This document shows positions 1 to 57,055 of a DNA stretch of 57,055 nucleotides, one piece after another (within the stretch, counting starts at the first letter, position 1; every line of letters begins with the position of its first letter). Made by a program: the position numbers and the translations under genes. The notes beneath the pieces are model-generated. The model was not told the DNA's origin and did no database searches. It saw nothing but the letters and a program-made list of their open reading frames with translations. The stretch is from Gammaproteobacteria bacterium (GTDB lineage: Bacteria; Pseudomonadota; Gammaproteobacteria; WOZS01): NCBI GenBank assembly GCA_011620135.1, contig WOZS01000040.1, forward strand, positions 5,341 to 62,395, read 5' to 3'.

Positions 1-86
1 TCGCTCCTGACGCCGATCATGGCCTTGGCCTGTTCATAGCTGCCCTGGGCAATAGGCAACCCCGTGCGATCGGCTGCATGCTTCAT
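1..86 (-). CDS. 5' end of a CDS running off the window (MKHAADRTGLPIAQGSYEQAKAMIGVRS...); product uncertain, possibly a MaoC/FAS1-like dehydratase N-terminus
   Basis: ATG at 86 preceded by AAGGAG with 5-nt spacing; open frame to the window edge. Product guess rests on only 28 residues. Confidence 0.5.
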   Translation of the reverse strand, partial: MKHAADRTGLPIAQGSYEQAKAMIGVRS

Positions 87-357
87 GTCCACTCCTTAGA
101 AAGGCATGGCAAGGCATGAATCCCCATGGGAAGCGACATCATGCAACCATGCGTGGTCATCACATCATTGATAGGTACTGCCCGGGTCGCTGTCAAGGCA
201 ACAGGCAGCCAATACCATAAACCAGCTCCCCAGGGCGCCATTTTCCGTCATGAAGCTGGGCAAGCCCCTTGACCAGGTTGCGGTCAAGACCCGTATCCCC
301 GCACAACCGGGGGCGGCGCGTGCTGCGCCCGTTGTACCAAGATGCGCAGCAGGTTTC

Positions 358-1452
358 TCAGGGCATCCGGGCCAGGATGGCCACAGGACCACCCCCCAGG
401 GGGCCATGGTGTTCGGCCCGGGTGGAGACATAGACTGCGGTCTCGCCGGTCAGGGTTGCCAGCACCGTGGAGACCACAGCGCGGGCATGGCGGGTATCGG
501 CGATGTCATCGTCACTCCACATGGTGTGGCGCCGGCTGCGCACGCTGCCCCGGGGATCGGCATCGGCCTTGGCGAAGATGCCCACCAGACGCGCGGTCTC
601 CTGGGGCCTGAGCTGGCGCGATGCGTCGAAACCCAGCTGTGTCAGCACGGCGCGTACCGCCTCTGCATCGATGATGTCCTGCATGACGCCATGGGCCATG
701 ACCAGGTCGCCGCCATAATGGGCCACGTTGGCGAAGAGCACGATCTCGCTGCGCACCAGACCTGGCTTGGAAGAGCAGCTGGCCACGGAGGAAAAGAGCG
801 TGTAATCCCTGGCAATCCGCTCGTCGGTGATCTCGTCTGATGCCACCTCGCCTGTGGCCACGGCGACACCCAGGGCGCTGGCGGCCCGGGAATGGACCAT
901 ATCGCAGCGCAGGGGCTGCCCTGCTGCAGCGGCAGCGTGCTGCTCGGCGGCGCTCACCGCAGGAATGGCTCCTTTGATCTGCACCAGGTGCACATCGGCC
1001 GGAGCGGCCACCGCCAGCTCCTGCATCAGGCGGCGCACCGTGCTGGCTGTCTCCTGGACCATGGCCACGCGCCCCACCTCATGGGGCGCAAAGTCCCTGG
1101 TATGGCCCACCGCCACGGCGAGACGCTTGCTGCCCGGCTGTGGCGTGCCCTCGTCGAGACGCGCCAGCACCAGCACATGGGGCGAGACCACCCCTTCTGT
1201 GCCGCCGGAAAAGGACAACACCACCTGCTCCTCGATGGCCTCCCGGCTGCTGCCGGCAGCCTCTGCCAGGCAGTCGGCATAGGCGCGCACCGCAAGCTCC
1301 CTGGAAAAATCATTGCGCCCGCCGTTTCCTTCGGTCTTGCCGATCACGGCGATCACCTGAGCCGCCTCGATCTCGCCCTGGTCAAGTACGGTCTGCAGGG
1401 CCGCGCAGTCCGATGGGGAAGCAGTGAGCAGGCGCCGCGCCCAGATGCGCAT
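358..1452 (-). CDS. Ring-opening amidohydrolase, cyanuric acid hydrolase (AtzD)/barbiturase family
   Basis: Family motifs GKTEGNG..NDFSR, SGGTEG..SPH, QIK, SRAASALGVA, ASCS, FAKA, RRHTM..D.DI, RHARA, EHHGP.GGGPV. Start placed at ATG 1452, which overlaps the upstream stop (ATGA); 364 aa fits the family size. Confidence 0.9.
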   Translation of the reverse strand: MRIWARRLLTASPSDCAALQTVLDQGEIEAAQVIAVIGKTEGNGGRNDFSRELAVRAYADCLAEAAGSSREAIEEQVVLSFSGGTEGVVSPHVLVLARLDEGTPQPGSKRLAVAVGHTRDFAPHEVGRVAMVQETASTVRRLMQELAVAAPADVHLVQIKGAIPAVSAAEQHAAAAAGQPLRCDMVHSRAASALGVAVATGEVASDEITDERIARDYTLFSSVASCSSKPGLVRSEIVLFANVAHYGGDLVMAHGVMQDIIDAEAVRAVLTQLGFDASRQLRPQETARLVGIFAKADADPRGSVRSRRHTMWSDDDIADTRHARAVVSTVLATLTGETAVYVSTRAEHHGPLGGGPVAILARMP

Positions 1453-2030
1453 CAGCCCGTTACCTGGATGGTAACCCCCAGGTGACGGGCCAGCTCCAGC
1501 TTGTAGACATCGCCTGTGTCCATGTCCTGAGGACTGGCCATGGCAGCAAGCGCCTCCACCACCTCGGCCGAGTTCATGGTCAGCACCACCACGGGATTGG
1601 CGAGCGCCAGGGGAAAATCGTGCCAGGTGCCACAATGGAGGATGATGCCGTGGCCTGGGGGAAAGCGCAACGCCGTCAACTGGTTCAGGTCTGGGGTCTT
1701 ACCCTGGGGATTGGGCTTGCCCAGCACCAGGGCGAACGGCTCCCCGCCCAGACCTACGAACAATTGGCTCAGGCGCAGGTGGCGCTCCAGCCAGAAGACC
1801 TCCATGGGCCGGGGGCTGATGCGCGCGGTGCGCACCACGCAGCGTTCGTGATAGTGAAAGTCCAGGTTGGCGCCTTCTTCCACGCTGCCCTTGTAGAACG
1901 GAATGGCAAGCCCGGGGCGATGTACGGTCTCACCCAGCATCACGCCATAGGGTGCTACGCGTTCTGCAGTGGCGTCCTCCAGGGGGAGGGCATGCACAAC
2001 TGGTGCAGTGGCCTGGTGTGTTGTCGACAT
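1452..2030 (-). CDS. Ureidoglycolate lyase/hydrolase-like cupin protein
   Basis: LERH..SQLF motif, F..G.GI.LH.GTWHDFP motif, 192 aa. Confidence 0.8.
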   Translation of the reverse strand: MSTTHQATAPVVHALPLEDATAERVAPYGVMLGETVHRPGLAIPFYKGSVEEGANLDFHYHERCVVRTARISPRPMEVFWLERHLRLSQLFVGLGGEPFALVLGKPNPQGKTPDLNQLTALRFPPGHGIILHCGTWHDFPLALANPVVVLTMNSAEVVEALAAMASPQDMDTGDVYKLELARHLGVTIQVTG

Positions 2031-2072
2031 GCTTTTCTCCAGATTTGCTGCAAGGATGCGATGTATCCAGGC

Positions 2073-2546
2073 TCAGTATCCGCTGTCGCGATTGATCTGC
2101 CGATCATGCTGGTCCTGTCTGTCCTGCAATTTTTTCTCCAGGCTCTGGCGAATCCCGAATAGGTCGGGCCGCTCATCGCCCGTGTGGCTCGGGTCCAGCT
2201 GTCCCTGTGCCGTTCGTGTCTGCTGTGTTTCTGGGGCCATGGTGAAGGCTGGTGGGACAACGGGCGCAGGGCTCACGGCACGCGGTGCATCAACCATGAT
2301 GCGCTCTGCACCGCGTTGCGGTCTATCCGAGAGGTGCTCGACGCCGTCGGCATCCGTCCAGTGATAGAGCACTGTCCTGGCGGTCTTGGGCTGTGGATCG
2401 CCCCAGCCGAAGGGCAGGTGGTCGTTCAAGACGGCGCGCAACTGCTGCATGCGATGTCCCAGGGCACCATCCTGCAGCCTGTTGTAGCCAATCCACAACG
2501 CCAGGGCCAGCAGGGCGCCAAACCAAAAAAAAAGCGATCGAGCCAT
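2073..2546 (-). CDS. DUF4124-domain membrane-anchored protein
   Basis: N-terminal hydrophobic helix; LYHWTDADGVEHLSDRP is the typical DUF4124 signature; GGAG upstream. Confidence 0.8.
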   Translation of the reverse strand: MARSLFFWFGALLALALWIGYNRLQDGALGHRMQQLRAVLNDHLPFGWGDPQPKTARTVLYHWTDADGVEHLSDRPQRGAERIMVDAPRAVSPAPVVPPAFTMAPETQQTRTAQGQLDPSHTGDERPDLFGIRQSLEKKLQDRQDQHDRQINRDSGY

Positions 2547-2654
2547 GGCCTATCTCCCTCCAGACGGACTGTGTCTTCCTGCTTGATCTGCCCCGCAGCA
2601 CGCCTGGAATCACGGGCCGCACCCCTTGGCCCGCTCGCCATGTCATGACCATGA

Positions 2655-4163
2655 TCAGAAATAGTAAAACACAAACAAACCGATCTTCCAGGGATCGGCG
2701 GCACGGCTGCCGGTTTCCCTGTCATTATAGAGATCACCTGCAAAAATGTAGTCCATTTCCTGCATCACGGAAAGATGCTTCGTGAAGAAATATTCAAGCG
2801 TGGCATCCAGCTCGGTGCCCACGTCCCTGTTTCCATTGCCCCCAAAGCGCCGAGGACTGCCCTTGGTGGCCCAGAGCTTGTAGAGCCCGGCATCCACCGT
2901 GAGGTTCGGGCTGATCCAGGGAAGAGTGGTCTTGAGGTAGGGCCCCAGCATCTGTACCCCAAGCTTCATGCCGGTGTTGGGGTCGATGGCGGTGAGCTGG
3001 TAGTTATAGGTCAACGACCAGCCATAGTCGAAGAACAGGTATGAGCCCAAATAGTCGCCATCCACCCCCCACCAAGCGCTGTCCTTGTTGTCGCCGGGGT
3101 TGTTGTCCCCGCTGGAATAGGCGTATTTCAGTCCTGCCTGGGGATTGCTCATGAAGCCCAGGCTAGGCCCCTCGGCCAGCTTATAGTCCAGGGTCAGCAC
3201 AGCAGCGCTGGCATCCCGGTTGAGGCGCTTTTCGTCAAGATTGGTCTTGCCGTCCAGGTAGATGGCGTTGGCGGTGAAGCCCCAGGGTGCTGGGTCCTTC
3301 TGCAGGTAGGCGCCGGTATAGTTGCTGTTTGAATGATTCCCACCCAATCCTGGATACTGGACGTTCTTTTTGTCCCGCACCAGATATTCGTAGAGCTTGA
3401 AGCGGGTGGTGGCATTGATGCGATAGACGCTCTCCAGCGTCCACAGGTTGATCTCGTCGCTGAAATAGCTGTGCCCCAGGTCAAGGTAACCCAGGCGCAA
3501 CGCCACAGGGTCCAGCAGGTCGGTGGTGGAGACCAGCACGCCTTCATAGCCATCGGCAATATGCCGGTCGTCATCGCCGTTGGCCTTGCTGGCGATCCCC
3601 ATGCCACCGTTGCCCCCAAGCACCAGTGTGTTGGGATCACTCCAGGCGCTGTGCCATTCGGTATACACCGGTTCATTGAAGGGCAGCATGCCGGCCTGGA
3701 TGCGTATCCCGTGGGTGAGATAATCCGCATAGAGAAAATCCACCAGGTTGTTGGGCGTTTGGCCTTGGGAAACCGTGCCGGTCATGATGTCGGCGCGCAT
3801 GTGAAAGGACAGGTTATCGCCGGTATACAGGTGCAGCCAGGGGCGGATACGGATGTATTCGTCCTCTATCCGATCCCCTTTCTGAAAGGAACTGCTGGGC
3901 CTGAAGCCGCCCTGGCCATCGGGCTCGAAGCCGCTGACCACCTCACCTGCCCCATAGCTGGTGGTATAGGTGGCCGCGTTGTTCAAAAAAGGACTCAGCT
4001 GGGCATTGTAGAATCCGGCAAAGGTATACCCCCCTACCTCCAGGCGCATGCCATTGCTGAAGGTGAAGTTGAGGTCCTCCCAGTCATTCTTGGCCGCTGG
4101 CTCCTGGGCTATCGCCGTGCCACAGACCAACCAGAGCATCACAAGCCGCCACTCGTTTTTCAT
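2655..4163 (-). CDS. Uncharacterised outer-membrane beta-barrel protein (alginate-export/porin-like)
   Basis: Sec signal ending AIA-Q, aromatic-rich alternating strands, DVGTELDATLEY strand, C-terminal Phe (FVFYYF). Start at ATG 4163 with GAGAGGGG upstream. Confidence 0.75.
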   Translation of the reverse strand: MKNEWRLVMLWLVCGTAIAQEPAAKNDWEDLNFTFSNGMRLEVGGYTFAGFYNAQLSPFLNNAATYTTSYGAGEVVSGFEPDGQGGFRPSSSFQKGDRIEDEYIRIRPWLHLYTGDNLSFHMRADIMTGTVSQGQTPNNLVDFLYADYLTHGIRIQAGMLPFNEPVYTEWHSAWSDPNTLVLGGNGGMGIASKANGDDDRHIADGYEGVLVSTTDLLDPVALRLGYLDLGHSYFSDEINLWTLESVYRINATTRFKLYEYLVRDKKNVQYPGLGGNHSNSNYTGAYLQKDPAPWGFTANAIYLDGKTNLDEKRLNRDASAAVLTLDYKLAEGPSLGFMSNPQAGLKYAYSSGDNNPGDNKDSAWWGVDGDYLGSYLFFDYGWSLTYNYQLTAIDPNTGMKLGVQMLGPYLKTTLPWISPNLTVDAGLYKLWATKGSPRRFGGNGNRDVGTELDATLEYFFTKHLSVMQEMDYIFAGDLYNDRETGSRAADPWKIGLFVFYYF

Positions 4164-4200
4164 AGCCACCCCTCTCATACGCCTGTTGGGTGGCACAGGA

Positions 4201-4217
4201 TGCAGTTTTCTTGCCAA
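4201..4217 (-). promoter_or_regulatory. Candidate sigma54 (RpoN) -24/-12 promoter for the beta-barrel gene
   Basis: Minus strand TTGGCAAGAAAACTGCA: exact GG-N10-GC spacing, close to YTGGCACG-N4-TTGCW, about 40 nt upstream of the ATG. Confidence 0.6.
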
Positions 4218-4309
4218 ACATCAAATAAAGACAGGAAAGACGCTGGCTCAATAGCGGGCAAGAGGCCCAGACAAGAGCCAGGGTGTCCTGCTGAAGAGAG
4301 AGGTCTTGC

Positions 4310-4344
4310 TGACTGTGATCATATTTTAATTTTAATCACAGTCA
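4310..4344. promoter_or_regulatory. Perfect 10-bp inverted repeat (TGACTGTGAT-N15-ATCACAGTCA); candidate activator-binding site or aspS terminator
   Basis: Read directly; AT-rich spacer; about 100-130 bp upstream of the sigma54 motif and just after the aspS stop. Confidence 0.55.
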
Positions 4345-4347
4345 TGG

Positions 4348-6159
4348 TCATGAAGGATGGCGTGAGGGGTTTGGTGCCAGACGCAGGCCCAGCTCGGCCA
4401 GTTGTTCTGGGGTTGCTGTTCCCGGGGCGTCGGTCAGTGGACAATGCGCCGTCTGGGTCTTGGGAAAGGCGATGACCTCCCGCAAAGAGGCCGCCTTGAT
4501 CATGAGCATGACCAGGCGATCGAAGCCAAAGGCGATGCCGCCATGGGGCGGGGCCCCGCAGGCCAGCGCGCTCAGGAAAAAGCCGAACTGGTCGGCGATG
4601 GCCGCCTCATCGAGGCCCAACGCCTGGAACACCGTCTGCTGAAGATTGGCGTCGTGGGTACGGATGGAGCCCCCGCCGATCTCGACGCCATTGAGCACCA
4701 TGTCGTAGGCCCGGGCGCGGACCGCACCAGGGTCCTGGAACAGCAGGGCTTCCTCGTTCGGCCCAAGCTGGGGGGCGGTGAAGGGATGATGGCAGGCTGT
4801 GTGGCGCTTTGACTTGTCATCCCATTCGAACATGGGAAAATCAAAGACCCACAGCGGATACCAGCCCGGCCTGGTGAGTCCCAGATCCTCGCCAAGACGC
4901 AACCGCAAGGCCCCCAGCGAGGCGTGCACCATGGCTGCAGGTCCGGCACCAAAAAACAGGAGATCACCCCGGGCAGCTCCTGTGGCCTGCTGGATGGCCT
5001 GCTGCTCTGCCTCGCTCAGGAACTTGAGGATGGGGGACTGCCAGGAGCCATCGGTATTGATCTTGATGTAGGCCAACCCCTTGGCGCCATGGCTTGCCAC
5101 GAGGTTGGTGTACTGGTCGATGGCCGAGCGGCTGATGCCGGCGCCATCGGGAACCCGCATGGCGGCGAGGCGCGACCCGCTGGCATTGGCTGCCTCGGCA
5201 AACACCTTGAAGGCGCTGTCCTTGAACGCGGGGGCCAGTTCCACCATCTCAAGAGGATTGCGCAGGTCGGGGCGGTCGCTGCCATAGCGGCTCATGGCCT
5301 CGGCATGGCTCATGCGTGGAAAAGGATCGGGCAGGCTCTCGCCCAGTACCTCATGGAACAAGGTGCGGATCATGGCTTCGCTGAGCGCCATCACGTCGGC
5401 CTCATTGACGAAGGCCATCTCCATGTCCAGCTGGGTGAACTCGGGCTGGCGGTCGGCGCGCAGGTCCTCGTCCCGAAAGCAGCGCACGATCTGGTAGTAG
5501 CGATCCAGGCCGCCCACCATGAACAACTGCTTGAACAACTGCGGTGATTGGGGCAGGGCAAAGAAGTGCCCCGGATGGGTGCGGCTCGGCACCAGGTAAT
5601 CCCGGGCACCCTCAGGCGTGCTGCGGGTCAGGATGGGGGTTTCGATCTCCAGAAAACCGCGCTCGTCCAAAAAGCGTCGCAACACCCGGGCCGCCATGGC
5701 ACGTACCACCAGCGCATGCTGCGTGGCAGGTCGGCGCAGGTCGAGATAACGGTAGCGCAGTCGCAGTGCCTCGGCCACCTCCTCGTCCATGGTGAAAGGC
5801 AGGCCATGGGCCTGGGCCAGCACCACGAGACGGGCTGCGGCAAGCTCCACCTCGCCTGTGGCCAGTTTATCGTTTTCCGTGCCGGCAGGACGGCGCCGCA
5901 CCACACCTGCCACCTGGATCACATCCTCGGTGCGCAGCCGTTCGGCCACGGCAAACGCCGCTGCCTCGACCGGGTCCACCACCAGCTGCACCAGGCCCAG
6001 GCGGTCGCGCAGGTCCACGAAGATGATACCGCCATGGTCGCGGCGGCGCTCCACCCAGCCGCACAGCCGCACCTGCTGGTCGATCAGGCTGGCATCCATC
6101 TCGCCGCAGGCATGGCTGCGCATGGTGGTTGCCGTGGTCCAGCTGCTTGGTCGTGGCAC
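4348..6159 (-). CDS. aspS: Aspartate--tRNA ligase (probably non-discriminating Asp/Asn type)
   Basis: MRSHACG, RRRDHGG, STPEGARDYLVPSR, LPQSPQLFKQ, FRDEDLRADRQPEFTQ, GAPPHGGIAFGFDRL; GTG start with AAGGAG (alternative ATG 6123). Confidence 0.98.
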   Translation of the reverse strand: MPRPSSWTTATTMRSHACGEMDASLIDQQVRLCGWVERRRDHGGIIFVDLRDRLGLVQLVVDPVEAAAFAVAERLRTEDVIQVAGVVRRRPAGTENDKLATGEVELAAARLVVLAQAHGLPFTMDEEVAEALRLRYRYLDLRRPATQHALVVRAMAARVLRRFLDERGFLEIETPILTRSTPEGARDYLVPSRTHPGHFFALPQSPQLFKQLFMVGGLDRYYQIVRCFRDEDLRADRQPEFTQLDMEMAFVNEADVMALSEAMIRTLFHEVLGESLPDPFPRMSHAEAMSRYGSDRPDLRNPLEMVELAPAFKDSAFKVFAEAANASGSRLAAMRVPDGAGISRSAIDQYTNLVASHGAKGLAYIKINTDGSWQSPILKFLSEAEQQAIQQATGAARGDLLFFGAGPAAMVHASLGALRLRLGEDLGLTRPGWYPLWVFDFPMFEWDDKSKRHTACHHPFTAPQLGPNEEALLFQDPGAVRARAYDMVLNGVEIGGGSIRTHDANLQQTVFQALGLDEAAIADQFGFFLSALACGAPPHGGIAFGFDRLVMLMIKAASLREVIAFPKTQTAHCPLTDAPGTATPEQLAELGLRLAPNPSRHPS

Positions 6160-6243
6160 GTGGCTCTCCTTAGGCTAGCCATTTAGGCTGCCATGTATGA
6201 TGCGACATGCGCCATGGCGGCGCGTGTGCTACAAAAGGCCAGA

Positions 6244-6618
6244 TCAGGCGGCTGCCGTATCGCCGCCCGAGGAACTGGTGGCGCTGCCCTTGGCAGGCTC
6301 GGTGCTTTTTTCCTTGGCGGCGCTGCCTTCTGGCTTCGTGGTCTCGCCCGGGGGTTCGGCCTTTTTCTTGTCCTTCTCGCCAGAGGCGGCGTTCCCTGAA
6401 CCGGACTCCTCGTCGCGCACCACATTGTGTCGCTTGTCGTTCTTGAAATCGGTTTCGTACCAGCCGGTGCCCTTGAGGCGAAAGCCGGCCTTGGAGACCA
6501 GCTTGCGCAGCTTAGGGGCGCCACAGGCCGGACAGGTGGTCAGCGGCTCCTCGGACATCTTCTGCAGCGCCTCATGGCGTTGACCACAAGCTGCACAGGC
6601 ATATTCATAGATGGGCAT
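6244..6618 (-). CDS. FmdB-family zinc-ribbon protein
   Basis: MPIYEY.C..CG...CP.CG..., [12 protein letters not shown]; usual position upstream of aspS. Confidence 0.93.
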
Positions 6619-6686
6619 CTTTTTTCCTCACCAATCCCTCACAAACCCACAAGGCGTCTCATGCAAGGTGTTTCTACCACACAATC

Positions 6687-9293
6687 TCAGGCTACAGCCC
6701 GCTCCCGTTCGCTGAAAAACACCAAGCTACCCCCAGGGCCCGGCTCGGCCACGATCACATCGCCGGGTACAAAGCGGCCTTCCAGCAACGCCTTGGCCAA
6801 TGGATTTTCCAGGCGATGCTGGATCACGCGGCGCAGCGGCCGGGCGCCGTACACAGGATCGTAACCTGCCTCGCCCAGCTGGTCCAGGACCGCCTCGCTC
6901 AGCTTGAGGCTGAGCTGCCGTTCGGCCAACCGATCCCGCAGATGGGCCACCTGCAGGTCCACGATGCGCCGGATGTGCTCGCGGCCCAGGGGATGGAACA
7001 CCACCACCTCGTCGAGGCGGTTGATGAACTCGGGCCGGAAGTGCTGGGCGACGATCTCCAGCACCGCAGAGCGCATGCGCTGGTAATTCTCCTCGCCGGC
7101 CATCTCCTGGATGAGTTGCGAACCCAGGTTGGAGGTCATGACGATCACCGTATTGCGAAAGTCCACGGTGCGGCCCTGGCCGTCGGTGAGCCGGCCATCG
7201 TCCAGCACCTGCAGCAGCACGTTGAACACATCGGCATGGGCCTTTTCCACCTCGTCCAGCAGGATCACCGCATAGGGCCTGCGGCGTACCGCCTCGGTGA
7301 GATAGCCGCCTTCCTCATAGCCCACATAGCCGGGTGGAGCGCCGATGAGCCGGGCCACCGAGTGGCGCTCCATGAACTCCGACATGTCGATGCGGATCAT
7401 GGCTTGCTGGGAGTCGAACAGGAACTCGGCCAGGCGCTTGCAAAGCTCGGTCTTGCCCACGCCGGTGGGCCCGAGGAACAGAAACGAGCCATTGGGGCGG
7501 TTGGGGTCTGACAGGCCGGAGCGGGCACGGCGGATGGCATTGGACACGGCGGCCAGCGCCTCGTCCTGCCCCACCACGTGCTGGTGCAGCGCTTCTTCCA
7601 TGCGCAAGAGCTTCTGGCGCTCACCCTCGAGCATCTTGGAGACCGGAATACCGGTCCACTTGGAGACCACCTCGGCGATCTCCTCCTCACCCACGCGGTT
7701 GCGCAGCAGCTTGAAGGTGTGCTGGGCAGTGGGCGAACCAGCGCTGGAAAGCTGCTTTTCCAGCTCGGGGATCAGGCCATACTGCAGCTCGGCCATGCGA
7801 TTGAGATCACCGCTGCGCCGTGCCGCCTCCATGTCCACCCGGGCCTTGTCCAGTTGTTCCTTGATGGACTGCGCTCCTTGCACGGCGTTTTTCTCGGCCT
7901 TCCAGATCGTTTCCAGCTCCTGGTATTCCTTTTCCAATGTCTGGATCTGGGTCTCGAGGTCGCCGAGGCGCCGGCGCGAGGCCTCGTCGCTTTCCTTCTT
8001 GAGGGCCTCGCGCTCGATCTTGAGCTGGATGAGGCGTCGCTCCAGGCGATCCATGGCCTCGGGCTTGGAGTCGATCTCCATGCGGATGCGCGCGGCGGCC
8101 TCGTCGATCAAATCGATCGCCTTGTCGGGCAGTTGGCGGTCGGTGATATAGCGCTGGGAGAGGGTGGCGGCGGCCACGATGGCAGGATCGGTGATCTCCA
8201 CGCCATGGTGCACCTCGTAGCGCTCCTTCAAGCCCCGCAGGATGGCAATGGTGTCTTCCACCGAGGGCTCGCCCACCAACACCTTCTGGAAGCGCCGCTC
8301 CAGGGCCGCGTCCTTCTCGATGTAGCGCCGGTATTCATCCAGCGTGGTGGCCCCCACGCAATGCAACTCACCCCGGGCCAGCGCCGGCTTGAGCATGTTG
8401 CCGGCATCCATGGACCCCTCGGCACGCCCGGCGCCCACCAGGTTGTGGATCTCGTCGATGAACAGGATGATCTGGCCTTGCTGCTTGCCGATCTCCTTGA
8501 GCACCGTGGTCATGCGCTCCTCGAAATCACCGCGATACTTGGCGCCGGCCACCAAGGCGGCCATATCCAGCGCCAGGATGCGCTTGTCGCGCAGGGATTC
8601 GGGCACCTCGCCATTGACGATGCGCTGGGCAAGCCCTTCCACGATGGCGGTTTTGCCCACGCCGGGCTCGCCGATCAGCACCGGATTGTTCTTGGTGCGC
8701 CGTTGCAGCACCTGCACGGTGCGGCGGATCTCCTCGTCGCGGCCGATCACCGGGTCCAGCTTGCCCTGCTCGGCCCGGGCGGTGAGGTCTATGGTGTACT
8801 TGGACAGCGCGCCACGCGCCTCCTCGGCCTCGGGGCTCGTCACCGCCTCGCCACCGCGCACCTCATCCACGGCGCGCTGCAGGGCTTCCTTGGTGAGGCC
8901 CGCGGCCCGCAGCACGTCCTGATGACGGCCCGGCAGCTCAAATGCGGCAAGCCAGGCCATTTCGCTGGCTATGTACTGGTCGGCGCGCTGTTGCGCCAGC
9001 TTGTCGGCAATGTTGAGCAGGCGCACGGTATCGTTGGAAGGATGCACCTCGCCTGTGGCCGTGCCGCCTTGCACCTTGGGCAACTGGGCCAGCGCCTCCT
9101 TGAGGCGTCGCTGCAGGTTGTTGCGGTCGACACCGGCGCGCATGAGGATGTGGGGGATGCCGCCCTCGTCCCGGGCAACCATGGCAGCCAGCAGGTGCAG
9201 CGGTTCGATGGTGGGGTTGTCGGCGCCCACAGCCAGCGACTGGGCGTCGGCCAGGGCCATCTGAAATGGTGTGGTCAGGCGCTCGGCGCGCAT
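6687..9293 (-). CDS. clpB: ATP-dependent chaperone/disaggregase ClpB
   Basis: Two AAA+ modules ([16 protein letters not shown]), long middle coiled-coil domain, GAPPGYVGY; ATG 9293 with GGAGG. Confidence 0.98.
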
Positions 9294-9345
9294 GGCAGAC
9301 CCTCCTTGCATGGTTGATTCAAAAACATGTTACTTCCTGTACTAC

Positions 9346-9368
9346 CATGGGGGCGTTGTCTGCCGGTT

Positions 9369-9373
<5 letters not shown>
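9346..9373 (-). promoter_or_regulatory. Sigma32 (RpoH) heat-shock promoter of clpB
   Basis: Minus strand CTTGAA-N14-CCCCCAT matches the CTTGAA...CCCCAT consensus, about 55 nt upstream of clpB; the -35 overlaps the uvrA stop codon. Confidence 0.85.
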
Positions 9374-12206
<2,833 letters not shown>

Positions 12207-12272
12207 GAGGGCTTGCAGTGCATGATTCAGTCCAGAGAAGGTGACAACCGGCAAGGATTGGTCATCGACAGT

Positions 12273-13448
12273 ATGACCGCCCCGACCCCCCTGGGCAAGG
12301 TGATGGCCTGGGGGGGCATTGGCGCGCTGCTGGCGGTGCTGGCCTGCCGCATGATGGCTGTGTTCATCGCCTATCCGGTGCTGGCCACCTACGCCCATGG
12401 CCTTGCCGGCAGCAACACAGCACGGGTCGGTCTGGCCCTGGGCGCCTATGGGCTCACCCAGGCGCTGTGTACCCTGCCGCTGGCCATGCTCTCCGATCAC
12501 TTCGGGCGCAAGCCGGTGATCGGCTGCGGGCTGCTCCTGCTGGGTCTGGGCAGCGTCATGGCGACGCAGGCCCATCATATCGGCACGCTCATCGCCGCCC
12601 GCGCCATGCAGGGGTCAGGGGCCGTGGGAGCCAGCATCATGGCTGCACTGGCCGATCTTTCTCCAGGCAACTCCAGGACCATGGTCATGGCTGGTGTCGG
12701 CATGGTGATGGCCGTTTCATTTGCACTGGCCTTTCTCCTGGGCCCTCTCTTGGCCGCCCATGGCGGTCTCTCCACTGTCTTTTGGTTTACCGCCGCCATG
12801 ACCGGGGTTGCCATGCTGGCGTTGCTGCTGGCCGTTCCCCATCGGCCGGCGGGCATGGCGCGGCGCACCGTGGGCAGCTTGCTGGGCCGGGTCTGCGTGG
12901 ACCTGTGGCCACTGCACGCCGGCATCGCCATGCTGCACATCTCGCTTGCAGCCGTCTTCCTGGTGCTGCCGGCCATGCTGCATGCAAGCGCTCCCCATCT
13001 GCACGGCACCATGCTCTATGGCTGTGCCCTGCTCATCTCCTTTCTCATCAGCATGACCGGCATTGCCCTGGCGGAACGCGCCCGGCGCACCACGCTGCTT
13101 GCCGGCAGCGCCGTGGCTGCGCTGTGTATCGGCTGTCTGCTGCTGGCCTGGCACCATGGTCTCGTCATCCTGGTGCTGGGCATGGTGATCTATTTCAGCG
13201 GCTTCAATGCCCTGGAGGCCTTGCTGCCGTCGCTGACCTCGCGGCGCGCCCCACAGCCGGCCGTGGGCACGGCCATGGGGGTGTTCAGCACCTTTCAGTT
13301 CCTGGGCATTTTCATTGGTGGTGCGCTGGGGGGCCTGGTGGCGGCATACAGTGTCTGGCTGCTGCTGGTCAGCATGGCCATCCTGCCCTTGCTGTGGTTT
13401 GCCGTAGGCCAAAAAGGGCTTGCCGTACCGCAAGGACCTGCCATCTAG
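12273..13448 (+). CDS. MFS transporter (YajR-like)
   Basis: GAYGLTQA, LSDHFGRKP motif A, GFNALEALLPSL, G.AMGVFST.QFLG.F.GG; conserved uvrA-MFS-ssb order. Confidence 0.9.
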   Translation: MTAPTPLGKVMAWGGIGALLAVLACRMMAVFIAYPVLATYAHGLAGSNTARVGLALGAYGLTQALCTLPLAMLSDHFGRKPVIGCGLLLLGLGSVMATQAHHIGTLIAARAMQGSGAVGASIMAALADLSPGNSRTMVMAGVGMVMAVSFALAFLLGPLLAAHGGLSTVFWFTAAMTGVAMLALLLAVPHRPAGMARRTVGSLLGRVCVDLWPLHAGIAMLHISLAAVFLVLPAMLHASAPHLHGTMLYGCALLISFLISMTGIALAERARRTTLLAGSAVAALCIGCLLLAWHHGLVILVLGMVIYFSGFNALEALLPSLTSRRAPQPAVGTAMGVFSTFQFLGIFIGGALGGLVAAYSVWLLLVSMAILPLLWFAVGQKGLAVPQGPAI

Positions 13449-13522
13449 GTGCCGATGGGGCGCTGCCTGGTGCAGGCGGCCAGCCGCCATCTTGGCGATT
13501 GCCAGAGCTGGTCCTCGATGTG

Positions 13523-13531
13523 TGGTATGAT
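13523..13531 (+). promoter_or_regulatory. Candidate extended -10 promoter element upstream of ssb
   Basis: TGgTATGAT about 90 nt upstream of ssb; no well-spaced -35 seen. Confidence 0.35.
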
Positions 13532-13617
13532 GAGTATTGAGAGGAATTGGCCATGCTCATCAGCTGGCCGTGACCACTCCCCACACCTTCTTCCTGACTT
13601 CTTGATAGGCAGCATGC

Positions 13618-14058
13618 ATGGCACGAGGCATCAACAAGGTCATCCTGATTGGCAACCTGGGTGCTGATCCCGAGGTCCGCTCCACGCCTTCTGGGCACAC
13701 CATTGCCAACCTGCGTCTTGCCACCACCGACAGCTGGCGGGATCGCCAGAGCGGTGAGCAGCAGGAACGAACCGAGTGGCATCGTGTCGCCCTGTTTGGC
13801 CGACTGGCGGAGATCGCCCAGCAATACCTGCACAAGGGCTCCAAGGTCTATGTGGAAGGACGCCTGCAGACCAGGAAATGGCAGGGTCAGGATGGTGTCG
13901 AGCGCTATACCACCGAGATCGTCGCCAATGACCTGCAGTTTCTGGACAGCCGTGGCTCGGCTTCCGGGGCTGCAGGGGCCACGGGTTCCGGTGCTGCGGC
14001 TTCTCCTCCGGGATATGACCTCCCTCCCGACGAGTTTGATGAGGATGTGGGCTTTTGA
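13618..14058 (+). CDS. ssb: Single-stranded DNA-binding protein
   Basis: [37 protein letters not shown], acidic tail FDEDVGF. Confidence 0.98.
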
Positions 14059-14182
14059 GACCCCGATGAATTCCATGTTGCCCAGCGGGCAGGAAGGAAG
14101 TGCAGACGGGCAGCTCCCCGGTGGGACTGTTACCGCCCCCCCTGGGGGTCGACAGGAGGCCAAAGGAGGCCAGGACCGTGGC

Positions 14183-14956
14183 ATGGAGTTGCCTGGAATG
14201 AAACAGCATACCTTGCGAGAGTTCGACCAGGACCTGGAAACCGTGCGTGGTCATGTACTGACCATGGGCGGTCTGGTGGAGAGCCAGGTGGAACTGGCCC
14301 TGCGCGCCCTCACCCAATGCGATGGTGAGTTGGGGGTGGAGGTCAGCCAGCGGGACTATGCCGTCAACAGCCACGAGATCAAGATCGATGAGGAATGCAT
14401 GCAGGTCCTGGTGCGTCATCAGCCGGTAGCGGTGGACCTGCGCCTGGTCATCGCCTCGTTCAAGATCATCAGCGACCTCGAGCGTATCGGGGACGAGGCG
14501 GGCAAGATCGGTCGCCAGGCCACCGCCATGGCCGCTGATCGCGACACCTTTCGGGGTTATGGCGATGTGCGCCATCTGGGGCGCTACGTCCGGGAGATGC
14601 TGCACGATGCCCTGGACAGCCTGGCTCGCACCGATGTCGAACTGGCCCTGCAGGTCATCGACCGCGACGACGAGGCCGATCGTGAGTATGAAACCATCAT
14701 TCGCCAGCTCAGCACCTACATGATGGAAGACTCCTCCACCATCGGCGAGGCAGTCTCTGTCATGTGGGTTGCCAGATCCCTGGAACGCATCGGAGATCAT
14801 GCCCGCAATATTGCGGAGCACGTGGTCTTTTTCGTTGGCGGCCATGATGTCCGCCATCAGGACCCAGAGATCATGCGCCAGCTGCTGGAACGACAGACCC
14901 AGCGGCGCGGCGCAGCCCTGTCGGGGAATGCTGAGGATGGCGATTTTTCTCGATGA
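14183..14956 (+). CDS. phoU: Phosphate signalling protein PhoU
   Basis: MGGLVE.Q, QPVA.DLR, SDLERIGDEA, RSLERIGDHA.NIAE repeats; start 14183 or 14198. Confidence 0.95.
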   Translation: MELPGMKQHTLREFDQDLETVRGHVLTMGGLVESQVELALRALTQCDGELGVEVSQRDYAVNSHEIKIDEECMQVLVRHQPVAVDLRLVIASFKIISDLERIGDEAGKIGRQATAMAADRDTFRGYGDVRHLGRYVREMLHDALDSLARTDVELALQVIDRDDEADREYETIIRQLSTYMMEDSSTIGEAVSVMWVARSLERIGDHARNIAEHVVFFVGGHDVRHQDPEIMRQLLERQTQRRGAALSGNAEDGDFSR

Positions 14957-15008
14957 ACCATCACCCCCTCACCCAGGAGGCATGCCCCGCCACATCCGGC
15001 CGGCCACC

Positions 15009-15689
15009 ATGCCCATCCTGGCGCTGACAGGGGCCTCGGCCAGGCTGTCGGTGGCCGTGCTGACAGGCTCCCGATGCCTGTGGCAGGATCTGCCGGCACG
15101 TCACAGCGAGTCCTGTCTCGACGTGGTGGATGCCCTCTTGGACGAGGCAGGGATCGGCCTGAAGCAGCTCGACGCCATCGCCTTTGGCGAGGGGCCAGGT
15201 TCCTTCACAGGGGTGCGTCTCGCCTGTGCCCTGGCCCAGGGACTGGCCATGGCCATGGATCTGCCCCTGTGCCCGGTCTGTGATCTCACCGCCCTGGCAT
15301 GGCTTGCCCTCCTGCAGAATGCGGCGGCCACCCAGGTGGCGGTGGCCATGGATGCCCGACAAGACGAAATCTACTGGGGGGTCTTTGCCTCCACGGCAGG
15401 GCAGCCGGACAGCATCCAGCCCCTGCAACCCATCGCCCTGCTGCAACCGCACCAGGCCACCCTGCCGGCCCCTGGTCCCTGGCTTGCAGCCGGCGATGGT
15501 TGGGCCATCCATGACCTGGGTCATCTGACCATCCAAAGACCCCATCCCCTGGTAGAGGCGGCCCGGGCCGATGCCACGGCCCACCTCGCCCGATGCGCCA
15601 TGGCCATGGGGCAATGGGTCTCACCCACCGAGGCCCTGCCGGTGTATCTGCGCCCCGATCCTTTGCAGCGGGAAGCGCGCCATCCATGA
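15009..15689 (+). CDS. tsaB: tRNA threonylcarbamoyladenosine biosynthesis protein TsaB
   Basis: LDAIAFGEGPGSFTGVR, MDARQDEIY, C-terminal PVYLR; alternative start 14982. Confidence 0.92.
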   Translation: MPILALTGASARLSVAVLTGSRCLWQDLPARHSESCLDVVDALLDEAGIGLKQLDAIAFGEGPGSFTGVRLACALAQGLAMAMDLPLCPVCDLTALAWLALLQNAAATQVAVAMDARQDEIYWGVFASTAGQPDSIQPLQPIALLQPHQATLPAPGPWLAAGDGWAIHDLGHLTIQRPHPLVEAARADATAHLARCAMAMGQWVSPTEALPVYLRPDPLQREARHP

Positions 15690-15714
15690 CCCCCACCTGG
15701 GCCTTGCCGATACC

Positions 15715-16320
15715 ATGCTGACAGACAGCCTGTATCTCGAGGCCATTGCCCTGTTGCAGTCCTGGCAGCAGGAAGCGGCCCGTCATGAGGAACTCGCCGA
15801 GGCGGCTGCCCTGGCCACCGTGGGGGATGCCGGTGACCCGGAGGTGCGCATGGTGCTCATCAAGGCTATCGACCCAGCCGGGCTTGCCTTCTTCACCAAC
15901 CGCAACAGCCGCAAGGGCCAGGATTTGGCCCACCAACCGCGCTGTGCCCTGGTTTTTCACTGGAAGAGCCTGCATCGCCAGGTGCGTGTCGCCGGCACCA
16001 CCTGCAGGCTTGACGAGGAGGAAAGTGATCGCTATTTTGCCAGCCGCCCCCGCTTGAGCCAGTTGGCCGCCTGGGCCTCGGAGCAGTCCCAGCCCCTTGC
16101 CGCGCGCCACCTGCTGGAACAACGTCTGGAAGCCTACGAGCAGCATTTTGCCGGGCAGGCTGTTTCCCGCCCAGCCCATTGGGTGGGTTATCGGATCGCG
16201 CCACACCGCCTGGAATTCTGGCAGGAGGAACCCGGCCGTCTGCACAGGCGCCAACTGTACCATTGCCAACTGTCCCATCGAGACAGGGCTTGCTGGGAAA
16301 GCATCCTGCTGCAGCCATGA
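15715..16320 (+). CDS. pdxH: Pyridoxine/pyridoxamine 5'-phosphate oxidase
   Basis: LATV, RMVLIK, FFTN..SRKG, RQVRV.G, YFASRPR.SQ..AWAS.QS, EFWQ....RLH.R, LLQP. Confidence 0.95.
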   Translation: MLTDSLYLEAIALLQSWQQEAARHEELAEAAALATVGDAGDPEVRMVLIKAIDPAGLAFFTNRNSRKGQDLAHQPRCALVFHWKSLHRQVRVAGTTCRLDEEESDRYFASRPRLSQLAAWASEQSQPLAARHLLEQRLEAYEQHFAGQAVSRPAHWVGYRIAPHRLEFWQEEPGRLHRRQLYHCQLSHRDRACWESILLQP

Positions 16321-16414
16321 GCAGCTTGGCATCTGTCATCACCCTGTCATCAATCGAGGTATAGGCTCTAACGTAGCGTCCGTAGCGTCTGTCCTGACCC
16401 AGGAATTTCCAGCC

Positions 16415-18352
16415 ATGGCCACCCCTTCCTTGTATACCGAGCGGACAAGCAAGATGGAGACACACCATAACGCGGGGCACACCCTGTTCAGGATCCTCGA
16501 GCGGGGAGGGCTGCGCCTGTTCTTTCAGCCCATCTGCGCGCGTCAGCAAGATAATTCATATACCATTTTTGGTCATGAAGTCCGTATGCAAGGCCCAGCT
16601 CCCTGTGCCTTAAGGACGCCGCAGGGTCTCCTGCACATGGCCAGGGAATATGGCATGCTGGATACGATATTCAGGCAAGGCAGCCTGACCGTGGTCCGGC
16701 GCTTCCTGAAGACCTGGACGCACCAGGTGCGCATGCGCCTGTTCCTCTGCCTGGATGTTGGCGGGGCATCGCCCGGCATGATGGACATCGCCTCTTTACT
16801 CGATCCCCTGCTCGAGGCTGGTCTCTCACAGGACCGCCTGGTGATTCATCTCTCTGCTGGTGCGGAGACCTATGGGGTAGCGGGATGTCTGGAAGAGCTT
16901 GCCCAGGGTGTGCGCCAGGTGGCACATGGCGTGGCACTGGCCCTGGACGAACTGGGTATGACCTATGACGAAGCACTGCGCCTGTGGCAACGCCATCGGC
17001 CGGAATACATCGTCCTGAGCCCATACACCACCTGTCACCTTGCCGGAGAAGGCGAGGACCACCAGACGGCCAGCGCCTTTGTGCGCCGCGCCACATCTGT
17101 GGCCCATCATGACAACGGCATGGTGCTTGCCCAGGGCGCTGACAGCGCCCTGCTATTGACTGCCATGGGCAAGCTTGGGGTGAACCTGTTTCAGGGAAGC
17201 GCGGTTGGTATGGCCGCGAACCGGCCGCCCATGTCCATGATGACGGCGCCCACCAGGCTGCCTGCTGATGTAGCCAGCGACATCACCACCTCCATCCAGG
17301 ACACCATCGCTGATATCCTGCAAGAGGCGCCGCACATCACACCATCCACCCGCATGAGCGAGACGGGGGAAGTCTTTCACAAGCACCCAGAACTGCGCTC
17401 AGTGGCGGTGGTGGATCCGGAGACCGAAAAGCCCGTTGGCATCATCCGGCGCAATCAGTTTCTAGAGATCATGGGTACACAGTATGGACGCGACCTGTAC
17501 GGCAAGAAGAAGGTCAGCCATTTTCTCGATTCCCATCCCAATGTCTTCGAACGCAACGCCACGCTGGAGGAAGTCGGCCAGGTGCTCAGCGCCTCACAGG
17601 ATCTGGAGGTCGATTTCATCATGACCGAGCAGGGGCGCTACGCTGGCATCGGCAGAGCGCATAGCTTGCTGGAAAAGATCATCAACCTGCGGGTCAACAA
17701 GGCCCGTTACATGAACCCCCTCTCCGGGTTGCCTGGCAATGTGCCCGTCCAGGAAACGCTGCGCAAGCTCCTGGGAGCAAAGCGCCCCTTTGCGGTCTGT
17801 TATTTCGATCTGGACAATTTCAAGGCATTCAATGACGTCTATGGCTATAGCAGCGGCGACCAGGCCATCCTGTTGTTGGCGAGGGTGCTGCGCGCCAGCG
17901 CCGACCCAACCATCGACTTCATCGGCCATATCGGTGGTGATGATTTCATCGCTTTTTATGAAAGCAGCGATTGGGAACAGCGCGTTCGCGTCGTCATGGA
18001 CCGGTTCGTTGCAGAGGCACGCAACCTCTACTCCGAGCAGGACAGACAGCGTGGTTTCATCGAGGCCACCGATCGCCAGGGCAACCCGGCCACCTTTGCG
18101 CTGTTGTCGTTGTCGGTGGCGGCAGTCCTGCCGGACCCAGGGGTCAACTGGACCGTGGACGACATTGCCCGCTTGGCCGCGGAGGCCAAGCATGACGCCA
18201 AGGCGATTCCAGGGGCGAGCCTGGTCATCCATCCCTGCAATAAGCCTCATCCCGAACGGCGCCAGGAGCGCAGCAGTCTTCCCCTCAAAACGGGCGCAGC
18301 GGCTGCAGGCCATGCTCAGGCTGGCAGCATCACAGAGTCCGGCACTGCCTGA
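16415..18352 (+). CDS. EAL(degenerate)-CBS-GGDEF domain protein
   Basis: FQPI start of EAL-like domain, CBS pair, NPLSGLPGN, YFDLDNFKAFNDVYG, GHIGGDDF; start 16415 or 16454. Confidence 0.88.
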   Translation: MATPSLYTERTSKMETHHNAGHTLFRILERGGLRLFFQPICARQQDNSYTIFGHEVRMQGPAPCALRTPQGLLHMAREYGMLDTIFRQGSLTVVRRFLKTWTHQVRMRLFLCLDVGGASPGMMDIASLLDPLLEAGLSQDRLVIHLSAGAETYGVAGCLEELAQGVRQVAHGVALALDELGMTYDEALRLWQRHRPEYIVLSPYTTCHLAGEGEDHQTASAFVRRATSVAHHDNGMVLAQGADSALLLTAMGKLGVNLFQGSAVGMAANRPPMSMMTAPTRLPADVASDITTSIQDTIADILQEAPHITPSTRMSETGEVFHKHPELRSVAVVDPETEKPVGIIRRNQFLEIMGTQYGRDLYGKKKVSHFLDSHPNVFERNATLEEVGQVLSASQDLEVDFIMTEQGRYAGIGRAHSLLEKIINLRVNKARYMNPLSGLPGNVPVQETLRKLLGAKRPFAVCYFDLDNFKAFNDVYGYSSGDQAILLLARVLRASADPTIDFIGHIGGDDFIAFYESSDWEQRVRVVMDRFVAEARNLYSEQDRQRGFIEATDRQGNPATFALLSLSVAAVLPDPGVNWTVDDIARLAAEAKHDAKAIPGASLVIHPCNKPHPERRQERSSLPLKTGAAAAGHAQAGSITESGTA

Positions 18353-18358
18353 GCAAGG

Positions 18359-20347
18359 CTAGAAGCTCAGCTCGCGCAACAACCGCTCCTTCTCGTCAGG
18401 GCCTGGGGAAGGGCCGTAGTGTAGTGCCACATAGGCATTGGTTACCCGCCAGATGGCTCCTGCCAGGTCGGGATACCGTGTCGCTGCACGCTGGGCAAAG
18501 GTCACCGGGCCTTCCCATGGTTGCGGAGGACAACCGCGACGTGCCATGGCCCGGCAAAAATGGCCATAGCGCCTGCTCACCACATGGCTGCGGGTCCAGC
18601 GTACGCTGCCCAGCCAATCCAGCGTGAGTACGCCAAGCAGCACCATGACCACCATGAGCATGGCGATCTCCTGGCGGGACAGGCCGCCGAGGCGCAGCCA
18701 GGATAACGTGGCGCGCTGCCGATCAGCGCCATAGGACAGCACCCAGTCATTCCATGCGGTATGGATCGCATCCCAGCCCAACGCCAAGCGCTGCACCAGG
18801 CCGGCGTCATTCATCAGCCAATGCAACATGGGGCCGTCCTCGGCCCCGCGGTTGCCCGACAGGTCCAGCCGCCCGCCGTCTGTGATCCCGATCCAGGCCA
18901 CAGGATCCAGCCGCAGCCAACGCCCGTCCACATGAGCCTCCACCCAGGCATGGGCGCTGCTCTGGCGCACGAGCACATAGTGTCCCCACGGGTTCCATGC
19001 CCCACCATGGTAGCCGGTGACGATGCGGGCCGGCACTCCGGCGGCACGCAGCAGGAAGGTCAGCGCCGAGGCGTAGTGTTCACAGAAACCACTGCGGGTA
19101 TCGAACAGGAAGGCATCCACGCTGTCTTGGGTCGGGGCGGCCCCGGGCTCGAGGGTATACTGGAAATGACCGGCCTTGAACCAGTGGCGAGCGCTCTGGA
19201 TCACCCGATCCGCCGGCTGATTCTGCCAGCGCTGCGCCAGCTGGCGGGCCCGCGGGTTCCCTGCCTGCGGCAGGCGCAGCGCGCGCTGCTGGACGGTTGC
19301 GGGCAATGTCCCTGGGGCGATGGCCGGCACGGAGAGCGCCTGATAACGCCGCCGCTGCCACAGCGGCCAGGCGTTGCGCAAGGAGCCATCCCGCAGCGTG
19401 CTCCCCGGGACATCGCTGGCCAGAGGTACATCCAACGCCAGGAGCCAGGGTTGCCCAGAGGGTTCAATGATAATGGTCTGCTGCCATCCCTGGCCGGCTT
19501 TTTCCGGCAACGTCCTGGGCGCCGGTGTGTCGGTGCCCTGGCTCAACGCACCCTGGCGCCAGGTATGACCATCGAAATCCCACAGGACCGGCCCGCGCCA
19601 ATAGAGCGTTTCTGCAGCCATGTCGTCCGGGATCTCGGCGCGCAACACCACCTCGGCCGACAGGGCCAGGGAACGGATGGCATCGGGCGCCATCTCCTCG
19701 CTCAGACCGCTCAATGCTTCATGCTGCTGGGGGAGACGGCCCCACAGGGGCCCTGGCAACCTGGGGAACAGGATGAAGCAGATCAGTGCCACAGGAACCG
19801 CCTGGGCCAGCGTCACCAGCGCTATCCGTGCGCAGGTTGGCCATGGCAGCAAGGAGGGATGCTGCTGCAGTTGCACCAGCATGATCGTATCGAGGCAGGC
19901 AAGCCCCAGCACCAGCACCGCCATGGGCAACGCCTCATTGTTGATGAAGACCGCTGCCAGCATCAGGTACACCACCACCACCAGCACCAGCAAGTCGCGG
20001 CGGCCGACACTCTCTGCGGCCTTCAGTCCCGAGGCGGCTACCAGCAGTCCGGTCCCGAACTCCTGGCTGAACCACTGGCCTACCTGGATACGAAGGCCAG
20101 CCACGATTCCTGCGGCCAGAAGAGCGACAAACCAGCGTCTTGGCACCGGCCAGGGCAATGCAGTGGCCGCAAGCCGCCAGAGCACCGCCGCCGCCGCAGC
20201 CCCGATCAGCCACAGTGGGGCCTGACCCAGATGGGACAACTGAGCCAGCAAGACCAGCACCAACATGCTCCGCCATAACCAGGTCGTGGTGACCCGCCCG
20301 GCAGTAGGGCGTGACGGATCCCAGATAGGGGTCGCCGGGATGGTCAT
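18359..20347 (-). CDS. DUF3488 membrane transglutaminase-like protein (TgpA family)
   Basis: Multiple TM helices, LFPRLPGPLW, LYWRGPVL..FDG..W, catalytic GFCEHYA / HAWVE / DP; ATGA overlap with upstream gene. Confidence 0.92.
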   Translation of the reverse strand: MTIPATPIWDPSRPTAGRVTTTWLWRSMLVLVLLAQLSHLGQAPLWLIGAAAAAVLWRLAATALPWPVPRRWFVALLAAGIVAGLRIQVGQWFSQEFGTGLLVAASGLKAAESVGRRDLLVLVVVVYLMLAAVFINNEALPMAVLVLGLACLDTIMLVQLQQHPSLLPWPTCARIALVTLAQAVPVALICFILFPRLPGPLWGRLPQQHEALSGLSEEMAPDAIRSLALSAEVVLRAEIPDDMAAETLYWRGPVLWDFDGHTWRQGALSQGTDTPAPRTLPEKAGQGWQQTIIIEPSGQPWLLALDVPLASDVPGSTLRDGSLRNAWPLWQRRRYQALSVPAIAPGTLPATVQQRALRLPQAGNPRARQLAQRWQNQPADRVIQSARHWFKAGHFQYTLEPGAAPTQDSVDAFLFDTRSGFCEHYASALTFLLRAAGVPARIVTGYHGGAWNPWGHYVLVRQSSAHAWVEAHVDGRWLRLDPVAWIGITDGGRLDLSGNRGAEDGPMLHWLMNDAGLVQRLALGWDAIHTAWNDWVLSYGADRQRATLSWLRLGGLSRQEIAMLMVVMVLLGVLTLDWLGSVRWTRSHVVSRRYGHFCRAMARRGCPPQPWEGPVTFAQRAATRYPDLAGAIWRVTNAYVALHYGPSPGPDEKERLLRELSF

Positions 20348-21324
20348 GGCCGAAAGCACGCCAGAGCCAGCAGGCATTCCCGGCAATGGCGCACCCCGGA
20401 GCCTGGGGCAATGGATGTTTTGCCCAGGAGCAAGGCATAGTCCATGCCCTGTTCCTCACAGGAGAGCACCATAGCGCACAGCCAGGAGAGCCTGGTTTCC
20501 AGATCAGCCATCGGTAACGCTTCCAGGGACAGAATCACCGTTCCGGCAGCCTCACCGCCACCCATCATCTTGCTGACCAGTGCCTCGCGTCCCGCCGAAC
20601 GCTTCCAGGCAATGCGCCCCCTGGCATCACCCCGCTGATAGGGTCGCACCCCCTCCAGCTCATTGCCAGACACGGTTGCGGCAGTCAAGAGGCCTTCCTG
20701 GTCGTTCATGGCGGTGGCCCACTGCCGCATTGGACAGACGATGGGGCGGGGATACACCACCGCCTGTTGTGCCAGTGAGACATAAGCCCAGACCCGGAAC
20801 AAACCGAAGGGATGGGTGCTGCTGATCACCGCAGGGGGACAGGCCAGCAACCCCCGATGGGAGGTCTGCAGGGGCAGCAAGACCCTCCCGCTGCGCGTTT
20901 CAAGATGGGTCGCCACCAGGGGTCGGCGGGTCCATCCCAGGTCGATGCTGTACCGCGGTCTGGCTGATTCATGGCTCAGTACCACTGGCCATTGCAGCGT
21001 CTCGCCACAGAACACCTCCTGCGGCACCTGGATGGCCATCTCCAGCCCCAGAAGATTGCGATGGGTGCGATGCATAGCCAGCAGAAAGAAGGCGCCCAGC
21101 CAAAATGTCATGACAAAGAGCATATTGGCGCCATAGTTGAGTGCAGCCAGGAGCAAAACGGCCAGCAACAAGGCAAACACCATACCGAACCAGGTGGGCA
21201 GGATATAGAGGTTGCGCCAACCCAGCATCCTCCTGGTGACCGGCTGGGCTGTCCGGCGCAAGGCCCAGCGCTGGAAACGGGCTTCCAGGCGATCCATGGC
21301 CGATGGCCTCTTCTGCCGGACCAT
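20344..21324 (-). CDS. DUF58-domain protein
   Basis: LYILPT..G, ALNY, HPFGLFR.W, VYPRP, GVRPYQRGD....IAWK; between MoxR and TgpA. Confidence 0.9.
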   Translation of the reverse strand: MVRQKRPSAMDRLEARFQRWALRRTAQPVTRRMLGWRNLYILPTWFGMVFALLLAVLLLAALNYGANMLFVMTFWLGAFFLLAMHRTHRNLLGLEMAIQVPQEVFCGETLQWPVVLSHESARPRYSIDLGWTRRPLVATHLETRSGRVLLPLQTSHRGLLACPPAVISSTHPFGLFRVWAYVSLAQQAVVYPRPIVCPMRQWATAMNDQEGLLTAATVSGNELEGVRPYQRGDARGRIAWKRSAGREALVSKMMGGGEAAGTVILSLEALPMADLETRLSWLCAMVLSCEEQGMDYALLLGKTSIAPGSGVRHCRECLLALACFRP

Positions 21325-21327
21325 GGC

Positions 21328-22263
21328 TCAGCGCACGGGCACGCTGTGCAGCAGTTCCTGGATGGCCATGCCTTGCCCTCCTGTGGTGACCAGGCGATGG
21401 GCTGCCACTGGCTCGAAGACCGCCTGTATATCCTCGGGCAACACATGGGAGCGCCCTGCAAGCCATGCCCAGGCGCGCGCGCAGCGCAGCAGCGCCAGTC
21501 CGGCCCGGGGTGAGAGCCCAAGGCGAAAAACACCACTCTCCCTGGTGGCCGTCACCAGGGCCAGGATATAGTCGATCACGGGCGAGGCCGCATACACCGC
21601 CCCCACATCTTCTTGGATGGTCAGCACCATGCGCTCGTCCAGGGCGGCCTCCAGGTCGTCAAGCGAAGCCTGACTACCATTGCGCTCCAGCAATTGATGC
21701 TCCACCCGCCGATCCGGATAGCCCACGTGCATGCGCATCAGAAAACGATCCAACTGGGATTCCGGCATGGGGTAGGTGCCCAGCTGTTCTATGGGATTTT
21801 GGGTGGCGATCACGAAAAAGGGTTGTGGCAAGGGATGACTCACCCCATCCACGGTGACCTGGTGCTCTTCCATGGCTTCCAGCAGGGCACTCTGGGTCTT
21901 GGGGCCGGCCCGGCTGATCTCGTCCACCAGCACCACCTGGGAAAAGACGGCTCCTGGATGAAAGACAAACCGTTCCTGATCCCGCAGATAGACGGAAGCA
22001 CCCAGTATGTCGCTGGGCAGGAGATCAGCGGTGCATTGCACCCGGGCAAAATCCAGACCCACAGCCCGGGCCATGGCCCGGGCCAGGGTGGTCTTGCCGA
22101 CCCCCGGAATGTCCTCGATGAGCAGGTGGCCCTTGGCAAAAAGGCAGGTGAAGGCCAGCGTGATCTCATGGTCCTTGCCCAGCACCACATGTGCCACGTG
22201 AGCCATGGCGCGACGCGCGGCCTCGAGCCTGTGGTCAGCGGCTTGCCGGGCGATGTGCCCCAT
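21328..22263 (-). CDS. MoxR-family AAA+ ATPase
   Basis: HLLIEDIPGVGKT, DLLPSDILG, DEISRA.PKTQSALLEAMEE, FFVIATQNP.EQ.GTYP.PESQLDRF. Confidence 0.96.
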   Translation of the reverse strand: MGHIARQAADHRLEAARRAMAHVAHVVLGKDHEITLAFTCLFAKGHLLIEDIPGVGKTTLARAMARAVGLDFARVQCTADLLPSDILGASVYLRDQERFVFHPGAVFSQVVLVDEISRAGPKTQSALLEAMEEHQVTVDGVSHPLPQPFFVIATQNPIEQLGTYPMPESQLDRFLMRMHVGYPDRRVEHQLLERNGSQASLDDLEAALDERMVLTIQEDVGAVYAASPVIDYILALVTATRESGVFRLGLSPRAGLALLRCARAWAWLAGRSHVLPEDIQAVFEPVAAHRLVTTGGQGMAIQELLHSVPVR

Positions 22264-22404
22264 GTCCTTGTTCCACTTCTTTCTTCTTCCACACCTAACT
22301 CATGGCATTATATGATACCGCCTTGGGCGATAGGCCCCATGGGGCAGGCTTCCCCCAACGTTGCGTTATCAATTGCATGATCAACCTACAGGACCAGTTG
22401 TGCC

Positions 22405-22737
22405 ATGTCCATCAAAAAACTCCTCGAGATCTGGGAACGCCAGGGTCAGCTGCAGCGCAAGACAAAGACATACACCATGACCATACCACTGTATGATGCT
22501 GCCCGTATCAAGGCCCTTGCCACCATGTATGCGCCGGCCAGCGAGGAAGACATCATTACCCAGCTTGTCAGCGCCGCCCTCGACGAACTGGAAAGTCAGC
22601 TGCCTTATGTCCAGGGAGACAAGGTGGCAGCGCTCGACGAACAGGGCGACCCCATCTACGAGGACGCGGGTCCGGCGCGGCGCCTGGCCGAACTGACAGC
22701 ACAGTTCCTCCATGAAGGCCAAGGCCGTCACGACTAG
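22405..22737 (+). CDS. Conserved hypothetical protein (family often labelled pilin assembly/type 1 pili tip component)
   Basis: AARI.ALA.MY, AALDELE..LPYVQG.KV.A.DE.GDPIYED.GP..R pattern recalled from small gammaproteobacterial proteins; function not established. Confidence 0.75.
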   Translation: MSIKKLLEIWERQGQLQRKTKTYTMTIPLYDAARIKALATMYAPASEEDIITQLVSAALDELESQLPYVQGDKVAALDEQGDPIYEDAGPARRLAELTAQFLHEGQGRHD

Positions 22738-24001
22738 GCTGCCACTGGGCTGGGCAGCCCTGCTGATGGTGGTGTGCGGCGGCTGCGTCACCAATCCGGT
22801 GACAGGCCATCGGGAAATGCGCCTCATCTCGCCCCAGGAGGAGATTGGTCTGGGTCAGGAAAACTTTGCCCCTACCCAACAGCTCCAGGGTGGCCCCATG
22901 GTGCTTTTTCCCGAGGTGACCCGTTATGTGGCCGAGGTGGGCCGCAGGCTTGCGGCGGTCAGCGACCGGCCCGATCTGCCATATGAGTTTGTGGTGGTGG
23001 ACAGCGATGAAGCCAATGCCTGGGCGCTGCCCGGGGGCAAGATCGCCGTGCACCGCGCCTTATTGACCGAGCTCGATGACGAGGCGGAATTGGCCGCCGT
23101 GCTGGGGCATGAGATCGTCCATGCTGCAGCCGGCCATAGTGCCCAGGCCATGCAGCGCGGTACGGTCCTGCAACTGGGGCTTGGGGTGCTCTCCTCCATG
23201 ATGCAGAATAGCCTGTACAGCCCGCTGTACAACCTGGGCGCCAATCTGGGCAGTCAATTGGTCATGCAGAGCTACAGTCGCTCCCAGGAAAGCGAGGCCG
23301 ACCATTACGGCATGATCTATATGCGGCGTGCCGGCTATGATCCCACAGCCGCCGTGGATCTCCAGGAAACCTTCGTGCGGCTCTCCCAGGGTCATGAGTC
23401 CGGTGTGCTGGATGCCTTGTTCCAATCCCACCCCCCCTCCGAGGCACGGGTCCGTGCCAACCGGGCCCTGCTTGGGAAGATCGGGGCGGGTGGCACCCGG
23501 GAAAGGCAGCGCTATCAGGACCACCTGGCTGCCCTGTTTCGCGCCAAGCCCGCCTACGACCTCCACACCCAGGCACTGCGCCATTTGAAGGAAAAAGACT
23601 ACGCCCAGGCCCAGCGGCTCGCAACCCAGGCCGCAGCCGCCCTGCCAGGCGAGGCGCTGTTTCCCCTGACGCTGGGGGATATCGCCATGGCCCGGCAGGA
23701 TTACGACACAGCCCTTGAGTGGTACACAAAGGCCACAACGCTCAACAGGCAGTATTTCCTGCCCCCCTTCTCGGCAGGGCTTGCGGCCCTCAAGGCCAGG
23801 AAGCCCGCCAGCGCCAGGCGCTATCTCCAGGAGAGTCTGGACATCCTGCCTACGGCAGAAGCCCATTACCTGCTGGGGCGCCTGGCTCTGCAGGATGGCC
23901 ATGACGCAGCAGCGATTGGCCATCTCAAGGTGGCTGCCCAGTCGGAGGGACAGGCTGGCCAGGCGGCCCGAGCCCTGTTGGCCCGCATGGGGATTCCCTG
24001 A
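22712..24001 (+). CDS. M48-family Zn metalloprotease lipoprotein with C-terminal TPRs (BepA/YfgC-like)
   Basis: Lipobox GGC-VTNPVTG, NAWALPGG, ELAAVLGHEIVH (HExxH), YSR.QE.EAD, SHP. Confidence 0.92.
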   Translation: MKAKAVTTRLPLGWAALLMVVCGGCVTNPVTGHREMRLISPQEEIGLGQENFAPTQQLQGGPMVLFPEVTRYVAEVGRRLAAVSDRPDLPYEFVVVDSDEANAWALPGGKIAVHRALLTELDDEAELAAVLGHEIVHAAAGHSAQAMQRGTVLQLGLGVLSSMMQNSLYSPLYNLGANLGSQLVMQSYSRSQESEADHYGMIYMRRAGYDPTAAVDLQETFVRLSQGHESGVLDALFQSHPPSEARVRANRALLGKIGAGGTRERQRYQDHLAALFRAKPAYDLHTQALRHLKEKDYAQAQRLATQAAAALPGEALFPLTLGDIAMARQDYDTALEWYTKATTLNRQYFLPPFSAGLAALKARKPASARRYLQESLDILPTAEAHYLLGRLALQDGHDAAAIGHLKVAAQSEGQAGQAARALLARMGIP

Positions 24002-24141
24002 CAGACTGGCACTGTCTGTGTCTTGGCGCTAGAATGGCGCAAGGGAGGGCTGCGCTGGGTCAGCTGTAAAGCTGGAAAGCTGTACACAGGAACCAGGACT
24101 GCACGGCGGCAGAAGCAGGGATCGAGGCATGAGGTGAGCTT

Positions 24142-24774
24142 ATGAACGATGAAACGATATCAGGTCCGGGCTCCAGCCTGGATGTGGACGCGGCACGTCG
24201 CCGGCTCCTGGGGACGGCCATGGGCGCTATGGCTGGAACAGGTGCCGTGGCGGCGGCATGGCCCTTTCTGGCCTCCATGCGCACCAGCGCCAAGGCTGAA
24301 GCGCTGGGAGCGCCCGTGGAGACGGACATCAGCACGCTGCAGCCCGGCGAGCTCAGGACCTATGAATGGCGTGGCAAGCCGGTCTGGGTGCTCAAGCGTA
24401 CCCCGGACATGCTGGAAACCCTCAAGCAAAACGATTCCTATCTGCGCGACCCGAAATCCAGCGCCGACCAGCAGCCTCCCTATGCCGCCAACGAGGAGCG
24501 GGCACGCTCGGACCACAAGGATATTTTCGTCGCGGTGGGCATCTGTACCCATCTGGGCTGCTCACCCATGTTCAAGCCCCAGCATCCCGCCCCGGAGATC
24601 CATCCCCATTGGCAGGGAGGGTTTTTTTGTCCCTGTCATGGCTCCAAGTTCGATCTGGCGGGACGGGTGTACCAGGGCGTGCCTGCGCCATTGAACCTGG
24701 TCATTCCACCCTACCGCTATGCTGGGGCCACCACGCTGATCATAGGCGACGATGAACAGGAAAAAACCGCATGA
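24142..24774 (+). CDS. petA: Ubiquinol-cytochrome c reductase Rieske iron-sulfur subunit
   Basis: Tat RRRLL, CTHLGC and CPCHGS boxes, PAPLNL. Confidence 0.98.
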   Translation: MNDETISGPGSSLDVDAARRRLLGTAMGAMAGTGAVAAAWPFLASMRTSAKAEALGAPVETDISTLQPGELRTYEWRGKPVWVLKRTPDMLETLKQNDSYLRDPKSSADQQPPYAANEERARSDHKDIFVAVGICTHLGCSPMFKPQHPAPEIHPHWQGGFFCPCHGSKFDLAGRVYQGVPAPLNLVIPPYRYAGATTLIIGDDEQEKTA

Positions 24775-26057
24775 GCCAGATCAAGTCCAGCCGAATCGTC
24801 AAGAAGCCTCCCCTCAGTGAGGCGGCAGCCGGGCTTCTGGCCTGGGTCGATAGCCGCTTTCCGCTTACCAAGACATGGCGGGAGCATGTCAGCGAATACT
24901 ATGCGCCCAGGAACTTCAACTTCTGGTATTACTTCGGCAGCCTGGCCCTGCTGGTGCTGGTCAATCAGATCGTCACGGGCATTTTCCTGACCATGAACTA
25001 CAAGCCCAGCGCCACCGAAGCGTTTGCCTCCATCGAATACATCATGCGCGACGTCTCCTGGGGCTGGCTGATCCGCTACATGCACTCCACGGGGGCCTCT
25101 GCCTTTTTCGTGGTGATCTACCTGCACATGTTCCGCGGCCTGCTCTACGGTTCCTACCGCAAACCCAGGGAACTGGTATGGCTCGTGGGCATGGGCATCT
25201 ACCTGTGCCTCATGGCCGAAGCCTTCATGGGGTACCTGTTGCCCTGGGGCAACATGTCATTCTGGGGGGCCCAGGTCATCATCTCGCTCTTTGGGGCGGT
25301 GCCCGTGGTTGGGGAAGGGCTGGCCCAATGGATCCGGGGCGACTATGTGGTCTCGGATGTCACGCTGAACCGTTTCTTTGCCCTGCATGTCATCGGCCTG
25401 CCGCTGGCGCTGCTGGGGCTGGTGGTATTGCACCTCCTGGCCCTGCACGAGGTGGGCTCCAACAATCCAGACGGCATCGACATCAAGAAAAAACTGGGCG
25501 CTGATGGTCATCCCATCGAAGGGGTGCCCTTCCATCCCTATTACACCGTCAAGGACATCGTGGGTGCGGTGGTCTTTCTGATGTTGGTTGCGGCGGTGAT
25601 CTTCTTTGAACCCACCTTCGGCGGCCTGTTCCTGGAGCACGCCAATTTCACGCCGGCCGATCCTTTGCTCACGCCGCCCGAGATCGCTCCTGTATGGTAT
25701 TTCACCCCGTTTTATGCCATCCTACGCGCCGTTCCCAACAAACTGTTCGGTGTTATTCTCATGGGGCTTGCGGTGATGAGTTTCTTCTTCCTGCCATGGC
25801 TGGATCGAGGCAAGGTACTTTCCATCCGTTACCGGGGCTGGATCTACAAGTCTGCTCTTGCGGTGTTCGTGCTGAGCTTCCTGGGGCTTGGTTATCTGGG
25901 CACGCAGCCGGTTACCACCGACTCGGTGCTGGGGCTGCCCATCGCCCCCCTGATGGCAGCGCGCATCTTGGCGGTGCTCTATTTTGGCTTCTTCCTGCTC
26001 ATGCCCATCTACACCAGGCTGGATCCCAGCAAGCCCGTGCCGGAGAGCCTCACATGA
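24771..26057 (+). CDS. petB: Cytochrome b of the bc1 complex
   Basis: NFWYYFGS, RYMHSTGAS, GYLLPWG.MSFWGA.VI, TLNRFFALH, PVWY Qo motif. Confidence 0.98.
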   Translation: MSQIKSSRIVKKPPLSEAAAGLLAWVDSRFPLTKTWREHVSEYYAPRNFNFWYYFGSLALLVLVNQIVTGIFLTMNYKPSATEAFASIEYIMRDVSWGWLIRYMHSTGASAFFVVIYLHMFRGLLYGSYRKPRELVWLVGMGIYLCLMAEAFMGYLLPWGNMSFWGAQVIISLFGAVPVVGEGLAQWIRGDYVVSDVTLNRFFALHVIGLPLALLGLVVLHLLALHEVGSNNPDGIDIKKKLGADGHPIEGVPFHPYYTVKDIVGAVVFLMLVAAVIFFEPTFGGLFLEHANFTPADPLLTPPEIAPVWYFTPFYAILRAVPNKLFGVILMGLAVMSFFFLPWLDRGKVLSIRYRGWIYKSALAVFVLSFLGLGYLGTQPVTTDSVLGLPIAPLMAARILAVLYFGFFLLMPIYTRLDPSKPVPESLT

Positions 26058-26770
26058 GGGCCGGCTGGATGCTGATGATGGGCTGTCTGCTGGGTTCTGG
26101 TCTGGCAACGGCCCAGGAAGCGCATCTGAGCGCCCCGCGCATCGATACGCACAACAAGACAGTCCTGCAGCGTGGCGCGCGGCTGTTCCACAACTACTGC
26201 CTGAGCTGCCATTCGGCCCATTTCGCGCGCTACCAGCGCATGGGCGAGGATCTGGGTATTCCCACCGAGCAGCTCAAGGCCAACCTCATGTTCACCACCA
26301 ACAAACCGGGCGACACCATGCAGGTGGCCTTGCGGCCCCAGGACGCCGCCGCCTGGTTCGGCAAGCCCCCGCCGGATCTGACGCTGACCGCCCGCTATCG
26401 GGGCAAGGCATGGCTCTACAATTACCTCAAGGGCTTCTACCAGGACGACAAGCGTCCCTTCGGCGTCAACAACGCCGTGTTTCCCGACGTGGCCATGCCC
26501 CATGTCCTGGTGAACCTGGAGGGGCTCAAGCGCCGCGTGCCTGCTGACGGCAAAGGTCAGGAGCGCTACGAGCAGATCAGCCCAGGGCTGCTGGATGCAG
26601 CGGCCTATGACAGGGCGGTGCGCGATCTCGTGGCTTACATGAGCTACCTTGCCGAGCCCGCGGGATTGAAGCGACCCCGGTTGGGTGTGTGGGTGCTGAT
26701 CTTTCTCGGCGCCATGCTGATCCTGGCCATCCTGCTCAAGAAAGAGGTCTGGAAAGATGTACCACACTGA
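26054..26770 (+). CDS. petC: Cytochrome c1
   Basis: Signal peptide, LQRGA, CLSCH heme motif, WFG.PPPDL, MPHVL, C-terminal TM and KKEVWKDV; ATGA overlap with petB. Confidence 0.96.
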   Translation: MRAGWMLMMGCLLGSGLATAQEAHLSAPRIDTHNKTVLQRGARLFHNYCLSCHSAHFARYQRMGEDLGIPTEQLKANLMFTTNKPGDTMQVALRPQDAAAWFGKPPPDLTLTARYRGKAWLYNYLKGFYQDDKRPFGVNNAVFPDVAMPHVLVNLEGLKRRVPADGKGQERYEQISPGLLDAAAYDRAVRDLVAYMSYLAEPAGLKRPRLGVWVLIFLGAMLILAILLKKEVWKDVPH

Positions 26771-27797
26771 TTCCCATATCGCGCCGTACCGCCCTGCTGT
26801 CAGATTGAGGCACTGGGCGTGCTGTCTGCTGGCAGTCGGCCTCAGCTTTGCCCTGACGGCCTGTGGCCAGGGTCAACTCTCCGAACAGGATCGGAAAATC
26901 CTTTCCCAACTGCGACATAATGGGGTTGCTTTCGATGACAAGGCAGCCAAACGGGAACACGATGCCCTGGTGATCGACCAGGTGACGATCACCGGCAGCG
27001 ATGGTTCCGCGGTGCATGCCAGGCGGATGCTCATCAGGCAATATGACACGGCTCATCCCAACCCATATTTCGCGGATGCGACCATGGAAGGGATCGTGGT
27101 GCCCCTGCTCGACGTGCCCGTGCCTGGGGTGAATGCGCAGCAGTCGCCCGAAACCGTCAAGTCCCAAAAGGGGCTCCCGGCTGCTTTCCTGGCCACAAGC
27201 CCCGCTTTTGCCGATGTCCTGGGAAAGGGCTCTCTTCCCCTGGATGCTACCTTGCGTTATCGGTACGACGAGAAGTCGCGTCGTTTCCTGCTGGATGATT
27301 TTTCCCTCCACTCTGCCAAGCTTTTTGGTGTGCAACTGCAAATCGCCATGAGTGATCTCGACCCTGTGTTCTTTCAGCAGAACAAGAACATAGGTCTCCT
27401 CAAGCCCACTACATTGCTCTCTCAGGCTGCTGCCAACTCCAGGCTGGATAGCGCTTCCCTGACCTACACCGACCACTCTTTGGTCGATCGCGTGCTGCGC
27501 CTGCTCGGTGAGCAACAGCACACAACGCCCCAGGTGATCCGCGACAGCTTCAAGGGTGCCTTAGGCCTGGCCATGATGAGCAATCAGTCTCAGGGGGGTG
27601 CTTTTATGGGCAATGCCCTGATGGCTATCAGTTCGTTTCTGGAGCACCCGGGTACCCTGAGGCTTGCGGCCCATCCAAGCGAGCCGGTGCGCATGGGTGC
27701 CCTGCAGGCCCAAGGCGAGCAATGGAAAGATGATCCGGCGGCCCTGATGCAGGCGCTGGGTGTCACCCTGGAAGCGCTTCCTCCACCTTCTTCCTGA
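26757..27797 (+). CDS. Hypothetical lipoprotein
   Basis: 346-aa ORF filling the gap after petC, lipobox LTAC; start uncertain. Confidence 0.7.
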   Translation: MYHTDSHIAPYRPAVRLRHWACCLLAVGLSFALTACGQGQLSEQDRKILSQLRHNGVAFDDKAAKREHDALVIDQVTITGSDGSAVHARRMLIRQYDTAHPNPYFADATMEGIVVPLLDVPVPGVNAQQSPETVKSQKGLPAAFLATSPAFADVLGKGSLPLDATLRYRYDEKSRRFLLDDFSLHSAKLFGVQLQIAMSDLDPVFFQQNKNIGLLKPTTLLSQAAANSRLDSASLTYTDHSLVDRVLRLLGEQQHTTPQVIRDSFKGALGLAMMSNQSQGGAFMGNALMAISSFLEHPGTLRLAAHPSEPVRMGALQAQGEQWKDDPAALMQALGVTLEALPPPSS

Positions 27798-27822
27798 CCA
27801 CTGCTTTGTCGATCCCACCCTG

Positions 27823-30336
27823 ATGATGATGGGTGCCACCGACAATGGCCATGGTTCTTCTGGCGCCCTGCCAGGCGCAGGCCTGGGAGGCTGGCCCCTT
27901 TTGCAGGGCTACAAGGCTCAGCAAACCTATGATGAGTTGCTGACCAAAGATGGCACCATTGCTGCGCATTGGCAGTACCTGATCCAGGCCCTCCACGCCC
28001 TGGGCCTCGACAATCTGCACAGACGCAGCGCGTCCATCCAGGACATCATCCAGGCGCAAGGCATCAGCTATCGTCTCGAGGAAGGCAATATGGCCGAACG
28101 GCCATTGGGCCTGGACCCCGTCCCCATTCTTTTCGACAGTGTTTCCTGGCGACAGCTGGAAACGGGTTTGATCCAGCGTGCTGAACTATTCAAGGCGCTG
28201 CTCGCCGATTTGTATGGACCACAACGGGTCCTCAACAAAAGGATGCTGCCTCCCGAGGTGGTCCTTGGCCACCCCGGTTTTCTGCGCCCCTGTACCACAC
28301 TGGGCCGCGAGCCCATCCTCACGCTCTATGGGGCCGATCTTTCCCGGGACAGCCATGGCCAATGGCTGGTCAGTGCCGATCACCTGCAAAACCCGTTGGG
28401 CATGGGTTATGCCCTGGAGGCACGGGTTGTTTTGGCGCGGGCCTTGCCCAGCCTGTTTCGCGAGGCTCATCCCCACCGCCTGCGCCTGTTTTTTCAGATG
28501 CTGCGCAATACCTTGCTGCGCTTGGGAGAAACGCTGGAGGCCGAAACGCCGGCCATCGCCATGCTTTCTGCTGGTACCAGCAGCAGCAGTTATCCGGAAG
28601 ATGCCTACCTGGCCCATTATCTGGGCTATCCCCTGATCGATGGCAGCGATCTCAGGGTCACCGATGGCAAGGTACAGCTGCGTACCGTCTCGGGCACAGA
28701 GCCTGTGCATGTGCTCGTGCGCCGCAATCAGGACATCGCCTGCGATCCCCTGGAGCTGGGGCGTCACGCCATCCAAGGTACCCCTGGTCTGCTGCATGCG
28801 GTGCGCCTGGGTACAGTGGCACTCAGCAATACGCCAGGGGCCGGGGTGGCAGAAAACCTGGGTTTGTTTCCTTTTCTGGAGCAGCTTGCCCAGTTCTTTT
28901 TGGGTACGAGCCTGCAACTGCCTTGCATGCCAACACTATGGCTTGGGGATTCCAGGCAACGGACCCATGTGCTGCGCCATCGGGATGGTTGGGTCATCCG
29001 TCATGTGGATGGCACCCTGCTGTGGCATCCTGAAAGCAGTGAGACCTCCTGGAAAAAGGCCAAGGCCTTACTGGACAGTCGCCCCGGCCTTTTTGTGGCC
29101 CACGCGCCTGTGCCTTGGGCCACCGCCCCCTCTTTGGCCGCAGAGGGTCTGTCCCCCCAGCCGTTTGGTCTGCGTACCTTTGCCGTGGCCGATGAACACC
29201 ACACGTTTTATGTCATGCCAGGAGCCCTGGGCATCGTTGTGGCGCCGGATGCGTCATACGAACATACCTTGCGCTTGGGTGGCATCACCAAGGATGTCTG
29301 GGTGCTTTCTTCGGAACAGGTGCGGGATACCGACGTGGCCTCGGTGTTGCGCCGTCCCTGGCCCTTCCCTCACCAGGAAGGCCCCTTGTCGCGGCGGGTG
29401 GCCGATAACCTGTTCTGGATGGCCCGCTACTTGGTCCGTGCCGAGATGCAGTGCCGCTGCCTGCATGAGATGCTGGCCCGCTTCACCGAGGTGATCAGGG
29501 CGCAAAGCGATGTGGTCTTGAACGCGTTGCTGCCCATGCTGTGCCCTAACCGGCCCATGCCCCACTGGTCTCCAGGGGTGGATCCCTTCGTGATCATCAA
29601 TGATCAGGTGGCCGGTTTTTCCCTGGAGAGCCTGCGCGGCAATCTGTCATCCGTCACCCGGACCGCCCGGGCAGTGCGCAAACGTCTCGATGATTGGTCC
29701 TGGAGGTTGCTGCACCAACTGGAAAGCGATCTGGAGCATGGCCTGGGCCATTATGGCCTGCGTCATGCCGCAGAACAGGTCTTTACCAAAATCATTGCCA
29801 TTCGCACCCTGGCCGCAGAAGGCATGCAGGTGGATCCAGCCCATTGTTTCTTGCATCTCGGGCAGCATCTGGAGAGTGCCTTGCAATTGCTGCTGCTGCT
29901 GCATGCGGCCCTGTCTTCTGCAACAGAGCAGGAAAACGACGACCTTGTGGAGAGTCTCTATGTGGTTTCTGGGATCAATCCCAATCAATATCGCAGCATC
30001 GGTTATCGGGTGGATGGCAAGGAAGGCATCATCTCCTTGATGCTTCTGGAGCTGCGCAATCCCTCATCCATGGCTCATCTCCTGGCCAATCTGGAACAGG
30101 ATCTCGACATGTTGGGTCGCGCCTTGCAAGACACCACCCACGTGGCCGCCGCCCAGGCCTTGCTGCTCCAGGCCCAGCAAGCATTGGCCGCACAACGCAG
30201 CACAGCGCTGCTGCAGCCTACCCAGTTCGAGACGTTGAGCCAGCGCCTGCGTCAGACCCTGTGGGCCATCTCCGATCTGCTGACAGAAAATTTTCTGCGT
30301 CAACCCACCGCCACGCACCAGTTGGTCAACCTGTGA
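27823..30336 (+). CDS. Circularly permuted type 2 ATP-grasp protein fused to an alpha-E domain
   Basis: YDEL, LDPVP, GLIQRAEL..ALLADLYGPQ, GHPGFLRP, YG.DL.R, LAHYLGYPL, CDPLEL, VMPG, KDVWV, then LSRRVADNLFWMARY alpha-E start; start at one of the ATGs 27823-27829. Confidence 0.88.
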   Translation: MMMGATDNGHGSSGALPGAGLGGWPLLQGYKAQQTYDELLTKDGTIAAHWQYLIQALHALGLDNLHRRSASIQDIIQAQGISYRLEEGNMAERPLGLDPVPILFDSVSWRQLETGLIQRAELFKALLADLYGPQRVLNKRMLPPEVVLGHPGFLRPCTTLGREPILTLYGADLSRDSHGQWLVSADHLQNPLGMGYALEARVVLARALPSLFREAHPHRLRLFFQMLRNTLLRLGETLEAETPAIAMLSAGTSSSSYPEDAYLAHYLGYPLIDGSDLRVTDGKVQLRTVSGTEPVHVLVRRNQDIACDPLELGRHAIQGTPGLLHAVRLGTVALSNTPGAGVAENLGLFPFLEQLAQFFLGTSLQLPCMPTLWLGDSRQRTHVLRHRDGWVIRHVDGTLLWHPESSETSWKKAKALLDSRPGLFVAHAPVPWATAPSLAAEGLSPQPFGLRTFAVADEHHTFYVMPGALGIVVAPDASYEHTLRLGGITKDVWVLSSEQVRDTDVASVLRRPWPFPHQEGPLSRRVADNLFWMARYLVRAEMQCRCLHEMLARFTEVIRAQSDVVLNALLPMLCPNRPMPHWSPGVDPFVIINDQVAGFSLESLRGNLSSVTRTARAVRKRLDDWSWRLLHQLESDLEHGLGHYGLRHAAEQVFTKIIAIRTLAAEGMQVDPAHCFLHLGQHLESALQLLLLLHAALSSATEQENDDLVESLYVVSGINPNQYRSIGYRVDGKEGIISLMLLELRNPSSMAHLLANLEQDLDMLGRALQDTTHVAAAQALLLQAQQALAAQRSTALLQPTQFETLSQRLRQTLWAISDLLTENFLRQPTATHQLVNL

Positions 30337-30601
30337 TGGCCGTGCTGCACCCTGGCAGCGCCATCCTGCCTGGGGTGCGGAGCGATGGGTGGGCCAACCG
30401 AGGGGCAAAGTGGGCACGGGCTGTTGACAGCTCCTCTTCCCGGCAGATCATGGGGTCATGACTGGCAACCCAGTGAACGGTAGACAGTCAATGGTTCTTG
30501 ATCGCCCCTGCTCCCATGCCATCGGCCAGCAGGCATGCTGGTGTGCGCCAACCCGAAATGTTTCGATGATGCTTTGTTATGCGTGCGTACCCGGGGCACC
30601 G

Positions 30602-31657
30602 CTAGGGTGTAATCGCGACTTTCAGGACGCCATTGCGCTGATGCGAGAATAGATCGTAGGCTTGTTCGATCTGATCCAGCTTGAAGCGATGGGTAACCAG
30701 CGGCTTCAGGTCGACACGACCCGAGCTGATGACCGCCAGTAACCTCCGCATGCGCTCCTTGCCGCCGGGGCAGAGCGTCGTGACGATCCTGTGATCGCCG
30801 AGACCGGCTGCAAACGCATCCACAGGCATTGACAGCTTGCCAGAGTACACCCCAAGACTCGATAACACGCCACCCGGCTTGAGCACGCGCAGGCAGCTCT
30901 CGAACGTCTGCTGCGTGCCCAGCGCTTCGATGGCCACATCGACGCCCGTCCCATCGGTGATCCTCAGGATTTCCTGCACAGGATCGACGGCGGCGTAATC
31001 GAGCACGATATCGGCCCCGAGACGTTTGGCCATGGCCATGCGCTCGGGGATATGATCGACGGTGATAATGCGCGCAGCACCTTTCAACCTGGCGCCCACC
31101 GTGGCGCACAACCCGATCGGCCCTTGCGAGAATACAGCAACCGTATCACCGATACTGATCTGGCCGCTTTCCGAGCCGCCGAAGCCGGTGCTCATGATGT
31201 CAGGGCACATCAGGACCTGTTCATCGGTCAAATCGTCTGGGATCGGTGCAAGATTGGCTTGGGCGTCAGGAACCAGGACGTATTCGGCTTGGCAGCCGTC
31301 GATTGTGTTGCCGAGCCTCCAGCCACCGATGGGTTTGCCGCCGCACTGAGCGGTGTGGCCAGCAAGGCAGGTATGGCATTGACCGCAAGGCGTAATGGCG
31401 CCAGCGATCACGCGTTGTCCGACCTTGTAGCCACGAACAGCCGACCCAAGCTCTTGAACGACGCCCACAGGTTCGTGACCGATGGTCAGTCCGCGCGCGA
31501 CTGGGTATTCGCCCTTGAGGATATGCACATCGGTGCCACAGATCGTCGTGGTCGTGACGCGCAGGAGCGCGTCAGTGGGCCCTGCTTTGGGGATGGGCTT
31601 TTCCTGCAGGACGATTCGTCCCGGCTCCATAAACACCGCTGCTTTCATCTGGGTCAT
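30602..31657 (-). CDS. Zn-dependent NAD(P) alcohol dehydrogenase (MDR family)
   Basis: ICGTD.H, GHE.VG, C..C..C...C structural Zn, CPDIMSTG, QGPIGL, VLKVAI; AGGAGG RBS. Confidence 0.95.
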   Translation of the reverse strand: MTQMKAAVFMEPGRIVLQEKPIPKAGPTDALLRVTTTTICGTDVHILKGEYPVARGLTIGHEPVGVVQELGSAVRGYKVGQRVIAGAITPCGQCHTCLAGHTAQCGGKPIGGWRLGNTIDGCQAEYVLVPDAQANLAPIPDDLTDEQVLMCPDIMSTGFGGSESGQISIGDTVAVFSQGPIGLCATVGARLKGAARIITVDHIPERMAMAKRLGADIVLDYAAVDPVQEILRITDGTGVDVAIEALGTQQTFESCLRVLKPGGVLSSLGVYSGKLSMPVDAFAAGLGDHRIVTTLCPGGKERMRRLLAVISSGRVDLKPLVTHRFKLDQIEQAYDLFSHQRNGVLKVAITP

Positions 31658-31832
31658 GAGGCTTCCTCCTGCTTCTGGCTGTTTGGCTCCATGAATGACG
31701 ATGGGGTGTTGACCGGCTCACTGCCGCACCTGTCATCAGACATGGGGTTATTGGCGAGAAGCGCCCGGGGTTCGACTCATAGTGTAGTGGGTAAAGCCGG
31801 TTTCCTGCCACACACCGTAAAAGGCGTTTTGG

Positions 31833-31871
31833 ACCCCAGCAGCACTGGCAGCAGCGCCCCGCTGCCGGGGT
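31833..31871 (-). terminator. GC-rich hairpin downstream of the tRNA (possible terminator/processing stem)
   Basis: Minus strand ACCCCGGCAGC...GCTGCTGGGGT, 11-bp stem with one G-U; no immediate U-tract. Confidence 0.35.
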
Positions 31872-31881
31872 GTGCTGTGAT

Positions 31882-31958
31882 TGGTGGGCCGTGCAGGGCT
31901 CGAACCTGCGACCTATCCATTATGAGTGGACAGCTCTGACCGACTGAGCTAACGGCCC
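31882..31958 (-). tRNA. ileX: tRNA with CAT anticodon, most likely tRNA-Ile2 (lysidine-modified)
   Basis: 77-nt cloverleaf GGGCCGT...GCTC..GAGC..GTCCA-CTCATAA-TGGAT..GCAGG-TTCGAGC-CCTGC-ACGGCCC-A-CCA; paired G1-C72 excludes fMet; position directly after rpoD matches ileX. Confidence 0.93.
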
Positions 31959-31977
31959 GCTCCGAGCTTGCTGGGGA

Positions 31978-33785
<1,808 letters not shown>

Positions 33786-33786
<1 letters not shown>

Positions 33787-35636
33787 TATTGCTCTCCACC
33801 CTCTGTGACCTTGTGAACATGGCCGCCCGGGGTACTGCTTGCACCCTGGCGACCCACGGTATGCTCCTCAGGAGCCGCGCCACGTCTCAGCAGCTCATGG
33901 AGCACACCCATTTCCTGCTGATCGAGTTCATCGCGGCGCATCTTGTTCATGAGCATATCGATGTGGCGCTGCCTGCCGTCTTCCTGCAGGCGCTTGCGTA
34001 TAGCCTGCCATTCCGAACGACGGATGGCAGGTGGCATATCCCCTGCGGCCATGTGGAGATATCCGCATGCCTGGAAAGTCGGCTCGATCCTCATGATTTC
34101 CAGTAAGGTAGCTGTGGTATGATGGGGATTTTGCTCTATAAGTTCCAGCATGCGCCGCAGCACGCCATGAACCCCATCCTGATCCAGGGGTAATCCCTGG
34201 GCGGGCATCTCCACAGCCAGACCGGGTTCCATCAGCAACAGGGCGATGGCTCGCTCGGCGAGACTCAAGACCCGCAGATCCCGGATGGCGTCGTGTCGCC
34301 GCCCATTGTCCTTGGCTTGGTCATTGACTTGCCGGACGGTTTCCTCGCGGCCCTGGAGCACACGCTCCACGCGTTCGGCTGACAGGCCCGTGCGCTTTGC
34401 CAGGGCGGCGATCAAGACCGCCTTGGTCTCCTCGTCCCGCAGCGCTTGCACGAATGGTTTGGCGGCACGCAGTTGCTGGACCCCACCGGCAATCCCGCCT
34501 GATGATGCCTCTTCCTGGATGGCCTCGAGCAGATAATCGGCCAGGGGCACCTGAGCCGCCAGACAGGCCTCGAAGGCGGACAGGCCATCGCGGCATACCA
34601 AGCTATCCGGATCATCCCCGGGCGGTAGCAGGACCACGTCGATGCGCCGGCGCTCGCCGAGATGGGGTGCCAGGACCAGGGCAGCGCGCCGCGCCGCCCG
34701 CCTGCCAGCCTCATCACCATCGAAACACAGCACAAGCTCGCTGGCATAACGGCTCAGCAGGCTGGCCTGCCCGGGCCCCAGGGCTGTGCCCAGGGGGGCC
34801 ACGGCACCTGCAAAGCCACGACCCGCAAGGGCCAGCACATCCATATAGCCTTCCACCAGCACCAGGCGTTTAGCGCCGCGCGCCTGGTGCAGCCCATAGA
34901 GGCATTGCCCCTTGTGGAACAAGGCGGTCTCCGGGGTGTTGAGGTATTTGGGTTGTGTTGCCTGACCCATACTGTCCAGCACCCGACCACCGAAACCCAC
35001 CAGTCGACCGCGCTCATCATGGATGGGATACATCAGCCGGCCCCGAAACAGATCATACAGGCGACCATCACTGCCTTGCCTCGCCAGACCTGCCTCCACC
35101 AGCCGCCCGGCTGCAAAGCCCTCTCCTTGCAAATGGCGGACCAAGCCCCCGCTTTCCGGGGCAAAACCCAGGCAGAAGGATCCAAGCTGGGTCATGGGCA
35201 AGGCGCGTTGCTGCACATAGTGCCGCGCCTCTTGGCTGCGGGCCAGTTGAGCCTGGAACCAAGCCGCAGCGCGCTGCAGCAGCTCGCGTAACATCCTGGT
35301 CTGCGCCTGCTGTTGTTCGCGCTGTTCATCGTGTTCCTGCGCTGGCAGCTCCAGTCCCACTTCCTCGGCCAGTAGGCCAACCGCCTCCCGGAAGGGCAGC
35401 CTCTCATGAGCCATCAAAAAGCCGATGGCCGTGCCGTTGGCCTGGCAGCCGAAGCAGTAATAGAATCCCTTTTCCCGATTCACGGAAAACGATGGCGTTT
35501 TTTCCTCATGGAAAGGACACAACCCCACCAGGTTCTTCCCGCTGCGCCGCAGCATCACCCGTCTGCCGACCACCTCGGCCAGATCGACGCGTTCCAGCAG
35601 ATCTCGAAGCCATGCCTCTGGCAGGCGCCCCGCCAT
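33786..35636 (-). CDS. dnaG: DNA primase
   Basis: CPFH.EKTPSF...CFGC Zn finger, [30 protein letters not shown]. Confidence 0.97.
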
Positions 35637-35654
35637 ATGTCCGCCCCGATCAAC

Positions 35655-35670
35655 CCGGCCTTACGGCCGG
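35655..35670 (-). terminator. Hairpin between rpsU and dnaG (possible intra-operon terminator/attenuator)
   Basis: CCGGCC-GTAA-GGCCGG on the minus strand (GNRA loop) 6 nt after the rpsU stop; weak U-tract. Confidence 0.5.
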
Positions 35671-35676
35671 ATGTCC

Positions 35677-35886
35677 TCAGCTTCCGCGGCGGCCATCGGT
35701 GCGTTGCATGCGCTTGGCAAAGCGCTTGATGGCTGCTGCCCGTTTGCGTTTGCGCTCCTGGGTGGGCTTTTCGTAGTATTCACGCCGCCGCAACTCAGTC
35801 AGCACACCAGCCTTTTCGCAAGCCCTCTTGAAGCGCCGCAGCGTCACATCGAAATACTCTCCTTCCCGTGCGCGAATACCTGGCAT
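35677..35886 (-). CDS. rpsU: 30S ribosomal protein S21
   Basis: [30 protein letters not shown]; heads rpsU-dnaG-rpoD. Confidence 0.97.
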
Positions 35887-35896
35887 ACAAGCCCTC

Positions 35897-35916
35897 CATA
35901 AAGGAACATAAAGGAA
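35897..35916. repeat. 10-bp tandem duplication (CATAAAGGAA x2) in the rpsU leader
   Basis: Read directly, adjacent to the rpsU Shine-Dalgarno. Confidence 0.85.
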
Positions 35917-36022
35917 AATATTAAAACCTTAGCACATTGCAGCGGGCAACGGCAAGCCACACTCCTGCCCCCCCGATGTCGCGCCTGCTCATGGCCACAG
36001 TCACCCCATGAGCGGCTGACCC

Positions 36023-37342
36023 TCAAGTTTTTCTGTTCCTGGCCAGCAGCGCGTAATAAAAGCCATCCATTCCCCCTTCACCGGGAAGCAACTGGCGACC
36101 ATAGCCTGTTACCCTGCCCCATGGCAATGAGGTTTGGACAGCCGAGAGCTCCGCATGCTCCCGGATGATGCCCTCGACCACGCCTTCGTTTTCCTCGGGC
36201 AGGATGGAGCAGGTTGAATAGCACAACCTGCCACCGGGCGCAAGCAGGCGGCAGCATGTCTCCAGCAGATCGCGCTGGATGGCGGACAGCGTCTTGATGT
36301 CACTGTTGCGGCGCAGCCAGCGGATATCCGGATGACGGCGAATCACGCCTGTTCCCGAGCAGGGTGCATCCAGCCAGACACGTTCGAAGGGCCGCCCATC
36401 CCACCAGGCGTCCACATCGCTGACAGCAGCCCTGTGAACCTGGGCGGTCAGGCCGAGGCGGGCCAGGTTGGCCTGCAGGCGTTCCAGACGCCGGCCGTCC
36501 TGATCCACCGCCACCAGATCGATGCCGGGCTGGTGTTCCAGCAGCGCTGCGGTCTTGCCGCCGGGGGCGGCACAGGCGTCCAGGACACGCTGTCCGGGGT
36601 GCAGATCCAGCCAGCCAGCCCCCAGCTGGGATGAGGCGTCCTGTACGGAAAACCAGCCTGCCTCGAAACCTGGAATCTCCTGGATGGGTACTTGGTCAGT
36701 CAGGCGTACGGCGGCATGGGTCCAGACCAACGCCTCGGCCGCAAGGCCACGGGCATCCAGATGATCCAGAAAAGCGCACCGCGTGATCCTTTGCAGGTTG
36801 ACTCGCAGCACCAGGGGTGGGAGTGAGTCGTTGGCACGGCAAATGGCCTCCAACTCCCCGGGCCATGCCATCTCCAAGCGGCGCATCAGCCAGGGTGGAT
36901 GGTTGTGGCGCCAGCCCTGTTCCCTGAGCCAGGTCTCATGGGAGGGGCGGTTTTCCAGGGCGCGGCGCAGCACGGCGTTGACCAGCCTGCCTGCGCGAGG
37001 ATGCCCCATGGATTTGACGATCTCCACCGCCTCGGCCACGGCGGCATAGGCGGGGGTGCCCAGCACCATCGCCTCATAGAGGCCCAATTCCAGAGCGAGC
37101 GCTGCCTGGGGGGGATGGATGGCGGCGGGCACATACTGGCTGACGATGTGCTGCAAGGCGCCGTGCCAACGCAATACCCCATAGACAAGCTGCTGGACCT
37201 GGGCGCGCTGTCGTGGCTCATGCATACCGCCTTGCTGCCAATCAGCCAATGACTGGCCATGACACAAGACCCGATGCAGCCAAAGGACGGCCAGGTGGCG
37301 TGGCGATTGTTCCGCCTTCCCGGTGCTGCTGCTGGCCATCAT
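36023..37342 (-). CDS. rsmB: 16S rRNA m5C967 methyltransferase RsmB
   Basis: NusB-like N-terminus (LVNAVLR), VQD.SSQ, VLDACAAPGGKT, LDAPCSGTGVIRRHPDI, YSTCS; ATGA overlap with fmt. Confidence 0.95.
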   Translation of the reverse strand: MMASSSTGKAEQSPRHLAVLWLHRVLCHGQSLADWQQGGMHEPRQRAQVQQLVYGVLRWHGALQHIVSQYVPAAIHPPQAALALELGLYEAMVLGTPAYAAVAEAVEIVKSMGHPRAGRLVNAVLRRALENRPSHETWLREQGWRHNHPPWLMRRLEMAWPGELEAICRANDSLPPLVLRVNLQRITRCAFLDHLDARGLAAEALVWTHAAVRLTDQVPIQEIPGFEAGWFSVQDASSQLGAGWLDLHPGQRVLDACAAPGGKTAALLEHQPGIDLVAVDQDGRRLERLQANLARLGLTAQVHRAAVSDVDAWWDGRPFERVWLDAPCSGTGVIRRHPDIRWLRRNSDIKTLSAIQRDLLETCCRLLAPGGRLCYSTCSILPEENEGVVEGIIREHAELSAVQTSLPWGRVTGYGRQLLPGEGGMDGFYYALLARNRKT

Positions 37343-38316
37343 GACAAACGCCTCTCCGCATGGTTCACGGCAATAAGACCACTGGGCTGCTCCCGAAGGC
37401 CGCGCCAGAAGGCCGCAGCCGACATGGGTCGTCCCCCGGCAGGCTGTATGGTCTGCAGGCACAGGGCATCTGTGCCGCAGGCCACCACGACCGAGGAGGC
37501 ATCCACCTGTACAATGGCCCCTGGTGCGGCCGTCTGGGGCCAGGACACGAGACTGGCCTCATGAACAAGGATCATGCGCTCGCCCAGCAAAAAGCGGGCG
37601 CGGGGCCTGGGTGTCATGGCGCGCACCAGACGCTGGATGCTGCGGGCATCCTGGTGCCAGTCGATCACGGCCTCGCCAGTATTGAGCTTGGCGGCATAAC
37701 AGGCCCCGGCGCTGTCCTGGGGGCGGGGGGTGATGGTGTCTGCAGCCATGCGGTCGAGCACGTCCAACAGCAAGGAAGCAGCCAGCTGGGCCAGCTTTTC
37801 TTCCAGCGAACCAGATGTCTCGTGTTCTGCCACGGCTATACGGCCCTGAGCAAGCAATGGCCCGGTATCAAGCCCTTCTTCCATCTGGAAGATGGAAACC
37901 CCCGTCTCGGCATCACCGGCCAGAAGAGTCCTGGCGATGGGGGCTGCCCCCCGCCATCTGGGCAACAGCGAGGCATGGAGGTTGATGCATCCCCATCGGG
38001 GCAGCTGCAGGACCTGGGGCGGGAGCAGTAGCCCATAGGCGGCGGTGATGAGCACATCAAGGCGTGCCTCCCGCAAGGCATCCTGGATCGCTGTTTCGCG
38101 TAATGAGGCTGGCTTCAAAAGCGCAAGCCCAGCCTGCCTTGCCATGAGGGCGATTTGGGTTTCCCGGGCCTTGAGCCCCCGACCCGCTGGCCGGTCTGGC
38201 CTGGTCAGCACCAGCACCGGCCGGTGATCTGCCTGCAGCAAGGCCTGCAGGGCGGGCAGCGCGAAATCCCCACTCCCCGCAAAGGCGCACCGCAACGCCT
38301 TGCCTTGCCTCACCAC
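37339..38316 (-). CDS. fmt: Methionyl-tRNA formyltransferase
   Basis: PDRPAGRG, AYG, CINLHASLLPRWRGAAPI, LDTG, YAAKL. Confidence 0.96.
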   Translation of the reverse strand: MVRQGKALRCAFAGSGDFALPALQALLQADHRPVLVLTRPDRPAGRGLKARETQIALMARQAGLALLKPASLRETAIQDALREARLDVLITAAYGLLLPPQVLQLPRWGCINLHASLLPRWRGAAPIARTLLAGDAETGVSIFQMEEGLDTGPLLAQGRIAVAEHETSGSLEEKLAQLAASLLLDVLDRMAADTITPRPQDSAGACYAAKLNTGEAVIDWHQDARSIQRLVRAMTPRPRARFLLGERMILVHEASLVSWPQTAAPGAIVQVDASSVVVACGTDALCLQTIQPAGGRPMSAAAFWRGLREQPSGLIAVNHAERRLS

Positions 38317-38343
38317 GCTCGTCGGCTGGCCATGGCCAGCCGT

Positions 38344-38934
38344 TCAGTGACTCTGGCCCTGGGTGACATGCAGGGAGTTTTGCACGATGGGGGCACGCCT
38401 GCTCGCCCCCCGGGGGGAGGATCTGGCTTTTTCATCCTGTCCTCCGGAACGGGCGGCGAGCAGCTGTTTTTTCAGTCGTTGGCGGCGCAGTTCAGAGAGC
38501 CTGTCGATGAACAGCACGCCCTCCAGGTGATCCAGTTCATGCTGGATGCAGACCGCCAGCAATCCTTCCGCTTCAGCGATGAAGGGCTCACCCTGGTCAT
38601 TCAGGGCCTGGATCTCGATCCAGGCCGCCCGGCGCACCATCTCAAAGAGACCCGGCACCGACAGGCAACCCTCTTCGCCCTCCAGGACACCCTCCTTGCG
38701 CAGGATGCGGGGATTGACGAGCACCTGCCCCTGGTTGCTTTCTGCGGAGATGTCCACGCAGATGATCCGCAGACCATGGCCAACCTGGGGGGCAGCAAGA
38801 CCGATGCCCCTGGCGGCATACATGGTTTCGAGCATATTGGCTGAGAGCGACCGGACTGCCTCGTCGACCGTCGCCACGGCACGCGCCGGCTGGCGCAGGA
38901 CCGGGTCTGGATATTCCCGGATCGGTAAGATCAT
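38344..38934 (-). CDS. def: Peptide deformylase
   Basis: YPDPVLR, GIGLAAPQVG, EGCLSVP, QHELDHL.G; AGGAGG upstream (start 38934 or 38937). Confidence 0.97.
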   Translation of the reverse strand: MILPIREYPDPVLRQPARAVATVDEAVRSLSANMLETMYAARGIGLAAPQVGHGLRIICVDISAESNQGQVLVNPRILRKEGVLEGEEGCLSVPGLFEMVRRAAWIEIQALNDQGEPFIAEAEGLLAVCIQHELDHLEGVLFIDRLSELRRQRLKKQLLAARSGGQDEKARSSPRGASRRAPIVQNSLHVTQGQSH

Positions 38935-39013
38935 CATGTTCCTCCTGCTCGCTGTTCCTGCCGCAGGTGCTTGCTTGAAAAAAACCGATAAGCCAAAGCC
39001 TATAGCACCCAAA

Positions 39014-39028
39014 CACAAACTGTTTGTG
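39014..39028. promoter_or_regulatory. Perfect palindrome CACAAAC-T-GTTTGTG in the def/LysM divergent intergenic region
   Basis: Read directly; function inferred only from position. Confidence 0.4.
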
Positions 39029-39258
39029 GGGCCGCTGTTGGCTCCAGCATGACAGAAGGGCCCATGCAGCCCTCTTGTGGTTGGGATGACCCCATGAGCC
39101 GATGGAGGCGACTTGCAACCGAAGAGGCCGCGTGGATCTCTAGTGATCCGAAAGTTGCCCGAACCGCATCATGCCATAAAACCTTCTACCAAAAGCGGTT
39201 CTTTATGGTATTCTTTCCTCCCATGATAACCGAAATGGATCCTTTTCCACCAGACCCG

Positions 39259-40473
39259 ATGCACAGACGGGTTGTGTCGAGGATCCTCGTTCTTATGGGC
39301 AGCCTGATGATGATGGGATCCATGCTGGCAGGTTGTGCCCATGCGCCACACCACGCCAAGGAGGCCGGGGTCGACACCGCTGAGGCGGCCTCCGCCGAGG
39401 CACATGCTACCGCCGCCAGTGACAGAGGTTCAGAGTCTGGCCCCTGGGGCGGCACCCCGCAGGGGCAGGCCGTTGCCTCCTCCCCAACCCCTGTGCTGCG
39501 TGCCGATCACCCTGAAGCATACGTGGTGCAACAGGGTGATACCCTGTGGAAAATCGCCAGGGTCTTTCTGAAGGATCCCTGGCTGTGGCCGGAGATCTGG
39601 CATGTCAATCCCCAGGTGGCCAACCCACACCTCATCTACCCCGGTGATCGCCTGGTGCTGGTCACCTCTCAGGGAAGCACCCAGATCACCCTGGAAAGGG
39701 GATCCATGGCGCCCGCCCCCCAGGGTGGCCTGGCCGTGGTCAAGCTCTCGCCCCGGGTGCGCCTTGAGCCCATCGAGGCCGACAAACAGCCCACCATGCG
39801 CTACGCCGATATCGCCGCCATGCTGGGCCGGCCCTATATGCTGGAGCGCAAGGAGGCCCGGGAGGCCCCCTATGTCCTTTCCGCAGCGGAAAGCGGGCGC
39901 TTTTTGAGTGGGCGTTTCGAGCGCATCTATGCCAGAGGCAAGCTGGGGGGGCGCAAGACATTCAATGTGGTGCGCTCCATCAAGCCGCTGCGGGATCCGG
40001 ACAAGGGCGCTCTGCTGGGCTTCGAGGCCGAATATGTGGCCACCGCCCAGCTCATGGAGCCCGGGGATTCTTCCCTGTTCATGCTCACCGAGAGCAGCAT
40101 GGAGGTGCGGCCCGGAGATCGCCTGGTACCCGCAGAAGATGTCCTGCTGCCCCTGGAGTTTACCCCTGCGCCGCCCAGCAAGCCCTTGAGCGGCTTTATC
40201 CTCTCGGTGTACAAGGGTGTCGCCGAGATCAGCCAGTACAACGTGGTTTCGGTCAGCCTGGGCAAGGAACAGGGCCTCCAGGCAGGTGATCTGCTGGCCA
40301 TCTATCAGCGCGGTCAATGGGTGCGCGACCCAGTGACAGGCCGTTCGGTCAAGCTGCCTGAACAGCGCGCCGGCCTGCTCCTGGTGTTCAAGCCCTTCGA
40401 CCGGGTGAGTTATGGCCTTGTTCTGGAGGCGGAGCGCAGCATCCATCTCCAGGATCGTGTCGCCACGCCCTGA
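39259..40473 (+). CDS. LysM peptidoglycan-binding lipoprotein (TsaP-like)
   Basis: Lipobox LAGC, YVVQQGDTLW.IA..FL.DPW.WPEIW..NPQV.NPHLIYPGD; conserved def/LysM-dprA arrangement; start uncertain. Confidence 0.9.
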   Translation: MHRRVVSRILVLMGSLMMMGSMLAGCAHAPHHAKEAGVDTAEAASAEAHATAASDRGSESGPWGGTPQGQAVASSPTPVLRADHPEAYVVQQGDTLWKIARVFLKDPWLWPEIWHVNPQVANPHLIYPGDRLVLVTSQGSTQITLERGSMAPAPQGGLAVVKLSPRVRLEPIEADKQPTMRYADIAAMLGRPYMLERKEAREAPYVLSAAESGRFLSGRFERIYARGKLGGRKTFNVVRSIKPLRDPDKGALLGFEAEYVATAQLMEPGDSSLFMLTESSMEVRPGDRLVPAEDVLLPLEFTPAPPSKPLSGFILSVYKGVAEISQYNVVSVSLGKEQGLQAGDLLAIYQRGQWVRDPVTGRSVKLPEQRAGLLLVFKPFDRVSYGLVLEAERSIHLQDRVATP

Positions 40474-40484
40474 AGGCTGCCAGC

Positions 40485-41579
40485 TTGGCAGGTGCTGAAC
40501 ATCTTCCCATGTCCGCAGGCCAGGATGACCAGCGCTTGGCCCATGTAGCCCTTCTCGTGGCACTGGGTGCAGGAGGATTGGTGAAGGCCCTGGCTGCCCA
40601 GGGCACGCCGGCACGTGCCCTGGCATCCCTGAAAGACTCAGACCTTGCCTTGAGACAGGCGGAGCGTGTGCTGCAACAGGCCGCCCAGGAGCACATCCAC
40701 GTGCTGCTGTGCGGTGATGCCCATTATCCCCAGCTGCTGCGCACCATACCCGATCCACCGGGTGTGTTGTTCTGTCGAGGCGACCCTGCTCTTTTGAATC
40801 GCCCCATGCTGGCCGTGGTGGGCTGCCGCCAGGCTACGGCAGCTGGTCTCGAAAACGCGTTCTCCTTCGCCAGAGAGCTCACCTGTGCCGGTCTCGTGGT
40901 GACCAGCGGCCTTGCCCGCGGCATTGATGGCGCGGCCCATCGCGGCGCCCTGGCAGCCGGCGGGCCGACCATTGCCATCCTGGGCTCGGGATTGCGGCGC
41001 ATCTATCCGCCCGAGCACAGCGCCCTGGCTGCACAGATCGGCGCTGATGGAGCCGTTGTAAGCGAGTTTTTGCCCGATGCGCCCCCTCACAAGGCGCACT
41101 TTCCCAGGCGTAATCGTCTGATCAGCGGCATGACACTGGGTACGCTGGTGGTGGAGGCAGGCATGAAGAGCGGTGCCTTGATCACCGCGCACAATGCCGT
41201 CGACCAGGGTCGCGAGGTCTTTGCCATTCCCGGTTCCATCCACAACCCCATGGCCGCAGGATGCCACCACTTGTTGCGCCAAGGTGCTAAGCTGGTCGAG
41301 AATCTCGGTGATATTCTCGAGGAACTTTCCGTTGAGATCATTGCTCCCATGCGATCAAAGGTGAATCGTGACGATGGCCGCCCAGGCAACCCGATGAGCG
41401 TCTCCGGCGGCCTCAGCCGGTTTCTGGATGACCATGGCACCACCATGGATGTCCTTGCTGCCAGGACGGGGCTTCCTGTCTCCGAACTGGCCACCCAACT
41501 GCTCGTATTAGAACTAGAAGGCGCGATCCGCGTCCTTCCAGGAGGACTGTATTGTCCAAAACGGAGGAATATGCCATGA
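40485..41579 (+). CDS. dprA: DNA-processing protein DprA
   Basis: AVVG.R, SGLARGIDGAAH.GAL, SEF, FPRRNRLISG, VVEA...SGALITA, GREVFAIPGSI. Confidence 0.95.
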   Translation: MAGAEHLPMSAGQDDQRLAHVALLVALGAGGLVKALAAQGTPARALASLKDSDLALRQAERVLQQAAQEHIHVLLCGDAHYPQLLRTIPDPPGVLFCRGDPALLNRPMLAVVGCRQATAAGLENAFSFARELTCAGLVVTSGLARGIDGAAHRGALAAGGPTIAILGSGLRRIYPPEHSALAAQIGADGAVVSEFLPDAPPHKAHFPRRNRLISGMTLGTLVVEAGMKSGALITAHNAVDQGREVFAIPGSIHNPMAAGCHHLLRQGAKLVENLGDILEELSVEIIAPMRSKVNRDDGRPGNPMSVSGGLSRFLDDHGTTMDVLAARTGLPVSELATQLLVLELEGAIRVLPGGLYCPKRRNMP

Positions 41580-42040
41580 AGGCCAATGTCTTAGACGTCC
41601 TGATCTATCTTTTCGATCACTACACGGTGGACAGTCACGATGCCAACCGTGAAGCGCTGATCTCCGAGCTGGAAGAAGCCGGTTTCCATGGGCGTGAGAT
41701 CGACAAGGCCTTTGCCTGGCTCGAGGCATTGACCGAGGATCAGGATCGCCGCCGCGCTCCCGGCCAGCGCTCCATTCGCATTTTCGCTCCCCAGGAACTG
41801 GAGCGGCTCGATGCAGCCAGTCGTGGTTTCCTGATGGATCTGGAACAAAGTGGCGTGCTCACGCCGACGCATCGCGAGATCGTCATTGATCGCATCATGG
41901 CCCTGGACGCAGACGACGTGGATCTGGAACAGGTCAAATGGGTCACGCTGATGGTGCTGTTCAACATGCCTGGCCAGGAAGCAGCCTATGCCTGGCTGGA
42001 AGATCTGGTGCTGGGTGGGACCCCACCAAGCTATCATTGA
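41576..42040 (+). CDS. smg: Smg (DUF494) protein
   Basis: LDVLIYLF, L.EAGF...EI.KAF.WLE.L, RE.VIDR.MAL, KWV.LMVLFN.PG.E.AY. Confidence 0.93.
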   Translation: MKANVLDVLIYLFDHYTVDSHDANREALISELEEAGFHGREIDKAFAWLEALTEDQDRRRAPGQRSIRIFAPQELERLDAASRGFLMDLEQSGVLTPTHREIVIDRIMALDADDVDLEQVKWVTLMVLFNMPGQEAAYAWLEDLVLGGTPPSYH

Positions 42041-42046
42041 GGCCCC

Positions 42047-44383
42047 ATGACTGACCTTGTCATCGTTGAATCCCCCACCAAGGCACGGACCATCCAGAAG
42101 GTACTGGGTTCCGACTACCGGGTGCTGGCCTGCTTTGGCCATGTGCGCGACCTCCTGCCCAAGGAAGGAGCCGTTGACCCGGAGCATGGCTTTGCCTTGC
42201 ATTATGTGGCCAAGGAAGAAAGCGAGCGCCACATGCAGGCCATCGCCAAGGCCATGCGTGGCGCCAAGACCCTCTTTCTTGCCACGGACCCGGACCGGGA
42301 AGGCGAGGCCATCGCCTGGCATCTCCTGGAGCTGCTCAAGGAGCATGGTGATCTGAGCGATCAGGAAGCCCAGCGCATCGTGTTCCATGAGATCACCGAG
42401 CGGGCCATTCGTGAGGCCATGATGCATCCGCGGGCCATCTCGGAGAATCTGGTCAACGCTCAGCAGGCCAGGCGCGCACTGGACTACCTTGTGGGCTTCA
42501 ATCTTTCGCCACTGCTGTGGCGCAAGGTGCGCAGGGGACTTTCCGCAGGCCGGGTGCAAAGCCCGGCGCTGCGGCTGATCACCGAGCGCGAGGCCGAGAT
42601 CGCTGCCTTCGTGGCTCGGCCTTATTGGACCATCTGGGCCCATTCCCGCAAGGACGGCCAGGACTTCCGGGCGCGCCTGGTGCGCTACCGGGATGCCAAG
42701 GTGGAACAGTTCACCTTTGCCGAGCAGCAGCAGGTCGATGTCGCCTGTGAGGCCATTGCCGACGATGCCCAGGGTAGCCTGGTGGTCAGCCAGGTGACGG
42801 AAAAGAGCCGGCGTCGCCAGCCCCCACCCCCCTTCATCACCTCCACGTTGCAGCAGGAGGCCGCCCGGCAATTGGGTTTCACGACGCGGCGCACCATGCA
42901 GGTGGCCCAACAACTCTATGAAGGGATCGCCGTGGGCGGCGGCGAGCCGGTGGGACTCATCACGTACATGCGTACCGATTCGGTGCGGCTGGCCAGCGAA
43001 GCGGTGAGTGACATCCGGCAATACATTCGCAAGCGCTTCGGCGCCGGGAACCTGCCCGAGAAGGCAAGAGTCTTTCGCTCCAAGTCCAAGAACGCCCAGG
43101 AGGCCCACGAGGCCATCCGCCCCAGCGCAGTGGAACGCGAGCCCCAGGCCATCGCCGCTCACCTGAGCGGTGATCAGGCGCGGCTCTATGAGCTCATCTG
43201 GAAGCGTGCCGTGGCCTGCCAGATGCGCGAGGCGCTTTACGATACCGTCAGCGCCGAGCTGGATGCGGGTCCTGCCCATGGCTTCAGGGCCACTGGCTCT
43301 GTGCTCAGGGAACCGGGTTACCTGGCTCTCTACCAGGAAGCCCGGGACGAGGATGCTGCAGACGATGAGTCCATGAAAGCCCTGCCCCCACTTGCCGTGG
43401 GCGACAGGCTGCCCCTGCTTGCCGTCCAGGACGAGCGCCACACCACAGAGCCCCCGCCGCGCTATACCGAGGCAAGCCTGGTCAAGGCCCTGGAAGAACG
43501 CGGCATCGGTCGCCCTTCCACCTATGCCAGCATCATCAGTACACTCAAGGACCGCGATTATGTGACGCTCAATGACAAGCGCTTCGTGCCCACGGATACA
43601 GGCGTGGTGGTGGCAGGTTTTCTGGGCAGGCATTTCGAGCGCTACGTGGACTATGCTTTCACGGCACGCATGGAGGATCAGCTCGACGCCATCGCCCGGG
43701 GCGAGGCGCTCTGGGTGCAGGTTCTCGAGCGCTTCTGGAAGAACTTCAAGCAGCAGGTGGACGACATCAACGAGCATGTCAGTCGCAAGGACGCCACCAC
43801 CGAAGCCCTGGAGGAATCCTGTCCGCAATGCGGCAAGCCCCTCCTGGTGCGCTTAGGCAAGCGGGGGCGGTTCATCGGCTGCAGCGGGTACCCCGAGTGC
43901 GGCTATACCCGCAACATGGATGGCAGCGAGCAGGCGGAGCAGGACAACAAGCCCATCGAGGGTCGGGTCTGCCCGCAATGCAAGGCGCCCTTGCTGCAGC
44001 GCACGGGGCGCTATGGGCCCTTCATCGGTTGCAGTGCCTACCCCAAGTGCCGCTATGTGGAAAAGGTGGTCGATAAGAAAGAAGACAGCGGTATCCCCTG
44101 CCCCAGCTGCCACAAGGGCACGCTGGTGCGCAAGCGGGGCCGCCAGGGGCGCAGTTTCTTTTCGTGTTCCGCCTACCCCAACTGCAAATACGCCCTGTCC
44201 TACCCGCCCGTTGCCGAACCATGCCCCCAATGTGGTGGACCCATCCTCATGCTGCGCACCACCAAGCGTCACGGCACAGAAATGGTCTGCCCCAATAAGG
44301 AATGCGGCTATGCGCGAGCTGTGCAGGGCCCGGCACCAGAGGCAGACCCCAACCAGCAACCCTCGGTTGCCTCATCGCCCTAG
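42047..44383 (+). CDS. topA: DNA topoisomerase I
   Basis: LVIVESP.KA, ATDPDREGEAIAWH, SAGRVQS, GLITYMRTDS, AQEAHEAIRP, GIGRPSTY, C-terminal C4 Zn ribbons. Confidence 0.98.
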   Translation: MTDLVIVESPTKARTIQKVLGSDYRVLACFGHVRDLLPKEGAVDPEHGFALHYVAKEESERHMQAIAKAMRGAKTLFLATDPDREGEAIAWHLLELLKEHGDLSDQEAQRIVFHEITERAIREAMMHPRAISENLVNAQQARRALDYLVGFNLSPLLWRKVRRGLSAGRVQSPALRLITEREAEIAAFVARPYWTIWAHSRKDGQDFRARLVRYRDAKVEQFTFAEQQQVDVACEAIADDAQGSLVVSQVTEKSRRRQPPPPFITSTLQQEAARQLGFTTRRTMQVAQQLYEGIAVGGGEPVGLITYMRTDSVRLASEAVSDIRQYIRKRFGAGNLPEKARVFRSKSKNAQEAHEAIRPSAVEREPQAIAAHLSGDQARLYELIWKRAVACQMREALYDTVSAELDAGPAHGFRATGSVLREPGYLALYQEARDEDAADDESMKALPPLAVGDRLPLLAVQDERHTTEPPPRYTEASLVKALEERGIGRPSTYASIISTLKDRDYVTLNDKRFVPTDTGVVVAGFLGRHFERYVDYAFTARMEDQLDAIARGEALWVQVLERFWKNFKQQVDDINEHVSRKDATTEALEESCPQCGKPLLVRLGKRGRFIGCSGYPECGYTRNMDGSEQAEQDNKPIEGRVCPQCKAPLLQRTGRYGPFIGCSAYPKCRYVEKVVDKKEDSGIPCPSCHKGTLVRKRGRQGRSFFSCSAYPNCKYALSYPPVAEPCPQCGGPILMLRTTKRHGTEMVCPNKECGYARAVQGPAPEADPNQQPSVASSP

Positions 44384-44385
44384 CC

Positions 44386-44976
44386 ATGGTGAGCGCGCTG
44401 AGCCTGCGCCGGGCAGTCCGTCAGCTGCATCGTGGCGGGCTGGTGGCCTATCCCACGGAAGCTGTCTATGGCCTGGGCTGCGATCCCGCACGAGCCGCTG
44501 CCCTCCAACGGCTCCTGGAACTCAAGGGGCGTGCTGCCCACAAGGGCTTCATCGTCATCGCCAGCCGCCTGGCCTGGCTCGAGGAATTGGTGATCCTGCC
44601 GCGCGATGCCATGCGCCAGGTCATTCTCGACAGCTGGCCAGGCCCTGTCACCTGGGTGTTGCCGGCACGCCCCGGCCTGCCAGGACTGTTGACCGGTGGT
44701 CGCGCCACGCTGGCCGTGCGGCACACCGCCCATCCCATCGCAGCAGCCCTCAGCGAGGGTGCCGGCATGGCGCTGGTGGCCAGCAGCGCCAACCCCAGCA
44801 AGCGTCCCCCGGCGCGCAGCGCCTTGCGGGTGCGCCGTTTTTTCAGGAACAATGAGTTGTTCATCCTCGGCGGGGCGGTGGGCAGCCTGCCTGCCCCAAC
44901 ACAGATCCGGCATGGGGCCACGGGTGCCGTCCTGCGTCCCGCCTGCCATACAGACCAGGAGCAAGATAACCCATGA
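44386..44976 (+). CDS. tsaC: L-threonylcarbamoyladenylate synthase (Sua5/YrdC)
   Basis: [19 protein letters not shown]...KG, WPGPVT, LAVR, SSAN. Confidence 0.93.
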
Positions 44977-45911
44977 TATGGCAAGACGATTGGGCCGATG
45001 CCTTTGCGATGGAACTGCGCCAGCTGCAGGCCCGCATCACAGCGGCCCTGGAAGCGCTGGATGGCGCCAGGCGTTTCCTGGTGGACGACTGGCAGCGCGA
45101 GGCAGGTGGCGGCGGGCGCACCTGCGTGCTCTCGGAAGGAGCACTCTTCGAGCAGGCCGGCGTCAACTTTTCCGATGTTCATGGCGGCATACTGCCGACT
45201 TCGGCCTCGGCGCGGCACCCCGATCTGGGTGGTGCCCCATTTCGCGCCATGGGGGTCTCGCTGGTGATCCATCCCCGCAGCCCGCGCATCCCCACCAGCC
45301 ACGCCAACGTCCGCCTCATCATGGCTCACGGCAAGGCAGGCAGCCGCTGGTGGTTCGGGGGCGGCTTCGACCTGACTCCCTATGTGCCTTGCCTCGAGGA
45401 TGCCATATCCTGGCACAGGAAGGCCAAGGCAGCCTGTGAGATCCTGGGACCCCAGGCCTATGACAGCTACAAGGCCTGGTGTGATGAATACTTCACCATC
45501 CGCCATCGCGGCGAGACCCGGGGCATTGGCGGCATCTTCTTCGACGATCTTGACCAGCCAGACTTTGCCACCTGTAAAACCTTCACCCTGGGCGTGGGCC
45601 AGGCCTACCTCGACGCTTACGTGCCCATCGTGGAGCGCCACCGGGATGAGCCCCATACCGAACAGGAGCGGCTTTTCCAGCTCTACCGGCGTGGCCGCTA
45701 TGTGGAGTTCAACCTGCTCTACGACCGCGGCACCCGCTTCGGCCTGGAGTCGGGTGGCCGCACCGAGTCCATCCTCATGTCGCTGCCGCCGCTGGCGCGC
45801 TGGGGTTACCAGTGGCAGCCCGAGCCAGGCTCCCCACAGGAAACACTGCTGCGCGACTTCCTGCGCCCCCGAGACTGGCTTGGGGAAGCTGGAGCAAACA
45901 CCCATGAATAA
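44973..45911 (+). CDS. hemF: Oxygen-dependent coproporphyrinogen III oxidase
   Basis: [69 protein letters not shown]. Confidence 0.97.
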
Positions 45912-45959
45912 CGTGCGATCAGCCCACAAAGCCAAAGCTTAAAAAGGAGAGATACCCCA

Positions 45960-46616
45960 TTGACCATGCATGTTTCACTGAACGACGGTCGCAAGGAGCC
46001 CATCGGGCGCATCTTTTGTGTCGGCAAGAACTACGTCGAGCACATCAAGGAGATCGATGCCGTCCTGCCCGATGGCCTGCTGGTGTTCATGAAATCACCC
46101 CTGTGCCTCGTCGAGGCGGGGCAAGCCATCCTGCTGCCCAGGGACCAGGGGGCAGTGCATCACGAGCTGGAACTGGTGCTTGCCATCGGCACAGCAGGCC
46201 ACCATATCAGCCCTGAGCGGGCCGAAGACCATGTGGCCGCCATCACGCTGGGCATCGATCTGACGCTGCGTGATCTGCAGATGGAGCTGCGCAGGAAAGC
46301 CTGGCCATGGGAGCCTTGCAAGAGCTTCGAACACAGCGCCCCCCTGGGCGTGTTTGCTCCCTACCGCAGGGGCTGGCTGGATGAAGGCATCGCCATGACG
46401 CTGCATGTCAATGGCACGCAGCGCCAACAGGCCAGCACCAGGGAGATGATGCAGGGCCCCTGGGCCATCATCAGCACGCTCAGCGCCACCTGGCAACTGC
46501 GTCCTGGGGATCTCATCTTCACCGGCAGCCCTGCCGGTGTCGGCCCCCTGGAGCCTGGCGACCAGGTCACCATCGCAGCCCCTGGCATCGGCCAGTTCAG
46601 CTGGCCTTGCACCTGA
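45960..46616 (+). CDS. Fumarylacetoacetate hydrolase family protein
   Basis: IFCVGKNY.EH..E, FMK, HHELEL, DLTLRDLQ, K.F, L.PGDLIFTG.PAGVG; TTG 45960 or ATG 45966. Confidence 0.93.
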   Translation: MTMHVSLNDGRKEPIGRIFCVGKNYVEHIKEIDAVLPDGLLVFMKSPLCLVEAGQAILLPRDQGAVHHELELVLAIGTAGHHISPERAEDHVAAITLGIDLTLRDLQMELRRKAWPWEPCKSFEHSAPLGVFAPYRRGWLDEGIAMTLHVNGTQRQQASTREMMQGPWAIISTLSATWQLRPGDLIFTGSPAGVGPLEPGDQVTIAAPGIGQFSWPCT

Positions 46617-46660
46617 TGGCCGGAGCGCAAAAGCATGTATACTGGTGACGGGGTTTCCCA

Positions 46661-47152
46661 ATGCAGGAGAATGCAGTGAACAAGCGTGCCGCGGCCATGG
46701 TGTCCCTTGGCAGTCTCGTTCTTTCCATCGCCAGCGGCTGTGCCCGGCACGATGCCCCGGAACTGCTGCTGGAGTCCCAGGGCGACCCTGTCAAGCCTTC
46801 CCCGTTTTACGATGACCCGCATCTGCGTCATCGCGTCTATATCAATCCCAATGTCTTCCAGATGCAGTTTGGCGACAAGGTGCGCTTGAACCTGCCCGAT
46901 GGCCGCAACTACCTGGTGGTGCGCCAGCCACCGCAAGAACAAGAAGGCGGCGCCCAAGCTGCCCCAGGCGAGGCGCAGCGCTGGGAAGGCGTCATTCATG
47001 AGCCCCAGGGCACAGGCAAGGCGGTTCTGGAAAGCAAGAAGGGCAGCCTCTCGGGGGTGATCAGCACCCCAACAGGAAAATACCGCATCGTGCCCGAGCC
47101 CAACGGCGGCCGCTTGATCGAGGTTGCTCCGGAGGAAAAAGACGCACAATGA
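46661..47152 (+). CDS. Hypothetical lipoprotein resembling a metalloprotease propeptide domain
   Basis: Lipobox ASGC; LNLPDG...W.G...G.A.L....GSLSG.I.T..G.Y.I.P pattern; start uncertain. Confidence 0.65.
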   Translation: MQENAVNKRAAAMVSLGSLVLSIASGCARHDAPELLLESQGDPVKPSPFYDDPHLRHRVYINPNVFQMQFGDKVRLNLPDGRNYLVVRQPPQEQEGGAQAAPGEAQRWEGVIHEPQGTGKAVLESKKGSLSGVISTPTGKYRIVPEPNGGRLIEVAPEEKDAQ

Positions 47153-47189
47153 GAGCAGCGCATCTCGTCGACATAGACCAGGAGGAACC

Positions 47190-48692
47190 ATGACCATCAA
47201 GCGCCGCGACATGCTGGCGGGCCTTGGTCTGGGAGTGGCTGGTGCCGCTGTGGGCGGTCGCATGGGCCATGGACGGAACCTGTTCCTGCGACCCATCCCC
47301 GGCACGAAGCCACGCAGTGTGGTCTTCATCCTCAGCGACGATCATCGCTACGACTTCATGGGGTTTCTGGGCAAGCCCAGCTTTTTGCGCACGCCGCACA
47401 TGGACCGCCTGGCTACAGAAGGGGCCCATGTGCAAAACGCCTTTGTACAAACCGCATTGTGCTCTCCCAGCCGGGCCACCATCCTGACTGGGCAGATCTC
47501 CAACCGCCACGGCGTGGTCAATAACCAGTCCCCGGAATCCCCCGATCTGATCTTCTTTCCCCAGTACCTGCAGCATGCCGGTTTCCATACCGCCTTCATC
47601 GGCAAGTGGCACATGGGCGAGGACGAGGCCAGCGACAAGCCGCGTCGTGGTTTCGACCACTGGGTGAGCTTCAAGGGCCAAGGCGTCTACTTCGACCCCG
47701 AGCTCAACATCGATGGCCAGGTGACCACGGTGCCGGGCTATATCACCGACATCCTGACGGAGTATGCCTTGCAGTGGCTCCAGCGGCAAGACAGCCAGCA
47801 GCCCTTCTTTCTCTACCTCTCCCACAAGGCGCCTCACAACAACAACGACATCACCGGCGGCCCCAGGTACGATGGTGTCTATGGCGATGCGCCGGTGGAA
47901 TATCCGCCCACCATGGCGAACACGGCAGAAAATTACCGCGGCAAGCCGGCCTGGGTGCGCGCCCAGCGCAACAGTTGGCACGGCGTGGACTATGCCTACT
48001 ATGGCGGCATGAGCTTCGAGACCCTCTACAGAAAATATTGCGAGTCGCTGCTGGGCATCGATGAGAGCATCGGACGGATCATGGACCAGCTGGAAAGCAT
48101 GGGGCTTGCCGACTCCACCATGGTGATCTACATGGGCGACAACGGCTTTTGCCTCGGCGAACATGGCCTGATCGACAAGCGGCACATGTATGAGGAGTCC
48201 GCCCGGGTACCGCTGGTGATCCGCTGCCCGCAACTGATCGCCCCAGGCACCAGGGTGACCCAGCTCGTCCAGAACACCGACATGGCCGAGACCATCCTCG
48301 AGACCTGCGGCCTCCAGCCGCCGGATACCATGGACGGCATGTCCTTCCTGCCCTTGCTGCGCGGTGCCACCATCCCCTGGCGCGACCGGCTCTACTATCA
48401 ATATTTCTGGGAGTGGAACTTTCCCATGACGCCGACTGTCCTCGGCCTGCGCACCGACCAGTATGCCTACATGCACTACCTGGGCATCTGGGACATCGAC
48501 GAGCTCTACGACATGGCCGACCCCATGGAAACCAACAACCTCATCGAGGCCCCCGAGCACCAGGACCGCATCGCCCAGTTTCGCCACGACATCTACGACT
48601 GGCTGGGCCGCAACGGCGGGCTGCGCATCCCCTTGTTCGAGCCATCCGGCGTGCGCCGTGCCGACCACGGCGGCAGCCAGGCGCCTGGGTGA
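47190..48692 (+). CDS. Tat-exported Cys-type (formylglycine) sulfatase, N-acetylglucosamine-6-sulfatase-like
   Basis: KRRDML Tat signal, FILSDDHR, CSPSRATILTG, IGKWH, SHKAPH, GDNG..LGEHGL.DKR..YEES.RVP; GGAGG RBS. Confidence 0.93.
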   Translation: MTIKRRDMLAGLGLGVAGAAVGGRMGHGRNLFLRPIPGTKPRSVVFILSDDHRYDFMGFLGKPSFLRTPHMDRLATEGAHVQNAFVQTALCSPSRATILTGQISNRHGVVNNQSPESPDLIFFPQYLQHAGFHTAFIGKWHMGEDEASDKPRRGFDHWVSFKGQGVYFDPELNIDGQVTTVPGYITDILTEYALQWLQRQDSQQPFFLYLSHKAPHNNNDITGGPRYDGVYGDAPVEYPPTMANTAENYRGKPAWVRAQRNSWHGVDYAYYGGMSFETLYRKYCESLLGIDESIGRIMDQLESMGLADSTMVIYMGDNGFCLGEHGLIDKRHMYEESARVPLVIRCPQLIAPGTRVTQLVQNTDMAETILETCGLQPPDTMDGMSFLPLLRGATIPWRDRLYYQYFWEWNFPMTPTVLGLRTDQYAYMHYLGIWDIDELYDMADPMETNNLIEAPEHQDRIAQFRHDIYDWLGRNGGLRIPLFEPSGVRRADHGGSQAPG

Positions 48693-48725
48693 CCATCACC
48701 CGAGGCGGGAGTCGCAGCGCTGGCC

Positions 48726-49142
48726 TCAGGCCGGTGCGAAGCGCGGCAGGGCGGCTCCCTCGCCTGCGGCATGGAATACCACGGCCACCCGCTGGCCGAT
48801 GGCCAGGGCTTCTGGATTGTTGGTGACGATGTTGGTGAGCATGGTGGGGCCTTCATCCAGCGTCACGTAGGCGAGCACGAAAGGCGTGGCCCTGGCATAG
48901 TCCCCGCCAGCACGGCGGGTGATGGTGAAGGTGTAGATGCTGCCCTGGCCCTTGCTCTCGAACCAGGTGGTGGCAGCACTCATGCAGAAGGGGCAGATGG
49001 CTCTTGGGTAATAATGCAGCTCGCCACATTCCTCGCAGCGCTTGAGCAAGAGCCTGCCCTGGGCGCAGGCTTCCCAGAAGGGCTTGGTCTCGGGGTTGAT
49101 CTCCGGCATGGGTGCTGGCAGCGTGGCTACAGGCTCGTTCAT
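48726..49142 (-). CDS. DUF35 Zn-ribbon/OB-fold protein
   Basis: PFWE, C..CG....YPR..CP.C, G.G.IYTFT, PFVLAYV.LDEGP.M.TNIV, IG.RV.V.F. Confidence 0.93.
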   Translation of the reverse strand: MNEPVATLPAPMPEINPETKPFWEACAQGRLLLKRCEECGELHYYPRAICPFCMSAATTWFESKGQGSIYTFTITRRAGGDYARATPFVLAYVTLDEGPTMLTNIVTNNPEALAIGQRVAVVFHAAGEGAALPRFAPA

Positions 49143-50314
49143 GCGTTCTCCTTGCCGAGAATGACCGTGGCACTGCCCATGCGGGTGCCGATGGAACCAC
49201 CTGTACCGTGGGCCAGCGCCAGCTGGCAGTCCTTGACCTGCACGGCAGGGTGCGCCTCGCCACGCACCTGGCGCACCGCCTCGATGACCTTGGTCATGCC
49301 GCCTCTATTGGCCGGATGGTTGTTGCACAGGCCGCCACCGTCGGTATTCCAGGGGAGCTTGCCATGGGGCGCGCGCAGATTGCCTTCTGCCACGAACGGG
49401 CCGCCCTGGCCCCTGGGGCAGAAACCCAGATCCTCGATGGTTTCCAGCACGGTGATGGTAAAAGAATCGTAAATTGAAGCGTAGTCGATGTCCTGTGGGG
49501 TGACTCGGGCCTCTGCGAAGGCCCGCGGCCCGGAAAAGCGTGCTCCTGTATAGGTGAGATCCACCCGGCCGCCCATGAGATGCTTGGGCGCCTCGCCATG
49601 GCCGAGGATCTTGACCCCTTCCCGCCTGAGGCTTTTTTTGACCGCCTCGCTCACCACCACCAGCGCCCCGCCGCCATCGGAGATCACGCAGCAGTCCATG
49701 AGATGCAAAGGATCGCTCACCAGGGGCGAGGCCAGCACGTCCTCCACGGTGAGCAGCTTGCGCACCATGGCGTTGGGGTTGTGCATGGCATGAGCCGCGG
49801 CTGTGACTTTGATGGCCGCAAGCTGCGCACTGGTGGTGCCATACTCGTGCATGTGGCGCCGGGCGGCCATGGCATACATGCCCACCACGGTGATGCCAAA
49901 GACGTTCTCGAAGCCCGTCTCCGGGGCGCTCAGGAAATAAGGCCGCACGCCGGTGCCGGTCTGCATGCCCTCGGCCCGGGGCCGCCCGGCCAGTGTGATC
50001 AGCGCCACATGGCACTTGCCGGTGGCGATGGCCGCCGCGGCATGACCCACATGGGTTACATAGGACGAGCCGCCGGTCTCGGTGGAGTCCATCCAGGACA
50101 GCTTGAGGCCCATGTAGTCGGCCATGGAGATGACCCCCATGCCCGGGGCATCGCCTGCGGAAAAGTAGGCATCCACGTCGTTCTTGGACAAGCCGGCATC
50201 CGCAAGCGCTCCTTTGGCCACCTCGGCATGGAGCTGTGCCAACGAGTGGTGCGGCGCAACGCGCAGCGGATGCTCGTAGGCGCCGACGATATAGGCTTTG
50301 CCGCGAATGCTCAT
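49139..50314 (-). CDS. Thiolase-superfamily protein (SCP-x/lipid-transfer-protein type)
   Basis: A.RHMHEYG, NPNA, DCC..SDGGGA, IYDSFT, EDLGFC..G.GG, NTDGGGL, EAVRQ.RG; ATGA overlap with the DUF35 gene. Confidence 0.92.
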   Translation of the reverse strand: MSIRGKAYIVGAYEHPLRVAPHHSLAQLHAEVAKGALADAGLSKNDVDAYFSAGDAPGMGVISMADYMGLKLSWMDSTETGGSSYVTHVGHAAAAIATGKCHVALITLAGRPRAEGMQTGTGVRPYFLSAPETGFENVFGITVVGMYAMAARRHMHEYGTTSAQLAAIKVTAAAHAMHNPNAMVRKLLTVEDVLASPLVSDPLHLMDCCVISDGGGALVVVSEAVKKSLRREGVKILGHGEAPKHLMGGRVDLTYTGARFSGPRAFAEARVTPQDIDYASIYDSFTITVLETIEDLGFCPRGQGGPFVAEGNLRAPHGKLPWNTDGGGLCNNHPANRGGMTKVIEAVRQVRGEAHPAVQVKDCQLALAHGTGGSIGTRMGSATVILGKENA

Positions 50315-50396
50315 GCCAGCTCCTGTGGTGCCGACCCCGGACCCTGATGTCGGCTTTTATTATAGAAGGCGCCTGGCCACAAACCAGGATACGGCT

Positions 50397-51467
50397 TCAA
50401 CCTTCGGTCCTGATGAAAAAGAAGGCACTCCCCAGCAACAGGTAGACAGCCAGCAGCATGGCCCCTTCCATCCAGTGGGTCTCGCCATCCCGGGCCACCG
50501 CATTGACGGCGATGATCGAGGCGGCCAGTCCTGCCAGTTCCAGCGGGTTGTGGAAGACCAGATCCATGGGCTTGCCCAGCACCAGTCCGAGGAAGACCAG
50601 CAGGGGGGCCACCAGCAAAGCGACCTGTAGCGATGAGCCGATGGCGATCTGCACGGCAAGATCCATCTTGTCGCGCATGGCGAACTGGACCGCTGCCATG
50701 TGTTCGGCGGCGTTGCCCACCAGGGGGATCAGGACAATGCCCACGAAAAACTCGCTCAGCCCCATGGCCTCGGTGGCCACATCGAGGCTGCTCACCAGGA
50801 ACTCGGCCATCACCGCCACACCGGCTGTGGCCGCCACCAGGATACCTGCCGCAAACCCCATGCCCCAGCTGGGTTCATGATGCTGTCCATCGTCGGCATC
50901 ACCCAGCATCCGGCGATGGGTCAGCAGAGCAAAGACCAGGTTGGCGGCATAGGCCACCACCAGCACGCAGGCCGTAGCCACGCTGAAGGCATGGCTGGGC
51001 AATCTTGGATCCACGTGATAGTAGCTGGTTTCCGTGAGCTCGAAGAAGGCCGGCAACAGCAGCGCCAGCATGGTGAGCGTGAGCATGGTGGCCTGGAGTG
51101 CCGCGCTGTCGCGGTTGAAAAACTGCCGCTCCTGCCTGATCCCACCCAGGAAGATGGCAAGACCGAACACCAAAAGCAGGTTGGAGAGGATGGAGCCCGT
51201 GATGGAGGCCTTGACCACGCCCAGTTGACCATTGCCCAGGGCAATGCCTGCAATGATGAGCTCCGCGGCATTGCCAAAGGTGGCATTGAGCAGCCCCCCC
51301 ACAGTGGCACCGGCACGCAACGCAAGCTCTTCTGTGGCCCGGCCCATCCAGCCCGCCAGCGGCAGCAGCGCCAGAGCCGAGACCACGAACAGCCACAGCC
51401 CGGGGCCCTGGGTGAACTCCAGCACGCATGCCAGCGGCACGAACACCAGCCCTATCTTGCCGATCAC
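50397..51467 (-). CDS. Ca2+/H+ antiporter (CAX/ChaA family)
   Basis: [13 protein letters not shown] and PLVGNAAEH repeats, [17 protein letters not shown]; GTG start at 51467 with GGAGG. Confidence 0.93.
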
Positions 51468-51629
51468 AGCGAGCCTCCATGAATCATCAAAACCATCAAA
51501 CGATACCCATACGACACAACCTCCCATCATGCCACAGGACGCAATCCACACAAGCTCGTCGCGGCCTTGCCGAGGCGCTGCTGGGCAACGCTCCTGGGGC
51601 ATGTATCATGTATAATTAAATGTTTCATC

Positions 51630-52880
51630 ATGTCTGCCTATCCTGCAACAGGGCCTGTGCCCTCGTGGCGGCGCACCATGATCGTCATGGTTGCTGTCCA
51701 GGGGATCATTGGCCTGGCGCTCACCGCCATGGCCCCCATCCTGCCGGCCTATCTCAGGCAACTGGGTGTCACCACGCCCCGGGGCATCGAGCTGTGGAGC
51801 GGGGCGTTGATGTCGGTCAATTTCCTGCTCGCGGCCCTGGTCTCCCCCATCTGGGGCATGCTGGGTGACCGTTTCGGTCGCAAGGCCATGGTGCTGCGCT
51901 CCACCGTGGCCATTTGCCTGTTCACAGCCCTGATGGGTTTTGCAAACCACGTCTGGCAGCTGGTGGCGCTGCGCGGTGCCATGGGGCTGTTCTCCGGCTT
52001 CTCGGCTGCGGCCATTGCCTTGATGGCCAGCCAGGCCCCCGACCACCGCCTGGGTTATGCCTTGAGTTGGCTCAACTCGGGCCAACTGGCAGGCGCGCTG
52101 CTGGGGCCTGTGGCAGCCGGTGCCGCAGCCGGTTTCCTGCCCAACGAACGTTATGTCTTTCATGGGGCGGCAGTCCTCATTGGCCTTGCCGCCCTTCTGG
52201 TGGCCTTGCTGATCCGTGAATCCTGGGTACGCCCCAGTGCCACTCAGAAAAAAGGCTTTTTTCGGGGGTTCGGCTCCTCCGGTGCATTGGCGGCACTTTT
52301 CGTTGTCCTGTTGTTGGGGCAAGCGGCGGTACGCACCGTCCAGCCGGTGGTGGCGCTCTTCGTGGAGCAGCTGGCACCCGGCGAGCATGTGGCGCTGCTG
52401 GCCGGCCTGGCCTTTTCCATCACCGGTATTGCCGACCTGCTGGCAGCACCCTTCCTGGGACGGCGCAGCGACCAGCTGGGCTATCGGCGGGTGTTGCTGG
52501 TGAGCCTGCTGGGTGTGGCGTTGATGACGCTGCCCCAATCCTTTGCCCAGAACTACCGCTGGTTTCTGGCGGAACGCTTCGGCGTGGGCCTGTTCCTGGG
52601 CGGCATCCTGCCCTCGGCCTATGCCCTGATCGGGCGGCTCAGCGATCCGGCGCAGCGCGGGGTGGTCTATGGGCTCACCTCCAGCGCGAGCTTGCTGGGC
52701 AATTTCCTGGGCCCGCTCCTGGGTGGTGCGGTGGCCGCTACGGCTGGGCTGCGCATGGTCTTTCCTGTGACCGCAACACTGCTGCTGATCAACTGGCTGT
52801 GGGTGTGGCGCAGCGTGCCCGAGGTGGTGGATCGCAGCCCACCCCAGGATGTGGATGAAGGAACGCGGCCAGACCGTTAG
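51630..52880 (+). CDS. MFS transporter (MdtG-like)
   Basis: SPIWG.LGDRFGRK.M.LR, LR..MGLFSGF, G.L.GP..., LG..SDQLGYR. Confidence 0.9.
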   Translation: MSAYPATGPVPSWRRTMIVMVAVQGIIGLALTAMAPILPAYLRQLGVTTPRGIELWSGALMSVNFLLAALVSPIWGMLGDRFGRKAMVLRSTVAICLFTALMGFANHVWQLVALRGAMGLFSGFSAAAIALMASQAPDHRLGYALSWLNSGQLAGALLGPVAAGAAAGFLPNERYVFHGAAVLIGLAALLVALLIRESWVRPSATQKKGFFRGFGSSGALAALFVVLLLGQAAVRTVQPVVALFVEQLAPGEHVALLAGLAFSITGIADLLAAPFLGRRSDQLGYRRVLLVSLLGVALMTLPQSFAQNYRWFLAERFGVGLFLGGILPSAYALIGRLSDPAQRGVVYGLTSSASLLGNFLGPLLGGAVAATAGLRMVFPVTATLLLINWLWVWRSVPEVVDRSPPQDVDEGTRPDR

Positions 52881-52900
52881 CCGTCAGGTTGCCCCCAGCG

Positions 52901-53956
52901 CTATACGAACCATGTCTTGAGGCGCAGTCCTGCGGCACTGCCACAAAGCGCCATGATGAGCCACAGCCAGCCATGGGCGCTGAACGAGGCGATGCCACTG
53001 AAATAGGCGCCGATGTTGCAGCCCGGCACGATCCTGGAGCCATAGCCCATGAGCAGGCCGCCTGTCAGCTGGCCCAGCAACACCAAGGGTCGGCCATCGA
53101 AGCGCAGCCGCAAAGTGCCCTGCCCCAGCGACCAGGCCATGGCCCCCACCACCACCGCCAGGTTGAGCAGGCTTGCCGGATGGCGCAGCAGTCCAACCTC
53201 GGCCATGTGCGCCACACCCCTGGAGACCGGCCCCACCTGCCAGCCCAGGATTCGGGCGGCCTCGAAACCCCAGCCAGCCATCGCCGTGCTCACTCCCCAG
53301 GGCCTGTGGGTGAGCAGCAACACCAGTCCATTGAGCACGCCCAGGAGACAGGCGGCAGCCCATAAGGCGCGGTCGAAGCCGTGGTGGCGGGCTGCCCACC
53401 AGATGATGCCGACCAGCACGGCGCACTGCCCGGCAACCCCCTGCCAGCCCCAGTGCTCCAATATGGAAAACGAGGGCCACGTCATGTGGCTCCAGAAGGT
53501 GAGGCGGTGCACCTCCCCGGGCAGGCTGCCCGCCATGAAGGCGAGCAGTACAAGCACGGCATTCAGCGAGCCGTTGCCGGTGAGATAGAGCGAGCTCGAG
53601 GCACACGCCGCAGCAAGCTGCATGCCCACGCCGAACAAGAATGCCCCGGCGACAACCCCCAGGCTCAGGGGGTACACGTTGGGCCGCAGGCCGGGCTCGA
53701 GGTACAGCAGTGCCGCGAACACGAGGCTGCCGACCAGCAGCATCACGGCGTGGGCAGCCAGCGTGCGCCGCTCCCCGCCAAGCCAGTTGGCAAAGGCGGC
53801 GCTGAAGGAGAAACGGGCCGCCATGAGCACCATGCCCAGCAGGATGCCGATGGTGGCGATTGCGGCCGTGCGGGGACCCAGGCGTACATCCAGCAACGTC
53901 AGGCAAAGCAGCAGCGGCACCATCACCAGTACGCCGCGCCCCATCCCGAGCTTCAT
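52901..53956 (-). CDS. YeeE/YedE-family (TsuA-like) sulfur-compound transporter
   Basis: [11 protein letters not shown]...[32 protein letters not shown]; ATGA overlap with folD. Confidence 0.88.
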
Positions 53957-54834
53957 GATGGCTCCCGGGGATGGTCGATGCCCAGATGGGTCAGGTAACA
54001 GCGCAGGGTATTTTCCAGCAATGTGGCCACCGTCATGGGTCCCACGCCGCCAGGTACGGGGGTGATCCAGGCGGCATGTTCCCGGGCGGCCTCAAAATCC
54101 ACATCGCCGGTGAGGCGGCCATCGGCCAGACGGTTCATGCCCACGTCCACCACCACCGCCCCGGGGCGAATCCAGGCACCAGGAATCAAACCTGGATGGC
54201 CCACCGCCACCACCAGCACCTCGGCGCGGCGCACATGGTTTTCCAGGTCCCGGGTAAAACGGTGACAGATGGTCACTGTGGCCCCGGCCAGCAGCAGTTC
54301 CAGGGCCATGGGACGCCCCACGATGCTGGAGGCTCCCACCACCACCGCCTCGGCACCATGCAGGGCAAGCCCCGTGGTCTCCAGCAGGCGCATGATACCC
54401 CATGGTGTGCAGGGTCGCAGCAAGGGCTCGCGTACCACCAGGCGACCCATGTTGAAGGGGTGCAGCCCATCCACATCCTTGCCGGCGTCTACCAGTCCAG
54501 CGATGACCACAGGATCGAGGGGTGGCGGCAGCGGCAGTTGCACAACGATGCCGTCCATGGCGGCAGCGGCGTTGAGTTGTGCCACCACATCCGTCAGGGC
54601 CTTGGCAGTGGTGGTAGCAGGCAGGGCATGAATGCATGCCGCAATACCCACCTCCTCACAGGCAAGGCGTTTTTTCTCCACATAGATCCTGGAAGCCGGA
54701 TCATCACCCACCAGCACCACGGCCAGTCCGGGGGGGCGTTGGGCACCGGCCTTCCGGCAGCGCTCGATGTTTGCGGCCACCGCGTCGCGCACCCGGGCGG
54801 CAAGCGCTCGTCCATCCAGCAGCCGCGCCGTCAT
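53953..54834 (-). CDS. folD: Bifunctional methylenetetrahydrofolate dehydrogenase/cyclohydrolase
   Basis: [52 protein letters not shown]; alternative upstream start 54921. Confidence 0.96.
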
Positions 54835-54848
54835 CGCCCTGTCACCCG

Positions 54849-54872
54849 CATCATGTTCCCCATCATGTTCCC
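54849..54872. repeat. 12-bp tandem duplication (CATCATGTTCCC x2)
   Basis: Read directly between yhdP and the folD core start. Confidence 0.8.
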
Positions 54873-54910
54873 CAGGGTCGCTGTCTGTGCCGCCGGGCTG
54901 ACAGCGTTCC

Positions 54911-57055
54911 TCAACCGCCATGAGCTGGCCTGCCCTTTTCCTTGTCGATCACCGGCGCATTCCAGGCACCGTGCACATGGTAGCGCAGCGTGGTCAGCGC
55001 TCCCAGAGGCTTGTGCAGTACGGTACCCGCCAGCAGCATCGCCCCACCCACCACGGGGCCCCCAGCGATGAGCCCTCCCAGGGAAAGCTCCGTGCTGATC
55101 TCGGGCGTCACCGCCAGGTGCTGGTCAAGCCGACCGTGCCCCAGGTCCACCCAGCCCTTGCTGACCATGCGTCCGATGGGGCCCAGCATGGTGGCATCCT
55201 GTGTGGCGGCCACACCCTGGCGGATCTCGAAGGAACCCTTGATGCTGTTGAAGGTCAGGCCGGGTTCATAGAGGTCGGAAAAATCCAGCTTGAGTCGTCT
55301 GGGCAAGGCATTCAGCCCAAAAACGCCGAACAGACGGCCCAGGCCCGGCTCGATGCCTTCGATGACCCCATCATACAGGGCAAAATGCAGCGTGCCATCG
55401 GGAATCCCCGGGCGGGAGCCTGCGCCGGCCGACGGCGCTGGATACTCACCGGCAAAACGCACCGTGGCCCTTTTGGCACGGAACCCCCCGCTCCATGGCT
55501 GCAGTGTCTGCCAAAAGGCATGCTCCCGCAAGGCTTGCAGCTTCATGGCGGCGCTGCAGGGCGGTTGTTGCGCCCGTGTGCAGTGGGCGTCGAGTGCGAG
55601 GCTTCCCCCGGGAGGACGCAGCGTGGCCTTGACAGTGCCGCCATCGGCCAGGGGGCTGCTGTGAACATGCAGACCACCCAGGGGTAGTTTGCCAAATTGC
55701 AGGTGATCCACCGTCATCTCCAGGTTGGGCCATGGTCGGCCCGCATCATGGGGTCCGCCGTTGCTGCTCTCTAGGAGAGACCAGGTTGCTGCATCCTGGG
55801 GCAGTTGCAGATGATCCAGCTGCAGCTGCCATGCCTGATCCTGGTGCTTGACAACACCTCCCGCCAGCCGGCCTGCCACCGTTCCCCGCCAGTCCCCGGC
55901 CGCATGGCGCTGGGCGCGCACCATCAGCGGGCCCTGATGGCCAGCTCCCAGGTCCAGCTGGTCCACGTCGAGCCGCACCCACCGCCAGGGCAGTGCCAGG
56001 CCCGTTGCCGGGCCCGTTGAGGAAGCCCCCCTGAGCCTGCTTGCATCGGCCACGGTCAGACGGGCAAGCTTCATCTGCAGCGCCAGGCCATCGCTGGGCA
56101 TGGCGGCAGGCGGCAGCCCCATGCCAATGGTTCCCTTTTGCACATGGCCATGCTCATCGAAAAAAAGCATGGCCCTGCCTTGCTCCCCATAATGGGCCGA
56201 CAAAGCCATCAGTGGCTGGGTGCTGCGCTGTTGCAGGGCCAGCCGCAGGGGGCGGCTCTCCTGGGCGCGCTTGCCCAGTGGTTGTGGCAGCGCCAGGGCG
56301 AGCCCCTGCAGATCGCTTTGCAGCGTGCCCGCGATGGCCCCATGGCCAAAGGCGAGCTGCAGGTCCCATGGCGCCTGCCCTTCCAGGATCGGGGGCAGGC
56401 CCAGCATGGCTGGCCCATGGTCACCGCGCAGATTGCCTGTGGCGATGACCTTGCTTTGCAGCCCGGAGCGTTGCAGTATGGCGTGCATGGGGGCGCCCCC
56501 CCATTGCCCATCGAGGCCGGAAGAGAGAAAAAAACCATCCTCATAACGCAATGTGCCCTTGAGAGCGGACACATGCAGTGGGCTTTTACCATAGCCCACT
56601 GCCGCATCATGCATGGTGGCAGCCACCTTGATGTGCTGTTTCTGGTCATGGCGCAGCGGCAAGCCAAGCTGCAGGTGGGCTGTGGCATGGCCCTTGCCCC
56701 AGAGCGCATCGAGCCAATCCATTTCCCGTCCCTGGCTGAAGGGGGCATCCTTGAGAAAACGCAGATAGGCGCTCATGGGCCCCCGCAGATCGGCGTCCAC
56801 CTGGAGATGCAGGCGGCGCAGATCGTCCATGGTGGCCACGGCCTGGTGGATGTCGGTGCCGGCGATGCGCCCCTGCTGGATCACCACGGCCAGCGTGGGC
56901 CCGCCAAAGGTGATGTTGCCCTGCATGCCCGTGATCGCCGGCCAGGGCGGGGCATAATCGAATGTGGCATCGTGTACCTGCAAGGAGGCCACGAAGAGTC
57001 CCGGGTCCTGGGTGTCACCACGGAAGGGGAACCCCTGCAGCGGCCCTGACAGCTC
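54911..57055 (-). CDS. yhdP: YhdP/AsmA2-family periplasm-spanning lipid transport protein, C-terminal part (5' end outside window)
   Basis: Frame open to the edge (...GPLQGFPF...), [21 protein letters not shown].....ALPRRL.LDFSDL...GL.F..I.G, Y.V.G.W..P. Confidence 0.85.

Follow-up and report, generated by a model that had tools for sequence, protein, structure and literature searches.

Ring-opening hydrolases of the AtzD/barbiturase family are known with two activities. Cyanuric acid hydrolase (AtzD/TrzD; EC 3.5.2.15) is represented by several solved structures (4bvq, 5t13, 6bum and 4nq3), and barbiturase, known from Rhodococcus (5hwe), acts on a substrate that is asymmetric at ring position 5. 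Signatures have been given for both in AtzD numbering, namely Arg195, Thr321, Arg325, Gly345 and Gly346 for AtzD and Asn195, His321, Lys325, Val345 and Ser/Ala346 for barbiturase, positions 345 and 346 being the named specificity determinants (PMC3758960). Additionally, the motif S-G-G-x-E-x-Q-G-P-x-G-G-G-P has been described as diagnostic of cyanuric acid hydrolases (PMC9118981). A further set of sequences, Group IV, was noted in 2013 as unlike both known activities and carries Arg195, Met/Thr321, Arg325, Thr345 and Arg346 (Peat et al. 2013, PMC3758960). It then held six sequences from acidophiles only, all of them Acidithiobacillus or Sulfobacillus, and a role tied to acidophile physiology was proposed; sections 12 and 16 of that paper name neither a substrate nor a partner gene or pathway for it. 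A literature search confined to main texts revealed no Group IV enzyme that had been assayed, and nothing relevant on a function for the group or on a link between AtzD-like proteins and purine catabolism came to light in the texts searched. The paper on the reductive uric acid pathway likewise makes no mention of the AtzD/barbiturase family. Two gene sets also serve for comparison. In the atzDGEH operon of pADP-1, atzD stands ahead of atzG, atzE and atzH. Clusters of atzGEH have been reported to occur only seldom together with homologues of atzD (Esquirol et al. 2018, PMC6219798). Classical allantoin catabolism, on the other hand, combines a ring-opening ureide hydrolase, PuuE, with a urea-releasing lyase, AllA.

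The gene considered here lies at positions 358 to 1452, on the minus strand, of a 57,055-nt window (the whole stretch of DNA that was analysed) from a gammaproteobacterial genome. Its translation is open over 364 aa with zero internal stops, and the product, P0001, is assigned by HMMs, structural model and tree as a ring-opening cyclic amide hydrolase of Group IV (S-T-R type). The start codon at 1452 is favoured by the length of homologues (about 357–370 aa), as well as by a TGATG in which it overlaps the stop of the upstream gene. A longer frame from a TTG at 1635 was rejected, as homologue lengths do not back such a start. The Pfam profile Amido_AtzD_TrzD (PF09663) matches over positions 4–358 of 358 with an E-value of 6.4e-125 and 417.4 bits (cut-off 25), and TIGR02714 gives 354.7 bits (cut-off 153.1). 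The closest solved relatives are the cyanuric acid hydrolases 6dhj/6bum (E about 2e-90; 45–46% identity), and identity to the AtzD/TrzD structures as a whole is 42–46%. The AlphaFold model is confident (pLDDT 90.1, pTM 0.91) and predicts the three-domain, pseudo-threefold Toblerone fold of the AtzD/barbiturase family, with Foldseek TM-scores of 0.89 to 6dhj, 0.88 to 4bvq and 0.86 to 5hwe and a range of 0.87–0.89 over the AtzD/TrzD structures. Within the window, the gene and its upstream partner lie between a DUF4124 gene and a MoeB/ThiF-like gene that is convergent, and purine genes do not adjoin them. An apparent frame at positions 1–85 of the minus strand, 3' of the amidohydrolase, runs antisense into the end of the plus-strand MoeB/ThiF-like gene and was not counted.

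The catalytic framework of the family is kept in full. As the sequence-only reading had proposed, three lysines, three serines and three arginines are retained, and all nine align with those of solved cyanuric acid hydrolases. They form one Ser-Lys-Arg set per domain, K39/S82/R51, K160/S227/R189 and K295/S343/R324, matching the Moorella and AtzD residues, within the contexts GKTEGN, QIKG and FAKA for lysine, SGGTEG, ASCS and VST for serine, and FSR, HSRAAS and HARA for arginine. The C-terminal metal loop is also shared with AtzD/TrzD: A-E-H-H-G-P-L-G-G-G-P and D297 align in sequence with A350–G358 and E301 of the Moorella enzyme. Here A-K-A-D stands for A-K-A-E, and this position is D or E across the clade, so on sequence the acidic metal ligand is kept.

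The loops around the triads, in contrast, differ sharply from those of cyanuric acid hydrolases, and alignment bears out each of the differences that had been read from the sequence. In domain 2, CS-S-K-P-G replaces TS-A-G-V-E, where the consensus of cyanuric acid hydrolases is S-A-G-x-E. The codons of Ser227-Ser228-Lys229-Pro230 (positions 763 to 774, minus strand) align to S231-A232-G233-V234 of Moorella. All 29 of 29 clade rows have K229 and P230, and 93% of the 28 rows of SGG/KCP type carry Gly at the lysine position. This domain-2 serine is the proposed nucleophile position of the family, and in the A. caulinodans enzyme a Ser226/Lys156 dyad has been proposed as the nucleophile (PMC4051656). 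In domain 3, S-T-R-A-E-H-H-G-P replaces S-G-G-A-E-H-Q-G-P, with Ser343-Thr344-Arg345 encoded at 418 to 426 on the minus strand (cgg at 420–418 for Arg345) and aligned to Moorella S347-G348-G349; T344 and R345 are invariant in 29/29 clade rows, whereas Gly stands there in 28/28 SGG/KCP rows, the pair being Gly-Gly in every cyanuric acid hydrolase. Thirdly, Q-I-K-G-A-I-P replaces Q-I-K-C-P-L-L, and the stretch from Lys160 to Pro164 (K-G-A-I-P for K-C-P-L-L; 961 to 975, minus strand) is one residue longer. G161 is found in 93% of clade rows against Cys in 100% of SGG/KCP rows, where A162 falls in a gap column. Altogether, ten positions are clade-specific when this is defined as at least 90% in the 29 S-T-R rows and at most 10% in the 28 SGG/KCP rows (S80, G161, A162, R182, K229, P230, R234, D319, T344 and R345), and four of the ten are added basic residues. 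In the Moorella enzyme a substrate carbonyl is bound by the Gly348 backbone, at 3.2 A from barbiturate C5, and a ring nitrogen by the carbonyl of Ala232 (PMC6557486). The altered positions are thus ones that contact the substrate in solved homologues. The step from bulky pocket residues to an asymmetric substrate is a plausible hypothesis.

Loss of function might also be considered, since Gly residues that are invariant in active cyanuric acid hydrolases have been replaced. A decaying or non-catalytic relic is, however, extremely improbable. The frame is open with the nine triad residues intact, the model is confident, and the pairing and translational coupling with the neighbouring gene are conserved. 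Moreover, the replacing residues are themselves invariant across phyla: the motifs S-[AS]-K-P, S-T-R-[AS]-E-H and K-G-A-[ILV]-P are present in 120 of the 120 best relatives listed, so that the substitutions are not private to one genome.

In a tree of 107 rows, P0001 falls in a clade of 30 rows (29 S-T-R and one S-S-R) with SH-aLRT support of 100. The AtzD proteins of pADP-1 and Rhizobium 3841, a TrzD-like protein and the Bradyrhizobium enzymes lie outside it, in the SGG/KCP clade, and the barbiturase representative (P0143; 685 bits to 5hwe) likewise falls in a different clade from P0001, elsewhere in the tree. Neither of the outcomes that would have spoken against the sequence-only reading, grouping among the characterised cyanuric acid hydrolases or substitutions confined to one genome, was observed. 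Two Acidithiobacillus proteins (L013 and L014) lie within it, and P0001 carries the Group IV signature as R189, T320, R324, T344 and R345, which identifies it on sequence as a Group IV member. As for the suggestion of a candidate new class, a distinct and conserved clade does exist; it is not newly recognised, because both clade and Thr/Arg signature were described as Group IV in 2013 (PMC3758960). Its range is much wider than the acidophiles known at that time, including Myxococcota, Acidobacteriota, Melainabacteria, Bacillota and Gammaproteobacteria, with non-acidophile lineages such as Nannocystis, Melainabacteria, Acidobacteriota and Holophagales. P0001 is 51–55% identical to the Acidithiobacillus members, and 52% to the A. 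caldus plasmid copy.

Several lines of evidence could still point to an ordinary cyanuric acid hydrolase, which would act on natural or anthropogenic cyanurate and supply AtzEG/AtzH-like enzymes with carboxybiuret, on the pattern of the atzDGEH operon. The NCBIfam cyanuric acid amidohydrolase equivalog NF052395 scores 394.4 bits, above its cut-off of 360, the closest solved relatives have this activity, and members of the clade are labelled 'cyanuric acid amidohydrolase' by several sources, including JGI. Furthermore, the two arginines that separate cyanuric acid hydrolase from barbiturase are kept (PMC9118981). Against this, P0001 reads S-T-R-A-E-H-H-G-P-L-G-G-G-P over the published motif and departs from it at positions 2, 3 and 7, the last with His for Gln (PMC9118981). 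Of the AtzD signature, Arg/Thr/Arg are retained and Gly345/Gly346 are Thr/Arg (PMC3758960). P0001 also stands outside the clade that holds every characterised cyanuric acid hydrolase in the tree.

A barbiturase-type enzyme of the oxidative pyrimidine pathway can be weighed with the same residues. Barbiturase belongs to the same family and cleaves the same bond (PMC3758960). In such a pathway the XDH-family protein of the loci described below would act as uracil/thymine dehydrogenase, barbiturate or 5-methylbarbiturate would be the ring that is opened, and ureidomalonase activity would fall to the AtzE-family protein. Nevertheless, barbiturase exchanges two of the three arginines (for Asn and Lys) and has Val/Ser at 345/346, whereas P0001 has Arg, Thr, Arg, Thr and Arg at the five signature positions. 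The added basic residues, together with the Thr that faces C5, contrast directly with the hydrophobic Val of barbiturase, and the representative P0143 lies in a different clade.

Directly upstream of the amidohydrolase, at 1452 to 2030 on the minus strand, lies a gene of 192 aa (P0002) matching PF04115, a divergent AllA-like protein of the ureidoglycolate lyase fold. Its TGA stop shares one base with the ATG of the amidohydrolase, and GGAGA stands 7 nt ahead of its own ATG. PF04115 scores 43.4 bits (cut-off 23), and the best NCBIfam AllA equivalog only 42.2 bits against a cut-off of 260, so that P0002 is below every AllA equivalog cut-off. Its closest solved relative is 2bdr (E 5e-05), and canonical AllA proteins in two of the host genomes reach 131–155 bits as against 43 for P0002. 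Judged by these scores, P0002 is a member of the fold family and not an AllA equivalog. Complex prediction of P0001 with the AllA-like protein gave a score of 0.00 in two uncontrolled runs, which carries no weight for or against binding.

The pairing of the two genes is widely conserved. Of 16 S-T-R genome loci, 14 have an AllA-like gene immediately ahead of the amidohydrolase (14 of the 15 with room upstream), and none of the 64 non-S-T-R loci has such a gene, a distribution that speaks against an ordinary cyanuric acid hydrolase. When 80 metagenome loci were collected through the AllA-like protein, the amidohydrolase was directly downstream in 54, non-adjacent in 1 and missing despite sufficient room in 16, and 9 had no room; all 41 full-length amidohydrolase copies in these loci were of S-T-R type. 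Since 16 of the 71 loci with room have no amidohydrolase, the lyase gene can also occur without it. In 7 of these 16, a divergent PuuE-allantoinase-like gene is directly upstream of the AllA-like gene instead, apparently a different ring-opening ureide hydrolase in the place of the amidohydrolase, and this variant also adjoins XDH-like subunits. The pair resembles PuuE with AllA, except that both partners are distant from the canonical enzymes. Among the long matches checked, no real fusion of the AllA-like protein and the amidohydrolase was found: the extensions of P0123, P0186 and P0190 are unrelated, and P0207 resembles a frameshifted read-through.

Gene neighbourhoods, established by coverage-filtered clustering and GC3-based gene calls, place the pair among purine genes in many hosts. 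On the A. caldus plasmid, in Acidithiobacillus and Acidihalobacter loci and in related metagenome loci, the order is NCS1 permease, guanine deaminase-like, adenosine deaminase, NUP-like, three XDH subunits, AllA-like, amidohydrolase, XdhC, DUF4089/AtzG-like, AtzE family, HpxZ, MobA and gamma-glutamyltransferase. From the amidohydrolase onwards, the DUF4089/AtzG-like, AtzE-family, HpxZ/AtzH-like and gamma-glutamyltransferase genes thus repeat the atzD-G-E-H order of pADP-1 and also recall the HpxWXYZ oxalurate/oxamate genes of Klebsiella-type purine clusters, and the atzDGEH order in the Acidithiobacillus-type loci also favours a cyanuric acid pathway. Unlike atzDGEH, these loci have an inserted XdhC and an AllA-like gene ahead of the amidohydrolase, and no AtzF was seen. 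Neither biuret hydrolase nor allophanate hydrolase was seen beside a clade gene in the loci examined, where the neighbours are purine genes. Taken with the motif and tree, this makes an ordinary cyanuric acid hydrolase unlikely. For barbiturase chemistry, it is favourable that an amidase is encoded downstream and that the XDH-like large subunit of the Acidithiobacillus locus is below every xanthine dehydrogenase equivalog cut-off, which leaves its substrate open. However, the cluster also contains genes for a guanine deaminase-like protein and adenosine deaminase, and the AllA-like lyase would be left without a role, so that a barbiturase-type function is very unlikely. In other phyla, the pair is followed by a fused alpha/beta-hydrolase and ThDP enzyme (NF006203) in 18 of 59 S-T-R loci, and a PanE/ApbA-like reductase occurs in 6 loci.

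The purine neighbours might be coincidental, the substrate being a ureide unrelated to purines, either an environmental or xenobiotic cyclic amide or an acidophile metabolite as Peat et al. suggested. In keeping with this, no purine or downstream module adjoins the pair in the window, and of the 27 metagenome loci that extend 1500 nt or more downstream, 9 have neither downstream module. Moreover, none of the 40 same-class relatives of the window's genome that were searched carries the gene, a patchiness that suggests an accessory, horizontally moved trait, and the A. caldus copy is plasmid-borne among IS elements. On the other side, XDH adjoins the pair, on either strand, in loci of clearly different organisation and sequence (71–80% as against 39–45% identity to the Acidithiobacillus XDH), the PuuE-like variant also stands beside XDH-like subunits, and the clade occurs in the non-acidophile lineages named above. 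A non-purine ureide is thus regarded as improbable. The neighbourhoods, with xanthine dehydrogenase, guanine/adenosine deaminase-like and HpxXYZ-like oxalurate genes, agree with the earlier suggestion of a purine or pyrimidine oxidation product. The wide spread of the clade, the AllA-like pairing and the purine-type neighbours are new to the present analysis.

The purine genes of the hosts are in line with such a placement. An XdhB-like gene (E <= 1e-50) is present in 15 of 16 S-T-R genomes. Among urate oxidases the search covered uricase of the PF01014 family, which was found in none of 17. Two of the 17 genomes (G055 and G056) yielded both OHCU decarboxylase and HIU hydrolase, and the other 15 neither; most S-T-R host genomes are MAGs of unstated completeness, for which 'not found' does not mean absent. 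In comparison, 28 of 48 genomes with other family members carry OHCU decarboxylase (Fisher p = 0.0014, confounded by kinship). Two hosts (G041 and G052) possess the full canonical cluster of allantoin racemase, PuuE, allantoicase and AllA. The module is therefore not a simple duplicate of that set, and a plain reading as a second allantoinase plus allantoicase is weakened. The window's genome, 100% complete by markers, encodes XdhAB, adjacent guanine and adenosine deaminase-like genes and urease, and has an AtzG/AtzE-like pair on another contig than the amidohydrolase.

Taken together, the conserved yet different pocket, the lyase-like neighbour and the purine clusters make a ring compound from uric acid the probable substrate. 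The favoured reading, at a rough probability of 0.6, is that P0001 and the AllA-like lyase handle a urate- or purine-derived ureide and neither cyanurate nor barbiturate. P0001 would be catalytically intact and would open the ring of a planar cyclic ureide by hydrolysing one of its amide bonds through a Ser-Lys mechanism, with three Arg/backbone oxyanion sites. In this two-gene module, the translationally coupled AllA-like protein would, as a ureidoglycolate lyase does, probably expel urea from a carbinolamine-type ureide made or used within the same sequence of steps, and the two steps may come in either order. The module may be placed in purine catabolism downstream of xanthine dehydrogenase, in bacteria for which the usual urate-to-allantoin enzymes were mostly not found. 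Urea released from the urate-derived ring could be used in the window's genome through its urease, and the leftover oxo-acid or acyl-urea may pass to HpxXYZ/AtzGEH-like amidases or, in other hosts, to the hydrolase-ThDP fusion and the PanE-like reductase. As to the ring itself, a six-membered 2,4,6-trioxopyrimidine type with a polar C5 substituent, at the level of 5-hydroxyisourate, alloxan or dialurate, is suggested tentatively; reaching the 5-hydroxyisourate or alloxan level from urate would require an oxidant. A five-membered hydantoin-type ring (5-hydroxyhydantoin, parabanate or an allantoin analogue) is a fainter possibility.

These observations have consequences for annotation as well as for purine metabolism. 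Under the NCBI equivalog model and in JGI labels, members of the clade are called cyanuric acid amidohydrolase, although neither of the two published sequence criteria for this activity fits them. Surveys of triazine or cyanurate degradation potential that count clade genes are probably inflated. Moreover, the pair stands beside xanthine dehydrogenase in hosts whose genomes mostly did not yield the classical urate-to-allantoin genes, and is therefore a testable candidate for steps of purine nitrogen salvage. A bolder and, on balance, doubtful proposal is that Group IV and the AllA-like protein supply the missing steps in a branch of bacterial purine catabolism that has yet to be described and that runs without uricase-family enzymes, HIU hydrolase or OHCU decarboxylase. 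If so, a urate-derived ring at the 5-hydroxyisourate/alloxan level, or else a hydantoin formed from such a ring, would be opened and urea expelled directly, bypassing allantoin, and oxalyl- or mesoxalyl-urea or glyoxylate would go to HpxXYZW-type amidases or to the ThDP/hydrolase fusion. The cyanuric acid operon is viewed as a recent assembly from separate sources. The presence of atzD-like genes beside atzG/E/H-like genes in natural purine clusters offers a possible origin for it, and, should the proposed branch exist, the herbicide-era atzD-atzGEH operon would descend from such a natural purine cluster.

The amidohydrolase gene P0001 (358-1452, minus strand) has a stop-free translation of 364 amino acids, and its start codon overlaps the upstream stop by one base (ATG 1452 with TGA, junction TGATG). 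A longer reading frame from TTG 1635 is unsupported in view of this overlap and of homologues 357-370 amino acids long. P0001 is an intact Toblerone-fold hydrolase with all triads present: the lysines K39/K160/K295, serines S82/S227/S343 and arginines R51/R189/R324 align with the solved catalytic triads, as the sequence-only reading had held. It matches PF09663 (Amido_AtzD_TrzD) from end to end (E 6.4e-125), TIGR02714 (ring-opening amidohydrolase) with 354.7 bits, and the NCBI cyanuric acid amidohydrolase equivalog NF052395 with 394.4 bits (cut-off 360). Among proteins of solved structure, Moorella, TrzD and AtzD cyanuric acid hydrolases come closest (E 2e-90 to 8e-78), ahead of barbiturase (E 4e-65) and the Group V protein 5hy0 (E 2.5e-51). 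The AlphaFold model from a 25-sequence alignment (pLDDT 90.1, pTM 0.91) superposes on these solved structures with TM 0.83-0.89.

The rebuilt active-site loops described by the earlier reading are confirmed by comparison with the Moorella enzyme. From the domain-2 serine onwards P0001 reads S227-S-K-P-G versus S231-A-G-V-E, and from the domain-3 serine S343-T-R-A-E-H-H versus S347-G-G-A-E-H-Q; likewise, K-G-A-I-P and A-K-A-D replace the K-C-P-L-L and A-K-A-E of cyanuric acid hydrolases. In the excerpted account of the Moorella structure (PMC6557486), each of three oxyanion sites consists of one domain's arginine and an adjacent backbone amide, Gly348 contacts a substrate carbonyl and ring NH and lies 3.2 A from barbiturate C5, the Ala232 carbonyl binds a ring nitrogen, and the S347-Q353 segment connects the substrate with the Ca2+ loop. 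On that account, the residues changed in P0001 occupy substrate-contacting positions. The altered signature at these positions is conserved. A homologue search with P0001 gave 3858 proteins at E <= 0.001 among 8000 candidates scored, and S-[AS]-K-P, S-T-R-[AS]-E-H and K-G-A-[ILV]-P occur in 120/120 of the best 120, which range from 90% down to 49% identity and come, where a source is named, from Acidihalobacter, Nannocystis, Melainabacteria and Obscuribacterales, among others. The substitutions are thus not private to this genome, and decay of P0001, in conflict with such conservation, is hardly credible. In all 120, the last residue of A-K-A-D/E stays acidic (D or E), which preserves this metal ligand. 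Ten positions are clade-specific (S80, G161, A162, R182, K229, P230, R234, D319, T344 and R345; at least 90% conserved in 29 clade rows and at most 10% in 28 S-G-G/K-C-P rows), and four of them are added basic residues.

The relationship to characterised enzymes was examined in an unrooted IQ-TREE phylogeny (LG+G4, quick search only, SH-aLRT) with 107 full-length sequences of the family. It combined 17 clade members from the homologue search, 71 representatives of 330-420 amino acids from an exhaustive search, 16 proteins from named genome loci, and as references AtzD of pADP-1, AtzD of Rhizobium johnstonii 3841 and a TrzD-like plasmid protein; 11 truncated or frameshifted sequences were left out (P0126, P0153, P0159, P0160, P0184, P0185, P0194, P0206, P0217, P0221, P0226). 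P0001 does not cluster with characterised cyanuric acid hydrolases: all sequences with its S-T-R motif group together with one S-S-R sequence (30 rows, SH-aLRT 100), and the reference hydrolases all fall inside the S-G-G/K-C-P group. P0143, which represents barbiturase (685 bits to 5hwe), occupies a third part of the tree, with Asn and Lys where P0001 has R189 and R324.

According to the accessible part of Peat et al. 2013 (PMC3758960), 68 family members split into six groups, of which Group IV (Acidithiobacillus caldus, thiooxidans, ferrivorans and ferrooxidans with Sulfobacillus acidophilus) carries Arg195, Met/Thr321, Arg325, Thr345 and Arg346 and was proposed to have an acidophile-specific role; the sole tested enzyme cited there that is neither cyanuric acid hydrolase nor barbiturase is a Group V protein. 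P0001 shows the exact Group IV signature (R189, T320, R324, T344, R345) and fails the diagnostic cyanuric acid hydrolase motif S-G-G-x-E-x-Q-G-P-x-G-G-G-P, as quoted in the portion seen of PMC9118981, at three positions. The idea of a new substrate class is therefore upheld in substance as a distinct, conserved subgroup but not as a novelty, since Group IV has been on record since 2013. No assay of a Group IV enzyme was found in the literature searched, which was available in part and did not extend to supplements, Seffernick 2012 or Aukema 2020.

P0001-type genes are tightly paired with an AllA-like gene. In the window this partner is P0002 (1452-2030, minus strand; 192 amino acids), directly upstream of P0001, a remote relative within the ureidoglycolate lyase fold family (43.4 bits to PF04115; 42 bits to the best NCBIfam AllA equivalog, cut-off 260; best solved relative 2bdr, E 5e-05). 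A scan of genome contigs with the clade alignment kept 80 loci, 16 S-T-R (L003-L017, L028) and 64 non-S-T-R. In 14 of the former, the AllA-like gene is the immediate upstream neighbour and shares the strand, the exceptions being L006, without room upstream, and L017, with room but no AllA-like copy; it is upstream of 0/64 of the latter. In the reverse test, metagenome contigs were scanned with an AllA-like protein alignment. Among the 80 loci kept, the amidohydrolase is directly downstream in 54 and non-adjacent in one, absent from 16 despite at least 700 nt of room, and without room in nine; all 41 full-length amidohydrolases were S-T-R.

Further upstream in the window, a gene for a 157-aa DUF4124 protein (2073-2546, minus) ends 40 nt from the P0002 start, making co-transcription with the pair possible; beyond it lies the gene for a 520-aa protein (2655-4217, minus) with only a weak Alginate_exp (outer-membrane channel) match. 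The stretch downstream of P0001 is not fully readable because a run of N at L002:5240-5340, just before window base 1, breaks the 3' end of a convergent MoeB/ThiF-like gene. Elsewhere, the UvrA-like reading frame at 9369-12578 (minus) has, from its first ATG, about 120 low-complexity Gln/His/Gly-rich residues before the UvrA body, and its true start is probably further downstream.

In seven of the 16 AllA-like loci without amidohydrolase (L110, L133, L134, L135, L144, L151, L152), the place immediately upstream of the AllA-like gene is taken by the gene for a polysaccharide-deacetylase-family protein, which matches PuuE allantoinase best (147-169 bits to TIGR03212 in the four examined, cut-off 424.6; one matches PDB 3cl6, E 3e-32). 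These pairs, for example at L110:6944-9353, L133:786-3143, L134:3655-6990 and L152:3570-5143, stand beside a flavin amine-oxidase-like gene or xanthine dehydrogenase (XDH)-like subunits about 28-30% identical to Acidithiobacillus XDH. One lyase subfamily therefore has two alternative partners, ureide hydrolases that both open rings but are unrelated to each other. The remaining nine loci were uninformative, five of them lying among cell-division and cell-wall genes.

Purine-catabolic genes neighbour the S-T-R pair, whose surroundings recur in two types. Type A occurs in an Acidithiobacillus caldus plasmid, two Acidithiobacillus genomes, Acidihalobacter, a gammaproteobacterial MAG, about 10 metagenome loci and, in part, a Bacillota MAG. 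Its order is NCS1-family permease, guanine deaminase-like amidohydrolase, adenosine deaminase, NUP-like, XDH Mo/FeS/FAD subunits, AllA-like, amidohydrolase, XdhC, DUF4089/AtzG-like, AtzE-family amidase, HpxZ ('oxalurate catabolism protein' in its RefSeq record), MobA, gamma-glutamyltransferase and a divergent LysR. Such purine deaminase neighbours, together with the signature mismatch and the different clade, make a barbiturase-type role in oxidative pyrimidine breakdown very improbable. The amidohydrolase and the AtzG-like, AtzE-like and AtzH/HpxZ-like genes are arranged like atzD-G-E-H of pADP-1. According to the part seen of Esquirol et al. 2018 (PMC6219798), atzGEH clusters are seldom linked to atzD homologues. 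The atzDGEH-like order and the NF052395 score would suit a true cyanuric acid hydrolase, which is nevertheless unlikely given its conflict with both published sequence criteria, the tree placement and the AllA-like partner. In the A. caldus plasmid p1 (L083, NZ_CP026329.1 18598-43671), an ISL3-family transposase separates the XDH subunit genes from the AllA-like gene, with IS256 and IS5 elements nearby, which suggests that the whole purine cluster is mobile in Acidithiobacillus.

Type B occurs in Nannocystis, Myxococcales, Holophagales, Blastocatellia, Melainabacteria/Obscuribacterales and many metagenome loci. Here the gene after the pair (cluster Q4) encodes a fusion protein of about 820-910 amino acids that joins a PcaD/RutD-like alpha/beta-hydrolase to a ThDP enzyme. 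It was found in 18/59 clustered S-T-R loci (L005:9102-11723, L015:9101-11554, L012:2894-5494 and 15 others), and a PanE/ApbA-type reductase in 6/59. The fusion directly after the pair is conserved in Myxococcota, Acidobacteriota and Melainabacteria, often with the reductase next. Its ThDP part reaches 563-576 bits with NF006203 ('thiamine pyrophosphate-requiring protein'), an NCBIfam model without assigned function; it is a candidate for processing an oxo-acid or acyl-urea. Of the metagenome loci in which at least 1500 nt follow the amidohydrolase (27 in all), 12 have the fusion, six an AtzE-like gene and nine neither; XDH subunits lie on the opposite strand in five of these nine. Action of the pair on a ureide unrelated to purines would accord with the bare two-gene arrangement in the window and a patchy, partly plasmid-borne distribution, but it leaves the repeated, differently organised XDH adjacency unexplained and is improbable.

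The window's own genome (2.1 Mb, 100% complete by markers) has XdhA/XdhB (TIGR02965, 1111 bits), urease, and adjacent guanine deaminase-like and adenosine deaminase-like genes beside amtB. On a different contig from the P0001-P0002 pair, C27 (L084:2829-7860), it carries a separate cluster of metallophosphoesterase, 476-aa FAD/NAD(P)-binding (PF13454), 73-aa AtzG-like and AtzE-family (550 bits, cut-off 461) genes, the AtzG-like and AtzE-family pair adjoining the FAD-binding gene. P0002 is its only PF04115 match; no AtzH/HpxZ homologue was detected by tblastn, nor any match to uricase PF01014, 5-hydroxyisourate (HIU) hydrolase PF00576, OHCU decarboxylase PF09349, allantoicase PF03561 or PuuE TIGR03212. 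Of 16 further S-T-R host genomes, 15 have XdhB-like proteins (E <= 1e-50; five exceed the equivalog cut-off), four allantoicase, two PuuE above cut-off, two (G055, G056) both OHCU decarboxylase and HIU hydrolase, and none uricase PF01014, the one urate oxidase family covered; among allantoinases the search covered PuuE. OHCU decarboxylase was found more rarely in S-T-R hosts (2/17 with the window's genome) than in genomes with other family members (28/48, Fisher p = 0.0014; control genomes 5/14, p = 0.20), a comparison that is only suggestive because the genomes are non-independent and most are MAGs of unstated completeness; the 48 were drawn from the 64 non-S-T-R loci, and the 16 left out were mostly further Bradyrhizobium. 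Two S-T-R hosts, G041 and G052, also carry a canonical cluster of GntR regulator, allantoin racemase-type, PuuE, allantoicase and AllA (131-155 bits) genes, joined in G041 by a permease; the pair is therefore not just these two hosts' allantoinase and allantoicase. Apparent novelties are how widely the clade occurs, its conserved pairing with a lyase, its purine setting, the replacement by a PuuE-like gene and how few classical urate-to-allantoin genes were found in its hosts.

On the likeliest reading, P0001 would open a urate-derived cyclic ureide by the family's Ser-Lys mechanism, and the AllA-like protein would expel urea from a carbinolamine-type ureide in the same reaction sequence. The urea may pass to urease, and the oxo-acid or acyl-urea left over may be processed either by HpxXYZ/AtzGEH-like amidases or by the ThDP/hydrolase fusion and its reductase. 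The substrate may be a six-membered 2,4,6-trioxo-type ring with a polar or anionic C5 group, at the level of 5-hydroxyisourate, alloxan or dialurate (probability roughly 0.35), favoured because all three arginines are kept, unlike in barbiturase, and because the changes cluster at the barbiturate C5 site. A five-membered hydantoin-type ring (5-hydroxyhydantoin, parabanate or an allantoin analogue), favoured by the PuuE-like stand-in and glyoxylate-style downstream genes, is a more doubtful candidate. HIU hydrolysis is chemically the same N1-C6 ring cleavage as the barbiturase reaction, and it is also the step for which no known gene was found in most S-T-R host genomes. The Group V structure 5hy0, solved by Peat et al., bears the PDB title 'orotic acid hydrolase' and the chain name 'Ring-opening amidohydrolase'; should the title correspond to an activity, the range of the AtzD/barbiturase family would already include carboxylated rings.
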